DNA of 64,000 nucleotides from Pirellulales bacterium (lineage in GTDB: Bacteria > Planctomycetota > Planctomycetia > Pirellulales > UBA1268): NCBI GenBank assembly GCA_016779265.1, contig JADHNY010000005.1:3477-67476 (forward strand). The letters are read 5' to 3'. Both the position numbers and the translations under genes were made by a program. The notes beneath the pieces are model-generated. The model did not search any database and was not told the origin of the DNA. It worked only from the letters and a program-made list of their open reading frames with translations. Shown here piece after piece: positions 1 through 64,000 of this stretch (position 1 is the first letter of the stretch; every line of letters starts with the position of its first letter).

Positions 1-294
1 AATCCGGTTCTGCTGCCGCTGCTTGCCGAGGCAGGAGGCAGTGTGATCGGGATCGACTGGCGGATTGATCTTGGTGAGGCGCGTCGAGTTGTCGGCCCCG
101 ACCGCGGCGTGCAGGGCAACCTCGATCCAGCCATCCTGTTGAGTGATCGCGAAACGGTCCGCCGGCGAACCCTTGAGGTCCTGCAGTCAGCAGGCGGCAC
201 TCCTGGCCATATCTTCAACCTCGGTCACGGCGTGCTTCCACTGACACCAGTCGACAACGTGCTCGAACTGATCGCCACGGTGAAGGGCGGCTGA
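1..294 (+). CDS. hemE: uroporphyrinogen decarboxylase, C-terminal fragment (5' end outside window)
   Basis: Frame 1 is open from base 1 (NPVLLPLLAEAGGSVIGIDW...) to the stop at 292-294. GNLDP...GHIFNLGHGV is the conserved URO-D C-terminus. The listed M at 43 is an internal GTG. Confidence 0.8.
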   Translation, partial: NPVLLPLLAEAGGSVIGIDWRIDLGEARRVVGPDRGVQGNLDPAILLSDRETVRRRTLEVLQSAGGTPGHIFNLGHGVLPLTPVDNVLELIATVKGG

Positions 295-374
295 GACACG
301 GCGTTGGTGTTCAGAGCCGGTGGGGCTAGACTTGCGGGTTCGCCCTTGAAGCCGCACCACCTGCCTCGCTCTGC

Positions 375-3300
375 ATGACCAGCCTCGCACAACGTCTTTT
401 TCATCTCTTTGAGCCGTCCGATATCGAGCGGGCGAACCAGGAGATCCGTCCGATTCAGGTTTCGTCGCCCCGCGTCGGCCAGGTAAAGGCTGTCGTGACA
501 GACGAGCAGGGCATCAGCCACGACGTGCTGCTAGAGCTCTCCGCGACGCGACGCGGCGGCATGACACTTGAGACCCGCAGCACCAGCCGCCGTGGCAAGG
601 CCGGCCTGCCGTGTGCGGAGCTCGCTGCGGTGCTCCTGGAGGTTGACCGTCGTGGCTTCTTCTCAGGTGTCCACGAACACACTCCCATCGAGCTCGACGT
701 CCTCGCCGACGAAGATGCCGAGGAAGACGAGCTGCTCGATCTGCCTGCTGACGAGGTGGATAACGCCGCAACGGATGAGTCAGGCTCGAGCGGCAACGCT
801 GGCGAGGCACCCGACGAGGCCGACGATGAACCACGTGTAGCCGCACCGGTCGTTCAGCCAACTCGTCAAACCTGGCCATCAGGCAGGCAGCCGGCCTGGT
901 CGGTCGACCTCGAGGCCCGGCGACGTCTGGTGGAGCCGGCAGTCCGCACACGCTCCTTCGCGCTCGGCGACTCTCGGAAAAACGGTGGTGGCCTCGTTTT
1001 TCTGCTCGACATCAACGCCTCCACCGAGACACGAGGCGTGCTACTCACTCCGGCTCGGATCACGGTCGATGTCGCGGGAAACGCCACTGGACGCCCGAAG
1101 CCCGTGGTGATCGACGCTGCCGTTCGTGAGCAGCTCGATGTGCATGAGCGGGCGATGCTGGCAGAGCTGCTGGGAAGCTCAGCTGTTATCGACCGCGGGC
1201 TCTCCGAGGCAGTTGCCTCGTCGGAAGTCTCCCGTATTCGGATCGACGAGTCAGCCGTGGCCACGCGTCTATCTTGGCTCTGCGAACGGGGTCGTCTCCT
1301 GTTTCAGCCAGAGCCGAGGCGAAACCCAGAGCTGGCGATTCCACTGGCCTGGGATGGCAGCCGCCCCTGGCAGTTCTCGCTGGTGGTGGGACCCGATGAT
1401 GCTCCGGTCACAAGCGACGACGAATCAAAGATCACCAAAAGCGGCGAAGCAGCACCGGCCATCAAGCGGCCTGGCAAGGCAACGCTCGAAGGCATGCTCA
1501 CTCAAGGGAGCCAGCGGCGGCCGCTGAGCTCCGCCCGGGCGATTCTCCGCTGCGGACTCGCGGTGTTTGACGATCGGCTTGCCCGCGTTGAGCTGGGCGC
1601 CGACGTCGGCTGGCTTGAGCAGTTTGAGCGTCGCGGCCAGATCGAACTGCCTGGTCAACATATCGACGGTCTGATTGAACAGCTGGCCGGACTGGCCAAT
1701 CCACCGCGACTCGTGCTGCCGGCGTGGACAGGCTGGAGAGTTGAGTCTGGGACACCACGCCCCAAACTCCTGTTGGATGACTCGCCAGCGGTCAGCACGG
1801 AGACGGATGGCACGACCACCCGACGTCGGCGTCAGCAGCGAGTACGGCTCGCGGGCCGCGTCTGGTTTGACTACGGCGGCATCCTGGTAGAAGCGGACGA
1901 TCCGGCGGGTGGGGCGGCCGACGTGACCAACCACATCCTGGTATTGCGAAACCGGGAAGCGGAACGGTTTGCCGTTGCCGAGCTGCCACGGTTTGGCGGT
2001 CTGAGTCCCAAAGATGCCGCCGCCGGCCATCATGTGGAGATCGCTCGCGAGCGACTCGACGCCTCGGTCGCTCAGCTTGCCGCCGTCGGCTGGTCGGTGG
2101 AGGTGGCGGGCCGCCGCTACCGTCCTGCGGGCAGCATGGCCTGGCATGTGACCAGTGGCATCGACTGGTTTGAGCTCTCCGGCTCGCTCGACTTCGGTGG
2201 GGTGACCGTTGAGATGCCTGCCTTGCTGGAGGCGATCGCCCGGGGTGACCGAGCGGTCGAGCTGTCTGATGGCTCGATGGGGATTCTCCCCGACGACTGG
2301 CCGGGGCAGCTTGAGCCATTGGTGGCGTTGGCACAGAAACAAGACGGGCGGCTGCGTTATGGACGCATGCAGGCAGCGCTGCTCGACGCCCTGCTGGCGA
2401 GCCAGCCGAGCATCCGAGTTGACGAAGCCTTCGAACGGATTCGGGAAGAACTCACCAGCGGCGAACGCCCTCAGCCAGAAGCCGAGCCCGAGGGTTTCCA
2501 GGGAACTCTCCGGCAATACCAGAAAGAAGGTCTCGGCTGGCTCGTGTTCCTCGAAAAGATGGGCCTGGGTGGCTGCCTTGCCGACGACATGGGTCTTGGC
2601 AAAACGATCCAGGTGCTCGCGATGCTCCTCCGCCGGCAGCAGAAGGTGGCTGCCGAAGGCCTCGGTCATCATCCCTCAATGGTCGTCGTTCCCAAGAGTC
2701 TGATCTTCAACTGGATGGAAGAGGCACAGCGGTTTGCGCCGCAGCTGAAGGTGGTCAACTACACCGGTGCCGCCCGCAAAGAGCACAGTGAGACACTCGC
2801 CGAAGCCAACCTGATTCTCACCACCTACGGCACGCTGCGTCGCGATGCCGTCGAGCACCGCCAGCTTGAGTTTGACTATGTCGTGCTCGATGAGGCACAG
2901 ACGATCAAGAACGCTGGTAGCCAAGCGGCGAAGGCCTGTCGCCTGCTGCGAGCCCGTCACCGCCTTGCCGTGACAGGTACGCCGGTGGAAAACCACATCG
3001 GTGAGCTCTGGAGCATCTTCGAGTTTCTCAATCCCGGCCAGCTCGGCACAGCCACCCGTCTGCGTCGGTTTCTCGCCGGTGGTCGGGGTGGCTCCGCAGC
3101 CGATATTGTGGCCCGTGCTGTGCGGCCCTACCTGCTGCGGCGAACGAAAAGCCAGGTGCTCACGGACCTGCCAGAAAAAACCGAACAGACCCTCGTGGTG
3201 GAACTCGGCAAAAAACAGCGGAAGGCCTACGACGAGCTGCGGGAACACTACCGGCAGGAACTCTCTGGACGGATCAGCCGGATGGGCATTGGCCGTTCAC

Positions 3301-3893
3301 GAATCGCCGTCCTCGAGGCGTTGCTGCGACTTCGCCAGGCTGCCTGCCATCCGGGCCTGATCGATGCCTCGGAGAAGGATGAGCCGGGAGCCAAACTCGA
3401 GGCCCTGCTCGGACAGCTCGACGAGGTCACCGATGAAGGCCATAAGGTGCTGGTGTTTAGTCAGTTCACAAGCTTCCTGGCGATCCTGCGGCAGCATCTC
3501 GATGCCAAGGGCACCACGTACGAATACCTCGATGGGCGAACCACCGACCGTCAGGCACGGGTCAACCGGTTCCAAGAGGATCCTGACTGTCGGCTGTTCC
3601 TGATTTCACTCAAGGCTGGTGGCCAGGGTCTCAATCTCACCGCCGCTGACTACATCTACATTCTCGACCCCTGGTGGAACCCCGCAGTGGAGGCCCAAGC
3701 GGTCGACCGGGCCCACCGTATTGGCCAGACCCGTCCCGTCTTCGCCTACCGACTGATTGCCAAAGACACAGTCGAAGAAAAGATCGTCAATCTCCAGGCT
3801 AGGAAGCGGGAACTTGCCGAGTCGATTGTGCGGGCTGAAGAGGGAATGGCCGCCAGCCTGACCGCTGAGGATGTGGAGCTGCTCTTCTCCTGA
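375..3893 (+). CDS. SNF2-family DEAD/DEAH helicase with long N-terminal SNF2-associated region
   Basis: 1172-aa ORF. Motifs: LADDMGLGKT (Walker A), VLDEAQTIKN, VTGTPVENH, and helicase-C QAVDRAHRIGQ. The N-terminal segment resembles a SWIM finger but lacks most Cys/His ligands. Confidence 0.9.
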   Translation: MTSLAQRLFHLFEPSDIERANQEIRPIQVSSPRVGQVKAVVTDEQGISHDVLLELSATRRGGMTLETRSTSRRGKAGLPCAELAAVLLEVDRRGFFSGVHEHTPIELDVLADEDAEEDELLDLPADEVDNAATDESGSSGNAGEAPDEADDEPRVAAPVVQPTRQTWPSGRQPAWSVDLEARRRLVEPAVRTRSFALGDSRKNGGGLVFLLDINASTETRGVLLTPARITVDVAGNATGRPKPVVIDAAVREQLDVHERAMLAELLGSSAVIDRGLSEAVASSEVSRIRIDESAVATRLSWLCERGRLLFQPEPRRNPELAIPLAWDGSRPWQFSLVVGPDDAPVTSDDESKITKSGEAAPAIKRPGKATLEGMLTQGSQRRPLSSARAILRCGLAVFDDRLARVELGADVGWLEQFERRGQIELPGQHIDGLIEQLAGLANPPRLVLPAWTGWRVESGTPRPKLLLDDSPAVSTETDGTTTRRRRQQRVRLAGRVWFDYGGILVEADDPAGGAADVTNHILVLRNREAERFAVAELPRFGGLSPKDAAAGHHVEIARERLDASVAQLAAVGWSVEVAGRRYRPAGSMAWHVTSGIDWFELSGSLDFGGVTVEMPALLEAIARGDRAVELSDGSMGILPDDWPGQLEPLVALAQKQDGRLRYGRMQAALLDALLASQPSIRVDEAFERIREELTSGERPQPEAEPEGFQGTLRQYQKEGLGWLVFLEKMGLGGCLADDMGLGKTIQVLAMLLRRQQKVAAEGLGHHPSMVVVPKSLIFNWMEEAQRFAPQLKVVNYTGAARKEHSETLAEANLILTTYGTLRRDAVEHRQLEFDYVVLDEAQTIKNAGSQAAKACRLLRARHRLAVTGTPVENHIGELWSIFEFLNPGQLGTATRLRRFLAGGRGGSAADIVARAVRPYLLRRTKSQVLTDLPEKTEQTLVVELGKKQRKAYDELREHYRQELSGRISRMGIGRSRIAVLEALLRLRQAACHPGLIDASEKDEPGAKLEALLGQLDEVTDEGHKVLVFSQFTSFLAILRQHLDAKGTTYEYLDGRTTDRQARVNRFQEDPDCRLFLISLKAGGQGLNLTAADYIYILDPWWNPAVEAQAVDRAHRIGQTRPVFAYRLIAKDTVEEKIVNLQARKRELAESIVRAEEGMAASLTAEDVELLFS

Positions 3894-3916
3894 GCCCTTT
3901 TGGCCCGGCCGCCGCG

Positions 3917-4951
3917 GTGTCGACGGCGACTGACGTTGCCTCATCGAAAACTCATCTTTGTGCTGGGATGGGTACTTTAGACTTGGGACGTGTCACCAGA
4001 AGACCGCTCCCGGAGGCCTCCGACGTGGCTGCTGTACTCACTCGCCGCCCGATCGCTGCTGATGGCTCGTTCCACAGCCCTTTGTCCCGACCACTGCCTG
4101 CCCCTCTCCTGGCATGTGCCGCTCCCCTGGCATCAGCTGCACGTGACACGAGAACGGTGAGTCCTCGCTCCGGTAGCTCGCTACGGAGCAGACCAACCAG
4201 CGTCGGCGGGAGCAGTTCCTTGGACACCGGTCGATTGCAGACACACAATCCGACTGGTCCGGAAGGTGCTCCCAGGATTCTCGTCGTCGATGATGAAGAC
4301 GATCTGCTCGAACTGGTGCGGTACAACCTGGCCAAGTCGGGCTACCAAATCTCCTGCGTCTCCAGCGGTGAGGATGCTCTCTCACACGCCAGGCAATGGA
4401 TTCCAGACCTGATCGTGCTCGACCTGATGCTGCCCGCGGTGGATGGCCTTGAGGTCTGCCGGCGTCTGAAGGCAGATGCCAAGACCCGTGAGATCCCGAT
4501 CATCATGCTCACCGCCAAGAGCGAGGAGAGCGATGTCGTGCGGGGCCTTGAGCGAGGGGCCGATGACTACATCACCAAGCCGTTTAGTCCGCGGGTGCTC
4601 GCTGCTCGCGTGAAAGCCTTGCTGCGGCGCCAGGAAGCTCTGAGAGCCTCTGAACTCGAAACGACCATCGATGTCCACGAACTCTCGATTCACCCAGGCC
4701 GCCATGAAGTCACCCTTGCCGGCAAGCTCTTGGACCTCACCTACACGGAGTTTGCCCTGCTGGCATTTCTGGCCAAACGGCCAGGCTGGGCCTACACCCG
4801 CATGCAGATCGTCGACGCGGTGAAAGGTGAGGATTATCCTGTCACGGAACGTTCCGTGGATGTTCAGGTAGCCGGCCTCCGTAAGAAACTCGGCCGCTTT
4901 GGCTCGTATGTCGAGACTGTCCGCGGCGTTGGGTATCGGTTTCGAGCGTGA
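3917..4951 (+). CDS. OmpR/PhoB-family response regulator (start uncertain)
   Basis: Receiver motifs (ILVVDDEDD, DLIVLDLMLP, LTAKSEE, ITKPF) plus a winged-helix end (VDVQVAGLRKKL...VRGVGYRF). The receiver begins near 4271. The roughly 118 upstream codons of the listed ORF are Pro/Ser/Arg-rich and probably not all coding; an in-frame TTG at 4235 is one alternative start. Confidence 0.8.
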   Translation: MSTATDVASSKTHLCAGMGTLDLGRVTRRPLPEASDVAAVLTRRPIAADGSFHSPLSRPLPAPLLACAAPLASAARDTRTVSPRSGSSLRSRPTSVGGSSSLDTGRLQTHNPTGPEGAPRILVVDDEDDLLELVRYNLAKSGYQISCVSSGEDALSHARQWIPDLIVLDLMLPAVDGLEVCRRLKADAKTREIPIIMLTAKSEESDVVRGLERGADDYITKPFSPRVLAARVKALLRRQEALRASELETTIDVHELSIHPGRHEVTLAGKLLDLTYTEFALLAFLAKRPGWAYTRMQIVDAVKGEDYPVTERSVDVQVAGLRKKLGRFGSYVETVRGVGYRFRA

Positions 4952-4995
4952 GCTCAGACCACCCCTGAGTCCCCGCCCGCTGCCGCCGTCGGACC

Positions 4996-6867
4996 ATGCC
5001 TCGTACACGACTTGTCTGGCATCTCTTCGCAAGCTGGTGTGGCCTCATCGCCTGTGGTCTCGTTGCGCTGTCCTGGCTGAGCCTCGTGGAGATGGCCCAG
5101 CTTTCCGATGAGAGCGAGTATCAGCGGATGCGACAGGTGGCCACCGCAGCGGCAGCAGCGGTGCAGACCAGATCGATCACCTCAGCTGACGACGACGCAT
5201 GGCGGTTGACCGCTGAGCAGCTCAGCACGGTCACTAATCTCCAGTTCGAACTGCTCGACCTCTCAGGCTCCCCTCAGGCCATCCCTGCAGCCTCCGTCAC
5301 ATCAACAGCAGCCGAGGCGGCGAGCCGCTCACCCAACGCCCCCCTACCACGACGTACCGATGAAGGTCCACTGGCATCGATACGGGCAGGCGCCAGAGAA
5401 GTTCGCACTGACTCCTACGATGCGGAACGCGACCAGCGAGTTCTGACGCTCTTCGTCGCCCTCGACGACAATCGCTCAATCCGTGTCACCTCCGACACCG
5501 CCGATCTTGATCAGCGACTACGGTCACGTCAGCATGCACTGCTGCGTGGTTTTCTCATCGCTGCAGCCTTCGCTGTTTTCGCTGGCTATGTGGTTTCCAA
5601 GCGGGCTGCCGCAGGAGTCGAAGATCTGGCGAAGTCGGCAAGTAAGCTCGCCCGTGGCTCGCTTGATGTGGAGATTCCCACGCCCGATCTCGCTGAACTT
5701 GGCATGATTGCCGCAGCAGTCACCGGCCTTCGCGACCAGCTTGTTGAACGCGGCCGCACCATCGGTCGGCAAGGCACTCAGCAGGAAGCCGTGCTGGCCA
5801 GCATGAGTGAAGGGGTGCTCGCGGTCGACAATCGCCATCGTCTGCTCAGCATCAACACAGCGGCAGCGTCTCTGCTGGGCATTGAGCCGGGCAGGATGCT
5901 CCTGAGGCCGATGCAGGAAGTGATTGCCAACCCTGACCTTCGTCGGTTTGTACTCAAGGCGATCGACTGTCAGGAGCCGGTTGAAGACGACCTCCTCCTC
6001 CGCGACGGCCTTCGGGAGCGAACGCTCCTGGTCCGTGGCACCGCCCTGCGATCACCACGCGGCACCGACCAAGGTGCGGTGATTGTGCTCAATGATGTGA
6101 CCCATTTTCGTCACCTTGAAAACGTTCGCCGCGACTTTGTCGCCAACGTCTCTCACGAGCTCAAGACCCCCACAGCCTCTATCCGTGGCTTCGTGGAGAC
6201 ACTGCTCGACGGCGCCATCGATGACCACGACGACGCGATCCGTTTCCTTTCCATCATCGCACGGCAGGCAGAGCGGCTCGAGGCGATCATCGAAGACCTC
6301 CTGGCCCTGTCACGCATTGAGCGAATTGAGGAGAGCAGCGACCTTTCACTTGAGAACATTGCCCTGTCGGAGGTGATCACCGCTGCGATCGGCAGCTGTC
6401 AGCTGCGTGCCAGCGAGCGGGCGATTGACGTCACCGTTGACTGCGATCCGCGTGTGCAGGTCGCCGTCAATCCTCCACTGTTCGAGCAGGCATTGATCAA
6501 CCTGATCGACAACGCCATCAAGTACAGTGACACTGGAAAGACCGTCCGGTTGCAGGTTGGCTCAACGCAGGGACCGTCGGCTCAGACCAACTCCATCACG
6601 ATCTCAGTCGCCGACGAGGGCTGTGGCATCGACCCACAGTTTCTGCCGCGGATCTTTGAGCGGTTCTACCGGGTGGACCGGGCACGCAGCCGCAAACTCG
6701 GCGGCACAGGCCTTGGGCTCTCCATTGTGAAACACATTGTGCAAGCCCACGGTGGCTCTGTTGATGTCCACAGCACACCAGGCGTTGGCTCGGTCTTTTC
6801 GATTCACCTGCCGATCGATGAACACGCCACAACAGGGAGCGGCAGGAGCCCCCTGACACGAGCCTGA
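4996..6867 (+). CDS. sensor histidine kinase, PhoR/SenX3-like (TM-HAMP-PAS-HisKA-HATPase)
   Basis: N-terminal TM helix, a second TM followed by a HAMP-like segment, the H-box FVANVSHELKTPTASIRGF, and ATPase boxes NAIKYS, DEGCGI and GGTGLGLSIVKH. Begins 44 nt after the regulator. Confidence 0.9.
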   Translation: MPRTRLVWHLFASWCGLIACGLVALSWLSLVEMAQLSDESEYQRMRQVATAAAAAVQTRSITSADDDAWRLTAEQLSTVTNLQFELLDLSGSPQAIPAASVTSTAAEAASRSPNAPLPRRTDEGPLASIRAGAREVRTDSYDAERDQRVLTLFVALDDNRSIRVTSDTADLDQRLRSRQHALLRGFLIAAAFAVFAGYVVSKRAAAGVEDLAKSASKLARGSLDVEIPTPDLAELGMIAAAVTGLRDQLVERGRTIGRQGTQQEAVLASMSEGVLAVDNRHRLLSINTAAASLLGIEPGRMLLRPMQEVIANPDLRRFVLKAIDCQEPVEDDLLLRDGLRERTLLVRGTALRSPRGTDQGAVIVLNDVTHFRHLENVRRDFVANVSHELKTPTASIRGFVETLLDGAIDDHDDAIRFLSIIARQAERLEAIIEDLLALSRIERIEESSDLSLENIALSEVITAAIGSCQLRASERAIDVTVDCDPRVQVAVNPPLFEQALINLIDNAIKYSDTGKTVRLQVGSTQGPSAQTNSITISVADEGCGIDPQFLPRIFERFYRVDRARSRKLGGTGLGLSIVKHIVQAHGGSVDVHSTPGVGSVFSIHLPIDEHATTGSGRSPLTRA

Positions 6868-6883
6868 ACGACCCCGGGCGGCT

Positions 6884-7675
6884 CTAGGATGCGATGGTGC
6901 GGCCACCATCCACGGGAAGACAGACCCCGGTCACGAAGTCATTTTCCAGCAGGAACAGGACAGCATGGGCAACATGCTCTGGCCGGCCTTCCCGCTTCAC
7001 CAGCGTGCCTGCAATCGCCTCCTCACGTTCGTCCGGCGAGAGCGTCTCAGGCAGCATGACCGGCCCCGGCAGCACACAGTTCACCCGAATGCGTGGATTG
7101 CGGGCAGCGAGTTCTACCGCCAGCGAGCGGGTCATCGTGGGGATTGCACCTTTACTCGGAAAGTAGCCGGCGTAGTCCGGATAGGGCCGACTGACAGCCC
7201 AGTCACCAATCGTGACCACACTCCCGCCGCTCGGCTGATCGATCATCGCCATAGCCGCCTCTTGGGCCACCACAAAGCTGCCCACCACATTGACCTCAAA
7301 ATGCTGCCGAAGATCGTCGGCGGTGACCGCTTCAAATGGCTGCCGGTGCCAGAGCCCTGCTGAGGTGACCACAGCATCCAGTCGTCCAAAATGATCAGCC
7401 ACGCGGTGGACCATCGCCCGCACCGGCCCCTCGTCTCGCAGATTGGCCGTCACTGCAAGTGACGGAATCCCCGCCGCCTCCAACGCCGCAGCCTGCTCCC
7501 GAGCCTCTGCGAGGCTGGCGTTGGCATGAATCGCCACTGCATATCCACGGGCGGCGAGCGCCTGCACGATGACACGCCCCACTCGCCGTGCTCCACCCGT
7601 CACCAAAGCGACACGTCCATGATGAGGAACAGTTCCAGGGGTGAACTCAAGAAACGCTGGTTCGACTGCCGTCAC
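6884..7675 (-). CDS. SDR-family oxidoreductase (pteridine-reductase-like)
   Basis: ALVTGGARRVGRVIV Rossmann motif and a YxxxK-type segment (YFPSKGA). 263 aa. Last gene of a same-strand run. Confidence 0.85.
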   Translation of the reverse strand: MTAVEPAFLEFTPGTVPHHGRVALVTGGARRVGRVIVQALAARGYAVAIHANASLAEAREQAAALEAAGIPSLAVTANLRDEGPVRAMVHRVADHFGRLDAVVTSAGLWHRQPFEAVTADDLRQHFEVNVVGSFVVAQEAAMAMIDQPSGGSVVTIGDWAVSRPYPDYAGYFPSKGAIPTMTRSLAVELAARNPRIRVNCVLPGPVMLPETLSPDEREEAIAGTLVKREGRPEHVAHAVLFLLENDFVTGVCLPVDGGRTIAS

Positions 7676-7693
7676 GTGCTGCCTCGCGGGGTG

Positions 7694-8650
7694 CTACGGG
7701 TTGAGTTCGTCTTCACGACTCGTGAATGGAGGGGGCTGGTGCTCCTCCGCCTTACGCTGCCGTTCGTTGAAGTCCACGATCGTTCGCCAGGCCGCTTCGG
7801 GAGTATCGGCGTAGGTAAAAAGATCGAGATGGGCATCCGAGATCACGCCATAATCAGCGAGCTTTCGGAAGTCGATCACACTCTTCCAGTAGTCGCGTCC
7901 GTAGAGCACGATTGGGGCTGGCTGCATGCGATGCGTCTGCCGCAGGGTGAGCGCCTCAAACAGCTCATCGAGCGTTCCAAACCCTCCTGGAAAGAGGACG
8001 ACGCCCGCAGCCCGCAGGATGAAATGAAACTTCCGAATCGCGAAGTAGCGAAACTGAAAGCAGAGCTCAGGCGTGATGAAGGGGTTGGGATGCTGCTCCG
8101 ACGGCAGCCGGATATTCAGGCCGATCGATTTACAGCCCACATCGAAAGCGCCGCGGTTCGCTGCCTCCATCACCCCCGGCCCGCCGCCAGTGACGATCAC
8201 AAACTCACGCCGTGTTTCACACTGGTGATCGATTGAGACCAGCCGAGCAAACTCTCTGGCCTCATCGTAGTAGTGGCTCAGGCTGACGAGCTGCTCACTG
8301 CGAGCCACCTCCCGAGCAGCTGCCGTGTCACCCGGCTTTGCCGCTGCCGCCTTCTGCGCTTCGGTCAGCCGTCGCTGAGCTGCAGAACGCTCAATAATCT
8401 GCGTGCCGCCAAAGACGATCACCGTGGAGTGAATCTTTTCCTCCTGCAGCGCCATCTCCGGCTTCTGCAGTTCGAGCATCATCCGCACCCCACGCATCTC
8501 TTGGCGTTCGAGAAGTTCGTGATCGTCGTCAGCAAGAACGTAGCTCGGGGACGAGAGCATTGCCTCAAGATTGGTCGCCATCAGCGACACGTCATTGCCA
8601 AGCGGCGAGGCTGGAATCCGATCACAGTGCTTCCCCAGTTCTTCGCTCAT
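7694..8650 (-). CDS. LOG / TIGR00730-family nucleotide N-glycosidase-like protein
   Basis: VTGGGPGVMEAANRGA and PGGFGTLDELFEALTL, matching the LOG-family GGGxGxM and PGGxGTxxE motifs. Confidence 0.8.
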   Translation of the reverse strand: MSEELGKHCDRIPASPLGNDVSLMATNLEAMLSSPSYVLADDDHELLERQEMRGVRMMLELQKPEMALQEEKIHSTVIVFGGTQIIERSAAQRRLTEAQKAAAAKPGDTAAAREVARSEQLVSLSHYYDEAREFARLVSIDHQCETRREFVIVTGGGPGVMEAANRGAFDVGCKSIGLNIRLPSEQHPNPFITPELCFQFRYFAIRKFHFILRAAGVVLFPGGFGTLDELFEALTLRQTHRMQPAPIVLYGRDYWKSVIDFRKLADYGVISDAHLDLFTYADTPEAAWRTIVDFNERQRKAEEHQPPPFTSREDELNP

Positions 8651-8673
8651 CCACCACTCCTTGTCGTGAAGTC

Positions 8674-10098
8674 CTACCGAAGTGAATACGAGTCACCGAG
8701 ACCGGGGATCTCCGCCTGCCAGCCAAATGCTTCTTGAAACTGCCTGGCCATGCCACGAGCCGAACTGGTTTCGCCATGCACCAGAAACACCCGTTCGGGT
8801 TGCGGCAGATCAGCAAGCCACCGCACCATCTCGCGGCGGTCTGCGTGCCCGGAGAGTCCATCGAGCCGCCGTACCGCCGCCTGCACCGGCACATCGCGGC
8901 CGTGAATCCGCAGCGTGGCGGCACCATCAAGCAGTGACCGTCCTCGTGTGCCTTTGGGCTGGAAACCGGTCACAAGCACGGTGGTCTTCGGGTCAGAGAG
9001 GCGGCGTTTGAGGTGATGCAGAATCCGGCCACCGGTCATCATGCCGCTCGACGCGATCACGATTCCTGGCCCCTCCTCTCGGTTAATCGCCTTTGACTCG
9101 TTAGGTGTTTTGGACATCCGCACCCACGGTGCCTTCAGCGACTCCGCAACGCCGGCATCGTGGGCCTCAGACAGGTCATGCTCTTCGGCATGCTTACGAA
9201 ACACCCGCGTGGCCTCCACCGCCATCGGTGAATCAATCCAGATCGGCAGTTCGGGAATACGCCCCGCAGCGATCAAGATCCGCAGGAGATAGACCAGCTG
9301 CTGTGTTCGTCCCACCGCAAACGATGCCGCCAGTAGCAGCCCACCACGATCGACAGCCTCATTCACGAGCCGTTCGAGCTCACTGAGTGGATCGACGTCA
9401 GGATGGTCGCGATCACCGTATGTGCTCTCACAGACAAGCACATCACAGGCCGGTGGCGGCAGCGGGTCGTTGTAGAGTGGGGCATCGTAGCGGCCCACGT
9501 CGCCAGAGAAGATCAGCCGCAGTGGGCGGACCTGCTCACGGGCAGCCTCGACCTCGACGTAAGAGCTGCCGAGCATGTGGCCGGCGTCGTGCAGACGACA
9601 CCGCACCCCGGCACACGGCTCAAACCAGCCCTCCCGCTGGACAACCCGCAGCTGCTGTAAGACTCGGGCCACATCGGCGTCTTCGTAGAGCGGCAGGGCA
9701 GGGTGGTGCTTTGAGAAGCCCTTGCGGTTGGCATAGGCCGCGTCTTCCATCTGGCACTTCGCCGAGTCGTAGAGCAGGAGGCCAAGCAGATCTGCGGTAG
9801 GAGCCGTGGTGTAGATCGGTCCCTGAAAGCCTTCCTTGGCCAGTCGTGGCAGCCAGCCAGAGTGATCGATGTGGCCGTGGGTCAAGATCACCGCGTCGAG
9901 ACCTTGCGGTGGCACCCCCAGCGGCTTCCAGTTGCGGCGTCGAAGCGACCGCTCCCCTTGAAAGAGCCCACAGTCGAAGAGCACCTGCCGGCCATTGACC
10001 TCGAGCAGATGCCGACTTCCCGACACTGTGCCTGCCGCACCGAGAAACGTCAGTTGTGGCATCGCTGCTGCTTTCCCTTCTGAACGCGTCTGGCTCAC
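8674..10098 (-). CDS. MBL-fold beta-CASP hydrolase (RNA-metabolising metallo-beta-lactamase type)
   Basis: HxHxDH motif (LTHGHIDHSGW). Size of 474 aa and a C-terminal SGHAD segment are typical of beta-CASP. The start overlaps the upstream gene's stop by 4 nt (10095-10098). Confidence 0.8.
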   Translation of the reverse strand: MSQTRSEGKAAAMPQLTFLGAAGTVSGSRHLLEVNGRQVLFDCGLFQGERSLRRRNWKPLGVPPQGLDAVILTHGHIDHSGWLPRLAKEGFQGPIYTTAPTADLLGLLLYDSAKCQMEDAAYANRKGFSKHHPALPLYEDADVARVLQQLRVVQREGWFEPCAGVRCRLHDAGHMLGSSYVEVEAAREQVRPLRLIFSGDVGRYDAPLYNDPLPPPACDVLVCESTYGDRDHPDVDPLSELERLVNEAVDRGGLLLAASFAVGRTQQLVYLLRILIAAGRIPELPIWIDSPMAVEATRVFRKHAEEHDLSEAHDAGVAESLKAPWVRMSKTPNESKAINREEGPGIVIASSGMMTGGRILHHLKRRLSDPKTTVLVTGFQPKGTRGRSLLDGAATLRIHGRDVPVQAAVRRLDGLSGHADRREMVRWLADLPQPERVFLVHGETSSARGMARQFQEAFGWQAEIPGLGDSYSLR

Positions 10099-10862
10099 CG
10101 TCCGCTGCCGAGCACGCGACGGCTCGTTCCGGTGAGAAACAGCTCGCCACCCTCGATCCGCATGCCATCAAGCCACCAGCTCACTCCTTCACCACCGGCA
10201 ACGGACCCCTGACCAGCAGGGAGCTGCGCCACAAGCTGGGTCTGACCGTCACGTCGCAACATCTCACATCGTATGCCGGCTGCGCTGAGCGTCTCGGCCA
10301 ATCTGGAGATAGCAATCCCTCCAGGCAGGGGCACAGCGCCGAGTCGACAACGCTCGATCGTCATCGCCACTCGATTGGCTTCCAGCAGCCGCAGCCTCAC
10401 TTCAACCCACGCGAGCCCTCCAAGTGGTCCACCAACACGGCATCCCACAAACAGGGTCTCGGCAGCAAACTGGACACGCAGATCTGCAACGCCTGCCGGC
10501 AGAAGTTCCGGATGATTCGCGGGAAGCTCCACCCTTAGCCAAGCATTGAGTTCATCATCCTCAATGACCGTCGACCAGCTCCCGGGCCGGTCGACGTCCG
10601 CTGCCAACGCCACGCACTTCGAAAGGAATCGTCCCGAGGCACGCTGACGATTCTCTTCACGGACCGATGGGTCGACGCCAACGGCGAATGCGTCAGCTCC
10701 CTCGACACTGTTGGCGTAGAACGCCGGCTGCTGGCGTGCCAACAGGATGAACACAACGGCGAGAGCTGGCACCCCGATCAGCAGTCCCAGTCCAACCCGC
10801 CGCCACCACGTCCCGCGGCATGCAGCAGCCGGAGCCGCCATGGTTGGACTCTCGTGTGACAT
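10095..10862 (-). CDS. hypothetical membrane-anchored protein
   Basis: 255-aa ORF with one N-terminal TM helix (VGLGLLIGVPALAVVFILLA). Translationally coupled to the beta-CASP gene. No recognisable motif. Confidence 0.6.
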   Translation of the reverse strand: MSHESPTMAAPAAACRGTWWRRVGLGLLIGVPALAVVFILLARQQPAFYANSVEGADAFAVGVDPSVREENRQRASGRFLSKCVALAADVDRPGSWSTVIEDDELNAWLRVELPANHPELLPAGVADLRVQFAAETLFVGCRVGGPLGGLAWVEVRLRLLEANRVAMTIERCRLGAVPLPGGIAISRLAETLSAAGIRCEMLRRDGQTQLVAQLPAGQGSVAGGEGVSWWLDGMRIEGGELFLTGTSRRVLGSGR

Positions 10863-10880
10863 AGAGACACAGCCGCCCAG

Positions 10881-11789
10881 CTAACGTGTGACAGACCGCT
10901 CGGCAGACCGCGAGGTCGCCACATCAGTCGACGCATCTCCCTCGGGACTTGCGTAGACCTCCAACGACACAGACGCTGCCTCAGCGACCCGCACAGAGGC
11001 TTCGGAAATCCGTCTGCGGTCTTCGGCGAGCAGCTGAGGATGGGTGTGATGCTCACTGCGGAGCACCTGGTCACCTGCCAGCGGTACGGGCAACGGAAGC
11101 TCGCCACTGAGGGCCAGCTGAACGTCACTGGGGATCGCTCGCTCGTCAACGAGCCGACTGTTGATGGCCATCCGCGGAAATGGGGGCAGCCCGCCGGGAT
11201 GTACCAAGGCCTTCAGGAGCAGCGACACATCAGCAAACTGCTGATACCGCTCAGCGGCTTCGCGGCTGCTGGCCTTTTCGTACTGCACGCGGTAGCGAAC
11301 CTTGGGGCCAGTCACACCAGGTGGCCCAGTCAGGACGATCGTGGACTCATCGTCATCGTCGTGATGGATGCCTTCTTTGACCTGGCTGCTGGCCGCCCAA
11401 CGAATAATGGGGTCTTCAGCTCCACGGGCCCAGGTCGCCAGCGAGACACGCAGTCGATCGAGCTTGAGCTTGTCGACTTCCACCTTCACGCCCCGTCGCG
11501 GATCGACGAGCACGGTCCGTTCGCGGAGCGGATCATGCAGCACGATCTCTGCCAACTGCATCTCGCCTTCAGCGTCGGGCAGTTCGAGAAGGTCCCAGAC
11601 CACATCGTCGGTGAAGAGTGCCAGGCTCCGGCTTATCGCCTGCTCATCACTGCCCTTGAAGACCTGACTCTCGACACGCATCACCGCGTCACCGTCTGCA
11701 GCCACCGCAGCAACGGTTGACACCGTCAGCAGCACACTCGCCACCACGGGAGCGAGCGACACCGCTCGAGAGATGGTTCGCCAGCACAT
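10881..11789 (-). CDS. hypothetical secreted protein
   Basis: 302-aa ORF with a signal-peptide-like N-terminus (AVSLAPVVASVLLTVSTVAAVAA). Lies 18 nt upstream of the next gene on the same strand. Confidence 0.6.
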   Translation of the reverse strand: MCWRTISRAVSLAPVVASVLLTVSTVAAVAADGDAVMRVESQVFKGSDEQAISRSLALFTDDVVWDLLELPDAEGEMQLAEIVLHDPLRERTVLVDPRRGVKVEVDKLKLDRLRVSLATWARGAEDPIIRWAASSQVKEGIHHDDDDESTIVLTGPPGVTGPKVRYRVQYEKASSREAAERYQQFADVSLLLKALVHPGGLPPFPRMAINSRLVDERAIPSDVQLALSGELPLPVPLAGDQVLRSEHHTHPQLLAEDRRRISEASVRVAEAASVSLEVYASPEGDASTDVATSRSAERSVTR

Positions 11790-11866
11790 GGAAGCCGACT
11801 CCGTGACACGGGTGACGACAGCAGCACGGAAACACCGTGCCGGAAGTCGGCTTGTAGCACACCGGA

Positions 11867-12781
11867 TCAGGCAGCCGTAGGCCAGTTGCCCCCCGCCGGG
11901 CAGAGCCGTCGCTGCCGCCAGCGGCCTCCGGCGAGCAGCGTACCGATGGCCATCAGTGCCAGCGACCAGGCGGTAGGTTCGGGGACCGCGTTTGCATAGG
12001 AGAGCGTATCGACGGTGAGGGTTGCCGCATTGGCCGTGGAACTCGCCCCGTAGAACATCAGCGAGTCGATGGTCGTCCCAGTCGGCAGGCTGGCCTTTGG
12101 CAGGCCGGTGCTCACCGCAGCGCCATCCACCCAGAGGTCCCAGGTTCCCGGGGCTAACGTGTGGCCACCGTAGGTCACCGCTGCGGTGGTGTTGTTGCCA
12201 TAGATCGCCAGGGTCGTGCTCGTATTCTGCGAAAGCGTCGGCAGACGACTCACCAGCCAGCTTTCACTGCCGTCAGCCCGACGTGACATCGTCAGGCCGG
12301 CTGACGGCTCGTAGTCCCAGCGGACGCCGGTAAAGGTCTCCGCCATCACAAAGCCACTGTTGTTGGTAAACGTGGCTCCATTTCCCACAAAAAGCTGCCA
12401 GTTGCCGCTGTCGCCACCACTGAAAGTGAGCTCTGCCTCGACAGAGAACAGCCCCGTCCCCGCAAAGTCGTAGATCGAAAACTTGTTTACCGATGTGCTG
12501 TCTGACGCGGTGCCTACCAGGGACGAACTGCCACTCCCTGGGTTCACCAGCGAGAACTGACCGCCACCGCTTCCCACACGCACCCGTGCCGTTCCACCAG
12601 CGGCTGGCGGCTGAGGCAGAAACGTGATGCTCTCGCCGCCGACGAACGAGCCCGTGCCGCTCCCGAAGTCGTAGTTCCACGTTGTTTCCGCCGAGAGCGG
12701 TTTCGTGGCAAGTGAAAATGAAACGCACGCCGCAAGCGTGATCGGCGCAGACCGCCAGACAGTTGCGTACCGCATGGGCAA
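11867..12781 (-). CDS. PEP-CTERM sorting-domain protein
   Basis: The C-terminus (VPEPTAWSLALMAIGTLLAGGRWRQRR) has the PEP motif, a TM helix and a basic tail. N-terminal signal peptide and a Gly/Ser/Thr-rich body. Confidence 0.75.
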   Translation of the reverse strand: MPMRYATVWRSAPITLAACVSFSLATKPLSAETTWNYDFGSGTGSFVGGESITFLPQPPAAGGTARVRVGSGGGQFSLVNPGSGSSSLVGTASDSTSVNKFSIYDFAGTGLFSVEAELTFSGGDSGNWQLFVGNGATFTNNSGFVMAETFTGVRWDYEPSAGLTMSRRADGSESWLVSRLPTLSQNTSTTLAIYGNNTTAAVTYGGHTLAPGTWDLWVDGAAVSTGLPKASLPTGTTIDSLMFYGASSTANAATLTVDTLSYANAVPEPTAWSLALMAIGTLLAGGRWRQRRLCPAGGNWPTAA

Positions 12782-13008
12782 GACCTCCCTCGGGAGTTCA
12801 CTGGAGATGTCGTCGCAGAAGCCCCATGGCTCCTCGGATCATGCCGGCGGCGGATGCCGCGCTTCCATGCCGTTGGCGAGTCGTTGAGCGGCATGCCCAA
12901 CACGCTCTTGAGGGGGCCATCCCCTCGCGCCAACGCGACACCTGCACCCTACCGCGAGCGTCGAGCTGCCTCAACGAATCGGTCCGTCGCCTCGCCGGCT
13001 TCTCTGAC

Positions 13009-14241
13009 TCACTGTGGCAGGTCCTCTCCATCGAGCAGCCATGCCAGGTTAAAGCTGGCCACCTGTACCGCAGCATGACTCCCCGCGGGCCCTCCTTCGA
13101 AGATCACAAAGATGCGACCTTCGCTCGGTGTCCCGCTGCGGCCCACGCCGAGATTGGAGTACGCACTCGGCCCGTCGTAAACGAGCCGCTTCACAGGCCA
13201 TGACTGTCCGCCATCGAAGCTCGCCCAGACGGTGATCTTTTCACGACCACCAGCGATCGAGGCACCGGTCTGCGCTGGCATCGCACCTGCCTCGGTATCG
13301 GAACTGCTGTAGAGCAGAATGTCGCGGCCGGCGATCGGCAGCCGCAGCATGCCTCCCATCAAGCCGTACGAGGTGCCGCGAGGACCGTCGGGGAGTTCAT
13401 CGCTTCGGCGAGCCTCGATCCAGAGACTGCCGCCGTCGTAGCTGGTGGCGAAGAACCGGTTGCCTCGGCTCATGTGCTCCCGCGAGTTGTAGAGCAGACG
13501 GCCGTCGGAGAGCTCCGCAATTGCTGCCTCGCCCGTTCCCAACACTGGAAACGGATTGGTGGTCTGCCAGGTCTTGCCATGATCGTCACTGATCAGGGCT
13601 GTGGAGTAGTGGTAGGGACGCCAGACCACATCATTTGAGTTCTGGGGGCCCATGATCCGTGCTGGACTCACCAGTCGACCGCGATGCTTCCCGAAGGCCA
13701 GCGTGAGCCCAGACTGCATCGCCCCCGCCCCTTCAATCCCAGGCACATGTCCTAGCCGATCGGGTCGCACCTCAATCGTCTCACGACTCCACGTCTCGCC
13801 AGAATCATCGCTCCGGTAGAGCCACTGCTCCTGCGGACAGACGTAGAGCAGTTCCCCGGTGGTCTCATCAACCAAGGCATTCCCGCCGTTGGCCTCGCTC
13901 GCATCCCCACTGGCATCGATCGGCATCGCCGCGTCCCAGCTGACCCCACCATCTCGGCTGCGACGAATCTCACCACCACCCGGCGAGCGAAACGCCACCA
14001 GCGTGCCATCGGGAGCGGAGAGCACCCCGCCCCAGCCACCCCGCCTCTCCCAGAGCTGCTGCATCGGCACAAACACCGGTTCCCCGAGAAACTCCTCAAG
14101 GGTCGCCGACACCGCAAACGCAGCCGGCGGCTCGGTGTCTGCTGCTGTCGTAAACGTCGCCACCCCCAGCACGCCCATCAGTACAGCCACAACCCGCGTC
14201 ATGCCACACACCAACCCTTCACATCTGCGACTCATGAACAC
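13009..14241 (-). CDS. BNR/Asp-box repeat sialidase-family glycosidase
   Basis: Four Asp-boxes (SRDGGVSWD, SDDSGETWS, SDDHGKTWQ, SFDGGQSWP) and a signal peptide. An alternative start at M14 (14202) is possible. Confidence 0.8.
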   Translation of the reverse strand: MFMSRRCEGLVCGMTRVVAVLMGVLGVATFTTAADTEPPAAFAVSATLEEFLGEPVFVPMQQLWERRGGWGGVLSAPDGTLVAFRSPGGGEIRRSRDGGVSWDAAMPIDASGDASEANGGNALVDETTGELLYVCPQEQWLYRSDDSGETWSRETIEVRPDRLGHVPGIEGAGAMQSGLTLAFGKHRGRLVSPARIMGPQNSNDVVWRPYHYSTALISDDHGKTWQTTNPFPVLGTGEAAIAELSDGRLLYNSREHMSRGNRFFATSYDGGSLWIEARRSDELPDGPRGTSYGLMGGMLRLPIAGRDILLYSSSDTEAGAMPAQTGASIAGGREKITVWASFDGGQSWPVKRLVYDGPSAYSNLGVGRSGTPSEGRIFVIFEGGPAGSHAAVQVASFNLAWLLDGEDLPQ

Positions 14242-14382
14242 ACCCTTCCACGTTCATCTCAGCAGCAAGCCACGGCTCGACAGCCTACCTCCGTGAGCAT
14301 CCAACCTCCACACACACGCGGCCCACCCCAAGCGGCCCACCCGCGTGCTACAACCATTCAACAACCAACACAGGAGCCTCCG

Positions 14383-15156
14383 ATGCCCGGCCCACGCCCC
14401 CACGTGCTACACGAAGCCACCTACCGGCAGCTGCTCAAAGACCGCCCCAACCTGGCCGTGCTGCCATGGGGCGCCACCGAAGCGCATGGCTGGCATCTCC
14501 CACATGGCACAGACGTGATCGAAGCAACAGCGATCGCTGAAGCCGCAGTGGAACAGGCGGTCAGCCTGGGGGCAAAGGCGATCCTCTTGCCGGCGATTCC
14601 TTTTGGCAATAACGCACAGCAGCAGGATCAGGTTGCCACAATCCACTTCTCGACAGCCACCGCAGCGGCCATTCTTCGTGATGTGACCACGAGCCTTGTT
14701 CGGCAGGGCATTGATCGCCTCGTGATTCTCAATGGCCACGGTGGCAACGCCTTCGCCCCACTGGTTCGCGACGTGATGCTTGAAACGGGGGCCACGATTG
14801 TGGTGGTCAACTTCTGGCAGGTCGCGCCCGAGGCAAACCAGGCAACCTTTTCCGATCCCGGCGACCATGCGGGCGACCTGGAGACCTCACTTGTGCTGCA
14901 TCTGCAGCCTGACCTCGTCGAGATAGGCGAAGCTGGAGACGGCAGACGGGTGCCGTTTGCCATTTCTGCGATTTCACAGCCGGGCATGTGGACTCCACGG
15001 CCATGGTCCCAGTCACACCCCGACACCGGCTGTGGCGACCCCCGCACAGCCACAGCTGAGAAGGGAAAAGTCTTTTTTCAGGCGGTCTGTGACGCGGTTT
15101 CCCGCATGCTCGTCAGCTTCTCGCAAGCCACCAAGGGAGACTCGCCCTATCTGTAG
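14383..15156 (+). CDS. creatininase-family amidohydrolase
   Basis: LPWGATEAHGWHLPHGTD and ILNGHGGN motifs. The ATG at 14383 is preceded by AGGAG (14372-14376). The listed ORF start at 14293 looks like an upstream extension. Confidence 0.8.
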   Translation: MPGPRPHVLHEATYRQLLKDRPNLAVLPWGATEAHGWHLPHGTDVIEATAIAEAAVEQAVSLGAKAILLPAIPFGNNAQQQDQVATIHFSTATAAAILRDVTTSLVRQGIDRLVILNGHGGNAFAPLVRDVMLETGATIVVVNFWQVAPEANQATFSDPGDHAGDLETSLVLHLQPDLVEIGEAGDGRRVPFAISAISQPGMWTPRPWSQSHPDTGCGDPRTATAEKGKVFFQAVCDAVSRMLVSFSQATKGDSPYL

Positions 15157-15302
15157 GCTGCCAGCCCCCTCCACGTCGGTTCCGGTCAGTCAAACCCTGC
15201 GGCCTATGCTGAATCCCTTTAGCGCAAGGGTTTTGACATGCCGATCGCTTATGCAGGGCATGACGATCGTGCCCATAGAACCGATTATGGGGGAGACCTG
15301 TC

Positions 15303-16253
15303 ATGCGTCGCTTTTTTTCGCCACGAGCGTTTGCGTGGGCAGCCATCGTTGGCTTTGCTCCGTGCGTGAGTACGCCCGCAGTGGCTGATTGGTTTGAGTC
15401 CTACGAGGCTGATAGCGCTGCCACGAGCTTGGCTGCTCCAGGCCCACAAGAAATCGAGCCAAGCATCGCCGACGCGCTTGATGAGAATCTTGAGTTCGCG
15501 GTGGGCTCCGACGCGGACACCACGCCCGGCGATCAGCTGCAGCTGACAAGCTTCCTCGAAAGCGTTGCCTCCAGCTTCAATCCATCCTGCTGTGAGACCA
15601 CCAACTGCACATCACGGAGTCGTGGAATCGGGGGCCGACTCGCCGGCCGGCTGCCTCCTTGGCGTCCATATCTCAGTGGTATCAGCGGCGTGACGTTTGC
15701 GACGCTGGACGATGACAGCCCCTCTTCGCCCGCGATTGTGAATGAATCCGTCTTCACGATCGGTGGTGCAGCCGGTCTTGCATTTGATCGCCCGAATGGG
15801 GCGCTGCGGCTTGAGATTGAAGGTCGGGGCCGAGATCAGATGACCGAAACCGCTAGCGATCCTCTTGGGAGCGTCACCCTACGCGCAACCGACGTCTGGT
15901 CGGCAACCGTTAATGTCTGGCGGGACTATCAGCCGTTTGAGACACTCGGCATCTACGCCGGTGGCGGCATTGGCACCGGCGGCTACCGCTCGACCATCTC
16001 CGGAACTGGCCTCGCTGAAAGCTACACAGGGAATGACCCCGTCGCGAACTTCGCGTGGACAGCCGGTGGTGGCGTGTACTACGAGCTGACTCCTCGGGTC
16101 ACGTTTGATGTCGGCTATCGCTTCTTCGCCATCGACGAAACAGCGGCGTCCGGCGAGATCTTCGGACTTCCCTTCACCTACAACGAACGGTATTCCGCCA
16201 GCGAGCTGCTCCTGACGGTGCGGGTCTACGAGCCGTTCCGCCGCTGGAGGTAA
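15303..16253 (+). CDS. putative outer-membrane beta-barrel protein
   Basis: Signal peptide, then alternating-hydrophobic Gly/Tyr-rich strands in the C-terminal half (GGGVYYELTPRVTFDVGYRFF). Followed by a strong terminator. Confidence 0.6.
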   Translation: MRRFFSPRAFAWAAIVGFAPCVSTPAVADWFESYEADSAATSLAAPGPQEIEPSIADALDENLEFAVGSDADTTPGDQLQLTSFLESVASSFNPSCCETTNCTSRSRGIGGRLAGRLPPWRPYLSGISGVTFATLDDDSPSSPAIVNESVFTIGGAAGLAFDRPNGALRLEIEGRGRDQMTETASDPLGSVTLRATDVWSATVNVWRDYQPFETLGIYAGGGIGTGGYRSTISGTGLAESYTGNDPVANFAWTAGGGVYYELTPRVTFDVGYRFFAIDETAASGEIFGLPFTYNERYSASELLLTVRVYEPFRRWR

Positions 16254-16316
16254 GGCCTCTGCTGCGGACTGCAGCCCCATGTTTTGGGCTGCCGTCGACG
16301 AGAGACTATCCTGCGA

Positions 16317-16358
16317 CTCGGGGAGCCCGCATCCCGCGGCTCCCCGAGTTCTTTTTTT
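16317..16358 (+). terminator. rho-independent terminator after the OMP gene
   Basis: An 11-bp perfect stem (ctcggggagcc / ggctccccgag) with a 10-nt loop, followed by ttcttttttt. Confidence 0.7.
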
Positions 16359-16386
16359 GGCCACACCATTGCAGGAGATGCCTTTC

Positions 16387-16869
16387 ATGCTGCGAGCCCC
16401 TGTTCGACTCACCGCCCTTGCCATCCTGATTGCCGGACTGGCTGCCCCGTCGGTTGCTCTGGCCCACTGCCAGGTGCCCTGCGGCATCTATGGCGACCAG
16501 CTGCGTTTTGAGCAGCTGCTTGAAGACACCGCAACCATTGCCAAGGCTCAGGCTCAGCTCAATGAGCTGCTTGCCGGTGGCCAGCCAACTGCCCAGTCGG
16601 TCAACCAGATGGCTCGCTGGGTGATGACGAAGGAAGAGCATGCCGGCCATGTGCAGGAGACGCTGCAGGCGTACTTCCTCGCACAGCGGATCAAGGCAGA
16701 TTCGCCCCGCTATGTTGAGCAGCTCAAGGCAGCTCACGCGGTGATCACGTCAGCGATGAAGTGCAAGCAGTCGGCCGATGGCACGACTGCTGAGACGCTC
16801 AAAGAAGCCGTCTTCAACCTCTACCGTGCCTACGAAGGCAAAGAGCCTGACTTCGAGTCACACAACTGA
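16387..16869 (+). CDS. sodN: nickel superoxide dismutase precursor
   Basis: Ni-hook HCQVPCGIYGD, matching the consensus H-C-x-x-P-C-G-x-Y. It is preceded by the 26-aa leader MLRAPVRLTALAILIAGLAAPSVALA. The ATG at 16387 lies 9 nt after AGGAG (16373-16377). The earlier in-frame ATG at 16378 abuts the SD. Confidence 0.85.
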   Translation: MLRAPVRLTALAILIAGLAAPSVALAHCQVPCGIYGDQLRFEQLLEDTATIAKAQAQLNELLAGGQPTAQSVNQMARWVMTKEEHAGHVQETLQAYFLAQRIKADSPRYVEQLKAAHAVITSAMKCKQSADGTTAETLKEAVFNLYRAYEGKEPDFESHN

Positions 16870-16905
16870 GAAAGGGCAGCGACTGCCCACTGCGTCTCAC
16901 CAGCG

Positions 16906-16938
16906 GTGCCACTTGAGCCGACCCGGCTCAAGTGGCAC
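16906..16938. terminator. 15-bp perfect hairpin between convergent sodN and the DUF2237 gene
   Basis: gtgccacttgagccg - acc - cggctcaagtggcac, verified base by base. T/G-rich tail on the plus strand. Could terminate both convergent transcripts. Confidence 0.6.
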
Positions 16939-16977
16939 TGTCTGTGTGACACCTTTCGAGGAACGCCGTCTGGCAGC

Positions 16978-17025
16978 ACTGCTTCACTGGGTCGCTGCTT
17001 CATTGGGCCGCTGCTTCATTGGGCC
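16978..17025. repeat. 16-nt tandem repeat, 3 copies (GCTGCTTCATTGGGCC)
   Basis: Units at 16978-16993 (13/16 match), 16994-17009 and 17010-17025; the last two are identical. Intergenic. Confidence 0.85.
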
Positions 17026-17134
17026 TGCTGAGTGAGCATCCTGCTTTGTGGCCCGCGCAGACCGCCTCAGAACGCTCCTGCCTCGGCATCACGACTGCCT
17101 CAGCATCACTGCGGCTCCGCTTATGCGGTGGGGC

Positions 17135-17545
17135 TCATTCGGCGTCGATGCCACACTCACGCAAGAGCTCAAAGGGCACCACGTCGAGTGTCTTCTCACT
17201 GGTCGCTTTGAGCACCACCGGTGGTGCCGCCCCCGCTTGGTAGGCCTCAAGCCACCGTGCTGCACAGAGACACCAGTGGTCACCCTCGACCAGGCCCGGA
17301 AAGTTCCACTCGGGGTGAGGTGTGACCAGGTCATTCCCCGCAGCCACCGTAAACTCAAGAAACTCCGCGGTCATCACCGCACACACGCTGTGCAGTCCGA
17401 CGTCCTCCGAACAGGTACGGCAGTAGCCATCACGAAAGAACCCCGTCAGCGGCGCCTGGGAGCAGGCCACCAGCGGACCACCGAGGACATTGCGGACGCG
17501 GCCACCGCGGTCGTGTGGCTTCGGGATGTTTCCAAAACTGATCAT
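17135..17545 (-). CDS. DUF2237-family protein
   Basis: 136 aa. TGFFRDGYC...C...GLH..CA.MT.EFL...GNDL....P....GL..GD.WCLCA.RW is the pattern I associate with DUF2237/COG3651. Confidence 0.6.
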   Translation of the reverse strand: MISFGNIPKPHDRGGRVRNVLGGPLVACSQAPLTGFFRDGYCRTCSEDVGLHSVCAVMTAEFLEFTVAAGNDLVTPHPEWNFPGLVEGDHWCLCAARWLEAYQAGAAPPVVLKATSEKTLDVVPFELLRECGIDAE

Positions 17546-17589
17546 CGCCCATAGTTATAGCAGCGCCGTCAACGTTCGAGAGGCCACGC

Positions 17590-18447
17590 ATGTCGCCTGC
17601 ACAGACCGTCATCGGTGTCGACTTCTCGTCAGCACCAACACGCCGCAAGCCGATTACCGTTGCGGTCGGCGAACTGACGGCGGCTGACGGAGCCGCCCCC
17701 CTCTACCGACTCAGCGAAGTCCGTGAAATCGAGAGCCTCCTGGCCTTCGAAGCGTTTCTCCTCGAGCCGGGCGGCTGGCTCGGAGGCTTCGATCTTCCCT
17801 TCGGACAGCCGCGAGCCCTGATCGAGCATGAAGGCTGGCCCACCAGCTGGGAGGCCTTTGTCTCGTTCTACTGTCACTGTCCAAAAGAAACCCTCCGTGA
17901 CGTGTTCCGTAGCTGGTGCAATGCACGACCGCCAGGCTCCAAGTTCGCGTGGAGAAAGGCCGACAAGCCGGCAGGCTCGAGCCCTGCCATGCGTTGGACC
18001 AATCCACCAGTCGCCTGGATGATGCATGCAGGCATCGGACGCATGCTGGCAGCGGGGCTCGCGTTTCCCGCACACCACCATCCCAGTTCGAGGCCCCCGC
18101 GGGCCGCCTCAACGAAGATCGCCCTGGAAGCCTACCCCGCCTTCACGGCCCGGCAGATCTGTCGAGGCAGCTACAAGAGCGACACACCCTCTGCCTGGAC
18201 AGATGCACGCACGGCCAATCGGCGGACCATCCTACGCGGGCTCTGTCAGGACGCAGCTGGGCTTGGCGTGACTCTCGAGGCCAGCCGCCGTTGGCAGCAG
18301 CGACTGGTCGCCGATGCCCGTGGCGATCTGCTCGACGCGGTGATCTGTAGTCTGCAGGCGGCCCATGCCGCCTCACAGCCACGCTATGGACTGCCCAGTG
18401 ATCTCGACGTGCTGGAAGGCTGGATCGCTTCGGTGCCGCCGCGCTGA
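17590..18447 (+). CDS. hypothetical protein (possibly DUF429 / RNase-H-fold)
   Basis: 285-aa ORF. The N-terminal VIGVDFSSAP is reminiscent of DUF429. The assignment is weak. Confidence 0.45.
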   Translation: MSPAQTVIGVDFSSAPTRRKPITVAVGELTAADGAAPLYRLSEVREIESLLAFEAFLLEPGGWLGGFDLPFGQPRALIEHEGWPTSWEAFVSFYCHCPKETLRDVFRSWCNARPPGSKFAWRKADKPAGSSPAMRWTNPPVAWMMHAGIGRMLAAGLAFPAHHHPSSRPPRAASTKIALEAYPAFTARQICRGSYKSDTPSAWTDARTANRRTILRGLCQDAAGLGVTLEASRRWQQRLVADARGDLLDAVICSLQAAHAASQPRYGLPSDLDVLEGWIASVPPR

Positions 18448-18551
18448 AAACGGTACCGCTCGGCGAATAACCATGCCGAGACCGCGAGCATGAAACGGCG
18501 GGCAAGCCACCACGACGAGTAAGGCCAGTGTTGAGTGAGGCCAATGCTGGG

Positions 18552-19337
18552 TTAGGCCAGTGTCCGCCGCCGAACCGCCAGACTCGTCACACCGGAGACG
18601 ACGCGGCCCCCCGCCCAGGTTGCCGTCTTGGAGACCAACGAACCACCTGCCCAGACCGCCGCACCTGTCACGGCACCCACGACCGCGCCGACAGGACCAG
18701 CGAGGGCGCCTGTAGCCGCAAACGTCGCCGCACTCGTTGCCAAGCCAGCCGCATCCCCAGCCCGCTTACTCGCGACCTCATCATGACCAGCTCGGTGGGC
18801 CTTCCACTCCACTGCCATGGCGACGCCCTCAGCGACGAGCACCGCCGGCATAAATGCCTTCAGCCCAATCCGTGCAGTCGTCCCCGTGGCCGTGCGGACA
18901 GCCACATGCCGCATGCCGCCTCGCACGCTCCGAGACCCGATCGCCGCCGACGCCTTGCCGGCCATGCGGCCCACACGGGCGGCGATGATATCAATCTGAC
19001 GACTGTGGCAGTTTCCTGTCGCACACCAGGTGGTGAAGTGCTCACAGTTATCTGTCATCGGCGAGTAGCCCTCGCGGCCGACATGCTCCTCCGCACGCTG
19101 GGCCACCTCTTCTGACGAAAACAGGGCGGCCGGCTCATGCACGACCCGCACCGCCTCACCCTTGGCAAACTCCGCAAGCGTCGTCCGCACGACACCGCCG
19201 CCTGCCCACAGCCGATCAAAGCGATGCGGCCGCGCATGCGCCACCGTGCCATCGCCCAGGTCAATGCCATAGTGCAGATAGGCAGGACCGTAGCTGGCCA
19301 AACGTCGATCGGTGGCAAGCCTGTCACCGCGAGCCAT
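18552..19337 (-). CDS. LRAT/NC-domain (NlpC/P60 superfamily) protein with C-terminal glycine-zipper membrane segment
   Basis: HYGIDLGDGTVAH ... NCEHFTTWCATG gives the His/Cys pair of LRAT-like enzymes. The C-terminus is Gly/Ala-rich (GALAGPVGAVVGAVTGAAVWAGG). ATG at 19337 chosen; the listed ORF extends to 19439. Confidence 0.65.
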   Translation of the reverse strand: MARGDRLATDRRLASYGPAYLHYGIDLGDGTVAHARPHRFDRLWAGGGVVRTTLAEFAKGEAVRVVHEPAALFSSEEVAQRAEEHVGREGYSPMTDNCEHFTTWCATGNCHSRQIDIIAARVGRMAGKASAAIGSRSVRGGMRHVAVRTATGTTARIGLKAFMPAVLVAEGVAMAVEWKAHRAGHDEVASKRAGDAAGLATSAATFAATGALAGPVGAVVGAVTGAAVWAGGSLVSKTATWAGGRVVSGVTSLAVRRRTLA

Positions 19338-19596
19338 GCGTCTTCTCCGAGGGTGCTCCCGTTTCGCCACGACGTGGGCCGCCGCAGACACCGCTACGAT
19401 CCACGTCCTGTGCCGCGACAGACTGCGGCTCTCTCGCACCCTACGATCGTACCTTCGTTCCTACGGCGGTCGCGAGCAAGAGTTCACACCCACCGCTCGG
19501 CGAACGGCAAATCCCGCCGGCAGAATCGTCACAGGCCCAACGTCCTGTCCCGCGGGCTTTATTGAAGACCTCAGGGACAGCGGCGATACTTGTGGG

Positions 19597-21141
19597 ATGA
19601 GCATTTCATCGAACTTTCGCCGCCCTGTCGACTTCTGTGTCGTCCTCGCGGCCCTCGTCGTCAGCCTTGATCCGTCGCGTCCTGCTCTCGCCGCCGAGGC
19701 ATCTGCCCCGCCGAACATCGTGCTGATCGTGGCGGACGATCTCGGTTATCGAGAGCTCGGCTGCTTTGGACAGGAGAAAATCCGCACGCCCAGGCTCGAT
19801 GCGCTGGCCACCGAGGGCATGCGACTCACCCGCCACTACGCCGGCAACGCTGTCTGTGCTCCGTCGCGGTGCGTGCTGATGACCGGAAAGCATCCCGGCC
19901 ACGCCGTCGTGCGAGACAACAAGTCAACGCCGCCGGAGGGCCAGTACCCGATTCCAGATTCCGAGGTAACGCTCGCCGAGCTGCTGCACGACGCAGGCTA
20001 TGCCACAGGTGCCTTCGGCAAATGGGGCCTCGGTGGGCCTGGCTCGTCAGGCGATCCGATACGGCAGGGGTTTGACCGTTTCTTTGGCTACAACTGCCAG
20101 GCCCATGCCCACAGCTACTATCCAGACTATCTCTGGGACAATGATCAACGGATCTCCCTGGAGAACGATCCTGCTGTGCCGGGGCATGCAGGCCTCGCAG
20201 AGGGTGCCGACCCTGACGACCCCCGCAGCTACGACGCCTTCAAAGGCTGCGACTACGCCCCAGACAGGATCCACGAAGCCGCCCTTGCCTTTCTTCGCGA
20301 ACAAAAAGACGGGCCCTTCTTTCTCTACTATCCGTCGATCATTCCGCATGTGGCGCTGCACATTCCCGATGAAGAGCTCACGCCATACCTCGACTTAGGC
20401 TGGAACGACCCTCCTTTCACACGGGCCAAGGGTGGCTACACGCCACACTTCACACCCCGGGCTGCCTACGCCGCGATGATCACCAGGCTTGACCGTGAGG
20501 TGGGGGCCATTCTCGATGAACTCGACCGTCTTGGGGTGGCCGAGAACACCCTGGTGATCTTCACGTCGGACAACGGGGCTACGCATCTCAACGAGGAGGT
20601 CGATGTCGACTTCTTTGGCAGCGTTGGTGAACTGCGAGGACTGAAGGGCTCTCTCTACGAGGGAGGCATTCGTGTTCCCAGCATCGTCCGCTGGCCAGGA
20701 CACGTCTCTCCCGGCACTGAAACCGCCGTGATCAGCGGCTTTGAAGACTGGCTTCCCACCATCCTCGAAGCGTCTGGCCAGATCACCGACGTGCCCGCCG
20801 GTGTTGATGGCGTGAGCCTGGTGCAGCGACTTGAGGAAGGCGACACCCCCGCAAGTCCTCCGCGTCCGGGACCGGAGCGGCCCTTCCTTTACCGGGAGTT
20901 TGCCGGCTACGGTGGCCAACAGTGCGTGTTCGCCGGCCGCTGGAAGGCGATCCGCCAGCAGCTTCGCAAGGGCCCAGCGGCCACTGAGCTCTACGACCTG
21001 ACGGCCGATCCTGGCGAAGCGAATGACGTGGCTGCGGAACATCCCGACATCGTTCGACGGCTGGAAGCCCTGATGGCCAGCCAGCACGACCCGTCGAGCG
21101 TGTTCCCGATCGCTGGCCTGGGCGACACCGCCAAGAACTAG
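19597..21141 (+). CDS. arylsulfatase (formylglycine-dependent)
   Basis: IVLIVADDLGY and CAPSRCVLMTGK (C-x-P-S-R). Signal peptide follows the ATG at 19597. The upstream 95 codons of the listed ORF overlap the divergent LRAT gene. Confidence 0.9.
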   Translation: MSISSNFRRPVDFCVVLAALVVSLDPSRPALAAEASAPPNIVLIVADDLGYRELGCFGQEKIRTPRLDALATEGMRLTRHYAGNAVCAPSRCVLMTGKHPGHAVVRDNKSTPPEGQYPIPDSEVTLAELLHDAGYATGAFGKWGLGGPGSSGDPIRQGFDRFFGYNCQAHAHSYYPDYLWDNDQRISLENDPAVPGHAGLAEGADPDDPRSYDAFKGCDYAPDRIHEAALAFLREQKDGPFFLYYPSIIPHVALHIPDEELTPYLDLGWNDPPFTRAKGGYTPHFTPRAAYAAMITRLDREVGAILDELDRLGVAENTLVIFTSDNGATHLNEEVDVDFFGSVGELRGLKGSLYEGGIRVPSIVRWPGHVSPGTETAVISGFEDWLPTILEASGQITDVPAGVDGVSLVQRLEEGDTPASPPRPGPERPFLYREFAGYGGQQCVFAGRWKAIRQQLRKGPAATELYDLTADPGEANDVAAEHPDIVRRLEALMASQHDPSSVFPIAGLGDTAKN

Positions 21142-21264
21142 ACCTCCTCCGACCGAGCAGATCTCGGTGATGCCCGGAGCGACCACCATGGCAGTGGGTG
21201 GGGTTCCTCCAATCATCCGGAATAGTCGGCGTATACCGCCTGCGGGGAATCGGCGGCATGATCG

Positions 21265-22257
21265 GTGGCCGTGCGGACCGATAGAAGAAGTGTGCACACA
21301 CTTCCTACCGATCCACCGCTGCGTCAGACATGCCCTCGACCAGTTCTCCAACTGATCGCCTGGGGGCTTGTTGTCGTCTGCTTCCTTGGGCTGCAGCCTG
21401 CGGCGGCAACTGCCCAGCCATCAGCAGTCCCGCCCACCAAGCCCTGGGATGCGGTTCTGATCGCCAGCTTCAACATCCAGGTGTTTGGCGACTCGAAGAT
21501 GTCAAAGCCGCATGTGGTCGACATGCTGGCGCGGGTCGTGCGGCAGTTTGATGTGGTGGCGATCCAAGAGGTGCGGAGCAAAAACGAGCAGCTCGTACCC
21601 ACGTTCGTGCAGCAGGTGAACGCAGCGGGTGGCCGCTATCACTACATCGTGGGACCACGCGAGGGACGCACCACAAGCAAAGAGCAGTACACATTCATTT
21701 ACGACACTGATCGGATTGAGGTCGACGTCGCATCGCCTGGCGTCTTCCCAGACCCCGATGACCGGCTGCACCGCCCGCCATTGTGCGTGAGGTTTCGCAC
21801 CCGTGTGATCCCAGAACACATGGCTTTCACGTTCTGGCTCGTCGACACCCACACCGATCCTGATGAGGTGCCTGAGGAACTTGCCGCTCTCTGCGACGTG
21901 TTTCGCGCAATGCAGCGGCTTCGGCCAGACGAAGACGACGTGATCATGCTCGGTGACCTCAACGCCGGGCCACCTGAGTTTGCCCCGCTTTCCCCAATCG
22001 CTGGGCTCGCCTGGGCTGTCGACGGTGTGACCACCAATACCCGACGCACCAAGACCTACGACAACCTCGTGTTCTCGGTGCCTGCCACCAGTGAATACCT
22101 CGGCCATTGGGGCGTCGTCGACCTGCAACAGACATTTGGGCTCTCCGAAGAGGCGGCCCTTGAAGTCTCAGATCACAACCCTGTCTGGGCCGCGTTTCAC
22201 CCAGCAGAGACCCGCGGCCAGCAGCCGGTCGCCCTCCAGCCCACCACGACGCGTTAG
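21265..22257 (+). CDS. secreted DNase I-family endonuclease (EEP fold)
   Basis: Collinear with mammalian DNase I: FNIQVFGDSKMS, FDVVAIQEVR, YHYIVGPREGRTTSKEQYTF, VIMLGDLNA, YDNLVF, LEVSDHNPV. TM/signal segment at the N-terminus. The start is GTG at 21265 or GTG at 21292. Confidence 0.85.
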   Translation: MAVRTDRRSVHTLPTDPPLRQTCPRPVLQLIAWGLVVVCFLGLQPAAATAQPSAVPPTKPWDAVLIASFNIQVFGDSKMSKPHVVDMLARVVRQFDVVAIQEVRSKNEQLVPTFVQQVNAAGGRYHYIVGPREGRTTSKEQYTFIYDTDRIEVDVASPGVFPDPDDRLHRPPLCVRFRTRVIPEHMAFTFWLVDTHTDPDEVPEELAALCDVFRAMQRLRPDEDDVIMLGDLNAGPPEFAPLSPIAGLAWAVDGVTTNTRRTKTYDNLVFSVPATSEYLGHWGVVDLQQTFGLSEEAALEVSDHNPVWAAFHPAETRGQQPVALQPTTTR

Positions 22258-22625
22258 CCACCACACGGTCTCGCATGCGTTTGCTCCTCAACTACATCAC
22301 GAGACGACTGCTCGTCAGCGCTTTGTGTAGCGCGACGCAGACAGCCCTGGTGGCGCCAGGACACATCGAGATGCTGTTCCGTCACCAGGCGGTCCGTGAG
22401 CAGCAGTTTGTGGGGGCACCGCTCCTCTCCGACGTGGTCACCATCAGTGAACTGCCCGACCTTGAACTTCAAGGTGGCGGAGTGGCAGTTCGCAGCCACT
22501 CAACGGGCAACACTGGCGTGAGGGACCTCGTGCACCTGCCACCGCTCGACGCCTTTGCGGTCGCAACTTCTTCGTTCTCCGCACGCCAGATGTAAGCCAG
22601 ACTGCTGCTTTGTCGAGCAGCCTCT

Positions 22626-24350
22626 CTACTGGCCCCGCCTTCTCTGCCGGAAGTACTTCAGACCTGGCACAAAGAAGCAGGCCGCACTTACCGCTCCGAA
22701 CAGAATGTGCTGCACGTCACCAGTAACGCACATCACCAGCGACGTCGCAAACAGCGCAGCTGCCTGCACATAGAAAGCTCCTGAGAGAATGCCTGCCTTC
22801 ACGAAGAAGGCGAGCCCTGCCAGCAGAGCCAGGACCGGAGAGAGGGTCAGTACGGGCATTCCCAGAAGATCTTCCACCCAAAACAGCATCACACTGGTGA
22901 TCATTGCGCCACCCCAGACGTGGGCGATCTGCCGCTCGACAGCAGTGACCGGCCCCGCCCGGTTGCGGATCGCCCAGAAAATCGGCGCCCACAGGGCCAG
23001 GCCACCCGCCCAGAGCACCATGTACGGCCAGCGACTCACCACCTGCTGCCAGGCAAGGATGTCGGTGATCACACACAAGGTGAGCACGACCACCGAGTGC
23101 CACATCCACAGCAGCCCCCAGTTCTCCAGCACCACGGCATGATGTGTTTCACGGAAGAGCCGTGCGGTGATGTCCGCCAGGCCACCCCGACGTGCAGCAA
23201 TCGGCTCACCCGCAAGAAAACACCGCAGATCCTTGGCCAGAGCTGCCGCCGACGCATATCGCAGTTCCTGAGGCTTCTGCAACGTCTTCAACGCGATCAT
23301 CTCGAGATCGCGATCAACGGACGTATTCACCAGCCTCGGCATCGGCGGATCGGTTTCCAGGACCGCCAGCAGCGTGTCCATCGGATTGGCTGCCTGAAAC
23401 GGCGGTCGGCCTGTGAGTGTCTGGTAGAGGATGGCCCCCAGGCTCCAGACATCACTCGTCGTTCCGACATCGCCACGGCTGCCAGCCGCCTGCTCAGGAG
23501 CCATGTAGCACGGGGTGCCAACAATCGCACCCGTATGGGTCACCGACATGTCGGCCTCGATCCGTTTCGCGAGACCAAAGTCGGAGACGTGCGGCCGACC
23601 GGCCCTGTCAATCAAGATATTCGAGGGCTTGAGGTCACGGTGAAGCACCCCTCGTGCATGGGCGACCTCCACCGCTTCAGCGACAACCGCCAGCAGCTGT
23701 GCAGACTCCCTTGCCGGGAGCGGCCCATTGGCGAGTCGACGGGCAAGTGTTGTGCCCTCGACATACCGCATGCTGTAGAAGGGATGCCCATCCCACTCAC
23801 CAACTTCATAAACGGAGACGATCCCCGGATGGTCGAGCTGGGCCGCCGCTTCAGCTTCGCTGCGAAACCGCTGAATATCTGCCGCTGTGGCGAGGTCGCG
23901 GCGGAGCAGCATCTTGATCGCCACCGTGCGACCAAGGCTCTTCTGAACTGCCTTATAGACCACGCCCATGCCACCACGACCGATCTCTGCAACGAGCTGG
24001 TAGTCACCAAGCGTGGCAGGCAGTGGCGAAACGCCGGGCACAAAACTCCCCTTGGGAGCGGGCGGTAGCGGGACCACCTCGGCGAGAGGCAGCGTCTCAT
24101 CACCATTCAGTTCGCGCTCGAAGATGGCCGACTGCTCCGCCACCGCGTCGGTCAGACACATCGCCGCCCAGAGCTCTCGGATATGGCTCGCGAGGTCGGG
24201 ATGCTCGCGCTCGGCTGCCTGCATAGAGTCAAAACCGCCGCCATTCTCCCGTTCCCCAAGCACATCCAAGACATCCGCCAGACGCTCCTCCTGTTCAGAG
24301 CTGAGCGGTGACTCATGGTCATTCGGTTGCTGAAGGCCAGGTGAGGTCAT
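22626..24350 (-). CDS. Ser/Thr protein kinase with polytopic C-terminal membrane domain
   Basis: GRGGMGVVYKA, VAIKML, HRDLKPSNIL, SDFG and YMAPEQ, followed by at least 4 hydrophobic helices. ATG at 24350 preferred because it gives a cytoplasmic N-terminus. The listed ORF starts at 24416. Confidence 0.85.
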   Translation of the reverse strand: MTSPGLQQPNDHESPLSSEQEERLADVLDVLGERENGGGFDSMQAAEREHPDLASHIRELWAAMCLTDAVAEQSAIFERELNGDETLPLAEVVPLPPAPKGSFVPGVSPLPATLGDYQLVAEIGRGGMGVVYKAVQKSLGRTVAIKMLLRRDLATAADIQRFRSEAEAAAQLDHPGIVSVYEVGEWDGHPFYSMRYVEGTTLARRLANGPLPARESAQLLAVVAEAVEVAHARGVLHRDLKPSNILIDRAGRPHVSDFGLAKRIEADMSVTHTGAIVGTPCYMAPEQAAGSRGDVGTTSDVWSLGAILYQTLTGRPPFQAANPMDTLLAVLETDPPMPRLVNTSVDRDLEMIALKTLQKPQELRYASAAALAKDLRCFLAGEPIAARRGGLADITARLFRETHHAVVLENWGLLWMWHSVVVLTLCVITDILAWQQVVSRWPYMVLWAGGLALWAPIFWAIRNRAGPVTAVERQIAHVWGGAMITSVMLFWVEDLLGMPVLTLSPVLALLAGLAFFVKAGILSGAFYVQAAALFATSLVMCVTGDVQHILFGAVSAACFFVPGLKYFRQRRRGQ

Positions 24351-24506
24351 CACAGTCAACAAGCACAGGGGCAGGAAACACAGGGGCACCAAACTCAGAA
24401 ATAGCCGGGTAGCCAAGCCACACGACCGGACGACGTCACCCGCTCACACAGCAGCCGAGTCGCCATTCCTCCGAGAATCGTAGACCGGATGCGGTGGATG
24501 TGGAGT

Positions 24507-25244
24507 CTACGAGGCTGCACCATCTAACAGGCTCCGCAGTCGCCGCATCGCTCGGAGATACCGCATCCCAGCAGCCGGCTTGGAGAGCCCCAGCACGTCC
24601 GCCGCCTCGGCGGTCGAGAGATGCTCAAAATGTCGCAGCAGCACAATCTGCCGGTCACCTTCCTCAAGCTGCTCAACAGCGGCGGCAAAACGACGCTGGA
24701 GCTCTTCCCAGGTGGCCGCTGCGGCTGGGGTCAGTTCCCGGTCAACCATCGCATCGGCAACCGCCGGCGCCACCCCGTCATTCGGCCCAGTTTCGTGGAT
24801 CGACACCTCCCGATCGACACTTCGACTCGCCGCCACTCGATGTCGCCTGTGGGCATCGATCAGCCGGTCACGAGCCATATGCCGCAGCCAGAGCCGAAAC
24901 GGCATCACGGGATTTTCCAGATAGTCACTCAGCCGGCGGTTCGCCTCGATCATCACGTCTTGCACGATGTCGCTGGCATCAACCCGGCTCTGCACAACAC
25001 GGTCCATTCGCGCCGCGATCAGGCGACGGATCGCATCGCGATGCCGAGCAAGCAGGCCCTCAACAGCATCGGTATCACCCTGCCGCACGCGGTCGAGCAG
25101 CACCTGCGTGACCTGTGGATCGGAAGACTCGCCCACGGGGCATCCTTCTGGGAATGAGGAGAACTGCAGCCTGGATCGGCAGCAGCGTTCCCTTTCGATA
25201 TCCAGAATACCAACCGGCTCGGGAACATCCCACCGGTGCATCAC
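24507..25244 (-). CDS. ECF-type sigma-70 family RNA polymerase sigma factor
   Basis: Region 2 (DIVQDVMIEANRRL...FRLWL) and a region 4 HTH (IVLLRHFEHLSTAEAADVLGLSKPAAGMRYLRAM). Directly upstream of the kinase on the same strand. The exact start is uncertain. Confidence 0.8.
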   Translation of the reverse strand: MMHRWDVPEPVGILDIERERCCRSRLQFSSFPEGCPVGESSDPQVTQVLLDRVRQGDTDAVEGLLARHRDAIRRLIAARMDRVVQSRVDASDIVQDVMIEANRRLSDYLENPVMPFRLWLRHMARDRLIDAHRRHRVAASRSVDREVSIHETGPNDGVAPAVADAMVDRELTPAAAATWEELQRRFAAAVEQLEEGDRQIVLLRHFEHLSTAEAADVLGLSKPAAGMRYLRAMRRLRSLLDGAAS

Positions 25245-25411
25245 GAAACCCTCACTTCACCACCGGGTCGATCAGCGCATTCGTTTCAACCGGGGTGTCC
25301 AGATCGACAGACCACTAAAAAACATGGGGCAGGCGACTGGTGTTTTTGCCCCACCCTCTGACGTGATCCATAATCGCAAGCGGTCAACGGAGCGACCGCG
25401 CCGATGCCGCC

Positions 25412-27223
25412 TTGGAACAGCGGCAGTCCCGCGAATGGATCGCCCCTGTGACGTGTGGCCTTCGAGTACTGACGTCTCTGCTGCCACGGCAGCGACTGCT
25501 TGCAGCACTCACAGTCGTCACAGTTTGCCTCAGTGGAATCTTCCCACTGCAGGCCGCCGACATTGCCCCCGCGCTTCGCTGGGTGCCAGTTGGGCCCAAC
25601 GCTGGTGTCGTGCCACCGCGGCCGTCCGCTCCTGCGGGTGCCTCAGCCGTTCCGTCGACACTGCAGCCACGGATTACACCCCACGACGATCTGGTCTCTC
25701 GAGCAACTCTGCTCGCCAATGAAGGTCGCTGGCATGAGATCGTGCGGCTCTATGAGGCGGAGGTACGGTCTGGTGGGCTGACTCCCGAGGTCCGCAAGCA
25801 TTACGACATCGCTTCGATTCACTGCGATATCGAACGCCGTTATGCCGAGCAGAACTTTCGCGGCAAGCTGCAGCAGATGCAGGAGGCCGATGCCCTTCGC
25901 CTCTACCGTGAGCTGCTTGGCCGCATCGGCTCGCATCACGTCGATGACCCCAACTTCCGCATGCTCGTTGAGCGAGGCTGCCTGGCCATGCAGACCGCCC
26001 TCGACGATCCCGCATTCCTCGGCTTCGTGGGCGTCGCCCCCTCGGCTGAACGGATCGATTTCTGCTGCCGCCAGACCACCGACATCCTGACACGTCGACC
26101 GGTGGTCAGCGGTCGCGACGCGGAGATGGTGGTGACCTGGATCGCCAGGGCCACCGAGCGAACACTGACGATCCCCGCTGCCGTCACGATCATGGAGTTT
26201 GCCGCCGCGGCGATGGGCGGCCTCGACCAGTACTCCGCCTTCCTCACCAGCGGTCAGCTTGATGATCTCTACAACCAGATAGACGGCAACTTTGTCGGTC
26301 TTGGCGTTGAGCTGAAGCCCGCGTCGGATGGTCTGCTCATCGTAGACGTGATCCGTGGCAGCCCTGCTGAGCGTGCTGGCCTGCGAGCGGGCGATCACCT
26401 CGTCGGCGTCGGCGGCCGCTCGATTGGAGGCATGGGGGTCAACGAAGCTGCTGCTCTGCTGCAGGGTCCAGAAGGATCGCAGGTCACCCTTGCCATCCTC
26501 CGCGCACCGGCACCAGCTCGGGCAATCACGGTTCGCCGCGAGCATGTCGAAGTACCAAGTGTCGAGGACGTCCGGATCCTCGACCCTGCCAATGGCGTCG
26601 CCAGCCTACGGATCAGTTCGTTCCAGAAGACGACGGCAACCGATCTTGAGGCGGCTCTCCGCCAGCTCGACGCCTCCGGCATGCGGAGTTTGATTGTCGA
26701 CCTGCGTGGCAATCCCGGCGGCCTGCTCTCCGCTGGTGTCGATGCGGCCGATCTGTTTCTTGATCGCGGCCTGGTCGTGGCCACCCGAGGCCGCAGCCCC
26801 GAGGAAGACTTCAACTATCTCGCGAACCCTGCTGGTACCTGGCAGATGCCGCTCGTGGTGGTTATCGATAGTGACTCGGCGAGTGCGAGTGAGATCTTTG
26901 CGGGAGCGATTCGAGACCACCGCCGCGGCACGATCGTCGGAACGCGAAGCTACGGCAAAGGTTCGGTGCAGGGCATCTTCCCGCTGGATGTTGGTGGCAT
27001 GGGCATGCGGCTGACCACCGCCAAGTTCTTCTCGCCACACGGCCGCTCCTACAGCAAGGTTGGCGTGGAGCCGGACGTGCTGGTGCAGACTGCGTTCAAG
27101 CCCGCGCTCGGACAAACGGTTGAGCCTGCCAACGACCCCTTCCTCACCACCGCCATCGAAACAGCTCGCTCGCTCACACGAGCTGGCCAAGATGTGCTCC
27201 CTCACACGACGGCGGCCCGCTGA
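25412..27223 (+). CDS. S41-family C-terminal processing peptidase with PDZ domain
   Basis: PDZ domain (LLIVDVIRGSPAERAGLRAGD), LIVDLRGNPGG, and SASASEIFAGA...YGKGSVQ. About 250 aa of helical N-terminal extension. Confidence 0.85.
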   Translation: MEQRQSREWIAPVTCGLRVLTSLLPRQRLLAALTVVTVCLSGIFPLQAADIAPALRWVPVGPNAGVVPPRPSAPAGASAVPSTLQPRITPHDDLVSRATLLANEGRWHEIVRLYEAEVRSGGLTPEVRKHYDIASIHCDIERRYAEQNFRGKLQQMQEADALRLYRELLGRIGSHHVDDPNFRMLVERGCLAMQTALDDPAFLGFVGVAPSAERIDFCCRQTTDILTRRPVVSGRDAEMVVTWIARATERTLTIPAAVTIMEFAAAAMGGLDQYSAFLTSGQLDDLYNQIDGNFVGLGVELKPASDGLLIVDVIRGSPAERAGLRAGDHLVGVGGRSIGGMGVNEAAALLQGPEGSQVTLAILRAPAPARAITVRREHVEVPSVEDVRILDPANGVASLRISSFQKTTATDLEAALRQLDASGMRSLIVDLRGNPGGLLSAGVDAADLFLDRGLVVATRGRSPEEDFNYLANPAGTWQMPLVVVIDSDSASASEIFAGAIRDHRRGTIVGTRSYGKGSVQGIFPLDVGGMGMRLTTAKFFSPHGRSYSKVGVEPDVLVQTAFKPALGQTVEPANDPFLTTAIETARSLTRAGQDVLPHTTAAR

Positions 27224-27897
27224 TGTCGGCGACTTCTCGGTCTTCAACCGATCTCACCGACGCCATCGCAGACGCCTGTGAGCAGTTTCAGCTTGAGGTG
27301 AACACAGCCGCCCAGCGGCAGCTTGCGGCCTACGCTGCGAGCCTCTGGCAGTGGAACGAACGGCTCAACCTCACGCGACACACCGACGTGGAACGGTTTG
27401 TTGCTCGAGACGTGGCTGATGCCGTGGCACTCGCTGATCATCTCGCTGATGGAGAGCGTGTGCTCGATGTTGGTACCGGTGGTGGCGTGCCGGGCGTGCT
27501 GCTCGCGATCCTTCGCCCAGACCTCTCCGTCGAACTCTCCGAGAGCGTAGGCAAGCGGGCTGCAGCCGTGAAAGCCATCGTGCAGGAAACTGGCCTGCGG
27601 GTGCCTGTGCATGCTCAGGCTGCCCAAAGCCTGCTTCCCGCGCATCGGTATGACACGCTCGTCGTGCGAGCGGTCGCCCCGCTCGGAAAACTGCTGAGCT
27701 GGTTTGAACCACTCGCTGACACGTTTGGACGACTGCTTGTGATCAAAGGCCCCCGCTGGGAAGCAGAGAAGGGGGAAGCCCGACACCGAGGACTGGTGAA
27801 GGACGTGCGAATCCGCCGCGTGGCGGCCTGGCCACTGCATGGCACCGAGAGCGAGAGCGTGCTCTTGGAGATTCACAAACGGGATCAACAGCCGTAG
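27223..27897 (+). CDS. rsmG: 16S rRNA (guanine527-N7)-methyltransferase
   Basis: LWQWNERLNLT and the VLDVGTGGGVPG SAM motif. Its ATG shares one base with the peptidase TGA (TGATG at 27221-27225). Confidence 0.85.
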   Translation: MSATSRSSTDLTDAIADACEQFQLEVNTAAQRQLAAYAASLWQWNERLNLTRHTDVERFVARDVADAVALADHLADGERVLDVGTGGGVPGVLLAILRPDLSVELSESVGKRAAAVKAIVQETGLRVPVHAQAAQSLLPAHRYDTLVVRAVAPLGKLLSWFEPLADTFGRLLVIKGPRWEAEKGEARHRGLVKDVRIRRVAAWPLHGTESESVLLEIHKRDQQP

Positions 27898-27908
27898 CCA
27901 ACAAGCGT

Positions 27909-28445
27909 TTAGAGGTTCATGCCGAGGAAGCCACCGGCCTCGTCGACATGCTGCTGCTCCTGCTCAAGCCGGGCGACCGCCCTCGAGAGATCGCCTGCGG
28001 CGATGTAGCGATCAAACTCAACCTCGACCGCTCGCTTGGCCGAGACGACCAGCCACTCGACTGCCGGCTGCGTGAGCCAGTCGCATGTTTCACGCTCGAG
28101 GTTAATGGAGAGATCACTCCCGACCGTGCGAGTATCGCTTTCATCCGTGAGGACTGTGCCTTCGACAGTGAACTCCACCATCCCGATAGCCGGATCACTG
28201 GTGAGTTGAAAACGGCAGACGGCATTGGTGAGATAGTAGGTGTTGCGAGCGCCGTGGCTGCTTATGGCAGCCTGGATCCGTTCGAGTTTCTGGCGAAAGC
28301 GTGGTGAGGCATCGATTGGGATATCGAGCCGACCAAGGCTTCGTAGCGGCTGGCAGTCGAAGGCGACATGCACCGCAGGTGGAGCCGCAACATCTTCAGG
28401 CACAGATTTTTCAGGCACAGATTGGTCACCGGCTGACGCGTTCAT
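27909..28445 (-). CDS. hypothetical protein (start uncertain)
   Basis: 178-aa ORF with consistent G/C third positions. The N-terminal SVPEKSVPED comes from a 12-nt direct duplication. An alternative GTG start is at 28373. Confidence 0.5.
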   Translation of the reverse strand: MNASAGDQSVPEKSVPEDVAAPPAVHVAFDCQPLRSLGRLDIPIDASPRFRQKLERIQAAISSHGARNTYYLTNAVCRFQLTSDPAIGMVEFTVEGTVLTDESDTRTVGSDLSINLERETCDWLTQPAVEWLVVSAKRAVEVEFDRYIAAGDLSRAVARLEQEQQHVDEAGGFLGMNL

Positions 28446-29538
28446 GATCCCTCCAGCGTATCCGAAACCAGCCCCTCACCAACACATCAGCTGGCAACAG
28501 GTCTGGTGGGTGGTGCTGCTGGTCATCTGCGGAAGTTGCCCAGGATGGGCCTCTGAAGCCACCTGCTCTCGACGGCTGATGGCTGTGGAATGGATCGTCA
28601 CTGTACACGCAGCATCTCCACGCGAAGCCGAGCAGGCGGCGGAAGCGGCCCTCGACCGAGTGGCGGCCATCGAGCGGGTGCTCTCTGACTACGATCGCTC
28701 CAGTGAGGTCTCCCTGTTGATGGCAGCCACTGCCGCCGAGCCAGGCCGCAGCGTTGCTGTCAGCGAGGATCTTGCCGATACGCTGCAGCGAAGCCTGGCG
28801 TTCAGTGAGATGACCGGCGGTGCGTTTGATGTGACCGTCGGACCGCTCACAGCCCTCTGGAGGCAGTCCCGCAAAACCGGCCGGCTGCCCAACCCTGATA
28901 AGCTTGCCGCCGCCCGTTCCGGCACGGGAAGTGAGCAGATTTCTCTGAGCCGTGGGCCTGCTGGCCCAGAGGTTGCCCTCGCCACGGCAGCCACGCGGCT
29001 CGACTTTGGCGGAATCGGAATGGGATACGCCATCGATGCGGCCATGTCGCTGCTGGCCGAACGAGGCATCGAGTCGGCCATGATTGATGCCTCGGGTGAC
29101 ATCGCTGTCTCTGGGCCTCCGCCAGGCCGTGACCACTGGCGAATCGCGGTCCCTCCACTGATGCGAAGGCCTCCCGACAGCGTGGACGTTGCCCAGGTGG
29201 TGGAGCCGGACACCCCAACGCTGGCCCTGGTGCATGCCGCTGTGGCCACCTCAGGCGATGCCTATCAGGCGGTCGTCATCGATGGAGCTCGGTATAGCCA
29301 TATCGTCGATCCTCGCACCGGGCTGGGCGTGGTCGGGCCCACCGCCGTGACAGTGATCGCAAAGGATGCGACCACGGCTGATGCCCTCTCGACTGCCACG
29401 AGCGTGCTCGGCCCTGCTGACGGGCTGGAAGTGATCGAGCAGATCGAGGGAGCAGCCGTTCGCTTCTCGTGGGTCGAGAAAGCGGCACTGCGAGTCGAGG
29501 CGTCGGATCGCTGGGAGACCTATCTCGAGCGTCCCTAA
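28444..29538 (+). CDS. apbE: FAD:protein FMN transferase (ApbE family)
   Basis: RRLMAVEWIVTV, DFGGIGMGYAIDAA, SGDAYQ and SHIVDPRTG. Hydrophobic leader with Cys (VVLLVICGSC). The listed ORF start at 28240 is antisense to the neighbouring gene. Confidence 0.85.
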   Translation: MIPPAYPKPAPHQHISWQQVWWVVLLVICGSCPGWASEATCSRRLMAVEWIVTVHAASPREAEQAAEAALDRVAAIERVLSDYDRSSEVSLLMAATAAEPGRSVAVSEDLADTLQRSLAFSEMTGGAFDVTVGPLTALWRQSRKTGRLPNPDKLAAARSGTGSEQISLSRGPAGPEVALATAATRLDFGGIGMGYAIDAAMSLLAERGIESAMIDASGDIAVSGPPPGRDHWRIAVPPLMRRPPDSVDVAQVVEPDTPTLALVHAAVATSGDAYQAVVIDGARYSHIVDPRTGLGVVGPTAVTVIAKDATTADALSTATSVLGPADGLEVIEQIEGAAVRFSWVEKAALRVEASDRWETYLERP

Positions 29539-29708
29539 ACCCGCCTGGTCGACCCATCTTCCCTCGCAGACACCCCGCTTCCCCCACTCTCCCAGCCGGG
29601 GCGGCAAACCTTGCCGATTACCCCAAGTATGCCGGTGAGTCCGCCGATACCAGATGCACGGGTTTCGCTGGCCCGTCGTTCCTCGGTTCACGCTGGCCTT
29701 AGCAGAGA

Positions 29709-31889
29709 GTGACTCCTCCCGTGATCCAACGCCTCACTCGAATCCCGTTGGTCATCCTGACGAGCGTTGCGATGCTGGCCAGTGGCTGTGCACCGCGACA
29801 GCCCTTCTACTTCTTCGAAGATGGTGACCTCTCGCACTACACCGGTGTGGTGCAGAAGCTGGAGTATCCCGACCTCGATCAGCAACCGCTCGACGAAGCG
29901 GCTGGAACGCTTGAGCCGTTCACGCTCTCGAATGCGAATATCGAAGAGATCTGGGAACTGTCGCTTGAGGATGCGATCCGGATTGCTTTGGAAAACGGCA
30001 AGGTGCTCCGCAACCTTGGTGGTCGCTTCGGCAGTTTTGGTGGACCGCGTCCACAGACAGGCGAGCCTCCCGTCTCGCTGCTAACCGCCCCAGAAGCGAC
30101 CCCCACGATCTATGACCCGGCGATCATCGAAACCGATCCCTTCCGCGGTGTAGAGAGTGCCCTGGCGAGTTTCGATGCCCAGCTCTCGAGCTCCCTCACC
30201 TGGGATCGGCAGAGTCGGCCACAGAACGTCGGCGGCATCGGCACCGCCATCTTCCAGCAGCAGCTTGAAGGCGACACCGGCAACTGGCAGTCGGGCATTC
30301 GCAAGACCACGGCGACGGGTGCCACCTTCAACTTCAGCCAGCTGATCACCTACGACAACAACAACTCGCCTATCAGACAGCGAGATGCCGCCGGCAACGT
30401 GATCGTGCCCTCGACCTGGAGCACCAACTACGACTTCACCTTCAACCAGCCTCTGCTGCAGGGCGGCGGCCTGAACTACAACCGCATTGCCGGCCCCGAC
30501 GCCTTCAACAACCTCTTCGGTCGTCCCAACTTCCGTGGCGTGCTGCTTGCCCGTGTGAATGCTGACATCTCGCTGGCCGAGTTTGAGGTCGGTGTCCGCA
30601 ACATGGTGAGTGACATCGAGCAGTCGTATTGGGAACTCTATTACTCATATCGAGCACTTGAGGCTCGTAAGGCTGGCCGTGACTCTGCTCTGGAAGCCTG
30701 GCGACGGGTACATGCTCTCTATGTGGAGCAGTCTCGTGGTGGTGAGGCCGACAAGGAAGCCCAGGCCCGCGAACAGTACTTCTTCTTCCGCTCTGAAGTG
30801 GAGACAGCCCTGGCGGATGTCTACCGCAGTGAAGATCGCCTGCGGTACATCATGGGCATCACCGCCAGTGACGGCCGTCTGATTCGCCCAGCCGATGAAC
30901 CGACCACAGCCCGCATCGCCTTCGACTGGCAACAGGCCTTGGTCGAGGCGCTCTCTCGATCTCCAGAACTCCGCCGTCAGAAGTGGCGGGTGAAGCAGCG
31001 TGAACTCGAGCTGATTGCTGCCAAGAATCTCGTGCTCCCGCGACTCGACCTGCTGGGAACCTATCGATTCCTCGGCATGGGCCAGGATCTCCTCAATCAG
31101 AACTACAACCCCTATGAGGCAGGTGGTGGGGACCCTCTCTTTGGTACCGATGCCTACTCCACACTCTTCAGCGGTAAGTTCCAGGAGTGGCAGGTGGGGG
31201 CTCAGTTCCTGATGCCGATCGGCTTCCGGCGGGAGCTCTCCACGGTTCGCAACTATCAACTTCAGGTCGCCCGTGAACGTGCTCGGCTGCAGGATGAGGA
31301 GCTCGAGGCGTCTCATGCCTTGGTGGAAGCTGTCCGCAACGTTGACACGAACTTCTCGCTGACGCAGACCAACTTCAACCGTCGTGTGGCGGCGTCTCGC
31401 CAGGTGGAAGCGGTGCAGGCGGCCTACGACGCCGGCACGGTCACCTTTGATCAGCTGCTCGACGCTCAGCGGCGGCTTGCGGAGGCTGAGGTCGCGTATG
31501 CTCGATCTCTCGTGGACTACAACCGATCGATCGCCCAGCTGCATTACCGTAAGGGCTCATTGCTCGAATACAACGGCGTGTTCTTGGCAGAAGGCCCGTG
31601 GCCAGCCAAGGCCTATTTCGATGCCCATCGCCGCGCCCGACAGCGTGATGCGAGCATCTACCTCGACTACGGCCACTCACAGCCTGGCGTCTTCAGTCGT
31701 GGCCCGATCACCCAGAAGTTTGAGTCGATCGGCGCAGACGCTCGTCCCCAGCAGCTCGAGCCACTCGACCCTGCGACCCAGGAACTCCCGCCGCCGGTCG
31801 AGCAGATTCCGGCACCCGTTGGTGAAGAGCCTACGCTCGCAGATCCACAGGCCGTCTCTGCTGCGTCACAGCTCCTGCTGCCCCAGTAA
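29709..31889 (+). CDS. TolC-family outer membrane efflux protein (long, 726 aa)
   Basis: Lipoprotein-like leader (LTSVAMLASGC). OEP-type repeats (LSLEDAIRIALENGKVLRN; ELELIAAKNLVLPRLDL; AYDAGTVTFDQLLDAQRRLAEAEVAYARSLVDYN). GTG start. Confidence 0.8.
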   Translation: MTPPVIQRLTRIPLVILTSVAMLASGCAPRQPFYFFEDGDLSHYTGVVQKLEYPDLDQQPLDEAAGTLEPFTLSNANIEEIWELSLEDAIRIALENGKVLRNLGGRFGSFGGPRPQTGEPPVSLLTAPEATPTIYDPAIIETDPFRGVESALASFDAQLSSSLTWDRQSRPQNVGGIGTAIFQQQLEGDTGNWQSGIRKTTATGATFNFSQLITYDNNNSPIRQRDAAGNVIVPSTWSTNYDFTFNQPLLQGGGLNYNRIAGPDAFNNLFGRPNFRGVLLARVNADISLAEFEVGVRNMVSDIEQSYWELYYSYRALEARKAGRDSALEAWRRVHALYVEQSRGGEADKEAQAREQYFFFRSEVETALADVYRSEDRLRYIMGITASDGRLIRPADEPTTARIAFDWQQALVEALSRSPELRRQKWRVKQRELELIAAKNLVLPRLDLLGTYRFLGMGQDLLNQNYNPYEAGGGDPLFGTDAYSTLFSGKFQEWQVGAQFLMPIGFRRELSTVRNYQLQVARERARLQDEELEASHALVEAVRNVDTNFSLTQTNFNRRVAASRQVEAVQAAYDAGTVTFDQLLDAQRRLAEAEVAYARSLVDYNRSIAQLHYRKGSLLEYNGVFLAEGPWPAKAYFDAHRRARQRDASIYLDYGHSQPGVFSRGPITQKFESIGADARPQQLEPLDPATQELPPPVEQIPAPVGEEPTLADPQAVSAASQLLLPQ

Positions 31890-31920
31890 GGCGACACACG
31901 AACGCTTCGCGGTCAAGGCC

Positions 31921-33066
31921 TCATGGTGCCCGCAGCAGCGGCAGTGCAGAGGCCTCGACCGCATCGTCAAACCGCTCGGCGTCGCCGCGGCGAATCGTTT
32001 CCCGCTGCACACGGCCCTGGGGTGTTGGGCAGGCGGTGAGATAGCCCGCAACCGCACGGCGGACAAGCGGATCGTCATCACCGAGCGTCGTCCATAGCGC
32101 TGCCACCTCATCGACCGCTTCCCACCAGCGGTAGCGGGCGAGATCGACCGTCGCCTCCGCCGCCGTCACCGGACTTGTCAGTAGCCGTGCTGTCCCGCGA
32201 GCAACGCGTTCCCTCGGGATCTCTTCACTGAGGCTCTCCCATGCAAACCGCAGCACCGCAAGCATCTGCCGCTTCACCACAGGCGGCGCTGCTGGCTCGA
32301 GCAGCCCCAGAGCGATGAGCTGCTCAAGGCCTGCAACGCCATCAGCCACCAGCACTCCGGCCAGGATGCCGTCAAAGCCTGCCCGGTAGTCATCCGCCGG
32401 CTCGCTGAGGATCTGCAGCAGTGGCTCGCGGCAGGCTGCCCGCTTCTCGGGATCGGCAGCAGCCACGATCCCAAGAGCGAGCCCATAGAAGCCTCGCCGC
32501 TGCTGCGGGATTCCCTCATCGCGGACCCATCGTTGCATTTTGGCCGCGGGCAAGGCATCTGCGGCATCACGAACGGCCTCGAAAGCCGCGGCACCAAACT
32601 CGGCAAACGCATCTTCCGCCAACAGCGGGTCGGGGTGCTCAAGCCAGCGGGCAAACCATCGCAGGCGTGCCGCCGCCGGCTGATCAATGGCGGGCGCTGC
32701 AGCCAGATAGCCCAGCTGGATCTCATCGGCGGGAATCGCCATCTGGCCTGCAGGCTGGTCGAGCCGATCAAAGAACACAGCCGCGGTCCCACGGATCGCT
32801 GTGTCGACACGAGCGATCACCGTCTCACCTGGTGCCAGCGGCCGCTCTCCAGAGAGGCATTGCAGCAGACGAAAAGGCTGCGTCATCACGCCATCGGGCT
32901 GCAGCGTCGCCGGGGCAGTGGCTTCACCGACCGCAACCGCAGCAGCAGTGTCGCGGCGCGCTGCCAACGGCTGCCCTACCGCACCACAGAATGGACAGGC
33001 GGTCGCCTCGCCGCTGATCGTGCTCGCCATCACCGCGGCCAGCACCACGATCACACGAGAGTTCAC
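31921..33066 (-). CDS. secreted helical protein with N-terminal CPFC motif (paralog B)
   Basis: Signal peptide ...STISGEATA followed directly by CPFCGAV. Collinear similarity to the 34348-35898 product. Its GTG start overlaps the upstream TGA (GTGA at 33063-33066). Confidence 0.65.
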   Translation of the reverse strand: MNSRVIVVLAAVMASTISGEATACPFCGAVGQPLAARRDTAAAVAVGEATAPATLQPDGVMTQPFRLLQCLSGERPLAPGETVIARVDTAIRGTAAVFFDRLDQPAGQMAIPADEIQLGYLAAAPAIDQPAAARLRWFARWLEHPDPLLAEDAFAEFGAAAFEAVRDAADALPAAKMQRWVRDEGIPQQRRGFYGLALGIVAAADPEKRAACREPLLQILSEPADDYRAGFDGILAGVLVADGVAGLEQLIALGLLEPAAPPVVKRQMLAVLRFAWESLSEEIPRERVARGTARLLTSPVTAAEATVDLARYRWWEAVDEVAALWTTLGDDDPLVRRAVAGYLTACPTPQGRVQRETIRRGDAERFDDAVEASALPLLRAP

Positions 33067-33647
33067 TCCACTTCCTCACCATCGAGTGAGTAGATCGCCA
33101 GATGCTTTCCATCTGGGCCAATCAGTTCCTCAACATGAAAGGTGCCTGACACCGCCACAGGGCGGACAGAGAAGTTGGTGCTTCGGCCGGGAAGCATGCG
33201 GACCACGATGCAGTCATAGAGCGCTGCACCTGGACCAAAACAACACTCCATGTTGTCCCGGACCAGCACAAACTGCGTGATGCCCTCCTGCTGAAAGCTC
33301 GGCAGGATGTAGCCGCGAATGCGGATTCGGGTTCCATCAAGCGACGCCACTGGGGGCGGGAGGAGATCCCGAGAGAAGGGGTCTCCCTTCTCCATCTCAA
33401 ACTTCACATCGTCAAAGGAGAGGTCCTGGAGCCGCCCGGTCGCCGCGGCCGCTGGGGTGGCCTGAGGCTGAGCATCGGGACTTTCGGCGGCCCCCTGCTG
33501 CTGACTCGCTGCCTCACCTGGAGCTGGTGGCGTCGGTGATGGATCGCCACAGCCAGCAACAGCCACGCTGAGCAGCACCACACTCAATGCCATCTCTGGC
33601 AGTGCAGCGGAGGATCGCTTCGACTGACTGTTAGCGAACAAAGGCAT
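33063..33647 (-). CDS. DUF3299-like lipoprotein
   Basis: Lipobox LSVAVAGC. C-terminal IRIRGYILPSFQQEGITQFVLVRDNMECCFGPG matches the DUF3299 hallmark as I recall it. ATG at 33647 overlaps the upstream gene by 17 nt; an alternative ATG is at 33596. Confidence 0.65.
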   Translation of the reverse strand: MPLFANSQSKRSSAALPEMALSVVLLSVAVAGCGDPSPTPPAPGEAASQQQGAAESPDAQPQATPAAAATGRLQDLSFDDVKFEMEKGDPFSRDLLPPPVASLDGTRIRIRGYILPSFQQEGITQFVLVRDNMECCFGPGAALYDCIVVRMLPGRSTNFSVRPVAVSGTFHVEELIGPDGKHLAIYSLDGEEVE

Positions 33648-34335
33648 CCTCAAGGTGATAGAGCACTCCGCCGTCAAGCGTTGAGGTGCCGGCGGGACGG
33701 ATCGCAAAATGGCCCGCAATCTTCACCAGCCTCGGGGTGAAGTCGATGCCCTCGGCATCCCGCAGCGTGACCAGAACCCGGTCGGTGATCTTCGGGTTCC
33801 CACCGAAGCAGCAGTCGCCCTGATCTCGCACGAGCAGAAACTGCACGATGCCTTCTTGCTCTGTGCCAGGGTACATGTAGCCCTTGAGCAGCACATCCTT
33901 TCCGTCTGCGTCGTACGCTGACGGAGGAACCTGCGTGGCCGGGTCGCCATCCAACGGCTGGAGCATCTGGTAGTTGATGCGGAGAAAGCCTTCAGGAAGC
34001 TCGGCGATGTAGATCTGCGTGAGGGTGGTCAGTCCAGCGATCAGCATTCCCAACGACACCACCATCCCACCAATCGCCAGCGGCGTGCCGACCAGTGCCG
34101 CAGGACGCGAGACGATCTGCCGCCAGCCGATGATGCCGACCACGATGCCGGCAAGCGGCACGACCGACAGCCACCAGTCGGCAAACGCGAGCGGTGAGAG
34201 CACTGCCAACACCAGGCTCCCAATCGCCCAGCCACTGACTGCGCGGTACCCCCCAGCGTCTTCTGGAACAGACTGCTGGTCATCGGGGGTTGTGACGTTG
34301 TCAAACAGGCCAGTGGCCATCACCGCTTCTCCCAC
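33631..34335 (-). CDS. polytopic membrane protein with C-terminal DUF3299-like domain
   Basis: Three to four hydrophobic helices, then VLLKGYMYPGTEQEGIVQFLLVRDQGDCCFGGNP. Paralogous to the downstream gene. Confidence 0.65.
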   Translation of the reverse strand: MGEAVMATGLFDNVTTPDDQQSVPEDAGGYRAVSGWAIGSLVLAVLSPLAFADWWLSVVPLAGIVVGIIGWRQIVSRPAALVGTPLAIGGMVVSLGMLIAGLTTLTQIYIAELPEGFLRINYQMLQPLDGDPATQVPPSAYDADGKDVLLKGYMYPGTEQEGIVQFLLVRDQGDCCFGGNPKITDRVLVTLRDAEGIDFTPRLVKIAGHFAIRPAGTSTLDGGVLYHLEDAFVR

Positions 34336-34347
34336 ACCCCAGGCGTC

Positions 34348-35898
34348 CTACCGCTGCACCGAACCAGCCCGTGGACGCATCACCGCACGGGCCAACATGC
34401 CAACCGCCACCACGATCACTGCCCAGAGCATCCAACGCCCCCAGTCCACCGATGTGTCCGCGACGTCGGGAGCGGTTTCTGGGCCTGCTGATCCGCCACC
34501 CGCGGTCTCCCCATCCGTCTCGACCGCGATCGAAGGATCGATCGCTGGCGTGGCATCCGTGGCGTCGGTGTCGCCCAGCACGGGCGGCACCTGACTGATC
34601 AGATCGGCCTCACTGCCCGTCGCAGCTGTCGAGTCACCCGATCCCTCCGCGGGAGTCGCAGTCGCTTCATTAGGAGCACTGGGGCCCGGTGGTGCGAAGC
34701 CTCCGGCAAATCCCGCCAGTGTGGCCGCCCGTCGCACCGCCTCAGGATCAATCTCCTCACAGCGTGCCAACGCGGCCTCCGCCTCAGGCAGTGGGCAGGC
34801 CCTCAGGTAGTTCACCACCGGCTCGCGGACAAAGATGTTGTCGGTGCCAGCCTCTGCAAACAGCGTCGTCAGCGTGTCGACCACCGACCAGTCCTGCCAG
34901 CGGGCGAGATCCGCAATCACCAGGTCAGCGAGCTTGGGCTCCGCTAGCAGCAGCCGCAGCGACGCGAGCACCCGCTCCCGCGGCACAATCTCGCTCTCCT
35001 CCCCAAGAAACCGCAGCGCCATCACCGCAGCGTAGGTTTCGGTGAAGGGAACATCGCGGTCACCCCGCTTCAGGAACAACTGGTCCACAAGATCAAGCCC
35101 TTCGCCACCCAGCAGTGTGACGTAGCAGGCGATCAGGGCATCGAGGCCCGTTCGCACATCAGGATTGATCGCATCGCCCGAGTGATCCTGAAGGATCGTG
35201 GCGATCGCTGTCGCATCCTCCGCAGTGCCGCAGACACCGAGCATCGTCGCATACAGGCGTCGCCGATTGGCCTGCACGTCAGGATCCTGAATCCAGCCGA
35301 GCAGCGTCGTGGCATTCATGCGGTCCTTGAGTCCACGGACATCGTCATAGGGAGCCACCGCAAACTCGTCGTAGGCATCACGGGCCAGGATGGCGTCGGT
35401 GTCTTCGAGGTAGTCCTGAAAAAAGGCCAGGCGATCTGGACCACCGGCAGGCAGCCCCGGCAGTTCGAGCAGATAGTCCACCACCCGCTCGTTGATTGCG
35501 ATCGGGCTCGACCAGACCAGGTCTGGGGGCTCAATGCCAAGCAGAAGAAACAGTGAGCCAACGGGCTTGTCTTCCAGTAGGATCGCTTCAATCTCAGTGG
35601 CCTCGCCGACCGCCTGCTGTTCCACGAGGTCTGTCCCCTTTAAGACCTGGTCGACTTCAAAGACGCCCTTGGGTAGAGGGCCATCGGCCACGGGGCTCAA
35701 CGCAGCCGCCGGCGGCGGTGTGACCAAGCGGGCCACCACAGCTGCGGCACTCTGCTCGATCTCCTGCGAAAAGGTCAGCGAAACCGCCGAGCAGAAGGGA
35801 CAGGCCCGTGCGATCCCGGGCGCAGTTCCCACGGTGAGGATCAGGGCGAGCGTCATCAGCAGTCGGACAACCGACCGACGGGAATGCTGCGAATGCAT
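34348..35898 (-). CDS. secreted helical protein with N-terminal CPFC motif, acidic linker and C-terminal TM anchor (paralog A)
   Basis: ATG at 35898 with GGAG about 10 nt upstream. Leader MHSQHSRRSVVRLLMTLALILTVGTAPGIARA is followed by CPFCSAV. Asp/Thr/Gly-rich tail and a terminal TM helix (WMLWAVIVVAVGMLA). The listed ORF (to 36246) overlaps the permease gene. Confidence 0.65.
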   Translation of the reverse strand: MHSQHSRRSVVRLLMTLALILTVGTAPGIARACPFCSAVSLTFSQEIEQSAAAVVARLVTPPPAAALSPVADGPLPKGVFEVDQVLKGTDLVEQQAVGEATEIEAILLEDKPVGSLFLLLGIEPPDLVWSSPIAINERVVDYLLELPGLPAGGPDRLAFFQDYLEDTDAILARDAYDEFAVAPYDDVRGLKDRMNATTLLGWIQDPDVQANRRRLYATMLGVCGTAEDATAIATILQDHSGDAINPDVRTGLDALIACYVTLLGGEGLDLVDQLFLKRGDRDVPFTETYAAVMALRFLGEESEIVPRERVLASLRLLLAEPKLADLVIADLARWQDWSVVDTLTTLFAEAGTDNIFVREPVVNYLRACPLPEAEAALARCEEIDPEAVRRAATLAGFAGGFAPPGPSAPNEATATPAEGSGDSTAATGSEADLISQVPPVLGDTDATDATPAIDPSIAVETDGETAGGGSAGPETAPDVADTSVDWGRWMLWAVIVVAVGMLARAVMRPRAGSVQR

Positions 35899-36038
35899 AG
35901 AACTTCTCCGGGGCGCGAACCGCTTCAGTTTAGGCCATCGGCTGGAGGACCGCTGCGACTGGTGCGGGGGAATTTTAGGTCGCATCCCTTGCCAGCAGAG
36001 GCCCAGTGGCACCAGGGACACACCGACGACCACTCGGC

Positions 36039-37403
36039 TCACCCACCTCGCTGCAGCCAGCGAGCCACATCGGTGCGGTAGGCCATGACCGCGGGAAGCA
36101 GCCCCGCCGCGACCGCCAACGCAATCAAAAAAGGCACCAGCAGCAGTTCTGCCCCGGGGGCTGCCGAGAGCACACTCGCCGAGACACCTGCGTTTGTGGC
36201 GATCCAAGGGCCGATCGCACCGACCACCAGGTGACCCAACGCCCATCCTGTCAGACCGCCACAGCCGGCCAGCAGCACGGCCTCCAAGAGCACCGTCAGC
36301 AAGACATGCGAGCGGCGTGCACCCAGTGCCCGCATGATGGCCACATCACGGGTTCTCTCCAGCGAAGAGCCGACCATGCTCACCAGAATGCCGACTGCAG
36401 AAACAATCACCACCAGCACGGTGATCAGGAGCAGCAGTCGCTCAAGCGGCCAGACAAACAGGTCGAGCAGCTGACGGATCTCGCCAATCGGCAGCACCGC
36501 CTGCCCATCGGACCCTTCGTTGATCACTGTCCGCATGCCCATCGAGGTCAACTCCGGTGGAAGCCCGGGCAGGCTGGCAGTCTTTACCAGGATCGAGGTC
36601 ACCTCTCGCTGTGCCTCGGGAAGTGGCTGTGGTCCAGAAGACGCGTTGTCACTCGCGGCGGTGGCATCCACGGCAGCATCAGCGGAGGCTGCCGCCAGGA
36701 GTGCTTCTTCCTCCTCGTCGTCGAGAGGCTTGGCATGCCCCTCCTGGAGATAAAAGCCTTCCATGTTCACAAACACGCCACGGTCAATCGGCGTGTCGGT
36801 CGCGGCCACGATGCCCACCACGACAAACGGATCATGCTCTGGTCCGTCATCGGCACCATGCGTCGGCTTGATCGCATCGCCAACCGCAAGGCCTGTGTCA
36901 GCTGCCACTGACGCGCCGAGCACCGCCTCAAAGAAGTTAGCGTCTTCGAGGTTGCGACCGTCGGCAAACGCAAAGGGTGTGCCTCGACTACGCGTGAGTT
37001 TTCCGAACAGATCAGCGTTGGTGCCGATCACTCGGTAGCCGCGGTAGTAGTCGCCCATGCAGATTGGCACAGCCACTTCGACGCTCGAGGCGAAGTCGCC
37101 ATCTTCACCATCGCTGCGGCGACTGGCTGGCTGGAAGTCTGAGTAAAACTCCCAGGAGATGTTTTCGATCGGCTTGCTGATGTAGTAGACGCTGTTGAGC
37201 ACCAGCTGCAGCGGGCTGCCTTTGGCTCCCACAATCATGTTGTAGCCGAGGCCCGTTCCCGACTCGAACGCCTGCCGCACAATCCCTCCGGTAATCAGCG
37301 TGGCCACGACAAGGCCCACACCCAACGCCAGCGAGAAGACGGTCAGACTGCTGGTCAAGGTTCGCTGCCGAATGTTTCGCCAGGCGATTCCCAGAAGCGT
37401 CAT
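36039..37403 (-). CDS. ABC transporter permease, FtsX/MacB type
   Basis: TM1, a roughly 250-aa periplasmic domain, then three C-terminal TM helices of the FtsX pattern (RDVAIMRALGARRSHV...). ATGA overlap with the ATPase gene. Confidence 0.85.
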   Translation of the reverse strand: MTLLGIAWRNIRQRTLTSSLTVFSLALGVGLVVATLITGGIVRQAFESGTGLGYNMIVGAKGSPLQLVLNSVYYISKPIENISWEFYSDFQPASRRSDGEDGDFASSVEVAVPICMGDYYRGYRVIGTNADLFGKLTRSRGTPFAFADGRNLEDANFFEAVLGASVAADTGLAVGDAIKPTHGADDGPEHDPFVVVGIVAATDTPIDRGVFVNMEGFYLQEGHAKPLDDEEEEALLAAASADAAVDATAASDNASSGPQPLPEAQREVTSILVKTASLPGLPPELTSMGMRTVINEGSDGQAVLPIGEIRQLLDLFVWPLERLLLLITVLVVIVSAVGILVSMVGSSLERTRDVAIMRALGARRSHVLLTVLLEAVLLAGCGGLTGWALGHLVVGAIGPWIATNAGVSASVLSAAPGAELLLVPFLIALAVAAGLLPAVMAYRTDVARWLQRGG

Positions 37404-38110
37404 GCATCACCTCCGGCAGAGGCAGCCTTGGCGAGTACTCGGTTGAATGACTCAATCCGTACCCGTCGGGGAAACTGCTCAGCAACTTCTGGCGTGTGTG
37501 TCACGACCACGAGCGCCACGTTCTGCTCCTGACAGGTCTGCTTGAGGAGATCGACCACCTGCTGCTGATGGGCTGGGTCGATGCTGGCTGTCGGCTCATC
37601 GGCGAGGATCACCTTCGGCTGATTCGCCAGCGCCCGGGCCACCGCCACGCGTTGCTGCTCACCCACGCTCAAGGCCGCAGGCTTGTGTGAGAGGCGATGC
37701 CCCAGGCCCACGCTTGTGAGCAATGACTCTGCCCGGCTTCGGTCAGGTCGCGCAGACGAGAAGGCCATCGCCACAAGCACATTCTCGATCGCTGTGAAAC
37801 CGGGTAGGAGATTGAACTGCTGAAAGACAAGCCCCAAACGATCGGCTCGAACGCGGTCACGGGCGGCCTCTGGCAGCCGAGCGAGGTCGACGCCGTCGAG
37901 CACGACGCGTCCTGAATCAGGCCGCATGATGCCGGCAATCACATTCAAGAGCGTGGTCTTGCCAGACCCACTGTGCCCTTCGAGTGCCACCTGCTCACCA
38001 GCCATCACCTCAAACCGTTCGACGTCAAGAATCGGCACGGCCTCACCGGCCGGCGTCCGAAACGCCTTTCGCACCTGCTCGAGCTGAATCACTGCGTCTG
38101 CCATAGGCAA
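37400..38110 (-). CDS. ABC transporter ATP-binding protein (MacB/LolD family)
   Basis: Walker A GHSGSGKTT, signature LSVGEQQRVAVARAL, Walker B VILADEPTASID. Confidence 0.9.
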   Translation of the reverse strand: MPMADAVIQLEQVRKAFRTPAGEAVPILDVERFEVMAGEQVALEGHSGSGKTTLLNVIAGIMRPDSGRVVLDGVDLARLPEAARDRVRADRLGLVFQQFNLLPGFTAIENVLVAMAFSSARPDRSRAESLLTSVGLGHRLSHKPAALSVGEQQRVAVARALANQPKVILADEPTASIDPAHQQQVVDLLKQTCQEQNVALVVVTHTPEVAEQFPRRVRIESFNRVLAKAASAGGDA

Positions 38111-38168
38111 TCACGATACCAGACACCCGACACAACCGTGGACAGCAGTGTCCATGCTGCGAGCGTTC

Positions 38169-39086
38169 CTAGAACGCCCCCGCCCCACCGACGTAGTAGG
38201 TCGTCGCCGGACCGGACTTGTTGGTGGCGGCATTGAAACTGCCGAAGATCGTGAAGCGGCGGTTGATGTTGTGCACCATGCCGCCACCGAGCACCGTCTG
38301 GCTCGCGGGCCGCGGCAGGGCAGCCTGATTCTGAAAGCCCTGCAGGAAGATCGAAGTGTGCTCCGTGATGCCCCTGGCAAATGACCACTGAACAGAATCG
38401 GTGTAGTTGAAGCCGCCGTCGGGTGTTTCATACGTGACAAGGCCCACGTTCCAGTTGACCTCCCAGCCCCATGGCAGGGTGTTGAGAAAGAGCAGCGAAA
38501 TGCCTGGCTGGGTGCCCGCGTCAAAGTCTGGGGTTCCCCAGGGAGTCTGCACGTAGATCTCCATGCCTGTGGCCGGCACAAACAGCTCTTTATCTTCTTC
38601 GAAGAAGTGGATCTTGGTGTCGAAAACGAGGGGCGCAAAGCCGACAACCTCCGGCTCACCGAGACCGGCATTTACCCACGAGAGACCATTTCCATAGAGG
38701 CGAAACTCGACGCGGTCTGTCACTCCCATCCGCAGGAGGTAGTTCCAGCTGTAGCTCTCCGGCTGGAGCGTGTTGATGCTCGCGGTGTAGGTCAGTGGAC
38801 TCATTTCGAGATAGTTCCAGCCTCTCGGCAGCGTGTAGGGGCTGTTCGGGAAGTCGGAGGAGTCTGGGCCGGGTGCTCGAATGTCTGGGGCCTCAAGAGA
38901 CGTCAGCGGATTCACGGGATCAGCAAACGCGCGAGCAAGGAAGCGAGTCCAGGCCCGCGAAGAGTTGAGATCCGGGTCGTCGTCACCCTGGAGAGGGATG
39001 CCGTCGAGGTCGGCAGGATTGGCCCGAGGCGTGAGCGTCTGGGCCTGGGCCCGTGGCAGCCAGGCACCGACTGCCATCACAAGCAT
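38169..39086 (-). CDS. putative outer-membrane beta-barrel protein
   Basis: Only the 3' 305 codons of the listed 777-aa ORF. They carry a signal-like MLVMAVGAWLPRAQA, Gly/aromatic-rich beta-strand periodicity and a terminal ...GGAGAF. ATG at 39086; no better in-frame start was found upstream. Confidence 0.6.
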   Translation of the reverse strand: MLVMAVGAWLPRAQAQTLTPRANPADLDGIPLQGDDDPDLNSSRAWTRFLARAFADPVNPLTSLEAPDIRAPGPDSSDFPNSPYTLPRGWNYLEMSPLTYTASINTLQPESYSWNYLLRMGVTDRVEFRLYGNGLSWVNAGLGEPEVVGFAPLVFDTKIHFFEEDKELFVPATGMEIYVQTPWGTPDFDAGTQPGISLLFLNTLPWGWEVNWNVGLVTYETPDGGFNYTDSVQWSFARGITEHTSIFLQGFQNQAALPRPASQTVLGGGMVHNINRRFTIFGSFNAATNKSGPATTYYVGGAGAF

Positions 39087-39203
39087 TCCAGCCGCGAAAA
39101 ACTGCCAAAATCGCCCACGACCGCGAACGGCTGCCCCCGTTTGAGTAGGCCCCTGTAAACCGTGTATAGTCTCGCCGTCAACGAAACCCACAGGAGTGAT
39201 CAC

Positions 39204-40220
39204 GTGTCCATTCGCGTCGGCATTAACGGATTCGGCCGCATCGGCCGCCTTACCTTTCGCGCCATCTTCGAAAAGTTCGGCCTCGACGGTGACGTCCAAG
39301 TTGTTGCCATCAACGACCTGACCGACGCCGCAACCAACGCACACCTGCTGGCATTCGACTCCAACTACGGCCCCTTCAAGGGCCAGGTGGCTGCCGACGG
39401 CACTGACCTCGTCGTCGACGGCCGCACGATCAAGGTCTTCGCCGAGCGCGAGCCAGGCTCGATTCCATGGGGGAGCCAGGACGTCGACATCGTCGTGGAG
39501 AGCACCGGTTTCTTCACCGACGCCACCAAGGCAGTCGCTCACAAGCGCGACAGCGTGAAGAAGGTGGTCATCTCCGCTCCTGCCAAGAACGAAGATCTGA
39601 CGATCGTTCTCGGCGTGAATGACGGGATGTACGATCCCTCCAAGCATCACGTCATCTCGAATGCGTCCTGCACCACCAACGGTCTCGCCCCCGTGGCAAA
39701 GGTGCTTCACGAGACGTTTGGCATCGACCGTGGTCTGCTGACCACCGTGCACGCCTTCACCAACAGCCAGCGGACGGTCGACACTGCCGCGAAGGACCTG
39801 CGAGACGCTCGTGCCGCTTCCCTGAATATCGTCCCCTCGAGCACCGGTGCTGCGAAGGCTGTTGGCCTCGTGATTCCGGAACTGCAGGGCAAGTTCACCG
39901 GCATGGCCTTCCGCGTGCCCGTGGCGACGGTCAGCGTGGTCGACTTCACCGCCATCCTGAACAAGGATGCGAGCCCCGCTGAGATCAATGCCGCCATGAA
40001 GCAGGCTGCCGACGGGCCGCTCAAGGGCATCCTTCGCTACACGGAACTGCCACTGGTCTCGACCGACCTGCGTGGCGATTCCCACAGCTCGATCTTCTCG
40101 GCTATCGAGACGATCGGCCTGGGCAACTTCGTTAAGGTCGTCAGCTGGTACGACAACGAGTGGGGCTACTCGTCCCGCGTTGCAGATCTGCTCAACTTCC
40201 TGGAGCGGAAGGGGCTCTAA
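39204..40220 (+). CDS. gap: type I glyceraldehyde-3-phosphate dehydrogenase
   Basis: INGFGRIGR, SNASCTTN and WYDNEWGYS. The GTG at 39204 lies 7 nt after AGGAG (39192-39196). The listed start at 39162 adds 14 non-conserved residues. Confidence 0.9.
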   Translation: MSIRVGINGFGRIGRLTFRAIFEKFGLDGDVQVVAINDLTDAATNAHLLAFDSNYGPFKGQVAADGTDLVVDGRTIKVFAEREPGSIPWGSQDVDIVVESTGFFTDATKAVAHKRDSVKKVVISAPAKNEDLTIVLGVNDGMYDPSKHHVISNASCTTNGLAPVAKVLHETFGIDRGLLTTVHAFTNSQRTVDTAAKDLRDARAASLNIVPSSTGAAKAVGLVIPELQGKFTGMAFRVPVATVSVVDFTAILNKDASPAEINAAMKQAADGPLKGILRYTELPLVSTDLRGDSHSSIFSAIETIGLGNFVKVVSWYDNEWGYSSRVADLLNFLERKGL

Positions 40221-40292
40221 ACCGCTCTGCGAGAGCTGACCATTGGGCAAAGCGATCTCCGCTGCCAAATGCTGATGCTGCCGCGAAACCTG

Positions 40293-40326
40293 GGGCAGGT
40301 CGTCTGCGGACGACCTGCCCTTTTTT
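40293..40326 (+). terminator. rho-independent terminator of gap
   Basis: 12-bp perfect stem (gggcaggtcgtc / gacgacctgccc), tgcg loop, then TTTTTT. Verified base by base. Confidence 0.85.
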
Positions 40327-40562
40327 CGTATCAGGCCACAGGCTCCGATGATGCGGTGGCGGGCTTTCCTCGGCGTACGTACACGCTGGTCGTGGAGGTC
40401 GCCTGCAGGCAGATCATCGCAGCCAGCGGAGAGGCACCGTTTGCTACTGCGAGTCGCAGCCACGGCCCGCCTAAACTCTTCTGGTAGGCCTCTGTTCATC
40501 ACTCACGTCTCGCTCAGCGAGGCTCCCGTGTCTACCGGCGATTGACAGCCCGCCTGTGCGTT

Positions 40563-41732
40563 TTAGGGAATGCTGATCGGTGTCTCTGCGCGGGCCACCC
40601 CCTCAGCCGCTCGCAGTTCCACGTGCACCACTCCGGCGAACTTTTGAGGTGCCTGCTGCCACGGCAGGAGGAATCGCAGGCCTCGACTGCGAGACGTACT
40701 GCGGAACGTGCTCGCGGCATCTGCAGCGGGAATCGTCCAGGAGGCAAGGGCTGCCGAAGACTCGTGTACCGAGGCTGGGTGCACAGTGATCACGACATCG
40801 CCGCTGGCAGCGATCAGCCGCTCATCAAGATCCCTCGGCTCAAACACCACCGAGAGCGCATCCGGGATGCCATCTGTGTTGGTGTCAACGGCCCGTGTCT
40901 CTGAGCGATTGATCACGATTCGCTCCAGAACCGCCTCGACAGGCAGCGGGGCCAGGGAGGACGCCTCACCATCGATCGACGCTGCCATCTCCTGCTGATA
41001 CGAGAGCGGCTGGATGAAACCTCCAGTTGGCCGACGAAAGTCATCCTGGATCGCCGATGCCTGCTGAGCAGTTTCATCAAGCAGGCCGGGGGCTGAGGCC
41101 TGTGGTGCCACAAATGTTGGAGCAAAACTCGGACCATCGTCAAATCCGTCATTGAGCGGATCACTCCCCACCTCAGGAATCACCTCCGGCTCGAGAGCGG
41201 GCACGGTCACCTCAGGCATCAGACCGAAGGCAGGCGGTGCGTCACCACCATCATCACCAGGAGTATCGCCATCAGCACCGTCTACAGGACCGGAAGGGAG
41301 GGGCGGCACGCCCTCAAGCACCGGCAGCCCTGCAGGAGCCGGCGGCGACGTGGGCGGCGGCAGCACAGATGGGGGAGCCGGATCGGAGAGCTCGATCGTC
41401 GGTGGCGCAAAAGCTGGTGCAGAACTGCTCCCACTCGACGAGGATCGACCAGAGGCAGTTCCGCCTGCACGGCCACGAACAGGAGCCGCATCACCGTAAC
41501 CCAGCTGTCGCTTGAGCGATGCGTTCTCCTGAACCACATACTCCAGCCGAGCGCACTTCTCATCGAGCACGTCTTGCAGACGGTAGATCTGATCTTCCTG
41601 CAGCCGCAGCTCTCGCTCCAGTAGCTGGCTGTTGAGATGGCTCTGACAGCCAACGAGTGTGCTTCCAACAAGGGCGACAACGGCGGCCGTCGCCAGTCCA
41701 TTAGCTTTCGTCACTGACAAGCAGTGTGCCAT
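40563..41732 (-). CDS. hypothetical lipoprotein with coiled-coil and Pro-rich regions
   Basis: Lipobox LVGC, a heptad-like segment (LERELRLQEDQIYRLQDVLDEK), a Pro/Ser/Gly-rich middle and a beta-rich C-terminus. No family recognised. Confidence 0.55.
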   Translation of the reverse strand: MAHCLSVTKANGLATAAVVALVGSTLVGCQSHLNSQLLERELRLQEDQIYRLQDVLDEKCARLEYVVQENASLKRQLGYGDAAPVRGRAGGTASGRSSSSGSSSAPAFAPPTIELSDPAPPSVLPPPTSPPAPAGLPVLEGVPPLPSGPVDGADGDTPGDDGGDAPPAFGLMPEVTVPALEPEVIPEVGSDPLNDGFDDGPSFAPTFVAPQASAPGLLDETAQQASAIQDDFRRPTGGFIQPLSYQQEMAASIDGEASSLAPLPVEAVLERIVINRSETRAVDTNTDGIPDALSVVFEPRDLDERLIAASGDVVITVHPASVHESSAALASWTIPAADAASTFRSTSRSRGLRFLLPWQQAPQKFAGVVHVELRAAEGVARAETPISIP

Positions 41733-41790
41733 CTCGCGCCTCCATGCGCGGGGTCGATTGATGATGGGGCGACCTATCGCGGCCGCAGAA

Positions 41791-42393
41791 CTAGCCGACG
41801 CCCTTCACGGCGGGCATGTGTTCAATCACCTCGTCGATCAGCCGGTACTCGAGCGCCTCCTGCGCCGACATAAACCGGTCTCGGTCGGTGTCCTGTTCGA
41901 TTTTTTCCAGCGGATGTCCGGTGTGCTTCAACAAGATCGAGTTGAGCTTGTGCTTCACGTTCCGGAACTCGTTGGCATGAATCATGATCTCTTCAGCGGT
42001 GCCCTCCATCCCGGCGAGAGGCTGATGGATCATGATCCTGGAGTTGGGGAGCGCCCGACGCTTGCCTTTCGCGCCCGCTGTCAGCAGAACGGCGCCCATC
42101 GAGGCACACTGGCCGATGCAGTAGGTGGCAACGTCGCAGGTCACAAACTGCATCGTGTCGTAGATCGCCAAGCCCGCTGTGACACTCCCGCCAGGCGAGT
42201 TGATGTAGAGGTGGATATCACTTGTCGGATCGTCTGACTGCAGAAACAGCAGCTGCGCCACGATCGCATTGGCCACCTCGTCATTCACCTGACTCCCAAG
42301 GAACACAATCCGGTCCTTGAGCAGACGGCTGTAGATATCCATCGCCCGCTCTTCGCGGCCGCTCTTCTCAATGACAAAGGGAATCAGGGGCAT
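41791..42393 (-). CDS. clpP: ATP-dependent Clp protease proteolytic subunit
   Basis: [23 protein letters not shown] (Ser) and IMIHQP (His). Confidence 0.9.
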
Positions 42394-42490
42394 GCTGGTT
42401 CTCGTAGGTCGGGGATTCCGCTGTTGTTCACATACTGCCTCAGGCGATCTTGCCGAGCACGACCGGCAGACTCTGAGCAGCTGGCCTTCG

Positions 42491-43138
42491 TCACTCGGCC
42501 TCTTCTTCCGTCACCGGAGGCTTCGACAGAACCTCGTCGACCAGGCCGTACTCCTTGGCCTCGCCGGCAGTGAGGTACCGGTCACGGTCTGTGTCTTTCG
42601 CAATCCGCTCAAGCGGCTGACCTGTGTGGTCGGCCAGGATTTCATTGAGCACCGCACGGGTCTTGATGATCTCGTCAGCCTGGATCTCGATGTCGCTCAC
42701 CTGGCCACCGACCTGTCCATACGGCTGGTGGATCATCACCTTGGCGTGCGGCAACGCGAACCGCTTCCCTTTCGCGCCACCCGCAAGCAGCACCGCACCA
42801 CCACTGGCTGCCAGGCCCACGCAGTAAGTCGCCACAGGACACGAGAGGATCTGCATCGTGTCGTAGATCGCCATCGTGGCGGTGACACTGCCACCAGGAG
42901 AGTTGATGTAGAAGTGGATGTCCTTCCGCCGATTCTCACTCTGCAGATAGAGCAGCTTCATCACCAACTCGTTGGCGTTGCCGTCGTAGATCTCTCCTTG
43001 CAGGAGGATGATCCGGTTCTCCAACAGCAGGTCACCAAGCGTCATCGTCCGCTGCCGCTGATACTCACGCTGGGCAGACGACAGGCGGGGGGTGGCGAGA
43101 CTGTCCGGACGAAAAGACGCGTCAGGAAGATGCTGCAT
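42491..43138 (-). CDS. clpP: ATP-dependent Clp protease proteolytic subunit (second paralog)
   Basis: [23 protein letters not shown] and VMIHQP. Has a roughly 30-aa N-terminal extension. Confidence 0.9.
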
Positions 43139-43179
43139 CGGGGCTGTTTCTCGGATTCTGGGAAAGGATGCTCTGAGGC

Positions 43180-44697
43180 CTACCGTCGTGCTCCACGACC
43201 CGTACCAGCTTCGGCATGCTTGGCCGTCGGGATCTCTTCTTCGCCAGCGGCCACACCACAGACAGCATGGTCAACCGCGTCTGCATCCGGCTTCTCGAAC
43301 TCAAACGGCACGTCCTTAAACGTGGCCTCTGATTCGATGAGACTAACGGTCTTCCGCTCGATGATCTGGTTGCGAAGGACGTCCATCAGACCTCGCTTCT
43401 CGAGATTGGCACGGACGCGGCGAGGCGACTCACTGGTCTGTGCGGCAATCGCGCGAATCTCTTCGTCGTAGTCGGCCGCCGTCTCAGCGATCGACGCCTC
43501 TTCCGCAATCCGCTCAAGGATGAAGTGCTCCTTCAGCGAACGGGCGGTGCTCGCCATCACGCTCTGACGAAGCTGATTGACATAGCGACGGATTGAGTCG
43601 TCATCGAATCCGCTGCGACGAAGCTCGAGAATGGATCGCTCCAGCTCACGCAGGCTCTGCCGCTTGAGCAGCTCAGGGGGAAGCTCCCAGTCTGCCGATG
43701 CCGTCAGCGCCTCGGCAACCTGCTGCCGCACCCGCTGCCGACGATGGTAGTCGAGCCGGTTCTCAAGCTGCTGACGCACGGCGGTGCGGAGTTCTTCTTC
43801 CGACTCAAATGCGCCCAACTCGGCAATCACCGCTGGGGTCAGTTCGGGAAGCTCAAAACGCTTCACCTCCACAATCTCCACCTCCATCGTGACCTTCTTG
43901 CCACGCAGCTCTTCGACAGCAGCTTCATCAGAGATGGTGACGTCACCCGTCACCTTGTCACCGGCCTTGGCGGAGGTGACAAGTGACTCGAAGCCGTCGA
44001 ACTCGGCGTCGGCAAAGGAGAGCTTCGGACGGACGATGATCTCCATCTCCTCAGCCCGCGAGATTTCCTTGTCACCGTCGAGGAACCGCAGCGTGGCAAC
44101 CACGAGGTCGCCTGATGTTGGCGAGCCATCACTCGGTACCAGCCGACCACGTTCCCGCAGCAGATTCCCGAGTGCCTCGTCGACGTCTGCGTCAACGATC
44201 TCACGTGTTGGCCGCTCGATCTCAAGGCCCTTCCACTTGGGCATCTCGAACTCTGGCCGGACTTCGATACCAAACTCGAAAATCATCGGGCCGTCTTCAG
44301 GCAGCAGCACCGATCCGACGTCGAGGTCAGGCTCACTGATCGGTGCGAGCTTGGCCTGCTCGGCCACCTGCTCCATCGCGTCGCTGAGCAGTTTGGTGCG
44401 GATCTGGTCAGCCAGTTCTGTCTTGAATCGCTGCCCGACGAGAGACCGAGGGGCCCGCCCTGGACGGAATCCAGGCAGCAATGCTGTCGGCACGAGATCC
44501 TTGACCGCTTCCTCGCGGTAGCGGTCGATGTCTTCCCGGGGAACCGTGACCTTCACCCGTCGCTGACAGGTCGACACGTTGGTGACATCAATCTCGATCG
44601 CGAGAGGGGTGGTGGTCACCACCTCATCCCCGAGTGCTTCAGGGGAGGATTCGAGAGCGGAGGACGACGAAGGGGAATCACTGGCCGACATGGTCAC
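43180..44697 (-). CDS. tig: trigger factor
   Basis: Ribosome-binding GFRPGRAP motif, size and acidic composition. Its position upstream of clpP is the classical arrangement. Confidence 0.85.
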
Positions 44698-45042
44698 TCA
44701 CGGAGAGAGGAAAAGTTCGAGGTTGAAAACACGAAACTGGGGACGTTGGGAGAGAGCCTTCACCGACATACCGCACAACCTCTCTATCAGACCGAAACCC
44801 ATACCAAGCCCTGCTTCCCGCCACAATCGCAGCAGGAGCAGACTCATGGGTTACAGGCTGGGCGAAAGGCCGACAGCAGCCACATCCCGCTTGAGGGCCG
44901 CTGCTCAACCTGGGGTGAAAAATGATACTCCTGCGGTGGGCACTCACCCCGCCACCAGAGGCGATCAATCCTGCATCCCAGGCATTCCGGCACCAACTAC
45001 CCCAACGCCCCGGGAAATTTCCCAGGCACATGATCGCAGGAA

Positions 45043-45115
45043 AGCGGGTGATGGGATTCGAACCCACGACAACCACGTTGGCAACGTGGTGCTCTACCAA
45101 CTGAGCTACACCCGC
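45043..45115 (-). tRNA. tRNA-Gly (anticodon GCC)
   Basis: Reverse complement reads GCGGGTGTAGCTCAGTTGGTAGAGCACCACGTTGCCAACGTGGTTGTCGTGGGTTCGAATCCCATCACCCGCT. It has a 7-bp acceptor stem, a TTGCCAA anticodon loop and a GGTTCGAATCC T-arm. CCA is not encoded. Confidence 0.9.
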
Positions 45116-45431
45116 GGTTGCATGTCACCAAGTTCCCATGAACTCGGGCATGACTGTACAGCCACGATCTTACGGCGCGACAGCGGGCCGGAAAACCCAC
45201 TCTCAAGCCGCCCACCCGGCGATTGTTACCACACGCCGGGGCGGCTTCCTTGCCTGGGAGCCCTGCGATTATAGATCCCTTCAGACCTCCCGCAAGGTCA
45301 GTCAACTGGTTTGCGGAAACTCTCAGGTCGCGGCCGCTCCCCCAGTTCCCCCGTTCCACCGACCACCCCACAGCCGTATTCTCACAAGCGGTCACCTGAT
45401 CGTCCCCGAGTCGCTTCTCACCGAGAAACCC

Positions 45432-46247
45432 ATGTCACACCAGCCGGCAGCACCCCGCGACCGCCGCGTCACGGTCACCGACCTTGGCCGAGCAAAACAG
45501 CAGGGCCGTCCCATCACAATGGCGACGGCCTACGACTGGCCGTCAGCCCGCCTCGTCGACGAAGCGGGCATCGACTGTGTTCTTGTTGGCGACAGCGTGG
45601 CGATGGTGGTCGCAGGCCGGGACTCCACGATTCCCGCAACGCTCGAGCAGATGCTCTACCACGGCGAGATCGTGGCCCGCGGCTGTCGACGGGCACTGGT
45701 CGTGGTCGACCTGCCCTTTCCGCTGCAACACCTCGGCACAATTCGGGCTATCGAAGCCTCTGCCCGCCTGCTCAAGGAGACAGGCTGCCAGGCCATCAAG
45801 CTCGAAGGCACCGCAGGCCAGGCGGAGGTGATCGCCGGCATCGTGGCCGCTGGCATCCCGGTGATGGGACATGTCGGCCTTCGACCTCAGGCAGTCCACC
45901 AACTGGGTGGCTACCGTGTGCAGCGGGACCGGGATCAGCTGTTCGAGGATGCGACCGCAGCCGCTGAGGCCGGGGCGTTCGCTGTCGTGCTCGAGTGCGT
46001 TCCTGAGGCAATTGCCCGCGAAATCACTGAGAGCCTGCCCGTGCCGACAATCGGCATCGGAGCAGGCTCTTCATGTTCTGGCCAGGTGCTCGTGTTTCAC
46101 GACCTGGTGGGGCTTTCCCAAGACAGGGTGCCCAGCTTTGTTCGCTCCTACGCAGCGGTTGGCAACGATATCCGCAGCGGCCTTCGCCGGTGGCATGAGG
46201 ATGTCGTCAACCGACGGTTCCCTGGCCCCGACGAAACGCCCGCGTAG
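45432..46247 (+). CDS. panB: 3-methyl-2-oxobutanoate hydroxymethyltransferase
   Basis: ITMATAYDWPSARL, VLVGDSVAMVV, IKLEG and MGHVGLRPQ. ATG at 45432. The 98 upstream codons of the listed ORF cross the tRNA flank. Confidence 0.9.
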   Translation: MSHQPAAPRDRRVTVTDLGRAKQQGRPITMATAYDWPSARLVDEAGIDCVLVGDSVAMVVAGRDSTIPATLEQMLYHGEIVARGCRRALVVVDLPFPLQHLGTIRAIEASARLLKETGCQAIKLEGTAGQAEVIAGIVAAGIPVMGHVGLRPQAVHQLGGYRVQRDRDQLFEDATAAAEAGAFAVVLECVPEAIAREITESLPVPTIGIGAGSSCSGQVLVFHDLVGLSQDRVPSFVRSYAAVGNDIRSGLRRWHEDVVNRRFPGPDETPA

Positions 46248-46259
46248 GCCCCAACTCGG

Positions 46260-46631
46260 CTACGGCAGAACAACCTCGTCGGAGATCACCACCGGCCGGC
46301 TCGACGTCATGCCAACGCCTGTGGGACCTGGCAACACCGCTGGACCACCAGTCGGCAGGGGTGCACCAGCACAGATGTCACACCCGGGCTGCATCGGCTG
46401 GCACGGCACGCCAGTGGCACAGGGTTGCATCGTGGGAGCCGCCATGGCCGGCTGCCGCGGAGGTGTGCCCACAAATCCCGGTGGAGCGTGACCGAAGCAT
46501 CGCTCGTACTTCCAGACTTCGAGGGCGATGTACTTCTCGTTAAGGGTCTTGCAGCCGCTTGTCGCAGCCGCAGCCACGAGCATGAGCGGCATCCATGCGG
46601 CTATCTGCCGCCGCTGCCACATCGATCTCAT
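46260..46631 (-). CDS. small Pro/Cys-rich lipoprotein (hypothetical)
   Basis: ATG at 46631 preceded by GGAGG. Lipobox AAATSGC. 123 aa. Confidence 0.5.
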   Translation of the reverse strand: MRSMWQRRQIAAWMPLMLVAAAATSGCKTLNEKYIALEVWKYERCFGHAPPGFVGTPPRQPAMAAPTMQPCATGVPCQPMQPGCDICAGAPLPTGGPAVLPGPTGVGMTSSRPVVISDEVVLP

Positions 46632-46941
46632 CGGACTACCTCCTGGCCTGAAAGGCCACCTCAAAGATGCCATCCAGAGGATGGAAGCGTGGAGGCTCCG
46701 TGTGTCGCCTCGCGGGGTTGGCCTTCGCAGGCCACGAAACACTACCCCACGGCATTGGGAGAGCAAGCAAACCACGCGTCACACCTTGCCGCAGTTCTTG
46801 AGCGCGCGGGAAGATGTGACGGTCGTGCCTAGAGAATGGTCGCGAGAATGCGCGATCACCAACGAGATTCCTCAAGAGAACCCGTCTTCGCCAAAATCTC
46901 ATGTCCGCAGTCAGAGAAAACGAACGACTGCGACAGCTGCG

Positions 46942-47031
46942 TTACCGCTTGCGATGCCGAATCTTGGCCCGCATGCGACGCTTCTTCTGGCCGAGTTTCC
47001 GACGGCCCTTGCCACTTTTCTTGACACCCAT
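46942..47031 (-). CDS. 29-aa highly basic peptide, possible bS22-like (AURKAIP1/COX24-type) ribosomal protein
   Basis: Not in the ORF track because it is under 60 aa. Hand translation: MGVKKSGKGRRKLGQKKRRMRAKIRHRKR*. GGAG lies about 15 nt upstream. 16 of 29 residues are Lys/Arg. Confidence 0.45.
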   Translation of the reverse strand: MGVKKSGKGRRKLGQKKRRMRAKIRHRKR

Positions 47032-47186
47032 GCTCTGCACGTCTCCAGTCGAGTCCGCGGCCACACTCCCTCGCACGGCGCGAACAGGGCTGAAAAAACC
47101 TCGTGAGGGTCATCGGCAGCGAACCATCGATTGTAGAATCGCGACGGCGCGACTCAAGCCCTGAGTCCACCGGAGAGAGAGACGGC

Positions 47187-48281
47187 ATGATCGCTTGTTA
47201 TCCGACCTACGCCAGACAGCTCCCCGGCACCGACCGCTGGCGTGTGAAAGCGACGGGCATGATTGCCCGCCCACTTCCGGAATGGAGCCGCCGACGGTCA
47301 GCTGCCCTCGCCATTCTTCGTCGTGTGCTCGAGATCGCCCCCGAGCATGACAGCGACCCTGTGTTTCGGGCTCGCTCCGGAGCGTTCCTCTTTCAGCGAG
47401 TCGTGGGCTGCCGGGTGGTGCTCGACGTCGGCGGCCGTGAAGTCGATGCCGGCGTCACCGATCGACTGGGGCACTTCGAGACCTCCTTTGATTTCGATTC
47501 CAGCGACCTCGAGGGCCTCTCTTCATCGCTCGGATGGATTGGCTACCAGGCCCGGCTCGATGCGGTCGACGGCCAGGAACAGCACCTCGTGGAACTGCTT
47601 CAGCAGGCGAGCGGTGGCCCCGCCAGTCCCGAGCCAGCCGGCTGCCGCAACCCTCTCAGCAGTACGGGGCAGGTGCAGTTCATTCCGCCGGCAGGGCTGT
47701 CGGTGATCTCAGACATCGATGACACCGTTAAACTGTCTGACGTCGGTGACCGCCGCGAACTGCTGGCGAACACCTTCCTGCGGCCATTTCAGCCGGTGCC
47801 TGGCATGGTGGACCTCTACAGGCAGTGGCATGCCGAAGAGACCGCGTTTCATTACGTCTCTGCGAGCCCCTGGCAGTTGGCTGGCTGCCTAGCAGGGTTC
47901 TTTGAAGAGTCTGGTCTCCCGACCGGCTCGATGCACATGTCTCTGTTTCGTTTCAAAGACATCACACCGCTCGGTCGGATCCCCTCAAAAAAGCGTTCCA
48001 AACGGCGAGCGATTGAACAGATCCTCCGCGACTTCCCTGGCCGTCGATTTGTGCTCGTGGGAGATTCTGGAGAAAAAGATCCCGAGATCTACGCAGCGGT
48101 TGCTCGGCGTTTTCCTCAGCAGGTTGCCGCAATCGCGATCCGCGAAGTCGCTGGCAGGCACCAGAAAAAAAGCCTCGAAGAGAGACTCAGCCGACTCCGC
48201 CAGAAACTCCCCGGTCGACTCGTTCAGCCGTTTCAGCGGGCTGAAGAGCTCGACTCCTTCTTGGCTTCAGCCGCCTCATAA
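47187..48281 (+). CDS. App1-family (DUF2183) phosphatase-like protein
   Basis: DxDxT motif (VISDIDDTVK), YVSASPWQL and VLVGDSGEKDPEIY. ATG at 47187 after GGAGAGAGAG. Confidence 0.7.
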   Translation: MIACYPTYARQLPGTDRWRVKATGMIARPLPEWSRRRSAALAILRRVLEIAPEHDSDPVFRARSGAFLFQRVVGCRVVLDVGGREVDAGVTDRLGHFETSFDFDSSDLEGLSSSLGWIGYQARLDAVDGQEQHLVELLQQASGGPASPEPAGCRNPLSSTGQVQFIPPAGLSVISDIDDTVKLSDVGDRRELLANTFLRPFQPVPGMVDLYRQWHAEETAFHYVSASPWQLAGCLAGFFEESGLPTGSMHMSLFRFKDITPLGRIPSKKRSKRRAIEQILRDFPGRRFVLVGDSGEKDPEIYAAVARRFPQQVAAIAIREVAGRHQKKSLEERLSRLRQKLPGRLVQPFQRAEELDSFLASAAS

Positions 48282-48333
48282 AGCCGGCTGAGATGCCAGC
48301 GTCTGGCTATCCGCCGCGCGGCCGCCGAGCGAC

Positions 48334-48747
48334 TCACCAGGGACTCTCAAACGCATCCTGGTAGTGCTCGATTTCAGGCTTCCCGTCGTCACCTGTGAGC
48401 GTGACGGTGACGACGTCGATCCTGACGCGACAGTCCTCGAGACGATGCCGCCGAATGTAGGCGTTGGCGAGCGTCGCGATGCGTCGTTGCTTGCGACCGT
48501 CGATCGTCTCGGCGGGATGGCCATGCTGCGTGTCGCTGCGTGTACGCACCTCGACAAACACCACCGTTCGGTCATCGAGGGCGATCAGATCAAGATCTCC
48601 CCGCAACACCCGCTCTCGTCGAGCAATGATCCGATATCCCTGTTTTTCCAGATACCGTGCGGCAAGATCCTCACCATGTCTGCCGAGGTCATGGCGGGGG
48701 TCGGCTCCACGTGAACCGCCGAACCACCGCCGACCTGCGGCCGCCAT
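48334..48747 (-). CDS. yraN: YraN-family (UPF0102) endonuclease-like protein
   Basis: GEDLAARYLEKQGYRIIARRERVLRGDLDLIALDDRTVVFVEVRTR. Confidence 0.8.
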   Translation of the reverse strand: MAAAGRRWFGGSRGADPRHDLGRHGEDLAARYLEKQGYRIIARRERVLRGDLDLIALDDRTVVFVEVRTRSDTQHGHPAETIDGRKQRRIATLANAYIRRHRLEDCRVRIDVVTVTLTGDDGKPEIEHYQDAFESPW

Positions 48748-48749
48748 CG

Positions 48750-49175
48750 TTACGAACTCCGCTTCTTCGCCCGGCCTCGCAACTTCCCGCTGCTCTTCGG
48801 CTTCGATGCCGGATCGACGGCCACCTCGACGCGACGCTCACGCAGACGAACTGCCTTGCCGACGCGATCACGGAGGTAGTAGAGCTTGGCACGGCGGGTG
48901 ATACCCGAACGCTTCACCTCAACCTTGGCCACCTTCGGCGAGTGAACGGGGAACTTCCGCTCCACGCCCTCACCAGCCACGATCCGACGGACGGTGAACG
49001 TCTCGCGGGTGCCCGAGCCGTTCATGGCAATGACCACGCCGTTGAACACCTGGATACGCTCTTTTTCACCCTCGAGAATCCGGGTGTGCACGTCGACCGT
49101 GTCGCCGATCTCAAACGCGGGCTTCTCTTCTTTCAGGCTCGAGGCTTCAACCTCGGCAAGCAGCTGCTGGCTCAC
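48750..49175 (-). CDS. rplS: 50S ribosomal protein L19
   Basis: FEIGDTVDVHTRILEGEKERIQVFNGVVIA...RRIVAGEGVERKFPVHSP. GTG start 7 nt after AGGAG. Basic C-terminal extension. Confidence 0.9.
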   Translation of the reverse strand: MSQQLLAEVEASSLKEEKPAFEIGDTVDVHTRILEGEKERIQVFNGVVIAMNGSGTRETFTVRRIVAGEGVERKFPVHSPKVAKVEVKRSGITRRAKLYYLRDRVGKAVRLRERRVEVAVDPASKPKSSGKLRGRAKKRSS

Positions 49176-49279
49176 GGGAAACTCCTGGGAACATGATGCA
49201 CTTCGTGGACCAATCGCCCACTAAAAATGCGTGGAACACTTTTTTTAAAACCGCGATATTGGAAACCGCAGTTGAGGGG

Positions 49280-49366
49280 GAATCGCTGTATGTGGAATGG
49301 CTGTCTGTGAAATGGCTGTCTATTGAATGACTGTCTGATGAATCATCGTCTGTGAAGTTGTCTGGC
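49280..49366. repeat. degenerate 13-16-nt tandem array (about 6 units, GAATGGCTGTCTGT-like)
   Basis: Units start at 49280, 49295, 49309, 49325, 49340 and 49354. The array spans the trmD stop codon (49320-49322). Confidence 0.75.
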
Positions 49367-50066
49367 ACGCATCTGGCATAGAGGCCGCTCGGCGGCGGGT
49401 CGCTTCAACCGCTCTCGCATGCCGCCACTTGCGAATCACCGCATGGTCGCCGGAGAGCAAAACATCTGGAACGTTGAGGCCCCGAAACTCCCGCGGACGC
49501 GTGTACTGAGGCCCTTCAACGAGTCGACCCTCACCTGAGAAGGAATCGTCACGAGGACTCTCCGCATCGCCGAGCACGCCGGGTATCAGGCGACTCACGG
49601 CGTCGATGACGGTCATCGCTGCCACCTCACCACCCGAGAGTACAAAGTCGCCGAGCGAAATCTGATCCGGCTGGAGTACCTCACGGATGCGATCGTCAAA
49701 GCCCTCATAGCGGCCACACAGCAGCACCAGCCGCTTCTTGCCAGCTAACTCCTCCACGACCTGCTGCGTCAATGGCCGTCCGCCAGGCGTCAGCATGATC
49801 AGGTGACCGGGAGCAGGAGTCTGATCCAAGACCAGCTCCGCCTGCACGCTCTCGACACACGACACGACCGGGCCCGGCATCAGGAGCATTCCTGGCCCAC
49901 CCCCGAAAGGACGGTCATCGACCTGTCTGTGCACGCCCTCAGCGAAGTCGCGGATGTTCGTCAGCCGCACATCCAAAAGCCCGCGACGCCGCGCAGCACC
50001 GAGCAGGCTTCCATCAAGGAAGCTCGCGAAAAGCTCGGGAAATAGCGTCAGGACGTCGATCCGCAT
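49320..50066 (-). CDS. trmD: tRNA (guanine37-N1)-methyltransferase
   Basis: LLCGRYEGFDDRI and SLGDFVLSGGEVAAM. The last 15 or so codons are encoded by the tandem repeat. Confidence 0.9.
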   Translation of the reverse strand: MRIDVLTLFPELFASFLDGSLLGAARRRGLLDVRLTNIRDFAEGVHRQVDDRPFGGGPGMLLMPGPVVSCVESVQAELVLDQTPAPGHLIMLTPGGRPLTQQVVEELAGKKRLVLLCGRYEGFDDRIREVLQPDQISLGDFVLSGGEVAAMTVIDAVSRLIPGVLGDAESPRDDSFSGEGRLVEGPQYTRPREFRGLNVPDVLLSGDHAVIRKWRHARAVEATRRRAASMPDACQTTSQTMIHQTVIQ

Positions 50067-50219
50067 GATGCATAAGAAACCAAAAGACGGGCCAGCACAG
50101 AATGCCTACGTTCACGGTGCAACCCGTCTCCTGCGGCAGCCAGGATTCGCGGGCTCACCCTGCGGCGCTCAGCACCAGCAGGTTCCGATTCACAGCGGCT
50201 TCTCGCGAAGACCCGCTGA

Positions 50220-50756
50220 TCACTCCGACTTCGCTTCAGCCTCCGCTGCTGGTGCTTCAGCAGCAGGCGACTCTGTAGGGGTTTCAGCTGTTTCAGCGGC
50301 AGGTGCTTCAGCGGCAGGAGCCTCTTCGGCAGGTGCTTCTGCAGCAGGCGACTCAGCAGCTGATGCTTCCACGGCCGCCTCGGCTGCAGCTTCTGCTGGC
50401 GGCTCGGGAGCCTTCTCCTCGGGCACGAACACCGGCTCACCAGCTTCTGGAACCAGCCTCGGCATCGCCAAGCGAGCACGGGCATCTTCCATCTGCTTCA
50501 GGTGAGTGCCGTTGATGCCGTACTTCTTGATCAGAACGCTGACCTTCGGCGAAGGCTGCGCGCCCACCGACAACCAGTACGCAACACGATCACCTTTGAG
50601 GGCACACCGGGCATCCGTTTCCGGTACCGAAGGATCGTAGGTGCCGAGTTCCTCGATCACCCGCCCGTCTCGAGGGCTCTTCCTGTCGGCGGCACAAATC
50701 CTGAAAAACGCGCGATGGGTCCGACCCATTCGCTTCATCCGAATCACCACGGCCAC
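50220..50756 (-). CDS. rpsP: 30S ribosomal protein S16 with Ala/Glu/Pro-rich C-terminal extension
   Basis: (M)AVVIRMKRMGRTHRAFFRICAADRKSPRDGRVIEELGTYDP. GTG start 9 nt after AGGAG. About 70 aa of repetitive AEAPAAE tail. Confidence 0.9.
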   Translation of the reverse strand: MAVVIRMKRMGRTHRAFFRICAADRKSPRDGRVIEELGTYDPSVPETDARCALKGDRVAYWLSVGAQPSPKVSVLIKKYGINGTHLKQMEDARARLAMPRLVPEAGEPVFVPEEKAPEPPAEAAAEAAVEASAAESPAAEAPAEEAPAAEAPAAETAETPTESPAAEAPAAEAEAKSE

Positions 50757-50793
50757 AGCGGTTGCTCCTACGCCAATACTGGTCTTCTAAAAC

Positions 50794-50807
50794 CGTTTTC
50801 GAAAACG
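50794..50807. promoter_or_regulatory. perfect 14-bp palindrome CGTTTTCGAAAACG in the AT-rich rpsP leader/promoter region
   Basis: Read directly. Lies 38-51 nt upstream of the rpsP GTG, inside an unusually AT-rich stretch (about 50783-50835). Confidence 0.3.
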
Positions 50808-51096
50808 TGTCTTTAAAAAGTTGACGAAACTCTCGGTGAGTTTCTACGGTGCGGTTCTCTTGAGCCAATCGCGCCGACTGAGGCATGCGGCGGACCAGGT
50901 ATGGAAACATGCCTCAAGAGTTGTCTCTCCAGAGCATGGCTCACATGTCTGATCACGCGCAGGACCGTCGTCGCAAGTCGGCTGGAAGTCGACCGCGTCG
51001 CCGTCAAGGCAAGACCACTAGCCTACACGCTCGGAGCCGGAACCCAAGGGGCACCCTGGCGGATTGGCCAGCCCAGTCCAAAAAAACCATTTCCAG

Positions 51097-52572
51097 CTAG
51101 TCTTTGGTCTGCCGTTTCCGGCGACGAGCATCCTTTTCCCGCTGCTTTTTCTGCTTTTTTCGCTCTTCGGCCGTGAGCCGCTTGCCGGTCACACCCTTCG
51201 GCTTCGCCAGCCGAGCTCCTGGATTTGCGATCCCGCTTTGCAGCTGCTGGAGCTGTTTCATCCGGTCCCGCATGCCGAGCCCGGCCATGCCTTTCATCAT
51301 CGACGCCATTCCGTCGAACTGCTTCACGAGGTCATTCACCTCTTGCGGCTGAACTCCTGCTCCCTGCGCAATCCGGCGGCGCCTCGACTGGTCGATGATT
51401 CGCGTGGGGTTTCGCCGCTCGTCGGGAGTCATGGCGTTGATGATGCCGAAAAGCCTGTTCATGTCTCGATCGAGGTCGGCGGTGTCGAGCATCTCCTTGA
51501 TGCCCCCCATGCCAGGGATCATCCCCAGCACCTTGCCCATCGGACCGAGTCGTCGGGTCTGCATCAGCATTTTCTTGAAGTCTTCGAGGGTGAACTCGCC
51601 TGCGCGGAGTCGCTCCTCCTGCTGCTGCATCTCGTCCTGATCGAACTTCCGCTGCGCCTCTTCGACCAGCGAGACGACGTCGCCCATCCCCAGAATACGG
51701 CCGGCGAGCCGATCAGGATGGAAGTCTTCCAACGCCTCAATCTGCTCACCTGTACCGATGAACTTGATCGGCACACCGGTCACATGCTTCACCGACAACG
51801 CCGCACCGCCACGTGCGTCACCGTCGAGCTTGGTCATGATCACGCCATCGAGTTCCAGGGCGTCGTTAAACGCCTTGGCACTGGCGACGGCGTCTTGACC
51901 GGTCATCGCATCGACCACGAGAAACACCTGGTCAGGCCCCACGGTGCGGTCGATCATGGCCAGTTCGGCCATCAGTTCATCGTCGATCGAAAGCCGACCT
52001 GCGGTGTCGAGGATGACAACCCCGATCCCCTCCTTCTTCGCTCGAGCCACACCGGCATTGCAGACCGCTACGGGATCGCTGACGCCATCGGGGGTGTGCA
52101 CCGGCACATTGAGCTGCTGCCCCAGCACGGAGAGCTGCTCGATGGCCGCGGGGCGTTGCAGGTCAGCGGCCACCAGCAACACGCTGCGGCCCTGCTGCTT
52201 GATCTTCTTGGCAAGTTTGGCTGTGGAGGTCGTCTTGCCTGAGCCCTGCAGGCCGCAGAGCATCAGCACTGTCGGCCGCCCCTCCTGGAAATGCAGGGAG
52301 TGGTCCACAGGCCCCATCAGGTTGATGAGTTCCTGATGGACGATGCCGACAAGTTGCTGTGCCGGATCGAGGGAGGCCAAGACCTTTTCGCCGACCGCTT
52401 CGGCCGTCACTCGGTCCAAAAACGCCTCAACCACGTCGTAGGCGACGTCAGCCTCAAGCAGTGCAGTGCGGACGAGCCCAAGCCCCTCCCGCATGTTGCC
52501 TTCAGTCAGCTTGCCACGACCGCGAAGGGTGTTGAGGGCGGACGAAAGCGAGGAGGAAAGCGAGTCAAGCAT
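51097..52572 (-). CDS. ffh: signal recognition particle protein
   Basis: GLQGSGKTT and DTAGR, a Met-rich M domain (GMIPGMGG) and a basic tail. Confidence 0.95.
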
Positions 52573-52756
52573 CGAGAATCTCCAGGGCGCTGCGAAGTCT
52601 CCCGGAGTATACGACTCGCTTCTCAGCGGAAAGAGTGCCGCGAGTCCGGCCGGTGACGGGCCGCTCTATCCCGGGCGTGATGCACTGCGCACCACAGGAC
52701 CTGGGGCGTGGCCGGCGGGAGCGACCAGTCACCGGACGGGCTCGCGGCAGACGGGC

Positions 52757-52996
52757 TCACTCAAAGACAACTGTCTCTTCACCACAGGTCGTGCACTCAG
52801 AGCCACAGGCCGGCCCACAGACCGGAGCACACGCAGGTCCACAGTTAGGTGTCGAACCACACCATCCCTGTGACGGTGAGCGGAACTCCATAAACGACGG
52901 CCGTCGGCAGCTCGTGCCGAAGCAGTTACAGCCCGTAGCAGTGACCATCACCGCTACGACCATCACACACCACACAATCCGCGACATCGTCGGCAT
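52757..52996 (-). CDS. small Cys-rich lipoprotein (hypothetical)
   Basis: ATG at 52996 after GAGGAG. Lipobox VTATGC. 79 aa with 13 Cys, including CGPACAPVCGPACGSECTTCG. Confidence 0.45.
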   Translation of the reverse strand: MPTMSRIVWCVMVVAVMVTATGCNCFGTSCRRPSFMEFRSPSQGWCGSTPNCGPACAPVCGPACGSECTTCGEETVVFE

Positions 52997-53305
52997 CTCC
53001 TCGCCAGGACAATCCGCGGCCCTGACTGACGATACGTCCTTCATAGTCCGCGGCAAAAAACCGTAGCCCACCGAAAGGACACAGGTGTGTGCACGACGGC
53101 CTTTTTTAATGTGGCGTTTGCCAGAAGCGTTCGCCTGTAGGAGTCAGGAAAGCGTTGCAGGCGCAGCCCGCTTCGGCAGTTCACAAATAATCGTTCGGCT
53201 TTACCTAGCCTGCCCATCTCGCGTGCTAAGGTTTCGCAGACCCGCAGGATCCACCGTTGCTCCTGCGGCCAACTCTTCCCTGTTCTGTTCGTTCGGAGAC
53301 CTGTC

Positions 53306-54298
53306 GTGATGCGGCCATCTGCCGTTTCTCTCCGCCAAGCCATCTGGACCGTCATGCATGCAACGATCGCGAGCATCGTGATGCTTGCAACGATCTTGCT
53401 GATGTCATTCGGCACCGTTGCTGAGGCTGCCCCTGACACGTCCTCAGATGTGTGGGTGGTGAGCACACGCTGCCTCGGTGGCACCTGCAATGTTCCTGAA
53501 ACTCCGCGGTTCTCAGTCGAGCAGTGCGTTTTAGCGAATGGTGGTCGCTGTAACTGGCAGCGGGCCGAGCTCAGTGACATGCTCGCCGAGCCAGCCCGAC
53601 CGCTTGTGATCTTCATCCACGGCAACCGCTACGACACCGGCTCGGCCAAGCAACAAGGGCTCGCTCTCTCCCGCCGGCTGGCTCGCTTTTCGCCCACCGA
53701 TGCTCCAGCACGCACCGTGATCTTCTCCTGGCCGAGCGAACGCCAAGGCTGTCTGCTCCACGACGGCCGTGCGAAATACCAACGGTGCTACACCGACGGA
53801 CACTACCTGGCCGCATTGCTGGCCAAGGTCAATCCAGAACAGCCTGTCGCGATCGTTGGCTACAGCTTTGGGGCTCTGATCAGCCTGAAGGCATTTGACG
53901 AACTCTGCAGGCCTGCTGGTGAGCAGCTGCCCTGTGGGGGCGACTCACTCAAATGCCGCCCCGGCGTGCTGAACATGGTGTTGGTCGCACCCGCCGTACG
54001 CAGTGACGCCCTGGCTCCTCGCGGCCCCTACCGTGACGCCTTGGCCTGCCTCGACCGGCTCACAGTGATCATCAACTCACGAGATGAAGCCCTGCGGTTT
54101 TTCCCTCTGCTCGACCCACGGGTCGATGTTCCTGCCCTTGGCTATGTCGGCATGCCAGGCAGTTGGGCAGCCGCTGACACGACCTTCCGCATACGGGATG
54201 CCACGTCGATCGTAGGCCGGGAGCACAGCCTGCTTCGCTACCTCGAGTCGGCCACCCTGTCAGCGATCATCGCAACCGGGGCGGTCGCCGGGTTGTAG
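53306..54298 (+). CDS. alpha/beta hydrolase (DUF900-like)
   Basis: Signal/TM leader, LVIFIHGNRYD, and the nucleophile-elbow-like VGYSFGA. Confidence 0.6.
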   Translation: MMRPSAVSLRQAIWTVMHATIASIVMLATILLMSFGTVAEAAPDTSSDVWVVSTRCLGGTCNVPETPRFSVEQCVLANGGRCNWQRAELSDMLAEPARPLVIFIHGNRYDTGSAKQQGLALSRRLARFSPTDAPARTVIFSWPSERQGCLLHDGRAKYQRCYTDGHYLAALLAKVNPEQPVAIVGYSFGALISLKAFDELCRPAGEQLPCGGDSLKCRPGVLNMVLVAPAVRSDALAPRGPYRDALACLDRLTVIINSRDEALRFFPLLDPRVDVPALGYVGMPGSWAAADTTFRIRDATSIVGREHSLLRYLESATLSAIIATGAVAGL

Positions 54299-54326
54299 TC
54301 TGCTGGCACGCGACACGCCGTTGGCC

Positions 54327-55352
54327 TCAGGCAGCCCGGCGGACCTCTGCGTGGGCGGCGTTCGCCAGCCGAGCTGCCACCATCCGACGCGCGACTTCTG
54401 GCATCCGCACGGTCGCCCGCCAGCTCAGTCTGGCTGCGGCCTTGGCAGGATCGCCACGGCCACAGTCGATCTCCGTGGGCCGTCGCAGGGCGGGATCATG
54501 CTCGACATGCTGCCGCCAGTCGAGACCCACAGCCGCAAACACTTCAGCCACAAAGGCCTCGAGCGTTGCGGTGTAGCCGGTGGCAATCACAAAGTCTTCA
54601 GGCCGGTCGGCAGCAAGCATCCGCCGCATGGCCACGACGTATTCCGGAGCCCAGCCCCAGTCGCGAGCAATCGAGAGATCGCCCAGCGTCAGCTGCTGCT
54701 GCTCACCTGTGGCAATCCGACACGCCGCCGCGACCACCTTCTGCGTCACAAACCGTTCGGGACGCAGCGGGCTCTCATGGTTAAAGAGGATGCCCGTCGC
54801 CGCATGGATCCCGTAGGCCTCGCGATACTGAGCAACCTGCCAGAAGCTCGTCGCTTTGGCGATCGCATACGGGCTGCGAGGTCTGAGAATCGTCTCTTCG
54901 TTGGCGGCTTCGCCACCGGTGTTCCCAAACATCTCCGAACTGCCCGCGTTGTAAAGCCGGATCGGGCGGTTGAGCATGCGGATCGTCTCGAGCAGATTCA
55001 CCGTTCCCACGATGATGCTCTCAAACGTTTCCACGGGCTGCTCAAACGAAAGACCAACGGAGGTCTGACCTGCCAGGTTGTAGATCTCGTCAGGCTCGAC
55101 TCGGCTGATGACCTGCATGGTCGAACGGAAGTCAACCAGCGACATTGAGACCAGGTCTACCTGGTCACGGATGCCAAGCATCTGCAGGCCATCAAACCGA
55201 CTGGCCGCCGCATCCCGGCTGGTACCTACCACACGGTAGCCCAGGCTCAGCAGGTGCTGGGCAAGATACCCACCATCCTGTCCTCCAACGCCAAGAATCA
55301 GCGCTGTGCCACCGGATGTCACTGTGCCACCGGATGTCGGTTCTGCAGCCAT
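54327..55352 (-). CDS. gmd: GDP-mannose 4,6-dehydratase
   Basis: ILGVGGQDGGYLA, YNLAGQTSV, SSEMFG, SPYAIAK and LFNHESPLRPERFVTQK. Confidence 0.9.
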   Translation of the reverse strand: MAAEPTSGGTVTSGGTALILGVGGQDGGYLAQHLLSLGYRVVGTSRDAAASRFDGLQMLGIRDQVDLVSMSLVDFRSTMQVISRVEPDEIYNLAGQTSVGLSFEQPVETFESIIVGTVNLLETIRMLNRPIRLYNAGSSEMFGNTGGEAANEETILRPRSPYAIAKATSFWQVAQYREAYGIHAATGILFNHESPLRPERFVTQKVVAAACRIATGEQQQLTLGDLSIARDWGWAPEYVVAMRRMLAADRPEDFVIATGYTATLEAFVAEVFAAVGLDWRQHVEHDPALRRPTEIDCGRGDPAKAAARLSWRATVRMPEVARRMVAARLANAAHAEVRRAA

Positions 55353-55591
55353 CTCTCACTCACCTCAGCCACCAGCCAGCGTCGCTTCGCGGTCTTCCAC
55401 TGCTCTTGTGCAGCCACGTCCCTCCAAAGGACCGGCGTGCTGACCTCCGCGAAGCCGGGCTCATGCGGGAGGGACGGTAGCAGACGCCCATCTCCTCCCA
55501 AACGCCAGAAACACGCTCTGACCACGGCCCCACCACCCGCCGTCCGACGCCGCACCCTCAAGCGACCACGCCCATCAATCGCGGGGCTCAG

Positions 55592-55768
55592 TCAGCGCAC
55601 CACCACCCAGCGCAGCGAGGGGGAGCCCGATGCGGATCCGACGGTGTGGTTCTGCGAGCGAAGCCTGGAGGGCGAAAGCGAGCAGATCCTCGAGCGAGCG
55701 AAGGCCCACGGAGGGGCCGCAGCGAACGTCCGGCGGAGACGCGTTGAGCTCCCCCGAGCGACCACGCC
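55592..55768. repeat. 177-nt repeat element, copy 1
   Basis: Aligned by eye to 55964-56143: 7 substitutions and one 3-nt indel. Confidence 0.9.
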
Positions 55769-55963
55769 TGTCAGGCCGCAAGGCAAAACCGGCTGCGGGG
55801 CGGCAGATGTCTCGTCGCTGGACTTTTTCGCCACAAGACCGGCCAACGCTGCTACCTCAACAAAGCGGCGAAAAACTCGCAACGCTCCTCGAGCACCCGC
55901 CGTCCCCTCCGCCTCATCAACTGCAGCCCTGGCGAGGTCACGCCCCAGGCCCGTGCACGATCA

Positions 55964-56143
55964 TCAGCGCAGCACCACCACCCAGCGCAGCGAGGGGGAG
56001 CCCGATGCGGATCCGACGGTGTGGTTCTGCGAGCGGAGCCTGGAGGGCGAGAGCGAGCAGAACCTCGAGTGAGCGAAGGCCCATGGAGGGGCCGCAGCGA
56101 GCGTCCGGCGGAGACGCGTTGGGCTCCCCCGAGCGACCACGCC
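55964..56143. repeat. 180-nt repeat element, copy 2 (abuts the epimerase stop codon)
   Basis: Same element, 372 nt downstream of copy 1. It ends 1 nt before the TGA (56145-56147, minus strand) of the epimerase gene. Confidence 0.9.
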
Positions 56144-56144
56144 C

Positions 56145-57125
56145 TCAGTCCCTCGCCTGCTGCTCGGCAAACCAAGCCACGGTGGCCGCAATGCCCGCGG
56201 TGAGATCCATCGTGGGCTCCCAGTTGAGGACGTCGGCGGCGAGCGACGCGTCGACCAGATTGCTGCGGAGGTCACCGGCTCGTGCGGGCCCATGGGTGGG
56301 CTCAGGCAGCGTGACACGCTTCCCTTCTGCCGCATGCGTCGCGGCGACATGGCTGCGTATCTCAGCTTCAAGCTCGTTGACGTCGGTGCCGACACCGGTG
56401 CCAATGTTGAGACTTGTGAGGGTGCCGGCAGTGACGTCCGGAAGATCTGCGGTGAGGGCGGTGACATTTGCGGCGGCCACGTCTGGTCCATAGACGTAGT
56501 CGCGAATGTAGCAGCCGTCGCCGTTGACGGTGGCCGCCTCGCCGGCCAGTAGCCGCTTGCTGAAGATGGCGACCACACCTGCTTCACCGTGCGGATTCTG
56601 GCGAGGGCCATAGACATTGGAGTATCGCAGGGCGACAGCGGCCAGGCCATGCTCGCGGGCATAGAAGGACAGATACCGCTCACCAACCCACTTGGTAATC
56701 CCGTAGGGGGAAATCGGATTGGCGGCCGTCGTCTCTGGGGCAGGGCTCGTTGCCTCGCCGTAGAGCACGCCGCCACTGGAGGCGAAGACCACCCGTCGAC
56801 AGCCGTTGGCCACGGCAGCATCGAGCACGTTGATCAGGCCGATGCAGTTGACCTGGGCGTCAAACAGTGGTTCACGAACCGAGCGGCTGACCGACATCTG
56901 CGCGGCCTGATGACAGACCGCATCTGGCTTTTCGCTGGCGAAGACTGTGGCCACCGCCTGCGTGTCAACGATGTCCACCACGTGCAAAGGCACGTCGGCT
57001 GGCAGGTTGTCGCGGGAGCCACTGGAGAGATCGTCAATGACACACACCTCGTGGCCGTCGGCACGCAAGCGATCAACGATGTGGCTCCCGATAAACCCAG
57101 CACCACCGGTGACGAGTACCTTCAT
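56145..57125 (-). CDS. NAD-dependent sugar-nucleotide epimerase/dehydratase (GalE-like SDR)
   Basis: MKVLVTGGAGFIGSH and YGITKWVGE (YxxxK). Confidence 0.85.
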   Translation of the reverse strand: MKVLVTGGAGFIGSHIVDRLRADGHEVCVIDDLSSGSRDNLPADVPLHVVDIVDTQAVATVFASEKPDAVCHQAAQMSVSRSVREPLFDAQVNCIGLINVLDAAVANGCRRVVFASSGGVLYGEATSPAPETTAANPISPYGITKWVGERYLSFYAREHGLAAVALRYSNVYGPRQNPHGEAGVVAIFSKRLLAGEAATVNGDGCYIRDYVYGPDVAAANVTALTADLPDVTAGTLTSLNIGTGVGTDVNELEAEIRSHVAATHAAEGKRVTLPEPTHGPARAGDLRSNLVDASLAADVLNWEPTMDLTAGIAATVAWFAEQQARD

Positions 57126-57170
57126 GACGGTCTGTTCCTCGAAGTTGTTGGCTCAGTCTTCCCGACGACT

Positions 57171-58490
57171 CTACCCACGATCCCCCTCGGCTGACAGGGT
57201 GGAGCCTGCTGGCAGTGCCGCACTTCCGCAGCACGACTCGTAGAGCTTGAGACACCGTCGGACCTGACCAACTGCCTCAAACTCCTCTCGCACCACCGCC
57301 TCGCCGGCAGCTGCCATCCGTGCACGCAGAGAGGGGTCGTCCGCCAACGTCAGCATCGCTCGGGCAAGGTCATCAGGATCTCGCGGTCTCGCCAGGAGCC
57401 CCGTGATGCCATCCCGCACGACCTCCGGAACGCCCCCCACATCCGAAGCGACCACCGGCGTGCCGCAGGCTAAGGCCTCCACCGCCGTCTGCGAAATGGT
57501 CTCGGCATGTGACGGCAGCGCGAAGATGTCGGCTGCTGAGAAGGCGAGGCGTTGCCTGGCCGGATCGATGAGGAAGCCGAGATTGACCAGGGGTACCGTC
57601 GCCAGTCCCGCGGGAGGTCGGTCCTTGCCAAACACAAGCCCCGTCACGCCGCACCTTGCTGGAAGCTGCGAGATAGCCCGGAGAAACTCTTGGACGCCTT
57701 TGGGAATGTTGGCCAGCGACGCTGCGGCGTAGGCCACGATCAGCCCATCTGCAGGGAGCCCAAGCTCACGACGGGCAAGCGACTTTTCAACTGGATAAAA
57801 CTGCTCCAGCGAGATGCCGTTGCGAATCGTGTGAAACGCACATCCCTGCGGAAGCACCCCGCTCACACGAGCCAGCCGCTCCAGCCAGTAGCTTGGGGTG
57901 ACGATCTGCAGCTGCCGTCCCTGGAGCGCCTGCCGTTTGATCGCATGGTCACGCGCGGAGATGTCGCGGGGGCCTGGCTGCCCCAGGATTGGACATTCAC
58001 CACAGCCTTGCTGAAACCGCTCACAGTCGAAGGCCTGGTGACAGGCTCCAGTGATGGGCTGCATGTCATGCAGCGTCCAGACCAGCGGCAGATCTGGCGG
58101 CATGCTCGCAAAGAACGAGCGGTAGTCGATGATCTGACTGACCCAGTGGAGGTGCAGCAGGTCACAGTCTGCGAGCGCATCTGTCAGCGGCGTGTCGTAG
58201 GGACGCACCGGTCCGCTATACATCCCCGACCGCTGCGGCTTTCCTTTTCGGTAACGGGTGCGAAGCAGCCGTTCGTGGACCCAACGCAGCGATGCTCGAG
58301 CGGCGTGCCACGGGTGCTGCAAGCCGGGCATCCCCCAGGGAAGCTGTCGGTAACCAGGCCCACGAAAGCTCGTGGAATCTGCATGCCAGTAGCAGCTCTG
58401 CACACCTTCGGCGAGCAGGCCTTCGTGCAGCCGCCGCGCCGCCACCGCGGCACCGCCCTCGAGATAGGCATTGATGTGGTGGATCCGCAC
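57171..58490 (-). CDS. glycosyltransferase family 4 (GT-B)
   Basis: C-terminal EALACGTPVVASDVGGVPEVV. The GTG at 58490 gives the typical VRIHHI... start. The listed ORF runs to a GTG at 58640. Confidence 0.75.
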   Translation of the reverse strand: MRIHHINAYLEGGAAVAARRLHEGLLAEGVQSCYWHADSTSFRGPGYRQLPWGMPGLQHPWHAARASLRWVHERLLRTRYRKGKPQRSGMYSGPVRPYDTPLTDALADCDLLHLHWVSQIIDYRSFFASMPPDLPLVWTLHDMQPITGACHQAFDCERFQQGCGECPILGQPGPRDISARDHAIKRQALQGRQLQIVTPSYWLERLARVSGVLPQGCAFHTIRNGISLEQFYPVEKSLARRELGLPADGLIVAYAAASLANIPKGVQEFLRAISQLPARCGVTGLVFGKDRPPAGLATVPLVNLGFLIDPARQRLAFSAADIFALPSHAETISQTAVEALACGTPVVASDVGGVPEVVRDGITGLLARPRDPDDLARAMLTLADDPSLRARMAAAGEAVVREEFEAVGQVRRCLKLYESCCGSAALPAGSTLSAEGDRG

Positions 58491-58750
58491 CGAGACACCG
58501 CCTGCAGCTGGCACTCCTGTCGACGCTCTCGTTTCGGCGTTGCCTTGAGGACCGGACACGCCTCTCGGAGGGTACAGGATTGGCAAACGGCACCCCACAC
58601 CAGCTGACCCCAAATCGACTGAGATTCCGGTTGTCGCCACAAACCGGGCTCTCTAGCCTCTCTAAACCCCGCGGGGTTCCACCTTCAGGTGCTCGCCCAG
58701 TTGCACGAGGTGGCTCCGCGGCAGCAGGTAGCTCAGTCCATTCCCGTTCC

Positions 58751-58795
58751 CATTCACACTGGGCCCATTCACCCTGGGCCCATTCACGCTGGGCT
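58751..58795. repeat. 15-nt tandem repeat, 3 copies (CATTCACNCTGGGCC, N = A, C, G)
   Basis: Units at 58751, 58766 and 58781, plus the partial unit cattcccgttcc at 58739-58750. Located between divergent glycosyltransferase genes. Confidence 0.85.
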
Positions 58796-58854
58796 GACTG
58801 TTCCCTCGGTGAGGAACTGGTGACGTGTGTGATGTGTTGAAGGTTATGCCGTAG

Positions 58855-60114
58855 ATGCTTCGGTTCGCTCCACTCTCCGATTCGCCCGACGTAGACCTCG
58901 GTCCCGTGGCGATTGTGAGCCACACCCTGCCGGGTGACCTCAACGGTCAGGCGGTGATGCTCGACCGACTGACCAGCGACACATCACAAGGCGGGTTTGT
59001 CTTCATTGACACCGACCGCAAGGCACGCCCACGGCCCCCCAGACCAAACTGGCTGGCCTGCGAACCGCTGCCCACACCGTTTCTGGCCCGCAAAGCCTTT
59101 CGGGTACGAAGACTCCAGACACGGCTCTACCACGCGCTCGTTCGCCAACGGTCCCTGGCGATTGCTCGGCATGTCCGTCAGCATCAGTGCCGCTGCATCG
59201 TTGCCTGCACTGGGGGTGACCTTATCGACCTCCCTGCTGCTGTCGAGGCTGGCCGCCGCACTGGGCTGCCGACGTTCCTTTACTACTTCGACGACTATCA
59301 GGTGCAGTGGAACATCATGGGTGGCCGCTGGTCGAGAAAGGTGACCGGTCACCTGCGAGACCTCGCCGAACGGCACGTCCTCAGTCACTGTGACGGTGTG
59401 CTGGTTCCGAATGAAACGCTGGCAGATGACGTCGCTCAGCGAACACAGACGGCTGTCACGGTGATTCGTAATCCGGTCAACACCGAGGCCTACCGCAGGC
59501 TTCGGTGTCACCATCCCCGACAGCCACTCGACCCACAACAAACGATCAAGGTGGTCTACACCGGCTCGGTGTATGCCGCGCAGGCCGATTGCCTCAGCCG
59601 GCTCTGTGACGCAATCGACCTCCTCAGGCCACAAGGATTTTCACTCGAACTCCATGTGTACGGCCCCCCGCCCTGTCCGGATGTCTGCCATGGCCTCCCC
59701 ATGGACCAGATCTGTTTTCACCCGCCGGTTTCCAACACGGAGAGTGCACAGCTGCAGGTGCAGGCGGATCTCCTGTTTCTGCCACTGAGCTTCACCTGTC
59801 CCTACCCCGAGCTGATTCGCACCTCAGCACCGGGCAAGTTTGGTGAATACCTCGCCTCAGGCACGCCCCTTCTTGTGCACGCTCCGGAAGACTCCTTTCC
59901 AACGACATTCGTCCGCCAGCACGACTGCGGAGCAGCCTGCAGTGTTGCTCGCAGTGACTCGCTGGCCGCGGCGATTGCCGGCATGCTCACCGATCCACGC
60001 AGCTGCGAGGCACGCCGGCAGCGGGCTCTCGAGATTGCTGAGGGCTTTTCCGAGAAAGCCAACCGGTCACGCTTCAGCCGTGTTCTTAGCCGCCCTATGG
60101 CCAGAGCCGCATAA
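58855..60114 (+). CDS. glycosyltransferase (GT-B, family uncertain)
   Basis: 419-aa ORF. VVYTGSVY... and PGKFGEYLASGTPLLVHAPEDS resemble the GT4 C-terminal sugar-donor domain. Confidence 0.6.
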   Translation: MLRFAPLSDSPDVDLGPVAIVSHTLPGDLNGQAVMLDRLTSDTSQGGFVFIDTDRKARPRPPRPNWLACEPLPTPFLARKAFRVRRLQTRLYHALVRQRSLAIARHVRQHQCRCIVACTGGDLIDLPAAVEAGRRTGLPTFLYYFDDYQVQWNIMGGRWSRKVTGHLRDLAERHVLSHCDGVLVPNETLADDVAQRTQTAVTVIRNPVNTEAYRRLRCHHPRQPLDPQQTIKVVYTGSVYAAQADCLSRLCDAIDLLRPQGFSLELHVYGPPPCPDVCHGLPMDQICFHPPVSNTESAQLQVQADLLFLPLSFTCPYPELIRTSAPGKFGEYLASGTPLLVHAPEDSFPTTFVRQHDCGAACSVARSDSLAAAIAGMLTDPRSCEARRQRALEIAEGFSEKANRSRFSRVLSRPMARAA

Positions 60115-60133
60115 GGGCTGCCCGCTGGCGACG

Positions 60134-61417
60134 TCATGTCTGCAGCAGACGCTGATAGAGCGCAAGATGGCTCTCCACGTACCTGTGCTCGGTGTAGAGC
60201 GATTGCACCCGCTTGAGGCCCTCGTCTCGACACGACCTGAGTGCTTCGGGGTTCGACAGAAGTTCGTCAATCGTTGCTGCCAATGCTGCCGCGGAGGCCA
60301 TCTCGACAGCCCGACCTCCGCGAGGCGCATCGATCACCGCCGGCAGGCTTGTTCCCTCAAAGACAATCGGTGGGGTGCCGCAGGCCATTGCCTCAACCGC
60401 CATCAGCCCAAACGTCTCCGCCAGCGAGGGCATGAGAAACGCATCGGCAGCCGCCAGGCCGGTCGCAATCGGCTCCGGATCGCTGTAGTTCCTGATCGTT
60501 GTCACCCTGTACTGCTGCTGAAGACGCTCAACCTCACTCCCTCCTGGCGTGTCAAAACAGATCAGGTCGGTCACGAGCCCAGAGGGGAGTCGCATCAGGG
60601 CCTCTTCCGCATAGCGGGTGCCCTTGAGGAGATAGTGAGGTGCCCAGCGAATCGCGAGCGGGCGAGCGTCTTCCGGCACGCCGAGCGCGCGACGGGCCTC
60701 TGCCTTCGGAATCGGCCGAAAGACATCGGTGTCCACACCGAAGGGAATCTTCGTGCAGGGCAACCCCGCGAGAAGAGGGCTCTCGGCAACCCGCTGCTGC
60801 ATCCAGTCAGACGCCACCACCAGGTGAAGACGCGACCTGGAGAGCTGCTTCTGTTTGAACGCCCAGTTGGCAGCGGTGCGATCCTGTCGGATGGGCAACG
60901 AGAGCGTCAGATCGGGACACGCCCCACACCCGGTCTTCCACCGCTCGCAGCCCATCGAGTGCACACAGTGCCCGGTGGTGATCCAGGGATCATGCAGGGT
61001 CCAGAGCACCGGACGTCGACCGTTGGCAACCCGTGGCAGTTCCCGCAGGCTAAAGAAACTGTTGGCATGCAGCAGCTGCAGGTGCAGCAGATCCGCCTTA
61101 CGATACGCCTCAGTTTTTCGAAACGCACCACCGAGCGGCACAAGGTCTGACTGCCGTGACAGTCGCGTCTCGAGCCTGACGACCCGCTGATTCCACCGCT
61201 TCAGCCAGGCCGGACCCAGCTCATGAATGCGAGGCTCGTCAAGCCGCTTCTCGGCCACCACGTAGTCCGACTCATGTCCCGCAGCCAACAAGGCCCGATG
61301 GAGGACGATTCCGTTAAACCGCTGGCCGGCCGCGTCGTATCCTCCCAGAAAGGCAACTCGCACCCGGGCTCTCCTCAACTGCTCTCCCACACGCCTGGCG
61401 CTAGGCGTGCCACACAT
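60134..61417 (-). CDS. glycosyltransferase family 4
   Basis: FGLMAVEAMACGTPPIVFEGTSLPAVI. The ATG at 61417-61415 shares one base with the upstream TGA (TGATG). The listed ORF extends to 61501. Confidence 0.75.
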   Translation of the reverse strand: MCGTPSARRVGEQLRRARVRVAFLGGYDAAGQRFNGIVLHRALLAAGHESDYVVAEKRLDEPRIHELGPAWLKRWNQRVVRLETRLSRQSDLVPLGGAFRKTEAYRKADLLHLQLLHANSFFSLRELPRVANGRRPVLWTLHDPWITTGHCVHSMGCERWKTGCGACPDLTLSLPIRQDRTAANWAFKQKQLSRSRLHLVVASDWMQQRVAESPLLAGLPCTKIPFGVDTDVFRPIPKAEARRALGVPEDARPLAIRWAPHYLLKGTRYAEEALMRLPSGLVTDLICFDTPGGSEVERLQQQYRVTTIRNYSDPEPIATGLAAADAFLMPSLAETFGLMAVEAMACGTPPIVFEGTSLPAVIDAPRGGRAVEMASAAALAATIDELLSNPEALRSCRDEGLKRVQSLYTEHRYVESHLALYQRLLQT

Positions 61418-62547
61418 CAGTCTGTACGTCGGCGTGGCACGCTCCAGACCCGCTCTCGCACATATGGCACGTAGCTGACGACAAGCTTGAGCAGCTTCCA
61501 CGAGACATCGGTGACGCGATACGCCGGCACGTCAGCTGCAGCGTGTGCGGGGTCGGCCGCTGCTGCCAACGCCATCGTCACCGCCGGCAGCACCGTGTCG
61601 CGCCCGAGACCGCACATCACAAGCACGCCCGCGTCCATCCCCTCAGGACGCTCATGCGTGTCACGAATGGTGACTGCGGGAAAGCCGAGGACCGCTGACT
61701 CTTCGGTGATGGTTCCACTGTCGGAAAGCACGCAGGCCGCATTGGTCTGGAGCGTGACGTAATCAAAGAAGCCAAACGGCTTCTCAAACCGCACACGGCT
61801 GTCGATCGCAACACCTTCGAGCTGTTCCAGCCGAACCCGAGTCCGCGGATGGGTCGAGACCAGCACCGGGAGACCCCGCTGCTCAGCGAGGCCATTGAGG
61901 GCATCAACGAGCATCGCCAGGCGGGCGGGGTCGTCGACGTTCTCTTCACGATGGGCGCTGACCAGAAAGTAGCCCTGTGGGGTAAGGCCCTGCTCCGCAA
62001 GCACCTGCGAGGCCGCGATCTTGTCGCGAAACGTGGCAAACACCTCCGGCAGATGGCTGCCCAGCACAAACACCCGATCCGGCGGCAGGTTCTCCGCGAG
62101 CAGATACCGGCGGGCATGCTCCGTGATCGTGATATTGATGTCGCTGAGGTGATCGACAATCTTGCGGTTGATCTCTTCAGGAACCCGCTGGTCGAAGCAC
62201 CGGTTGCCCGCCTCCATGTGAAACACGGGGATCTTGCGGCGTTTTGCTGCGATCACCGCCAGACAAGAGTTGGTGTCGCCGTAGATCAACACTGCATCGG
62301 GCGACTCAGCGGCCAACACCTCATCCGACTTCTCGATCACTCGTGCGATGGTCGCCGCAGCGGTTCCTCCCGCAGCCTCAAGAAAGCGATCGGGCTTTCG
62401 AATCCCGAGATCTTCAAAGAAGACCTGATTGAGCTCGTAGTCGTAGTTCTGGCCAGTGTGCACCAGCACATGCTGCGTGTGCTGATCAAAGCGTTCGATC
62501 ACACGGCACATCTTGATCAGCTCAGGACGCGTCCCGACGATCGTCAT
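61417..62547 (-). CDS. UDP-N-acetylglucosamine 2-epimerase (non-hydrolysing), CapG/FnlC/WbvD-like
   Basis: MTIVGTRPELIKM...VHTGQNYDYELNQVFFEDLGI. ATG at 62547, 4 nt after the stop of the upstream gene. Confidence 0.85.
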   Translation of the reverse strand: MTIVGTRPELIKMCRVIERFDQHTQHVLVHTGQNYDYELNQVFFEDLGIRKPDRFLEAAGGTAAATIARVIEKSDEVLAAESPDAVLIYGDTNSCLAVIAAKRRKIPVFHMEAGNRCFDQRVPEEINRKIVDHLSDINITITEHARRYLLAENLPPDRVFVLGSHLPEVFATFRDKIAASQVLAEQGLTPQGYFLVSAHREENVDDPARLAMLVDALNGLAEQRGLPVLVSTHPRTRVRLEQLEGVAIDSRVRFEKPFGFFDYVTLQTNAACVLSDSGTITEESAVLGFPAVTIRDTHERPEGMDAGVLVMCGLGRDTVLPAVTMALAAAADPAHAAADVPAYRVTDVSWKLLKLVVSYVPYVRERVWSVPRRRTD

Positions 62548-62551
62548 CACC

Positions 62552-63562
62552 TTAAGCACGCAGCTGCTCCTGGATGTAGTCAAGTCTGAGGAGAAGGTCG
62601 ATCACCTCCGCTTTCTCGAGTCGCTCGGTGTTATGCGAGGTGTAGTCGTCATAGCTCGACACACTCGTCTCGCCCTCCACGAAATACTTCGCGTAGTTGA
62701 GGTCTCGATTGTCCGCAGGAATGCGGTAGTAGCGATCGTCATCAATCGCCTTGGCCATCTCTTCCCGCGAGACAAGCGACTCAAAGAGCTTCTCGCCGTG
62801 CCGCGTGCCGATCACACGCACCGTGCTGGTTCCACCGAAGATCTCGAGCAAGGCCTCGGCCAGCACCTGCACAGTACAGGCGGGAGCCTTCTGCACAAAA
62901 ATGTCCCCCTGCTGGCCATGCTCAAAGGCATGCAGCACAAGGTCAACGGAGTCGGGCAGCGACATCAGAAAACGAGTCATCTCCGGGTCGGTCACCGTCA
63001 CGTCGCGACCAGCCTTAATCTGGTCAATAAACAAGGGAATCACCGATCCGCGTGAGGCCATCACGTTGCCATAACGGGTCGCCGAGAGCACCGTCTCGCC
63101 CTCAAGGCGGATGCGGCTCTTGGCGACCATCAGCTTCTCCATCATCGCCTTGGAAAGCCCCATCGCGTTGATCGGGTAGACCGCTTTGTCGGTACTCAAC
63201 ACGATCATCCGCGACACACCACGGCTGATCGCTGCGTTCATCACATTCTCGGCCCCGAGCACATTCGTCCGCACCGCCTCAAGGGGATAGAACTCGCAGC
63301 TGGGCACCTGCTTGAGGGCGGCTGCGTGAAACACGTAGTCGCAGCCGTGAAGGGCGTCGGAGATGCTGTCGATATTCCGAACATCACCGATATAGAACTT
63401 CAGCTTGGGATGATTCAGGGCGATCCGCATGTCCTCCTGCTTTTTCTCATCCCGACTGAACACGCGGATCTCACGAACGCCGGTGTCGAGAAAACGCCGC
63501 AGCACGGCATTGCCAAAAGAACCGGTTCCTCCGGTGATCATCAGCACTTTGTCGTCAAACAT
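62552..63562 (-). CDS. UDP-GlcNAc 4,6-dehydratase/5-epimerase, CapE/FnlA/WbvB-like
   Basis: MFDDKVLMITGGTGSFGNAVLRRFLD...FHAAALKQVPSCEFYPLEAVRTNVLG. Confidence 0.85.
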   Translation of the reverse strand: MFDDKVLMITGGTGSFGNAVLRRFLDTGVREIRVFSRDEKKQEDMRIALNHPKLKFYIGDVRNIDSISDALHGCDYVFHAAALKQVPSCEFYPLEAVRTNVLGAENVMNAAISRGVSRMIVLSTDKAVYPINAMGLSKAMMEKLMVAKSRIRLEGETVLSATRYGNVMASRGSVIPLFIDQIKAGRDVTVTDPEMTRFLMSLPDSVDLVLHAFEHGQQGDIFVQKAPACTVQVLAEALLEIFGGTSTVRVIGTRHGEKLFESLVSREEMAKAIDDDRYYRIPADNRDLNYAKYFVEGETSVSSYDDYTSHNTERLEKAEVIDLLLRLDYIQEQLRA

Positions 63563-63625
63563 GTGGAACTCTTTTGGTCGCCAGGCACCACTCCTGAGGA
63601 AAGGCGTGTTCGTGATAGACGCGTG

Positions 63626-64000
63626 TTACCCAAAGGCATGCATGCGACGCACCAGCTCCGCCCAGGCGGGTGGCGTGTAGCCGGTGGCCTCACGGAAGCG
63701 ACTGGCGTCGAGGGAGCGATCGATGACCACGTCGTCACTGGTTTCGATCTCAATGTCCTTGCCATACTCCGCCGCCACGAGCCGCAGCAGCGAGTCTTTG
63801 TCGATCGGATCTGCAGCAACGTGATAGAGCCCATGCAGTTCGGGATGAGGCAGCACGTAGTCGCGGACGAGCGTGGAGAGTTCCACCGTCGGCAGACCTG
63901 AGAACACCGCCTGGCGATAGCCCTTTACCCGACCGCTCTGCGAAAGGAACCAGCCCACAAGGCTTCGGCTTCCGGTCTGCTCGGTCCCGATGATCGACGT
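63626..64000 (-). CDS. SDR-family sugar-nucleotide reductase, RmlD-like, C-terminal part (5' end outside window)
   Basis: The frame stays open to base 64000 (…SIIGTEQTGSRSLVGWFLSQSG...). Only the C-terminal substrate-domain-like sequence is visible. Lies upstream of the CapE-like gene. Confidence 0.6.
   Translation of the reverse strand, partial: TSIIGTEQTGSRSLVGWFLSQSGRVKGYRQAVFSGLPTVELSTLVRDYVLPHPELHGLYHVAADPIDKDSLLRLVAAEYGKDIEIETSDDVVIDRSLDASRFREATGYTPPAWAELVRRMHAFG

Follow-up and report, generated by a model that had tools for sequence, protein, structure and literature searches.

A Planctomycetota module of a CPFC/HEAT protein and two cysteine-bearing DUF3299 proteins, often encoded behind a MacB-type ABC motor

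An uncharacterised module of the Planctomycetota, consisting of a protein of a new CPFC/HEAT family and two cysteine-bearing DUF3299 proteins, was found in a stretch of 64,000 nt of contig JADHNY010000005.1 of a Pirellulales bacterium (the window). In about half of the lineages, including the present locus, this module is encoded behind a MacB-type ABC motor. The best reading, a tentative one, is that the MacB pair powers the relay of a thiol-binding metal in the periplasm. An earlier note on this DNA had described the region 31921-39086, with all genes on the minus strand, as a seven-gene operon (Table 1). Indeed, its seven packed ORFs were all reproduced in the ORF list with the same coordinates and spacing, namely a gap of 58 nt between the genes for the outer-membrane protein (OMP) and the ATPase, an overlap of 4 nt between the ATPase and permease genes, a gap of 140 nt between the permease and CPFC-A genes (53 nt if the in-frame ATG 35985, which could be an alternative start, is the CPFC-A start), a gap of 12 nt between the CPFC-A and transmembrane (TM)-DUF3299 genes, and overlaps of 17 nt and 4 nt of the DUF3299 lipoprotein gene with the TM-DUF3299 and CPFC-B genes, respectively. 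The family calls held too, i.e., an ABC ATPase, an FtsX and MacB_PCD permease, two DUF3299 proteins, two CPFC proteins, and one beta-barrel. However, the evolutionary unit is smaller than this operon.

Table 1. Coordinates of the features discussed (positions within the window)
Feature	Position	Strand	Remarks
OMP, COG4313 / PF13557 (Phenol_MetA_deg) / FapF-like channel	38169..39191	-	start uncertain
OMP ORF	38169-39086	-	within longer ORF
ABC ATPase	37400-38110	-	PF00005
FtsX/MacB_PCD permease	36039-37403	-	PF02687 + PF12704
CPFC-A	34348-35898	-	within longer ORF; core component
TM-anchored DUF3299 protein	33631-34335	-	paralogue of DUF3299 lipoprotein; core component
DUF3299 lipoprotein	33063-33647	-	within ORF 33063-33719; PF11736; core component
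CPFC-B	31921-33066	-	CPFC-A paralogue; clade-specific addition
TolC-like OEP gene	29709-31889	+	PF02321

The comparison covered 160 related loci, among which close and distant ones (the latter at 39-49% identity) were counted separately. The gene order of the locus was found again on more than 100 independent contigs, which is more than chance. Across the 160 loci, the invariant core is CPFC-A, followed by the TM-anchored DUF3299 protein and the DUF3299 lipoprotein. A DUF3299 gene was located directly downstream of CPFC-A in 46 of the 47 distant loci, two DUF3299 genes were present in 29 of 37, and in three cases (L089, L092, and L108) the triad stood alone as a three-gene unit between unrelated genes on the opposite strand. 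The permease gene of the ABC pair immediately preceded CPFC-A in nearly all close loci and in 19 of the 42 distant loci with room. In the other 23, no ABC pair adjoined the module; the motor may not be needed, or its genes may lie elsewhere. Conserved linkage, as implied by the operon described before, was thus confirmed for the core and not for the OMP (present in 5/38 close loci, and in no distant locus), CPFC-B (missing from 23/23 distant loci with room, and seen among distant loci in L161 only), or the neighbouring TolC-like gene.

The CxxC-headed pair noticed earlier is real, as CPFC-A and CPFC-B are paralogues (31% identity, E = 2e-28) and the uncurated family to which they belong is large, with 2635 clusters at 50% identity. 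CPFC-A is predicted to possess a Sec signal peptide ending in AxA, the CPFC motif at the predicted mature N-terminus, and an OB-like beta domain, followed by a HEAT/ARM solenoid with a CPxP cysteine, a disordered tail, and a C-terminal TM anchor. In its AF2 model (pLDDT 87.7, pTM 0.81), the CPFC segment is a coil of low pLDDT ahead of the OB-like domain, and CPxP lies just ahead of helix 371-383. Foldseek matched this model to HEAT/ARM proteins and its beta domain to NtA/TIMP; searches with the CPFC-A sequence gave no match among PDB sequences and a weak HEAT_2 match alone in Pfam. The CPFC motif was found in all 118 family members having the motif region, preceded by A, G, or S at position -1 in 113 of them and mostly by A or V at position -3. 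Similarly, it was retrieved in 137 of 150 representatives of the 50%-identity clusters, and these 150 contained no variant with Cys replaced by Ser (including CxxS) or His. The conserved cysteines of CPFC-A are C33, C36, C223, C258, and C368. A TM-like C-terminal stretch occurred in 93/118 family members and in none of 67 CPFC-B members. CPFC-B is a soluble, clade-specific paralogue of CPFC-A outside the deep core, with 464 homologues, the named ones of which all belong to the Planctomycetota. It was encoded about 3 kb from the core in 44 of 57 close loci, separated from it, where examined, by three unrelated genes (Bestrophin-like, Peripla_BP_5, and AIM24 in L010, a trio found together in 50 loci), and it also occurred in unrelated contexts (L003, L013, L016, L027, L036, and L061).

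The assignment of two genes to DUF3299 was upheld. They are paralogues (BLASTP E = 1e-18; hhalign probability 99.7%), and the lipoprotein scored 26.5 bits against PF11736, for which the cut-off is 22. In the TM-anchored protein, about three TM helices at the N-terminus, resembling DUF4190, precede a periplasmic DUF3299 domain of OB fold that bears a vicinal CCFGG motif (C175, C176); its orthologues matched PF11736 in 8/19 and DUF4190 in 17/19 cases, and its family profile matched PDB 4hsp (E = 8e-4). In the lipoprotein, the lipobox VAGC is joined by about 50 amino acids rich in Pro, Ala, and Gln to an OB-fold DUF3299 domain with the motif ECCFGPGAALYDC. All 17 of its orthologues matched PF11736, and it matched PDB 4hsp both as a single sequence (E = 1.3e-4) and as a profile (E = 1.3e-5). 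Common to both domains is a near-invariant vicinal CCFG motif, the CC pair being present in 109/114 TM-DUF3299 and 91/98 lipoprotein ORFs. The TM-DUF3299 domain has no cysteine besides this pair; the lipoprotein conserves C135, C136, and C146. Canonical DUF3299 proteins possess C-I-H instead of CC, and the second cysteine of the pair aligns with the cysteine of the GACIH motif of PA4066.

The ABC pair is of the MacB/FtsX type, as proposed earlier. The ATPase matched PF00005 (E = 1.5e-33), and the permease matched PF02687 (residues 326-445) and PF12704 (residues 18-249), with MacB, YtrF, FtsX, and LolF as PDB sequence matches, in line with an FtsX-family protein with a large MacB-like periplasmic core domain. 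The best NCBIfam matches of the ATPase were LolD, DevA, FtsE, YbbA, and MacB, every one below the equivalog cut-off. In the distant loci, ATPase copies encoded upstream of the module were 54-63% identical. The ATPase is a subunit of a split MacB/FtsX-type (type VII) ABC system, a frequent and non-obligatory partner of the core module. Promoter-like sequences were present near its gene.

The beta-barrel had been considered dedicated to the system. The barrel itself is real: although the OMP sequence had no direct match in Pfam or among PDB sequences, its homologues matched PF13557 in 26/38 cases, and its AF2 model (pLDDT 83, pTM 0.81) displayed 12 long strands, with 4rl8, a COG4313 channel (E = 2.5e-9), and FapF as top Foldseek matches, suggesting a barrel of 12 strands preceded by roughly 90 N-terminal amino acids. 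Its dedication was not confirmed, in view of its distribution (see above), one copy even being interrupted by a stop codon (L018); the OMP is a lineage-specific addition. In addition, its start is most likely GTG 39191 rather than the ATG 39086 given in the earlier note, because a basic n-region (RGRGRFW) is conserved upstream of 39086, orthologues lack a Met in that stretch, and relatives are called at 336-341 amino acids. With this start, the OMP gene runs into the longest ORF of GAPDH, whose real start is probably near 39204.

In the metal relay reading, the ABC pair would be a type VII mechanotransducer, not a pump across the membrane, and movements of its periplasmic domain, driven by ATP, would be passed to the accessory proteins tethered to the membrane. 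From one cysteine motif to another (CPFC, CPxP, and CC), the latter would transfer a cargo that binds thiols, most likely an ion of a Zn/Co/Cu-class transition metal. The reading builds on the gene architecture, the linkage in distant loci, the conserved cysteine motifs, the Zrg and PA4063-66 precedents, and the lack of any likeness to other adaptors. Counting against it, periplasmic cysteines often form structural disulfides, Pro and Phe are more strictly conserved within CPFC than simple metal ligation would require, the CPFC segment is modelled at low pLDDT, 23 of 42 distant loci have no ABC pair beside the module, and no sign of metal regulation was found (see below).

A doubtful alternative is an envelope-maintenance machine comparable to LolCDE, FtsEX, or HrtBA. 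Its MacB-type motor would work on the outer face of the inner membrane, where it would extract or activate a hydrophobic small molecule, a lipid, a lipoprotein, or another protein, with the HEAT region of CPFC-A as protein- or peptide-binding scaffold, the DUF3299 proteins as carriers or adaptors, and the cysteines as structural disulfides. Type VII ABC systems lacking a membrane-fusion protein (MFP) are known for such roles (LolCDE, FtsEX, BceAB, and HrtBA), the closest relatives of the ATPase are LolD, DevA, FtsE, and YbbA, and HEAT/ARM solenoids, as matched by CPFC-A, are typically protein-binding. Furthermore, metal regulation was not apparent: no AT-rich Zur/Fur-like box, as sought on the suggestion of the earlier note, no conserved operator, and no riboswitch was found at the locus, and its neighbours are housekeeping genes with no metal-responsive regulator among them. 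Channels of the same class as the OMP recruited in this lineage are implicated in hydrophobic-molecule uptake and polypeptide secretion (PMC4493636). However, a LolA/LolB-like, EnvC-like, or hydrolase partner is missing; sequence searches and Foldseek revealed no likeness to MFPs, LolA/B, or known metallochaperones in the four accessory proteins. Also, a vicinal CC pair allows a strained disulfide only, yet it is near-invariant and, in the TM-DUF3299 domain, without any other cysteine, which argues for a functional thiol pair; the cysteine aligned with the C-I-H motif of PA4066 is kept across DUF3299, and the only DUF3299 systems studied are metal-regulated.

It is improbable that the MacB pair belongs to a tripartite efflux or secretion pump, the model implicit in the earlier note, expelling a periplasmic substrate via the TolC-like OEP or the COG4313 barrel, with the TM- and lipid-anchored DUF3299 proteins replacing the missing adaptor. 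A distance of 31 nt separates the CPFC-B stop codon from the end of the TolC-family gene, the OMP gene lies upstream, the anchoring modes of the DUF3299 proteins seem to mirror those of MFPs, and an exporter role has been proposed for PA4064/65 (PMC11481552). Nevertheless, OEP linkage was found in 35/62 close and 0/80 distant loci, inside one clade only and no better conserved in close relatives than that of GAPDH, and OEP forms a conserved unit of its own with ApbE, also away from the cluster (L164). The convergent TolC-like gene is no part of the system but a neighbour by synteny, and the OMP is found in few close loci and in no distant one (see above). Moreover, the small OB domain of DUF3299 has neither an alpha-hairpin nor a lipoyl domain with which a TolC duct could be reached. 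The lack of a membrane-fusion adaptor, as stated earlier, was borne out, no HlyD/MFP family match being found in the seven proteins or in ten flanking ORFs (about 12 kb).

A periplasmic thiol-disulfide or sulfur (persulfide) relay has a similarly small chance. CPFC, which has the C-P-aromatic-C form of the DsbA, DsbG, and Grx active sites, would then be a redox motif like those of DsbA and glutaredoxin, and CPxP, a TusA-type motif, would act through its helix-capping cysteine, in accordance with its modelled position. Electrons or sulfane sulfur would be taken up or given off by the CC pairs, and a thiol compound might be provided or withdrawn by the ABC pair. The extracytoplasmic location of every conserved cysteine fits as well. 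However, there is no thioredoxin fold, CPFC lying in a low-confidence coil, CxxS variants are absent from the cluster representatives, and neither a reductant supplier of the DsbD/CcdA type nor a rhodanese or Sox gene is among the conserved neighbours. Lastly, it is hardly credible that independent genes adjoin here by chance, or by synteny alone, in a narrow clade. In favour of this, GAPDH, OEP, and ApbE are kept beside the locus in close relatives with no plausible tie in function, three unrelated genes are tolerated before CPFC-B in most relatives, and promoter-like sequences occur near the ATPase gene. Against it, the core order is kept in 46/47 loci at 39-49% identity while all other neighbours change, which excludes this reading for the core, start and stop codons overlap, and the ABC pair adjoins again in 19 independent distant loci.

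The architecture had been thought to match no described system, although a link of DUF3299 with FtsX-type ABC pairs in Zur-regulated operons had been pointed out, correctly (PMC9817125, PMC11481552). Indeed, the layout of an MFP-less MacB pair with DUF3299 is already present in the Zrg and PA4063-66 systems. In V. parahaemolyticus, Zn limitation induces 75- to 200-fold a Zur-regulated operon in which zrgE codes for a DUF3299 protein, zrgB for the permease subunit of an ABC system, and zrgC for its ATP-binding subunit (PMC9817125). Similarly, PA4064/65 is a split MacB, loss of which alters Co/Zn status, and PA4066 is its DUF3299 partner, said to be invariably associated (PMC11481552), with an OB fold (PMC8561739). 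Zn binding is not evident for PA4066, and knocking out zrgE alone causes no phenotype (PMC11481552, PMC9820375); hence, the reference systems do not establish a metal role for DUF3299 itself. They differ from the window locus in the His-rich ZrgA/PA4063 protein, no counterpart of which was found at the locus. As a metal relay, the present system would be the Planctomycetota counterpart of ZrgBC-ZrgE and PA4064-65-PA4066, with a CPFC protein in the ZrgA/PA4063 slot.

The locus contains a conserved extracytoplasmic module of three proteins with invariant cysteine motifs (CPFC-A, TM-DUF3299 and the DUF3299 lipoprotein). In many lineages, a split type VII ABC pair is coupled with this module, which possesses neither a membrane-fusion adaptor (MFP) nor a conserved outer-membrane partner. 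In the window, this module is part of the seven-gene stretch that the earlier note had described as an envelope operon. The ORF list reproduced all seven reading frames on the minus strand, with overlaps of 4 nt (ATPase and permease), 17 nt (DUF3299 pair), and 4 nt (lipoprotein and CPFC-B) and gaps of 12 nt (CPFC-A and TM-DUF3299), 58 nt (OMP and ATPase), and 140 nt (permease and CPFC-A), as well as the TolC-family gene (PF02321; OEP) on the opposite strand, which ends 31 nt from CPFC-B. The claimed absence of an MFP also held, as none of the HlyD/MFP Pfam families matched any of the seven proteins, either flanking gene, or any of the ten further ORFs; an MFP was thus missing from the operon and from the scanned ORFs up to approximately 12 kb away. 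Concerning gene starts, the OMP probably begins at GTG 39191 rather than at ATG 39086, judged from the sequence, as the latter has a conserved basic n-region upstream of it, a stretch in which orthologues possess no Met. The start of CPFC-A may be ATG 35985 instead. If the GTG start of the OMP and a GAPDH start near position 39204 are right, these divergent genes are approximately 12 nt apart, and the GAPDH promoter-like site would then fall within the OMP coding region.

Positions of the genes and sites discussed, in the window and in related loci (L numbers)
Feature	Sequence	Positions	Strand	Remark
OMP (outer-membrane barrel)	window	38169-39191	-	probable GTG start
ATPase	window	37400-38110	-	
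Permease	window	36039-37403	-	
CPFC-A	window	34348-35898	-	
TM-DUF3299	window	33631-34335	-	
DUF3299 lipoprotein	window	33063-33647	-	
CPFC-B	window	31921-33066	-	
OEP (TolC-like)	window	29709-31889	+	726 aa, lipoprotein, Pro-rich C-terminal tail
ApbE, OEP, small ORF	window	28240-31889		small ORF approximately 150 aa
ApbE, OEP, small ORF	L164	1522-5743		
OMP/GAPDH start region	window	39086-39210		
GAPDH promoter-like site	window	39141-39170	+	
Palindrome	window	38139-38154		in the OMP-ATPase gap
389-aa ORF	window	40563-41732	-	between GAPDH and two ClpP genes; lipoprotein-like N-terminus (LVGC), coiled segment, long Pro/Ala/Ser-rich region; no Pfam match
Ten further ORFs scanned	window	19312-48281		
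OMP orthologue	L018	3733-4620		in-frame stop, scrambled middle section
Bestrophin-like, Peripla_BP_5, AIM24 genes	L010	7129-9984		co-directional
Joined DUF3299 frames	L156	11318-12667		450-aa ORF
CPFC-B-type gene and neighbours	L003	6537-11188		

Two sets of related loci were used to delimit the conserved part of the cluster. A first, close set of 80 loci came from scanning genomes with an alignment of CPFC-B. All of these came from Planctomycetota MAGs, except for some from bins that bear the name Candidatus Kuenenia or Chitinophagaceae and are taken to be mislabelled. The gene order in this set was GAPDH, in some cases the OMP, ATPase, permease, CPFC-A, TM-DUF3299, lipoprotein, an interval of approximately 3 kb (44 of the 57 loci), and CPFC-B, followed by OEP and ApbE on the opposite strand. 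The interval between lipoprotein and CPFC-B was filled in L010 by genes for a Bestrophin-like protein (PF14023), an urea/amide-type binding protein (Peripla_BP_5; PF13433), and AIM24 (PF01987), a trio that occurred together in 50 loci and was missing from the window and approximately 13 loci. As GAPDH was equally well conserved alongside the cluster, synteny at this close range says little about function. A second, distant set of 80 loci was obtained by scanning metagenome contigs with divergent CPFC representatives; their CPFC-A was 39-49% identical to the window copy. A DUF3299 gene directly followed CPFC-A in 46 of the 47 distant loci with room for it, two DUF3299 genes did so in 29 of 37, and an FtsX/MacB permease preceded CPFC-A directly in 19 of 42. 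CPFC-B was encountered once only (L161), OEP was adjacent to CPFC-B in 35 of the 62 close loci and in none of the 80 distant ones, and ApbE, GAPDH, and the OMP were never seen among those 80 either. In distant loci lacking the ABC pair, the three genes formed a stand-alone unit between unrelated genes on the opposite strand. These linkage counts indicate that CPFC-A, TM-DUF3299, and the DUF3299 lipoprotein constitute the functional core, with the ABC pair as a frequent but not obligatory neighbour. Hence, the seven genes of the earlier note stood as reading frames with their overlaps, but not as a conserved unit, for the linkage of all seven was not kept; the operon boundaries are corrected by excluding the barrel and the TolC-like gene as components. 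Clustering of the ORFs of the 80 distant loci, as a search for additional conserved partners (a redox supplier, a regulator, or an MFP), yielded housekeeping synteny only (DUF4432, LipA, SmpB, and Mrp). ApbE, OEP, and the small ORF formed a conserved unit of their own, also found apart from the CPFC cluster, in L164 with a PF13557 OMP paralogue approximately 1.7 kb away. In L029 and L053, the block of GAPDH, ATPase, and permease genes was inverted relative to CPFC-A, so that the ABC pair was divergent from the module and still adjacent to it; in L049, an inverted GAPDH gene stood just before CPFC-A, where the locus ended.

The CPFC proteins form a large family. A search with a profile of both sub-families, whose window members CPFC-A and CPFC-B share 31% identity, against 1.84 billion cluster representatives retrieved 2635 clusters (50% identity) at E <= 1e-3 and 1032 at E <= 1e-30. 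The CPFC motif was present in all 118 locus-derived members covering that region and in 137 of 150 cluster representatives, the remainder being mostly truncated or displaying a rare CxxC variant. An AxA-type signal peptidase I site lies ahead of the motif, so that the mature protein is predicted to start with Cys. Position -2 is often charged (R, E, or D), which excludes a lipobox, and position -3 is mostly A; CPFC proteins were thus rejected as lipoproteins in favour of signal peptidase I cleavage. Further conserved cysteines of CPFC-A are C223, C258, and C368, the last within a CPxP motif immediately before a helix, and the conserved-cysteine map contained none inside the beta domain. Conserved His residues are lacking, except for H144 of CPFC-B. 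At their C-terminus, the A-type proteins have a disordered tail with a TM helix, which is not the case in the B-type proteins. In the AF2 model of CPFC-A (pLDDT 87.7, pTM 0.81), a hydrophobic helix at the N-terminus and a CPFC segment of low confidence precede a beta domain (residues 43-135), behind which lies a solenoid of helical repeats (residues 137-399) that matched HEAT/ARM proteins in Foldseek. The beta domain matched agrin NtA (target-normalised TM-score 0.48-0.53, E ~1e-2) and, more weakly, TIMP-2, so that it is, in the model, an OB-type NTR/TIMP-like module. As in TIMPs, the predicted mature CPFC-A starts with Cys right after the signal-peptide cut. Unlike TIMPs, its OB domain has no conserved cysteines to tether the N-terminus, and it is fused to a HEAT solenoid, with no protease partner evident; the TIMP/NTR combination of an OB fold with a disulfide-tethered N-terminal Cys is therefore not present. 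Neither an MFP nor LolA/B nor a metallochaperone occurred among the 50 best Foldseek matches of CPFC-A, which had no PDB sequence match and a weak Pfam HEAT_2 match only. Similarly, LolA/LolB and the metallochaperones CusF, CopC, PCuAC, and Sco gave no Pfam, NCBIfam, or PDB sequence match. Three other assignments were rejected, namely a divergent DUF3299 as the identity of the CPFC N-domain (below 1% probability in profile-profile comparison with hhalign), a haem c site at CPFC (no His after CxxC), and a thioredoxin-like fold of CPFC-A (unsupported by the model and Foldseek). Genes of the CPFC-B type also occurred away from the cluster (L003, L013, L016, L027, L036, and L061), in L003 behind genes for a Peptidase_S46 and an HD-like protein of 231 aa and adjacent to genes for a WD40-repeat Ser/Thr kinase and an ECF sigma factor.

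Both partners of CPFC-A belong to DUF3299 (PF11736; PA4066/ZrgE, PDB 4hsp) by sequence match. The lipoprotein, with a lipobox and a linker of approximately 50 residues, scored 26.5 bits against PF11736 (cut-off 22) and matched PDB 4hsp at E = 1.3e-5; 17 of 17 orthologues also matched PF11736. TM-DUF3299 is its paralogue (BLASTP E = 1e-18; hhalign probability 99.7%), with a PF11736 match in 8 of 19 orthologues and a family profile that retrieved 4hsp at E = 8e-4; its DUF4190-like region, taken to form about three TM helices, precedes the OB domain. A vicinal CC within (T/E)CCFG(G/P) characterised both forms (109 of 114 TM-form ORFs and 91 of 98 lipoprotein-form ORFs). The motif G-A-C-I-H-x-P-P-P-P, taken from PA4066 and presumably canonical for DUF3299 as a whole, was replaced here by (T/E)CCFG(G/P), with only the Cys kept. 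In the alignments, the second Cys of the CC pair coincided with the Cys of 'GACIH' in PA4066, a protein with an OB fold (PMC8561739), and the His position was occupied by Gly. A minority of the lipoprotein-type proteins (the second DUF3299 gene of L095, L119, L142, L146, and L158) carried ECKFGPGGQADH in place of ECCFGPGAALYDC, i.e., one Cys together with a gained nearby Asp-His. In L156, the TM- and lipoprotein-type frames were apparently joined in one ORF, which may reflect a genuine fusion or a frameshift in sequencing.

The ABC pair consists of separate NBD and TMD chains. The ATPase belongs to PF00005, with LolD, DevA, FtsE, YbbA, and MacB as its nearest NCBIfam models and no equivalog cut-off reached. 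The permease matched PF02687 (E = 1.5e-13; residues 326-445) and MacB_PCD (PF12704; E = 4.4e-12; residues 18-249), with MacB, YtrF, FtsX, and LolF as PDB sequence matches. Together with the overlapping gene for a cognate ATPase of the LolD/MacB/FtsE clade, this places the pair among the type VII (MacB/FtsX-type) systems.

The identity of the OMP was resolved solely via homologues and the structure model, as the window protein itself had no direct Pfam or PDB sequence match. Its homologues (32-84% identical) matched PF13557 in 26 of 38 cases, and its AF2 model (pLDDT 83) displayed 12 long strands behind an N-terminal segment of approximately 90 residues. The best Foldseek matches were the COG4313 channel Pput2725 (4rl8, E = 2.5e-9) and FapF, so that family match and 12-stranded barrel both assign it to the COG4313/PF13557 channels, which have been linked to hydrophobic-molecule uptake (PMC4493636). 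It resembles 4rl8 and FapF in barrel and N-terminal segment (Foldseek E ~3e-9, target-normalised TM-score 0.6-0.65), and homologues of approximately 50% identity match PF13557; it differs from typical members in falling below the Pfam threshold and in being adjacent to an ABC cluster, in one sub-clade only. The OMP was present in 5 of 38 close loci, one copy being broken (L018) and probably a pseudogene, which fits with the OMP being dispensable for the cluster. Close orthologues lay inside the cluster (L165) and more distant ones elsewhere.

As to regulation, relatives without the OMP possessed a sigma-70-like element (TTGACA-N17-19-TAnnnT) just upstream of the ATPase gene, with the GAPDH promoter on the opposite strand; in the window, only a -10-like TGGTATCGT was retained, in the OMP-ATPase gap. 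Approximately 29 nt before the ATPase start, this gap also contained the palindrome TGGACAnnnnTGTCCA (TGGACAGCAGTGTCCA), a perfect 6-4-6 repeat that is unique in the 64-kb window, with 0 expected by chance. It was discarded as a conserved operator, not being seen upstream in L005, L032, and L083. In 37 aligned regions preceding the ATPase gene, neither an AT-rich palindrome nor a conserved operator was seen, only sigma-70-like promoter elements, and a check for Zur/Fur-type boxes found no AT-rich one. In addition, no metal regulator gene occurred among the ten further ORFs, no inverted repeat of at least 10 nt in the gaps, and no Rfam match at threshold (sub-threshold noise only). Terminators were not more numerous than in shuffled sequence, with none in an intergenic gap.

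The reading tentatively preferred for these data is that the ABC pair might act as a mechanotransducer on membrane-tethered accessory proteins, which would pass on a cargo that binds thiols, most likely a transition-metal ion. A transition metal is suggested by the analogy with Zrg/PA4063-PA4066 and fits the CPxC(G/S) knuckle and the CC pairs. A first alternative, somewhat doubtful, is an envelope function like that of Lol, FtsEX, or HrtBA, with the cysteines as structural disulfides. As in LolCDE, FtsEX, BceAB, and HrtBA, the ABC pair occurs here alongside partners that lie in the periplasm or membrane and are no MFP; LolD, FtsE, and DevA are the proteins closest to its ATPase. Unlike in those systems, no LolA/B, EnvC/PcsB, BceS, or haem-related partner is found, and every NCBIfam equivalog cut-off is far out of reach (lolCE, 19 versus 362 bits). 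A second alternative, a tripartite pump through the nearby OEP or OMP, is improbable. The permease does share the fold family of MacAB-TolC, PvdRT-OpmQ, and DevBCA-HgdD (FtsX TM and MacB periplasmic core domain), next to a LolD/MacB-type ATPase and with a TolC-family gene near. However, no HlyD-family, hairpin-bearing adaptor was found in the operon or the nearby ORFs scanned, NBD and TMD are on separate chains, and a conserved TolC-family exit duct is lacking, the TolC-like gene being unlinked in distant relatives. Thirdly, the cysteines may belong to a thiol or sulfur redox relay, which is quite unlikely. Lastly, mere juxtaposition of genes is hardly conceivable and is excluded for the core.

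Going further than the mechanotransducer with its metal relay, it is conceivable, albeit unlikely, that the CPFC-OB-HEAT proteins and the CC-type DUF3299 proteins represent a previously unrecognised, Planctomycetota-wide periplasmic machine for insertion or extraction of metal (or sulfur). Exposed once the signal peptide is removed, as in TIMPs, the invariant N-terminal CPFC peptide would dock on the vicinal-cysteine site of a DUF3299 OB domain and build a shared tetrathiolate site, and the MacB-type motor would drive the hand-over mechanically, a NosDFY-like use of an ABC engine in periplasmic metal trafficking. If true, this would also account for ZrgE/PA4066 of pathogens. The locus does not answer what DUF3299 proteins do, but the module supplies precise, mutable residues and defined partners for probing their function, and it allows testing of an ABC mechanotransducer motor that operates without an MFP. 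Moreover, the CPFC proteins, with at least 2600 clusters at 50% identity and CPFC at the predicted mature N-terminus, are a new protein family and a candidate for domain databases.

The link given in the earlier note, between DUF3299 and FtsX-type ABC pairs in Zur-regulated operons (zrgABCDE, PA4063-PA4066), proved to be real (PMC9817125; PMC11481552). In V. parahaemolyticus, zrgE encodes a DUF3299 protein, zrgB an ABC permease, and zrgC an ATP-binding protein, and the Zur-regulated operon is induced 75- to 200-fold at Zn limitation (PMC9817125); single knock-outs of zrgD or zrgE are without phenotype (PMC9820375). In P. aeruginosa, models present PA4064/PA4065 as a split MacB, with a proposed role as a pyochelin-cobalt exporter, whereas the role of PA4066 (DUF3299, 4hsp) is not known (PMC11481552). 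A MacB pair with DUF3299 and without MFP is thus a known, though unexplained, architecture, and the window extends the pairing known from Vibrio and Pseudomonas, where it belongs to zinc-starvation regulons, to a distant phylum, in a richer form. Common to both are the separate genes for ATPase and FtsX/MacB_PCD permease and a periplasmic DUF3299 OB-fold protein in the same operon. The systems differ in phylum (Planctomycetota versus Gammaproteobacteria), with no Zur box found here, and in that a DUF2796 (ZrgA/PA4063-type) or other His-rich protein is absent among the seven proteins, as is ZrgD, their place being taken by the CPFC-OB-HEAT family. In addition, two DUF3299 proteins (TM-anchored and lipoprotein) replace the one soluble protein, with CCFG instead of GACIHxPPPP. 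Hence, the split MacB pair with DUF3299 is already known, whereas the obligatory, large, and uncurated CPFC-OB-HEAT partner family, the CC-type variant of DUF3299 with its two modes of anchoring, and the existence of the triad without an adjacent ABC pair are new.
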